A stretch of DNA of 20,000 nucleotides, taken from assembly GCA_900617105.1 (NCBI GenBank), contig UYFQ01000182.1:56703-76702 (forward strand), written 5' to 3'. The position numbers and the translations under genes were made by a program. This document shows positions 1-20,000 of this stretch, piece after piece. This DNA is from Hydrurus foetidus (taxonomy: Eukaryota). Below the pieces are notes generated by a model, which searched no databases, was not told the origin of the DNA, and saw nothing but the letters and a program-made list of their open reading frames with translations. Positions within the stretch are counted from its first letter, which is position 1. Each line of letters opens with the position of its first letter.

Positions 1-274
1 AGCTCATGACCGGGAAAGGGTCTTTATGAACCCTGAGGGATAAAATATATATTCCGTAGAACAAACTAGTACCGACACCTACTTCAGTATACTCAAATTT
101 GAAATCAAATCCTCTCGATGCGGAGTGGAGATGAGAGAAGTTACTGTAGTTCTATACTTAATGCTTTCAATAAGCGGCGACCTGGCAGTGTAACTGGTAT
201 TTATTTTCTAATGCTTGGATTTGTGTGATGAAGGTTAGTCATAAGCGATATCTCGGCGGATACTTATGCATATA

Positions 275-322
275 CCAGTGGTGGAAATAACGCGGTTTCG
301 GTAAAAACGCGGTTGTACCCTC
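275..322 (+). repeat. Left TIR of pogo-like element (48 bp)
   Basis: CCAGTGGTGGAAATAACGCGGTTTCGGTAAAAACGCGGTTGTACCCTC is the exact reverse complement of 8445-8492. Contains AACGCGGTT twice (289-297, 306-314). Confidence 0.95.
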
Positions 323-412
323 CGTTCTGCACATGAAAAACTACCACATGAAACTATCGTTGGAATGACGAATTCTCCACGAACAAGTAACACCTAGTGC
401 TGTGCTTAGGAT

Positions 413-2395
413 ATGTTGCAACAGATGACTCTGTTCACACAATCCAGCAAAAGTTCCAGTGGATTTTGCCTCTCTAAAAAAATCTCGCAGTTACCGTTGG
501 TGTCTATAGCCATGGAAGCACTCGGTGAAACCAGTCGTATCGGTCGGTTTTCTGATCTTTCGGGATCGTACCACAGTGCGGCATCGAAAGTTCTACCGTG
601 TGAGGAGTATTTCCGAAGTGAACTGTCACCTGATTCGTTCGCCAGGACTCATTCTATACCTCCTACATCTATGAAGCGAATGATCGCAAAGTACAAGGAT
701 GATCAGGAGTCAGGAATTTCGACTTTTAGAGATTCTGGTTCGGGGAGACCACGAAAGCTCGACAAAGTAGGAGGTCAGAATGTGCTAACCGAGCTGGCGA
801 AGCGAACAAGAGATCAGCATGCACCTAATAGGGCTGAATTCCAAGCCATACTCATCAAAGAAGTCGAGCAATCATCAAAGCGCAGAAATATTGCCAATGT
901 GTGCCCTACCATAGTTCCAAAAACGATGTGGAACTACAAAAGTATATTGAAATTGGGACTGAAGACAGCGCAGCTCAAAACGCATGCAAGAATCACTGCG
1001 GAGAACGATCCAAGAAATTCGTTCAGTATGGCGGTAATGAACAAGGCCTTCAGTGAAAAGCTGCATTCATCCATGATTATCAATTGGGATGCCACCCAAT
1101 ATGGGATTTCTCCAGACAAAGATGATATGTGCGTATACTTAAAGGGTAAAGATGTGGGACCTCTCACTTCAGAGAGCGGTGGCGGCACTTATTTATCGGT
1201 CAAGCACTATCACCTTCATAACGCAAATGGTACTGTGGCGCCACCGGTTTTCATCATTGCCGACGATTCAGTTGATGCAGAGTCCTTTGCTTGGCACGAC
1301 ATACCAGAGTTGTCGACGAGCACAGATGTAAACGGGCACGCTTATCTATGCGTCTGCAGGACCCGTAATGCGAATGCCGCATTTTACCGATGGTTCGGTA
1401 CCTTCATCGTAGCGCCTTTCATCATCGATGTCCGTGCTCGATCGAAAGCCAAGTATCCTGATGGTACGCCTATGCGTGCGTTCGTTACCTGCGATGGGGA
1501 ACAGGAGCAGATCAGAGTCTTCCAGGAAGAGGACATGCTCGGCGTTTTCGAGAACGCCCTCATTGACTTTGGGAAGATCGCCGCCTCCTGCAGCGGAATC
1601 CATCAGTCATCGGACGTGAGTCCACTCTTCCGCGCGATCAAGAAAAAGATTCAGTCCGTAGAGACTACTAATTACAAGAGCCCGTTAATGAGCGAAGCAC
1701 TGAAAGATGTGTTGCGTGGGTGTGGCTACTCAAGTGCGATGAAGACAAAGATCAGTGATTCAATTCAAAAGATAGTGAAGACAATCAGATCAGTGATGAC
1801 AGCAGAGATGATTATCACAGGCTACGAGAGAACAGGACAGTATCCTGTGGATTTCGCCAGAACACTACGTCAGACTACATACACATTCAGCATCAAACAG
1901 TGGTCCTCTATGACTAATGCTGTGGACGATGCTGTGGCCATCTTTCGCGCGAGAGGTGCGCTTTCAGAGGACGAGATGGACACCTTGGAAATCCCCAGCG
2001 TGAATGAGGAACAGGTCAACCAACGCCCGAAAGATCAGCGCATGCTCCACCAGCAGCGCGCAGTCATCATGAACTCCGTCGACTGCATTGCGAAGTACAA
2101 AAATCATTACGAGAACAAGGAGTTAGGTGTGATCGAAAAAGTTGCCGCAAGACAGCGCAGAGAAATAGCCAAGGACGCGGCGAAAGAGATAAAGGAGAAG
2201 AAGAAGATTGAAAGAGATGCCTTCAACAACCTGCCTGCCGCCGAGAAAAAGGCAATTCGCAAATCCAAAAGGGATGCAGCTGCCGCCGCCAAGATACTCA
2301 CCGCCCTCGTCGCCGCGGAGGAGCAGGCCAAATCCAGCGAGAGCGATGATGACCTTGATATCTTTGCCGATGAGGACCTTTATGATTGCAATTAA
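413..2395 (+). CDS. pogo/Tigger/Fot1-like (DDE_1-type) transposase, DD39D
   Basis: Uninterrupted 660-aa ORF (alternative start ATG 512). HTH-like segment ending in GRPRKL. IINWDATQY resembles the pogo IxNxDET motif (D226), VTCDG resembles LLxxDG (D361), and SGIHQSSDVSPLFRAIKK resembles THxLQPLDxxxFxxxK (D401). Charged coiled C-terminus with acidic tail. Confidence 0.88.
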   Translation: MLQQMTLFTQSSKSSSGFCLSKKISQLPLVSIAMEALGETSRIGRFSDLSGSYHSAASKVLPCEEYFRSELSPDSFARTHSIPPTSMKRMIAKYKDDQESGISTFRDSGSGRPRKLDKVGGQNVLTELAKRTRDQHAPNRAEFQAILIKEVEQSSKRRNIANVCPTIVPKTMWNYKSILKLGLKTAQLKTHARITAENDPRNSFSMAVMNKAFSEKLHSSMIINWDATQYGISPDKDDMCVYLKGKDVGPLTSESGGGTYLSVKHYHLHNANGTVAPPVFIIADDSVDAESFAWHDIPELSTSTDVNGHAYLCVCRTRNANAAFYRWFGTFIVAPFIIDVRARSKAKYPDGTPMRAFVTCDGEQEQIRVFQEEDMLGVFENALIDFGKIAASCSGIHQSSDVSPLFRAIKKKIQSVETTNYKSPLMSEALKDVLRGCGYSSAMKTKISDSIQKIVKTIRSVMTAEMIITGYERTGQYPVDFARTLRQTTYTFSIKQWSSMTNAVDDAVAIFRARGALSEDEMDTLEIPSVNEEQVNQRPKDQRMLHQQRAVIMNSVDCIAKYKNHYENKELGVIEKVAARQRREIAKDAAKEIKEKKKIERDAFNNLPAAEKKAIRKSKRDAAAAAKILTALVAAEEQAKSSESDDDLDIFADEDLYDCN

Positions 2396-2835
2396 TTAGG
2401 CAGAGTTTAGTTACAAATCCGTTGTTTGAATTTGTCATTGATGTGGGTTCAGATGTAAGGAATGATATTCTATCAACGATTCTTGGCATCGGTAGTCTAC
2501 AAGCGAATTCAAGCTTCATTGATTCTCATCCCCAGTTGAGTTCACCTAGGGTATCAACATCAGAAAAGATAAATGGTTCAGTTAGGCATCATCTGCTGAT
2601 CCGGGGAGACTTGATTTCTTCTCTGAGTTGCTGAATCTGTCAATCCCTCGCTGAAGATGCCCCACCACTGCTAAAAATTCCTCTGCTGCGAGAGTGATAT
2701 TTCCAAGGAACCAAAATAGGATGTGGGATATCTCGTGGCTGTTGATATGCCTACAAATTCTCGTGGAGTAATATCCACGATCAGGAGAGATTTTCAACTT
2801 TCCGAGGTCTCCCGCCACTAAAAAGAATGGAGAAT

Positions 2836-2840
2836 CTCCC
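2836..2840. repeat. 5-bp target-site duplication CTCCC of the copia (other copy 8440-8444)
   Basis: CTCCC immediately precedes the 5' LTR and immediately follows the 3' LTR. Confidence 0.95.
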
Positions 2841-3156
2841 TGTTGGAGTATCCGGAGAAAAGACACTGCTGTAGTTGTATAGTATATGTATGGAACCCGA
2901 CGGACAGCGGCGTGCATCATAGCGCACGTACCGCTGACCGTTGGATGTGTGGGCTCGTGGAGCCATCCATTCACCTGTCTTCAACATGGGTGAAAACGTG
3001 CAATTGTCTTGATATGTAAAGCTTCGTTGCCGTCTTGATTGATGCCGGTGCACAAGTTTAATTATCAAGTAATTACGCAACACAAACCTATTTTACGAGC
3101 CTTGGGTCACCGGTCGCATTAGTCACAAAGCATCCGGATTTAGAGAAATCCCAACA
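2841..3156 (+). repeat. 5' LTR (316 bp)
   Basis: Begins TGTTGG and ends CCAACA. No difference from 8124-8439 found on base-by-base reading. Confidence 0.97.
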
Positions 3157-3169
3157 TAATTAAACTTGT
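3157..3169 (+). promoter_or_regulatory. Non-tRNA primer-binding site, complementary to LTR 3052-3064 (putative self-priming PBS)
   Basis: TAATTAAACTTGT directly follows the LTR terminal CA, lacks the TGG of tRNA-CCA PBSs, and is the exact reverse complement of ACAAGTTTAATTA (3052-3064). Confidence 0.7.
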
Positions 3170-3181
3170 CAGCGCATCGAG

Positions 3182-6100
3182 ATGCCGCCGAAGAAACAAG
3201 AAGAACCAAAATCAGGTGCAGAGCAGTGCATGCTGAGAATCGGACGTTACAACAACGTGGTGCAATGGAGGGAAGACATGCAGAACGAGGCATGCGGCCT
3301 GTACGGGATGACAGGCACGTTCTTCACCACCAACAAAAGCTACGTCCATCCGTATCCTCGCGAGGAGGATTACAATCCCACCTTCCAAACAGTGGAAACG
3401 GATATTCAGACGGCGGGTACCGAAAATGAAGACGAGGAAGACGAATCCGTAGACCCTCGATGATGTCATGATCGGACCACAGCCTCCACCGGTGCCTCCT
3501 GTCGTGTACTCCGAGGCACTCATCGACAAGCTGCGAGCCAATGCATTCGAGGGACGCCGCAAGGCAGTCGAAACGCAAAAAGTCGATGAGCAAAAGCTCT
3601 TTCCACTAATGTGGTCGAGAATGTCAACAGGGTCCAAATCCAAGGTTCGTGAGGAGCCAGGGTTCGAAGCGGCTCGCCTCAGACTGGACAGTGTAAAACT
3701 GTGGGAGTACATTAGAAGGAGTCATTTAACTCACATCTACGGCGAAGATGATTCGATGAGAGCAATGAATGTGCATGAGCAGACCATCAGGTACAACTAC
3801 CTCAGACAGGGTGAACGTGAGGTAATTGGAGACTTCAAGACACGGTTCGATAACCAGGTATCGGCCAACAGAGGTGTTGGTATGACAGAAGTCGAAGAAC
3901 CGATTAGGGCAATCGACTTCCTCAGTAAGTTAGACCCGAAAAGGTATACCGGTATGTTGACCCTTATGCGTAACAATGCCGTACAAAACCTGCCGAATAG
4001 CTTCCCTTCTACCTTAGCCGGAGCCTACAGGGTAGCGTCATCCTGGACCAGCTCGAACGGAGGAGTCCCCCTTGGCGCCGAGCAACATTCCGCGTTCTTG
4101 ACCGATTCTTTGATGAGCACAAAGGAAAAAGTCGCGGGAAAAGGATCGAAGGGAAAGACAGCTGGGACAAAGAAGAAAGCATCGTCAGTGATATGCTTCG
4201 TATGCGGAAAGACGGGACATTTCGCTAGAGACTGCGATCAGCGCAAAGAAGGAGAGCATGCGCTGCACACCAACATCGAAGAAGATGCAGAGGAAGATGA
4301 CGAGAGTATCGAGGCGGCTTTCATCACGACAGATGAAGTTGCCTTGTTCACTCAAAGTCACGTGCTGTTGGACAATCAGGCGTCAGTTAACATCTTCTGT
4401 AACTCCGCGCTTCTCACCGACATTAGGAAATCACAGAACGCGATTCTCCTCAAAGGAGTTCAGTCTGAAGCAAAGGGGGTCAGAGTCGAACAGGAGGGCA
4501 ACTTTGGAGACATCGGACCAGTATATTTCAGTCGCGGAGCAACAGCTAACATACTCTCCTTCGCAGCGATGGCAGACAGAGGTGCCGAGATCAGCTACGA
4601 TCATGAGATTGGGTGTTTCACACTTCGACCAGCTGGAAGCAAGACGAAGTATCACTTCAGCAGACAGGACCTGCCAGGGTCGGCGGGGAGATTCTATGTA
4701 TGGGACGCGAGCAGCGTGGCGATACAGGAGCAAGCATTGGTGACGACCGTCAGAGACAACATGGCTCGGTTCACGAAACGAGAGGTTGCATCGGCAGCAG
4801 CAGCCAGAGAGATGCTAGCCAGGATGGGTTATCCACCGGTCGAGATGGCTATCGCAATGATCAGAGGAGGAAACAACTTCAGCGTCTCTGAAGCCGACTT
4901 CAGAAACGCCCACACAATCTGGGGCAAATGCCTCGCCAGCCTTAGAGGAAAAACCCACAAGAAGTCTTCTCCAGTGCCGGACATTTCAGTGACACCAGCA
5001 CCAGCGCAGCAGCACCAAGTCCTAAGCGTGGATATAATGTACCTAGAGACAACAGCGATACTTATCGCTGTATCCACCCCTCTGGATATGACACTTGCTG
5101 TGAGTCTCATCCGACTAGACACTGATAAGACCTCCCGTGCTGCTGCTGTGGTGAAGCCAGCGTTGAACGAGATGATATCAATCCTCAAGTCCAGGAACTT
5201 CATGGTGCAAGTCATCATGTCCGACGGAGAAGGTGCTATAGGGAAAATGAGACTGGATCTACTTGCCATGGGAATTGAGGTGGATGTCAGCGCAGCTGGC
5301 GGACATGTAGCCAGAATCGAGCGACGGATTCAGATGGTGAAGGAGCGAGCACGCGCTCACATCAACGGTAGGATCCCATTCACTCCAACCGAACTCTGTC
5401 TAACCTATCTAGCTCTGTACTGCGTCTCCCGCATTAACTGCCAGCAGTCAGGATCAAGGCCAGGGGGTCTTTCGCCGAGGGAACTATTTTCTGGACGGCG
5501 GGTTGACGGGAACCTGGACTTTCGTGCCGCCTATGGGGATTACGCCGTCTGTACAGTACCTAACACCAACAACACTATGCTATCTAGAACTGAAGACTGC
5601 ATTGTCATGCTGCCTACACACAGCAGAACTGGATCATTCAAGATGCTGTCATTGGCAACTGGCAAAATCGTCACAAGGGACCAATTCAAGATACTGCCAA
5701 TGCCACAGTCAGTCATCGCGACGCTGAATGCCATGGCAGTCAGAGAAGGGAAGAAAATAAATAAACTCAATTGCATGTGCTTGATGAACTACTATTCGCG
5801 AACAGTCTCGACAAGTCTAAAATGCCACATTTCATTACCAACCCCCCACTCAGGATGCACTTGTCGACGCCGGATCGAGTGACCAACAACCCACACTCAC
5901 CGACCTACAATCAGCAGACAGCATTTTCGAGATCCCTACTTCCGATGTGGGGGGGGGGTACCAGTCGCAGCAGCGGAAACAACTGATTTACCCGATGAAA
6001 TCGGAACTGAGGCCCTCGAACAGATGAGGGTGCAAGACAGCGACGTACTTACACCACCATCACCACCACCACTCGCACCATCGACTGAGCCCGACGACAC

Positions 6101-7980
6101 TCCAGTCGACACACCTGCACTCGACAGCGAATCAGCCCCACAGCAGCTCGCGCACTCAGTGCAATCGCCGGTGAGAGAGCCACGCAGAGCACCAGCACCA
6201 ACAGAGCGAATGGTGACTAGGTCAGCCCGTACGAACGAGGACGCGTTCGTGACAAGCACGGAGGGTACCACCGCGAGACTAGCAGGCGGAGCACAGTCGA
6301 TGCACACCATAGACGAAGTGATGAAACGCCACAGGGAGGAAATGGGCAGGAGCAGCACAGCCAACATCAGCGTCAAAGAAGCATTTCGCACCAGAGGGGA
6401 CGAAGCCAAGAAGGTCATCGTGTCAGAGCTCAGGCAGATGATAGACAAAAGGGTATGGGCACCGGTGATGGGGGGCAAGCTATCAGCGATGCAGAGAGCA
6501 TCTACTATTAGGTCGTCCATGTTCTTGAAGCAGAAGAACAACCCGGATGGAAGCTTCCTCAAGCTCAAAGCTCGACTAGTCGCAGGGGGTGACCAGCAAG
6601 ACAAGGATCTGTACGAAGACCTATCCTCCCCAACCGTGTCCACGTGTGCGGTATTCACCCTGTTGACCGTAGCAGCACATGAGAAGCGACGCGTCGCAGT
6701 AGTAGACATAAGCGGAGCATATCTCAACGCAGACATGACGATGGATGTGCCAGTGCACATGCGCCTTGACCGCACCATGACAGATATCATCATCAGCATC
6801 GATCCAAGGTACGGTAAGTACACAGATGCAAGAGGTGGAGTCACAGTACATCTCAAGAAAGCACTATACGGTTGCGTAGAGAGCGCAGGACTGTGGTATG
6901 AGAATTTGCACGCCACCATGCTCGAACTGGGGTACGTACGGAATATCAGCGACAAATGCGTATTCAACCGAATAGGCCCAGACGGGCACAGTGTACTGCT
7001 GCAGTGCACGTCGACGACTTACTCATCACTAGCAAGAGCAAGGAGACCATGGCCCACCTAGTCGACGGACTGCGCAAAAGGTACGGTGCAATCACATTAT
7101 CGCATGGGCCTGTCATAAACTACCTCGGTATGGCGATAGATATGCATGTACCAGGACAGGCGATGATCACCACCACAGGGTACTGCGACGAAATAGTCAA
7201 GATATCAGGAGTGAAAGGGGTAGCGCGGACACCGGCCACAGAGGGACTGTTCGAGACCAGGGAGGGTGCTGGTGCAGTAACAGAGCCGGTGCGAGTCTGG
7301 TTCCACAAAGTGGTCGCCATGGTGCTCTACTTGGCCAAGCGTACCAAGCCGGAGTGCCTCGTAGCTGTGGCCTTTCTAGCCACGCGAGTTCACAAGTGCA
7401 CGACAGACGATGTCGACAAACTACAGCGCTTAGTGCGGTACATACACGGGACTAGGGACAGCGGCGTACTGCTAAGGCCGGGTGCGGGGGGATCTCGGTA
7501 CGGCTATTCGTGGATGCATCCTACGGGGTACACAGCGATGGGAAGTCCCACACGGGGAGCTGTGTGGTAATTGGCGATGTCGGGGCCGTGCACTGCCGGT
7601 CATCAAAGCAGCTGATAGTGACAAAGTCGAGTACGGAGGCGGAGCTGGTAGGGTTGTCCGACTCAGCTAACCAGGGTATTTTCGTCCGTACTTTTCTCAT
7701 TGCACAGGGATACAAAATGGAGCCGGTGACCATCTACCAGGACAACCAGTCCTGCATGGCACTAGTGGAGCGCGGGAGATCCGGAGCGGAACGCACGCGC
7801 CACATCCAGATCCGTTACTTCTGGGTGAAAGAGCGGGTGGTGACCGGAGAAGTGCGTGTGGAGTACCTACGCAGCGAGGACATGTACGCAAACGTGCTGA
7901 CCAAGCCGCTCCAAGGATCCCAGTTCCAGAGAGAGAGAGACGGGCTCACAGGGTGGCCCACGGTCGAGGGAAAGAATTAA
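3182..7980 (+). CDS. Copia Gag-Pol polyprotein (~1600 aa once repaired), split by ~6 single-base frameshifts in homopolymer runs
   Basis: Zinc knuckle CFVCGKTGHFARDC (4194-4235). Protease VLLDNQAS (D at 4371). Integrase core SVDIMY / SDGEG / HVARIERRIQMVKER. RT motifs KLKARLVAGG, VDISGAYLNA, LKKALYG, VHVDDLL (7007-7018). RNase H motifs VDASY, SSTEAE, YQDNQS, RHIQIRYFWVKE, ANVLTKPL. ORF pieces: 3182-3463, 3468-5882, 5771-5986, 6024-7061, 6956-7570, 7510-7980. Confidence 0.93.
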
Positions 7981-8123
7981 GGGTGCCGGAGGCAGATGCA
8001 CTGCACCATTCGAGAACACTTAGTTAGACATTACTGCTTGCAAAACAATTCATATTTATTTTATTGCTGACATGAAAATCCTATGCGTGCCTGGGTGCTC
8101 AACTACTGCGTGACTGTTGGGTG

Positions 8124-8439
8124 TGTTGGAGTATCCGGAGAAAAGACACTGCTGTAGTTGTATAGTATATGTATGGAACCCGACGGACAGCGGCGTGCAT
8201 CATAGCGCACGTACCGCTGACCGTTGGATGTGTGGGCTCGTGGAGCCATCCATTCACCTGTCTTCAACATGGGTGAAAACGTGCAATTGTCTTGATATGT
8301 AAAGCTTCGTTGCCGTCTTGATTGATGCCGGTGCACAAGTTTAATTATCAAGTAATTACGCAACACAAACCTATTTTACGAGCCTTGGGTCACCGGTCGC
8401 ATTAGTCACAAAGCATCCGGATTTAGAGAAATCCCAACA
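8124..8439 (+). repeat. 3' LTR (316 bp)
   Basis: Identical copy of 2841-3156, followed by TSD CTCCC. Confidence 0.97.
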
Positions 8440-8444
8440 CTCCC

Positions 8445-8492
8445 GAGGGTACAACCGCGTTTTTACCGAAACCGCGTTATTTCCACCACTGG
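8445..8492 (-). repeat. Right TIR of pogo-like element (48 bp)
   Basis: Exact reverse complement of 275-322, followed by TATA. Confidence 0.95.
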
Positions 8493-8894
8493 TATATGTG
8501 CGCTGTAAATTATTTCAAATTTCAAACGCGAGCACATTACCGTAAACGTAATATGTCATGAGAATTTATCAAATAATTATTGGGATCATTCTCAGCAGGG
8601 TCCGGTTAATTAATTAATTCTCAGGAAGATTCTCACCACCCTATATTTTTAATTAATTACATTTTATGAAGATGCTGGGATACAAAATCATTATTTCGCT
8701 GTCACGTGACCTTACAGCTGTGACTGCTTCCAACAGGATTTTTTTTGCTGACGCAATTTTTAAAAAAATGCTAAAATAAATAAGAAATACATGAAATCAT
8801 GAGAATTCTTGATCGATTAGGATCAGCGCATAATTAATTTGTCAAGCGAATTACACGAATCAAATTTGAAGAAGATATCCATGAATACGTTAAC

Positions 8895-8985
8895 GGTGAT
8901 GCCAATGGTGATGATGATGATGCTGCTGATGATGATGGTGATAAGCTGTTAATGATGATGATGATGATCATGATGATGATGACAA
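8895..8985 (+). repeat. Imperfect (GAT)n microsatellite, possibly the remnant of an Asp-rich coding tract
   Basis: Runs of gatgatgat interrupted by gct/ggt/cat. Confidence 0.8.
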
Positions 8986-9559
8986 TGCAGATTCGCTTGA
9001 GTGATCAAAAATATTTTTTTCGAAATTATGAAATCAAGAACAACTTAATCAAAATATTGGAGGTCTTTTAATCGCTTAGTAAAGTAATTAATCTGTTCTT
9101 CGAAACATACTCATAATCTCTGAAGATTTGAATGAAGACATGAACGACACGATGCTTCTGCTGCTAATGATGATACTAATGATGTGTTTAAGCGGTTACC
9201 TTCTTCATTTATGTTGGCGCTATGTTGGTTTTCATCGTCATCTGAGGACATGAGAAGCTGCGAATGTTTTCTTTTCGCCACTTTAGATTTATTGGTTTTT
9301 TCTCTAATTTATTTTTTTGTTGAGTACACATTAGGTTTGCAGTCATCTGCGACGATTCTTAACAACTTAACAAATCATGCTGCTATGACACAAAATTGAA
9401 ATATGCAGTTGTGTCGTGAAAACGACGTTAAAAAATGAAGGGAAACGAGCAGTACAAGTGCTCAAAATGTGCGACTTTAAAAATTTCTTTAAAAAGCACG
9501 TTTGAAAATTTAAGTTAAAAATAATTTAACCCCAAGAGTGCCTATTGATAGAGTTTGAT

Positions 9560-10150
9560 CTGTGTTAAAAAATTGGGCAGCATTTAGATACTCAAGTTTA
9601 TTTGATATCAGATAAAGCACCCAAAAATCATGATCAAAATGCACATTTTCATGTACTTACTTTATCTGTACCGTACGAAAACGATAGAAATAACTTTTAG
9701 CGTACGATCACCTAAGTTATAAAATTGCGCGGCATTTAGGTACTCAAGTTAATCGGGTAAAATTAAATCGCGCATTGGTCATGATAAAAGTGCACGTTAA
9801 AATGCACTTAAATTTTATGTACCGTTTGAGAAAGATATGGCACAAAATGTGCTGTCCAGAGATCCCTGACACTACTTGTAGCACGGCACCACCTGTGTTT
9901 TAAATTTGGGCAGCATTTAGGTACTCAAGTTAATCGGGCAAATTTAAATCGCGCATTATTCAAGACAAAAGTGCATGTTATCATGCACTTGGTTCACGTG
10001 TACCGTTTGAGAACGATATGGCACAAAGTGCAACGTTTAAGAACGATATGGCACAGAATGTGCTGTCCAGAGTTCTATGAGACTGCTTCTAGGAGAGCAC
10101 CACCTGTGTTTTAAAATTGGGCGGCATTGAGGACCTTAAATCAATCGGGT
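9560..10150. repeat. Degenerate tandem array, ~3.3 units of 152/181/211 bp
   Basis: Anchor GGCRGCATTTAGRTACTCAAGTT recurs, with CATT at 9581, 9733, 9914 and 10125. Shared blocks TGTACCGT, GATATGGCACA and GCACCACCTGTGTTTTAAA. Confidence 0.85.
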
Positions 10151-10863
10151 GCAGTTCGATATCAGCAAAAACTTGAAAGAAAAAGTCGTCGAGAAAGATA
10201 TCCTTGATGACCATCTCACCGAAATTTCGTGACTTCCTGAACAAATTCTGCTGACCCCTGACGATTCGCGAAATAGCCTCTCGATATCTAACAGCCAAGA
10301 AGGATAAAAATGTAGCCAGGTCATGAGTATGCGACGTTATGACTAGAATGACATATCAAGCGTCCAAAAATTACTGCCAAACGCACGGCGGCACTGATAG
10401 AGGCTCCTTCTACCTGATTCCAATTGCTGAGACAACCAACAAAATCTTGGAGCGACAGCACCCTGATGAACAGTGATGTTAGGAGATTCCTTATTCTACT
10501 GTTGATTGCTATCACGGTGCTGGCAATATGCTGTAGATTGGACAGCCAATCACATACACCGTAACATTGAAAATCACCTAAATTTGAATTTTTGCAGCTA
10601 ATCCCCACGCACAGTACAGGCAAATGGTTAGATGTATATAGTATATGTTGCAATGCGATCTCCCGTAGTAATGAAGGCGACGAGTATCTCCGATATCTAG
10701 TGGCAATGGCAGCAGCTGACCCATTTTGTAGCCGTAGAGGTTGCGGGTTCGATGAAGCCAATTACTGTTAAGGTTTACCTCAGGTGGTGCGACGCTTGCT
10801 ATATATTTGAATTTTTGCACCGAAACACCATGCATAGAATTGTAAATATATGAATGTGTATGG

Positions 10864-11024
10864 TGCAGTATACAGCGTTGACACGGTAGTCAAAGCGTAG
10901 CATGTATGCCGAGCGGTCGTGGCAGCGGTGTCCCTATTTTACTTTGCAGTATACAGCGTTGACACGGTAGTAAGAGCGTAGCGTGTATGCCGAGCGGTTG
11001 TGGCAGCGGTGTCCCTATTTTACT
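10864..11024. repeat. Tandem duplication, 2 x 81 bp
   Basis: TGCAGTATACAGCGTTGACACGGTAGT...GTCCCTATTTTACT starts at 10864 and at 10945, with ~4 substitutions. Confidence 0.92.
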
Positions 11025-11449
11025 ACCACAGCGGTCGCGGGTTCGAATCAGCTCCGGTGGCCGGACGCCTAATATTATTCTCAGTAATTTTTTTTTCAGT
11101 TAATTAATTCCTGTACTTCTCTCTCACCACAAATTTTCAGTAATTAATTCGTATTTCAAATCATTCTCACGAAAACCATTCTCACGACATATTACGTTTA
11201 CGGTAGATTACTGTTTACTGTTTACTGTAGAAATGGAATAATAGTTCAGCATGAAGGACATGCGACAGCCAAGTCAAAGATGGCTCAGAGCGGGCTTCGG
11301 AAGTCGACTCTACCTGTTACATGCATATGCGCAACAGTCAAAACGATGGAATTGAGCTACAGAATGTCAATGGCGGCGAGTGGATAATGCCCCTTCAATC
11401 AAGATAGGGTACAGCAATGATTTTGGGTCAGTTTCATTGAGACGCCCCG

Positions 11450-14400
11450 ATGATCAACGTCAGTACCAGCAATGCCGGTATTATTGCCAAAAAAAGGAAA
11501 TCTATTTCGGTGAACAGCAAGAAAGTGACTACTGGCAGCAGTTCTGAAACAAAAAAGGAATTTTTTCAAACGTTCCAACCAACAAACACCTCTCATATTG
11601 CGAGCCTAACCTCTAAGATTGAAAAGGGAGAAGTTTATCCTATCTTAACGCAACTGTTTAATGAGGACGCCGACAATAGATTGTCGCTGCAAGGCCCTTA
11701 TCTACCACAATGGGCTGAACTTAACTCCGCAAGACATTACACTGGCAGCCAACTATTGAAGCCATTTCATTTCTACAGTGCCAGTGATCCTGTTGTAGGA
11801 GCAGTTAGAAATCCTGCAAAGGCTGCCCATGCAGGAAAAGTCCCGTTGACAGAGACCCAGAACGCTTTTATGCAACTGGATTCCGATGATGACGATGCCA
11901 ACGATTTCGAAGCAGCAGCTATCAGTAATTTTGGAGCTAGAAACCGATTTAGCGGCTTGGACTCCACCCTTATTTCTGCTGATATTGGAGAGGATTTAAC
12001 AAGTGCATCTAGAGGCAGCAGCAGCAGTCGAAAGGATTCTCGTCGTTCTTCTGGATTCCAGTATGATGATGAGGATATTGTGCTGATAGACAGAATTGGC
12101 AGCGACAACTTTAAGAGCAATGCGGTTAAGAAGTCCAGCAGTCGAAGTTCTGCTGCCTCAGATAAAATCACTGATCACGCGATGTGTCGCAAGAAGGGGT
12201 GTCGCGACACGGGATCTTGTGACACCGATTTCGAGGAGGACGAAAATCTTGAAGACACTCCACCCCGAAGACAAAAATCAGTGGGGACAGCGCATAATCG
12301 CGAAATAGATAGTGACGCTTCCTCTCGATATGGCGGGAGACTTATTCGAAGCGATCGGAAGGTTGATCGAGTATCGTCATCATGCAAAGGAGAGGAGGGG
12401 CCTAGGATCTTTGAATTCCAAGACAACAACAGCGGATGGGCGGAAAGCAACCTATCGCATCGTATAGGTTGTATAACTGATGATCAGCATACTCTAGAGA
12501 GTGGGATTAAGAAGTCCAGAACTTCTGCAGAAACGGAAAAAGAAAAAAATGCAGAAGTCGTGAGAGGAATAGGAAGCAGAGATGGGAGAAAGGAAAAGGA
12601 GGAGAAGGAGGCGATGGAGAGGATGGTGTGTGGACTTGCAGAGACTGCACTCTAGAGAATGCAGCGGAGGAAGAGCAGTGCAGCGCCTGCGGACAGCATC
12701 AATTGAAAAGCGCCGGCTCTAACAAGCCCTCCCTCTTCCTCCTGGATCACAGCCGTGACCTGGATCTTGCGCCAGATTCTGGAATCAAATCAGCTGCGGG
12801 CAAGACTAACGGAAAACACGCTAAGATTGGCAGAAGTGACGCTGAGGAGAAGAGCGGGTGTGAAGGAAGAGTCAGTTGGACAATAGTCAAGGAGAGAGTC
12901 GGCAATGCGAAGGCGAGGACCATGTGGGTGTGTGGGTGGTGCGAGGGGGAAACAGGAAACTGTGTCAGCTGCTTTAACACAGGTAATGCAGAGTGCAGTC
13001 TAATTGTGTGAACAGGATGATGAAGACAAAAGAACAGAGGGAGAGACAACTACTGGGAGATGGAGACGTGGTATCGCCAGCTGGCAACAAGCGGTGAGAT
13101 AGGATCAATGGCATCATCACGACAATAAATAAGTAATAGTAGTAGCTGCAGCAGTGGTGCGAGTGGCAGAGACAGTGGACTTCGAAATGTTCCTAACGTC
13201 AGAAAGACCGTGGACCCAGCAGATTCCATTCGGCCTCTCGCCGCTGAGGGCAGGGATGACAGATACAAGCAGAGTGACGATGATGTTGGTGCGGAGGGTG
13301 AGAGCAGCCTCAGTGATGGAGGAGGTGGAGGAGCAGTTGCAGATCAAGAGCAGAACGTCACACCTTTTCACGCCCATACTCACAGTGATAGTCATGACGT
13401 ACTTGGGAAGAAGAGAACATCGTCGCACATAGCTCAGGTAGCGGAACAAGGAGGGGATGGGAAACGTGTCTGTGATTCGCATGATCGGGGAGAAAGTGAA
13501 CTTAGAAGGAGGGAAGAAAAGAATGAGGGTAAGTCAGCAAAGCGAGGAGATGTCCAAGACGATGATAAGTATTTCGCCTTCGACATAGCTGATGAGGAGG
13601 AGGAGGAGGAAGAATGAAAATGGCAAAGGAGGACAAAGAGGAGGAGGAAGGGGCCAGTCAGGCGTGGCAGAATTATTTTTCGCAAAGAGAGCCCGTGCCA
13701 ATTAAATCCAAACGAACATCTAACAGCAGCACTAAATCAGAGGGGCGCAGCACCGTCTCTGACTCTGTCACCGCTGCCTCCAATCGAAGTCAAGCTAGAC
13801 GAAAAGATCGAGAGGGAGTGGGCAGGGGCAGGAATGAGAGGAGGGCACCGAGCGATGTCGTTGACTTCACCTACACTGATGAAGATGAAGAGGCTGAAAT
13901 ACTATTCCCCTCCTCCTCCTCCTCCTCCTCGTCGTCGTCTTCTTCTTCCTCTTCATCCTCTTCGATGGGCAGAAGAGACGCAGTTAGGGAACTCGATAAA
14001 GTGAAGAGGGTGTCTGGTCTGCTGGACCTGACAGGCTGCGGGTCAGACGAAGAGGGAGAGGAAGAGAAGGGGGAGGACAACGATATCATCGACAGTGACT
14101 CCTCTGGTGAGAACGTACGTGTACAGCGCAGTCGGTTGAGTCGACTGAGCTGCAAGAATGTCGGTATCAGGTCCACCATAAGTAGCAGCAGAGGAGATAG
14201 AGGAGATAGAGGAGGAGGGGGTGTGGGTGTGCTTGACGGCACGGAGGACATGTGGGAGGTAGACTCAGACCATGCATTTCGAAACAACAACAGTAGCAGT
14301 AACAGCAAGATCAAGGAAAGTGAGAGGGACAAGGGGGGGGAGAAAGCCAAAGAAATGGATAGAGGAAGGGATAGGGATAGAGATAGAGATAGAGATAGAG

Positions 14401-15576
14401 ATAGAGGGGGAAATCAATTTGACGACATAGAGGACAGTGATGGCAGCGAAGATTTCTTCTCGCTCTCCAGATCTGCGGTCAAGAAGGGAAGCAAAGCCGA
14501 CAAAGGTGACTGATGCATGCAATCTGATACGATGTGACGAGATGAAAGTTACTGATACCATTCATACAATGCGATGCCATGCAATCATATGTACTGCATG
14601 TCATCAGCCGTTGCCTGCCACACTCTAGGAACACGGTATGTTTGTGCCGTATCTGTGACGTGACGTGGCTGATCTCGAGTGGCAGGTGTTGCTCGGAAAC
14701 CATCAGTGATATCCATTCCTTTTTTGATGCCACTTAGTGCAGTCCAGTACTGAATATCTATTTACAATACTTCGAACTCCTCCTCCCCTCCCTTCCATCA
14801 TTGTGTGGCGCATACAGGAAGCAAAGGACGCCAAGGACAGAGTCAGGGACTAGGACAGGCGAGGATGCCGAACAGAGCAGAACCCACTCCTTCGCATCCT
14901 AACATCACTCCTCACTACTGGTACAGCACTGATATCCCTCTCTACCTTCTCTTACTCTACTCTACTCTACCCTGCTGCTGCGCACCTTATTCTATCACGG
15001 TCGATACATGTGGGCTAATCTATGCTGCACTTTTACATCCTACTCAGCCGTTACACACGATGAGAGACATGCGCTGCACTACTCTGTACTGTCCTCGACT
15101 GTCCTGCTTTTATTTTATCGATTGTACTTATCAGTACCGTTTACGCTCATCACCGCATCAAACACTAACACTTATCTGAGAGTGACACTAACTCAGTTGC
15201 TGTCTTGTCTTGTCTCAATTCATTTCAACTCATCTCTTGTCATTTCATCTGATCTGCAAGGTCTGTGAGGGACCTTCAAGGAAACAAAAACTGTGCGATC
15301 GACTTCAGCAGCTTCGAAATGGACAGCAAAAAGATAAACTACGATCAGTGGAACGCAGCCAGATTGCAGAAATTGAAGAAGCTCCAAGAGGTGCATTTCG
15401 ATGATGATAATAATGATGACAATAATGATGGTGACGGTGGTGTGCGAGGCAAGGCTAAGGGTAAAGGTCTGGGTAAGGAGGGTAAAGGAGGAGGGAGAGG
15501 CAGAGGTGCATCCCGAGGAAGAGCTAAGGGGGGAGGAGGGAGGTTTGGGGGTAGAGGGCGATGGGGTCGAAAATAA
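11450..15576 (+). CDS. Large low-complexity (S/D/E/R-rich) protein with a RanBP2-type zinc finger and RG-rich C-terminus; frameshifted in this assembly, exon structure only partly resolved
   Basis: Successive ORFs 11450-12655, 12628-13011, 13210-13617, 13614-14513 of similar composition. Likely donor AAG|GTGACT at 14506. Last coding exon ~15261-15576 ends GGRGRGASRGRAKGGGGRFGGRGRWGRK*. Confidence 0.6.
12631..12690 (+). other. RanBP2/NZF-type zinc finger motif
   Basis: WTCRDCTLENAAEEEQCSAC matches W-x-C-x2-C-x3-N-x6-C-x2-C exactly. Confidence 0.85.
13908..13963 (+). repeat. Coding (TCN)n poly-Ser tract
   Basis: tcc/tcg/tct triplets encoding a long Ser run. Confidence 0.85.
14359..14406 (+). 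repeat. Coding (GATAGR)n hexamer repeat encoding RD dipeptides
   Basis: gatagggatagagatagagatagagataga translates as DRDRDRDR. Confidence 0.85.
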
Positions 15577-16653
15577 GATCCCATGACATCCCATGACACC
15601 AGTTCTAGCAAATAGAATAGATTGGCGACGTCATCTTACTGTACATATCGATAGATGGATGACTCGCGTGTTTTGCTGTGCTATGCTGTACCGTACTGTA
15701 TTATACTGTTCGCACATCGGCACCGAAGTTGGTGAGGAAGTCCTCGTGACTGCGAAATACAAAATACAGAAAAACTGTTCACTTTTTTCTTTTATCTGGT
15801 TCGTACGGACTGAAAGGTGTATGAATGTTCCATGATGCGAAGCACGTAGCGAGTGATGTGCATTACACTCTGAAGTGCAGTCCGTCACCAGTAATTCGTC
15901 ATTAGCACAGCTGAATTCAGTCGAGCCGTCTCTGTCTCTGTGTGCGATCCTACCCTGCCCAATCATGGTGTATCACAACAGAGTGTCCATACGAGAAAAT
16001 GCTCAAAGTTTCGTGCCACTGAGCAGTCTGCTGACCTGACCGGCTGTCCCAAGGTTCCGTTCTGCTGTCGATATGACATGATACGGTACGATGCGATATG
16101 CTGATTCATCGTATCGGCAGACAGCTCGGTATGACTTGACCGTGAAGTGGCAGAGGGGCAGTCGGCTGAGAGGAAGAAAATGGCCTGTCATGCAGATGCA
16201 TGGCGTCCTGAATAAGTTTGTGTGTGCGACTGCGCTGCTTCTAGCACTGCAGCTGCTCAGGTCTGTCCGCACACAGATGACACGGTAGTCAGTGCAGTGT
16301 GGTGTTGTACATGGCACAGCACTTGCTCGTAGGGGGAAAGGAACCACCCTAACGAATATTGAATCGAATCAATTCAACTACTTCATTGTGGCTCAAGATG
16401 TAACCGGTAGATGTTCTTAGTGACAAAAAAATGGCTATGAAATGACTGTACAAGATATTCAAATGGTGACAAAAAACACGTAAAAAAGGTCTATACGCTG
16501 ACAGGAGAAGAGGGAGTTGCAAAGGAAAATGTCCTCTTCTTCTTCTTCTTCTAAAGATGTGGCTATCTCTTCTATCTCTCTTTTTCTCTGCATTCTGCTT
16601 CGTCTTTCACGCTGCTCGACAGGACAAGATACCACGGAAGAAGATCGTTTCTG

Positions 16654-19600
16654 TTAGCCGGAGACGTTGGCGAGAAGGTCTCTAGCTCTCGACCCTAGAC
16701 GTGACGCGAAGGCATCTTCACTGAGACCCAAGTGGAGTCTCACGTCATGTTCCTGTAAACAGAAGAGCGCAGTGCAGGAAAGGGGAAAGGAGAGAGATTC
16801 TTCAGTTGAATTGCTCATTAACTTCATCGGCCAACCGACTGACTGATTGATAGATAGACTGACACACACACGTACGCACGTACGAACCTTCAAGGCTGCT
16901 CTGCACTCCTTGTCCAGATCCTTCGAGAGTCGGTCCAAGTTCACTACACTGGCGATGCCGTGCAAAGCGCGAAAATACCCGACCTAGTCCAGAGAAAGGG
17001 AAGTAGGAGACATGAGAGATATTGGAGAGAATGGCATTGTCTGCCTCTGTCTCTGTGTCTCCCTCTGTCTCAACTGATACTGCATGAATGCTAGAATGAC
17101 ATGCTGCATCTCTCTCTCCTTAGCATGCGAACGGACACGAACATGACCACGTACTTAAACGCGCTCATCGTCCCTTACAATAGGCATAGGTGGGATTGCA
17201 TGAAAGGGACGAAGTGAAGAGTCTAATGTCTAATACGATAGAAGGAACAGAAGTGGAGACATACGTAGAAGTGACGTGACTTGGAGTAAAGGGAGTCCAT
17301 CATCCCCCCCTCCTTACCCCTTCCACTTCCCTTCCTTACTCAATTACTCCCTCCCTCGCTCCCACCCCCATCTTGACTCCCTCACCTGATTGGGTATGAA
17401 TCCCTGTTTGCTGTTGGGGTCACAGGCCTTAAGCAGCTGCTTGGTGACCAGCACGCGGTCTTCGTTGCTCAGTGCGGGATGCATCGCCACCATGCGACCC
17501 CAATTCTCAAACCAAGGCCCTAAGTAGCAGGGCATGGAGAGGGGGGAGGAGAAGAAGATGGCATGAATAAATATGTGAGAATAAGAGAGAGGGGGAGAGT
17601 TCGCGGCACTGCTGATATTCAACAACGGGTAGTGCAGGGGCGATCTCCATTGCTGCGCACTGCCCTCACGTACAGCACATTACTTACCCAGCGGTAGCAT
17701 GAGGTCGGGAGTCATTCTAAGGCACTTTGGCTCCCTCAGGGGGTAGTGTCTGTGCCCCTCCGCACTCAGCAGTTCCTTGTACACGATCTTGGCCCTCAGG
17801 AACTCCCCTCCAAACCTGTCATTGCGCTCATGCGCGAGACGGGAGAACTTCAACTTCTGTTTCTCAAACACAGAAATGCCATTAGCATCCATCTGCAAGA
17901 TAGAGTAGAGAGTCGATTTGATGATTGATGATTGGATTCAATTGCTTGCACTTCATAGGGGAATCAGTGCATAGGAAGAAATGCTCTTTAGGGTAACCCC
18001 ACTGTGGCCTTGGTTACTCGTCTTTCTTCTCATTCCAATACGTCGGATTATAATGACTTTGACATTAAGAAAAAAGAGAGAGAAGTGACTGTATCTTCGA
18101 CACTAGACTGTCTCTCCCTAAATTCTCACTACCTTTCAATCTATTTTTCTCCCTGCCCTTCTCCCTCTCCCTCTCCCTCTCTTTCGTCCTGTGTCTCACC
18201 TGCCAGTAGTTGAGCCCTTGATCCACGTCACCCACATTGTGCGTCAAAATGGCAGCCAGCTTGAGCAGCGCAGTATCTGAGGCCACACTGGGTCTGAGCC
18301 CTCTGACGTACTTGAAGGCAGCGGCCTCTCTGCTCAGCTCCCTGCTGATCAGCTCCTCCGCCTCGCTGGCTAGATCCTGTCTGCCCAGTCTGTGATGTGA
18401 TGTGATGTGATGTGGTGTTGTGCGATCAGATGAAGGCAAAGATGTGGTGACTTTTAAAGAGCTGACGATTCCATTTGTAATCCGGAGATTCTCCCAAAGT
18501 CCGCCTCGAATCGTTGTTTTAATCATCAGAATATCGCTTGATTGCATCCTCCTTCCCGATTCCTATTTTCACCACCTTGCAAACACATACACACAAACCC
18601 ACACGCACACACATATGCACCTGAGGAAAGCCCCCCATGCGCCCCCAAGCACACCTAGCCACTCTCCATCGTGACCGCTGATGGGGTACAGCTTGTCTAT
18701 CTCGTTGATGCGCATGTTGCGCTTGGAGACCGCGTCCACGTCCCAGTGCAGCGCGTTTTTCAGCACCTTGAACTGGGCCTCTATCACCCCAGGGCTGGGG
18801 TCCATCCAACAGTGACCCCTGATCTTGGAATCTAAAGGACGGAGAGATGGGCAGACAGATGGACGGGTGAATGGATGGTGAGGTACAGTGAAAGAAGGAC
18901 TGTCGAGTAGACGTAATGGAGTGTGATGAGAGCAGTGCGAGAGTTGAGAAGGCTCATCATAATAGGAAAGAAAAAGCGATCCCCATGGGATCACGTAGTT
19001 GAGATGGGATGGGGAGCTGTGCGAAGTGAAGTGAAGTCATTTCAAGTCGAGTTGAGTGAAGATGTGCTGCCACATATGATTGAGTTTAACCATACAGCTT
19101 GACACAGGCGATCGCTATTTCTTAAAACGTGTGTCCAGGGAAGTTCGAGAGATCCAAGTAGCTGAGAGCAGAGCAGGCATGGTGAGCTACTCATGAAATA
19201 ATTTGACTGACTCACACTTAAAATAATATAATATAATTCAGTTCAATCAATTCTAATCCAATCTAATCTAATATCATTGAACCCAATTATCCATTGGACG
19301 ATGAGCGTTGAGATTAAAATTCAAACGAGAACCTTAAAATGGATTCATGAGTAAGTCAATTAGAAGGCTCACTGTGCATTATGCATAGTGAGCCTTAGTA
19401 AATAGTAAACATAGACGCAGCGAGGTAAGTCTCAACAATGTTCACATGCCATCTGTTGCAACAGAATAAAAACAATTCACAACATGTCCGACATGTCCGA
19501 TATAGTTTTACCAAGTAAGGAGATTCTATGTGCAACTCAAGAGTACGCAACTTGACAGTTGTGTGTTGTTCTGGTGGCATGGTAATTCGAAGAGAAGAGA

Positions 19601-20000
19601 GATGAGAAGGGAAGAGAACTTACCGACATCGGTTGGCACGAAAGTGGCCACGGTGCAGAAGTGACTCGCCATGCACAGCGCGAAGTAGTCAATCCTCTGG
19701 TCTTCAGTTGGCGTATTTGTGTTCGGAATGTGATCGCTGTTCTTCAGAATTCTCAGCCAGCCAGAAGATCCCTCACTTTTCTCAACGGCACTCATCTCCG
19801 AAGCATCCAAAACAGAATTGATGGCGCTAGTGACGGATGCACTCGGGGCACTCGCACTCGTGAATTCCTCTGCTTCATCTCCCGAGTCATTGGAGTCCCT
19901 GTTCTCTGACGCGCTGAGTCTGTCCGCAGCTGACGTGTAGCTCGCAGCAAAGCTGTTCAAATCGTCGAAGTCGTCGTCCTCCTCGATGACGATCCGAAGC
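16654..20000 (-). CDS. Uncharacterised multi-exon protein, 5' end outside window; exons >20000-19624, 18831-18621, 18389-18200, 17892-17688, 17519-17386, 16983-16888, 16752-16654
   Basis: All six introns are GT-AG and the phases join (1,2,0,1,0,0) into one stop-free frame: ...YFALCMASHFCTVATFVPTDVDSKIRGHCW...ISGHDGEWLG...LTHNVGDVDQG...AEGHRHYPLREPKCLR...LPLGPWFENWG...VGYFRALHG...LLANVSG*. Confidence 0.9.

Follow-up and report, generated by a model that had tools for sequence, protein, structure and literature searches.

Directly after its 5' long terminal repeat (LTR), the copia retrotransposon in the window (the whole 20,000-nt stretch of DNA analysed here) carries a primer-binding site (PBS) that is perfectly complementary to a segment inside that same LTR, and distant relatives have the same arrangement written in different letters. 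The best reading of this arrangement, to which we give a probability of roughly 0.8, is that these elements would prime reverse transcription as Tf1 does, with the front end of their own RNA and no host tRNA. The initial annotation had put forward this reading together with a claim of novelty for Ty1/copia elements. Covariation in seven of seven relatives that can be examined supports the first part; the second falls, self-priming having been predicted earlier for the TAR lineage.

The window element and its LTR/PBS complement

The complete LTR element spans 2841-8439 and is 5.6 kb long. With its flanks it comprises the following features.

2836..2840, + strand: 5' target-site duplication (TSD) CTCCC, matching 8440-8444
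2841..3156, + strand: 5' LTR, 316 bp, TG...CA, 100% identical to 8124-8439
3013..3020, + strand: TATA-like octamer TATGTAAA (weak), 32-39 nt 5' of the predicted start
3052..3064, + strand: predicted self-primer, which would form the first 13 nt of the RNA; perfect complement of 3157-3169
3157..3169, + strand: predicted PBS, adjoining the 5' LTR, with neither TGG nor a half-tRNA-Met signature
3182..7980, + strand: gag-pol in copia order (Gag with a CCHC knuckle, PR, IN, RT, RNase H), from Pfam, tblastn and a frame map
8119..8123, + strand: short purine-rich stretch at the PPT position before the 3' LTR, resembling the same position in the relative L005
8124..8439, + strand: 3' LTR, in which the primer segment recurs at 8335-8347
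8440..8444, + strand: 3' TSD CTCCC, matching 2836-2840

With its identical LTRs and 5-bp TSD, this copy is a young, recent insertion. The TG...CA ends of the LTRs and a TSD in the 4-6 bp range are those of a Ty1/copia element, and the protein content agrees. Pfam matched zf-CCHC and RVT_2, the latter above its cut-off in the C-terminal third of the polyprotein, which places RT after the integrase, in copia order. The integrase was assigned by motifs (in the 3453-5882 frame) and by a below-cut-off rve match in the relative P0042, and the element also encodes an RNase H domain. Its pol shows six frame changes with respect to single-ORF relatives, three of them at homopolymer runs of 6-10 bases, which single-base indel errors in the assembly likely explain; the combination of identical LTRs with frame changes suggests long-read indel error more than decay. 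Intact relatives are plentiful: 58 longer ones, of 1430-1835 aa and on contigs of mostly 5-6 kb, are single ORFs, the best of them 86% identical across the Gag-IN part, and an RT-RNase H search gave 2030 matches among the 7992 candidates scored. A PDB search with the relative P0001 returned the zinc knuckle as its sole match, an Rfam search gave one match at chance level (E 0.72), and no tRNA genes were found within the 20,000-nt window.

The initial annotation had described a perfect 13-bp pairing between 3157-3169 and 3052-3064, and an exact reverse-complement comparison confirms it: 3052-3065 and 3156-3169 pair throughout, giving a helix of 14 bp in which 3065:3156 is the fourteenth pair and 13 bp use only bases outside the LTR on the PBS side. 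Its other readings of this region hold as well. Neither TGG nor GGTTATG occurs in 3157-3181, the TATA-like octamer is present, and the leader is short, with the gag ATG at 3182, 25 nt beyond the LTR. In 5000 dinucleotide shuffles of the LTR, compared with the 22-mer at the LTR end, the longest complement was at most 12, and 4920 internal 22-mers had complements to the LTR of at most 9; when the complement was anchored at 3157, a length of 13 was reached in none of 1000 shuffles, with a maximum of 9. The LTR/PBS complement in the window is a real feature, far beyond chance.

How much of this helix is common to the family can be judged from near copies, public contigs placed on the window at 80% likeness. 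Among these related copies, 74% of the depth (run X1) has T>A at position 3167 and 58% has G>A at 3168. In some of them one or two extra A follow 3168. No variant at 3157-3166 or at 2998-3080 is found among the variants listed (40 of 303), and the same listed variants include no change at 3053-3054 that would match those at 3167-3168. Most near copies differ at 3167-3168, and thus only a 10-bp core appears invariant on the PBS side, the LTR partner of which is 3055-3064. The outer 1-3 bp of the 13-bp helix may be specific to the window copy or its subfamily. The family is found in public freshwater and sediment runs (20 of the 23 listed rows, from 11 studies), and the summed depth of the LTR bins is 50-700 times that of the flank in two runs, a rough sign of many related copies rather than a copy number.

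Covariation of the PBS with the LTR in distant relatives

A Gag profile search identified 13 distant metagenome loci (28-37% Gag identity) and one genome locus, L014 (48%); four scans of viral contigs confirmed no relative. We treated a locus as testable when it held both the PBS and the LTR upstream of it, as is the case in seven of the 14 (L001, L002, L004, L005, L007, L012 and L014). The sequences of L003 and L010 begin at or just before the PBS, L006, L009, L011 and L013 are without a gag start, and in L008 the PBS is preceded by an A-run and unrelated DNA, with no LTR. The break in L008 (1-160) falls exactly at the LTR/PBS boundary.

Covariation between PBS and LTR, which the initial annotation had named as a check, is what these loci display. 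In all seven, the PBS is a perfect complement of a segment of the element's own LTR, beginning with the first base after the LTR, and the letters of the pairing have changed. The complement measures 12 bp in L001, L002, L007 and L012, 13 bp in L004, 10 bp in L014 and 15 bp in L005, where it was read from the 3' LTR, the 5' LTR being cut by the contig end; for L001, L002, L004, L012 and L014 the LTR ends come not from paired LTRs but from the CA before gag, set after the inverted repeat had been seen. The length observed at each locus was reached by none of 1000 shuffles in any of the eight sequences, the window included.

These eight sequences represent only about six families, three of them in one subclade, and among those families there are five distinct PBS cores, with no PBS of the eight starting in TGG. 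Such a set does not correspond to the 3' end of one tRNA. A cross matrix of the window and six loci (L002, identical to L001 in this region, was omitted) shows how closely each core is tied to its own element: a PBS matches its own LTR over 10-15 bp and the LTRs of other families over 4-7 bp. The exception is L004, L007 and L012, which match one another over 11-12 bp and belong to one subclade in which the PBS is mostly common. When this subclade is aligned with L001 and L002, all 12 helix pairs are held in all five rows, and three of the 12 have changed on both sides. The LTR segments of the window and L014 are likewise homologous by alignment; they differ by a substitution and a 2-nt gap, and the PBS mirrors both.

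Several of the relatives that share this self-complementarity are distant from the window element. RT-RH identity to P0001, a close relative of the window element, is 35-46% for L001, L004, L005 and L007, at patristic distances of 2.3-2.9, and the self-complementarity therefore spans a wide lineage. These distances come from a FastTree phylogeny of about half of 138 proteins and five loci, in which P0001 stands proxy for the window; midpoint-rooted and built with no outgroup, it speaks to spread only and not to origin, and a large middle portion of it is represented by protein only, with no DNA.

Three of the relatives have further features of their own. L001 (about 2985-3398) and L007 (1781-2167) run from the end of RNase H through a single LTR into a PBS and gag, a layout that could reflect either tandem copies with a common LTR or the collapsed assembly of a circle. 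Tandem insertion through PBS homology has been described for Tf1 (PMC11042837). L014 (G001:C278) is the 5' end of a eukaryotic copia element on a contig assigned to a bacterial MAG, and the contig is likely a contaminant of that bin.

Proposed priming mechanism and its alternatives

In the Tf1-like scheme, transcription would start no more than a few bases from 3052, and the first 10-13 nt of the RNA would fold back to pair with the PBS. The R-U5 sequence between them would form a loop of ~90 nt with side stems; fold prediction gives this loop as multi-stem. The RT/RNase H would then cut the RNA after 3064, as in Tf1, and the freed 3'-OH would be extended from 3156 into U5. For Tf1 itself, the first 11 bases have been described as pairing with the PBS, with RNase H cutting between bases 11 and 12 (PMC7175516). 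If a retained primer is copied during plus-strand synthesis, the PBS could moreover be overwritten with sequence templated by the LTR segment, which could yield the lock-step changes of PBS and LTR. About half of Tf1 cDNA is described as keeping a copy of the PBS at its 3' end (PMC11042837), whereas Ty1 and Ty3 are said to inherit the PBS instead (PMC7472051).

Predicted folding is consistent with the helix at the center of this scheme. With the RNA folded from 3052, 12 of the 13 helix pairs have pair probabilities of 0.92-0.95. The helix still forms, with probabilities of 0.87-0.99, when folding begins at 3030, 2950 or 2841, and thus folding does not place the start. The 10-bp core alone is weak, at -6.5 kcal/mol and a pair probability of 0.01 when folded from 3055; across five cognate PBS/LTR pairs the predicted duplex energy is -7.9 to -11.7 kcal/mol. 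Over the whole region, folding z scores are -1.66 for the window and -0.77 for L014, neither of them exceptional, and -1.8 to -3.5 for four distant loci. An RNAalifold run on the window together with L014 did not return the helix; the PBS side was misaligned.

Other clues bear on the position of the start. A C|A step is expected at transcription starts from the initiator consensus, and the 5' edge of the LTR segment coincides with such a step in seven of the eight sequences, being one base off in L014. At least 200 nt of LTR lie upstream of the segment in the window (211), L005 (200) and L007 (308). When upstream regions were compared, a TATA-like box was not evident in L014, the closest testable relative.

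One alternative is that the primer is a host tRNA, tRNA half or other small RNA. The LTR/PBS helix would then have a role in regulation or packaging and cover the PBS until the primer displaced it, much like the U5/leader helices known from retroviruses or the GalEa conserved hairpin site in fungi. Copia PBSs that match internal tRNA sequence without TGG do occur, for example the half-tRNA-Ile site described for Bianca (PMC6317226) and the internal tRNA-Lys site described for FunCo1 (PMC5445492). The first 10 PBS bases, without a variant among those listed while 3167-3168 vary, would also suit a host primer, and the protein extension of the 52%-identical relative P0011 is compatible with the same PBS start. 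The comparison between families argues the other way: PBS letters differ from family to family and follow each family's own LTR, in all seven relatives the end of the helix coincides with the LTR edge, and five cores would call for five different tRNAs. We therefore regard a host primer as unlikely.

Somewhat less probable again is a primer drawn from the 3' LTR copy of the segment (8335-8347), whether from the RNA 3' end, from a nearby cut or from a second packaged RNA. The segment is present in both LTRs and the helix forms wherever the RNA starts, so that, under this reading, transcription could start somewhere other than at the segment. What favors the 5' end over the 3' copy is the initiator-like C|A step in seven of eight sequences, together with the TATA-like box of the window, and the one known mechanism, that of Tf1, employs the 5' end. 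Chance or an assembly artefact, such as a short complement in A+T-rich DNA or an inverted duplication local to one copy, might be entertained for a single A+T-rich sequence with likely indel errors and with outer 1-3 bp that differ in most related copies, but it is effectively refuted by relatives from separate assemblies, with the observed lengths absent from 1000 shuffles per locus in eight of eight sequences.

The Tf1-like scheme assigns the cut to RNase H, and the existence of intact single-ORF relatives makes the cutting of an RNA:RNA duplex by a copia RNase H testable. Two observations concern this domain. The last RNase H motif of the window element (about 7885-7910) has Asn for Asp (ANxLTK). 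Asn is also found in 118 of 143 RT-RH domains, including 53 of the 55 from the close clade. The self-complementary but distant L001, L004, L005 and L007 keep the Asp, and thus the Asn change does not track self-priming. Separately, P0091 (1834 aa, 29 cluster members) matches PF01693 above the cut-off at residues 483-523, upstream of RT; it is possible that this RNase H1 N-terminal (hybrid/dsRNA-binding) domain is relevant to the handling of an RNA duplex primer.

Known systems, origin and neighbouring DNA

The claim of novelty for Ty1/copia is wrong because Neumann et al. (2019; PMC6317226) predict self-priming for 89% of 203 elements in the TAR lineage of copia, which includes Houba and Osr-1, on the basis of a complement to the element's own 5' LTR of at least 10 bp within 0-5 bp of the LTR end. 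The same paper cites an earlier proposal of self-priming for Houba and Osr-1. Like TAR, the window element is a Ty1/copia element with a PBS complementary to its own 5' LTR, a 5-bp TSD and, in its intact relatives, a single gag-pol ORF. It differs in length, at 5.6 kb where TAR elements average 6.3 kb, and in a host that, from its gene context, would not be a plant. None of 11 full-length relatives matches the Pfam models Retrotran_gag_2, gag_pre-integrs or SH3_retrovirus, and their RVT_2 scores are only 39-108 bits. Typical plant copia elements usually match these Gag and integrase models. Among Atlas look-alikes of Gag and RT, five of the six rows shown are commonest in Bacillariophyta and one in Ascomycota, on few taxon records. 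Together, the Pfam profile and the Atlas taxa tentatively point away from TAR and plant copia.

The arrangement of the PBS is also that of Tf1/Tf2 (Schizosaccharomyces pombe), Tj1, the Tf1/sushi group and the plant Tcn1 clade. In all of these it lies directly after the 5' LTR and is complementary to a segment inside the LTR, with no tRNA site, and the lengths are similar (11 nt in Tf1, 10-15 nt in the window lineage). By the measure of a complement of at least 10 bp between PBS and own LTR at the LTR end, the window (13 bp) and its relatives (10-15 bp) would fall in the same mechanistic class, for which cleavage and priming have been shown in Tf1 and are predicted in the window lineage. In contrast to the Tf1 group, the window element has the Ty1/copia domain order, an RVT_2-type RT and no chromodomain match. 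Membership in Tf1/sushi itself was rejected on RVT_2 with copia order, as opposed to a Ty3/gypsy RT and the order RT-RH-IN.

The element also recalls the CoDi elements (CoDiI/CoDiII), divergent copia of about 5-8 kb with short TG/CA LTRs (PMC2806351), a likeness that is drawn from descriptions and the Atlas look-alikes. In its main text, that paper does not discuss the PBS or tRNA. The host of the window element, whose genes are rich in introns, is perhaps a heterokont and possibly not a diatom. As for the position of these groups within copia, plant lineages lie in branch 2. CoDi-like clades have been placed in branch 1 with Ty and GalEa (PMC5445492). The fungal GalEa elements are also without a tRNA PBS and have a Conserved Hairpin Site at the PBS position, whose partner lies 12-41 bp downstream, with no complement in the LTR (PMC5445492); in the window lineage, unlike GalEa, the partner is 77-244 nt upstream, inside the LTR.

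The window lineage likely extends a known mechanism to diatom-like or protist copia, where a search of titles and abstract openings, with subscription literature poorly covered, found no published self-priming in CoDi or other protist elements. To our knowledge, experimental demonstrations of self-priming are limited to Ty3/gypsy elements (Tf1), and predictions to a single plant lineage of copia. An origin independent of both TAR and Tf1 is plausible. We put at slightly better than even the broader proposition that a large, deep-branching protist copia lineage self-primes throughout and does not descend with Tf1/sushi or TAR, as a third origin of tRNA-free priming or a relic of an ancestral condition of LTR elements, with the PBS rewritten in each cycle from the end of the element's RNA. 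If this is true, either the tRNA has been abandoned repeatedly, with unrelated RT/RNase H enzymes, or self-priming is old; the hypothesis of an old state has been proposed before (PMC3601003). There would be practical consequences as well. Some pipelines are described as discarding LTR candidates that lack a recognised PBS and PPT (PMC7466962), and such filtering may miss self-priming elements. Self-priming elements would also be expected to escape silencing by tRNA fragments.

The copia element is nested in a DNA transposon bounded by 54-bp perfect inverted repeats (269-322 and 8445-8498), where it adjoins the right repeat on the inner side, and a TA duplication is likely. A 661-aa ORF within these repeats (410-2395) has no Pfam match at E 1; it has an acidic motif that we take to recall pogo/Tc1-type DDE transposases. 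Further along, a second inverted-repeat pair, of 28 bp (8538-8565 and 11178-11205, 2.6 kb apart), encloses A+T-rich DNA with tandem repeats of 150-210 bp and 81 bp (9560-10149; 10864-11024), and this unit is probably another non-autonomous DNA element. An intron-rich host gene occupies about 16600-20000 on the minus strand and includes a 64-aa exon with 10 homologues, one of them from EukProt.
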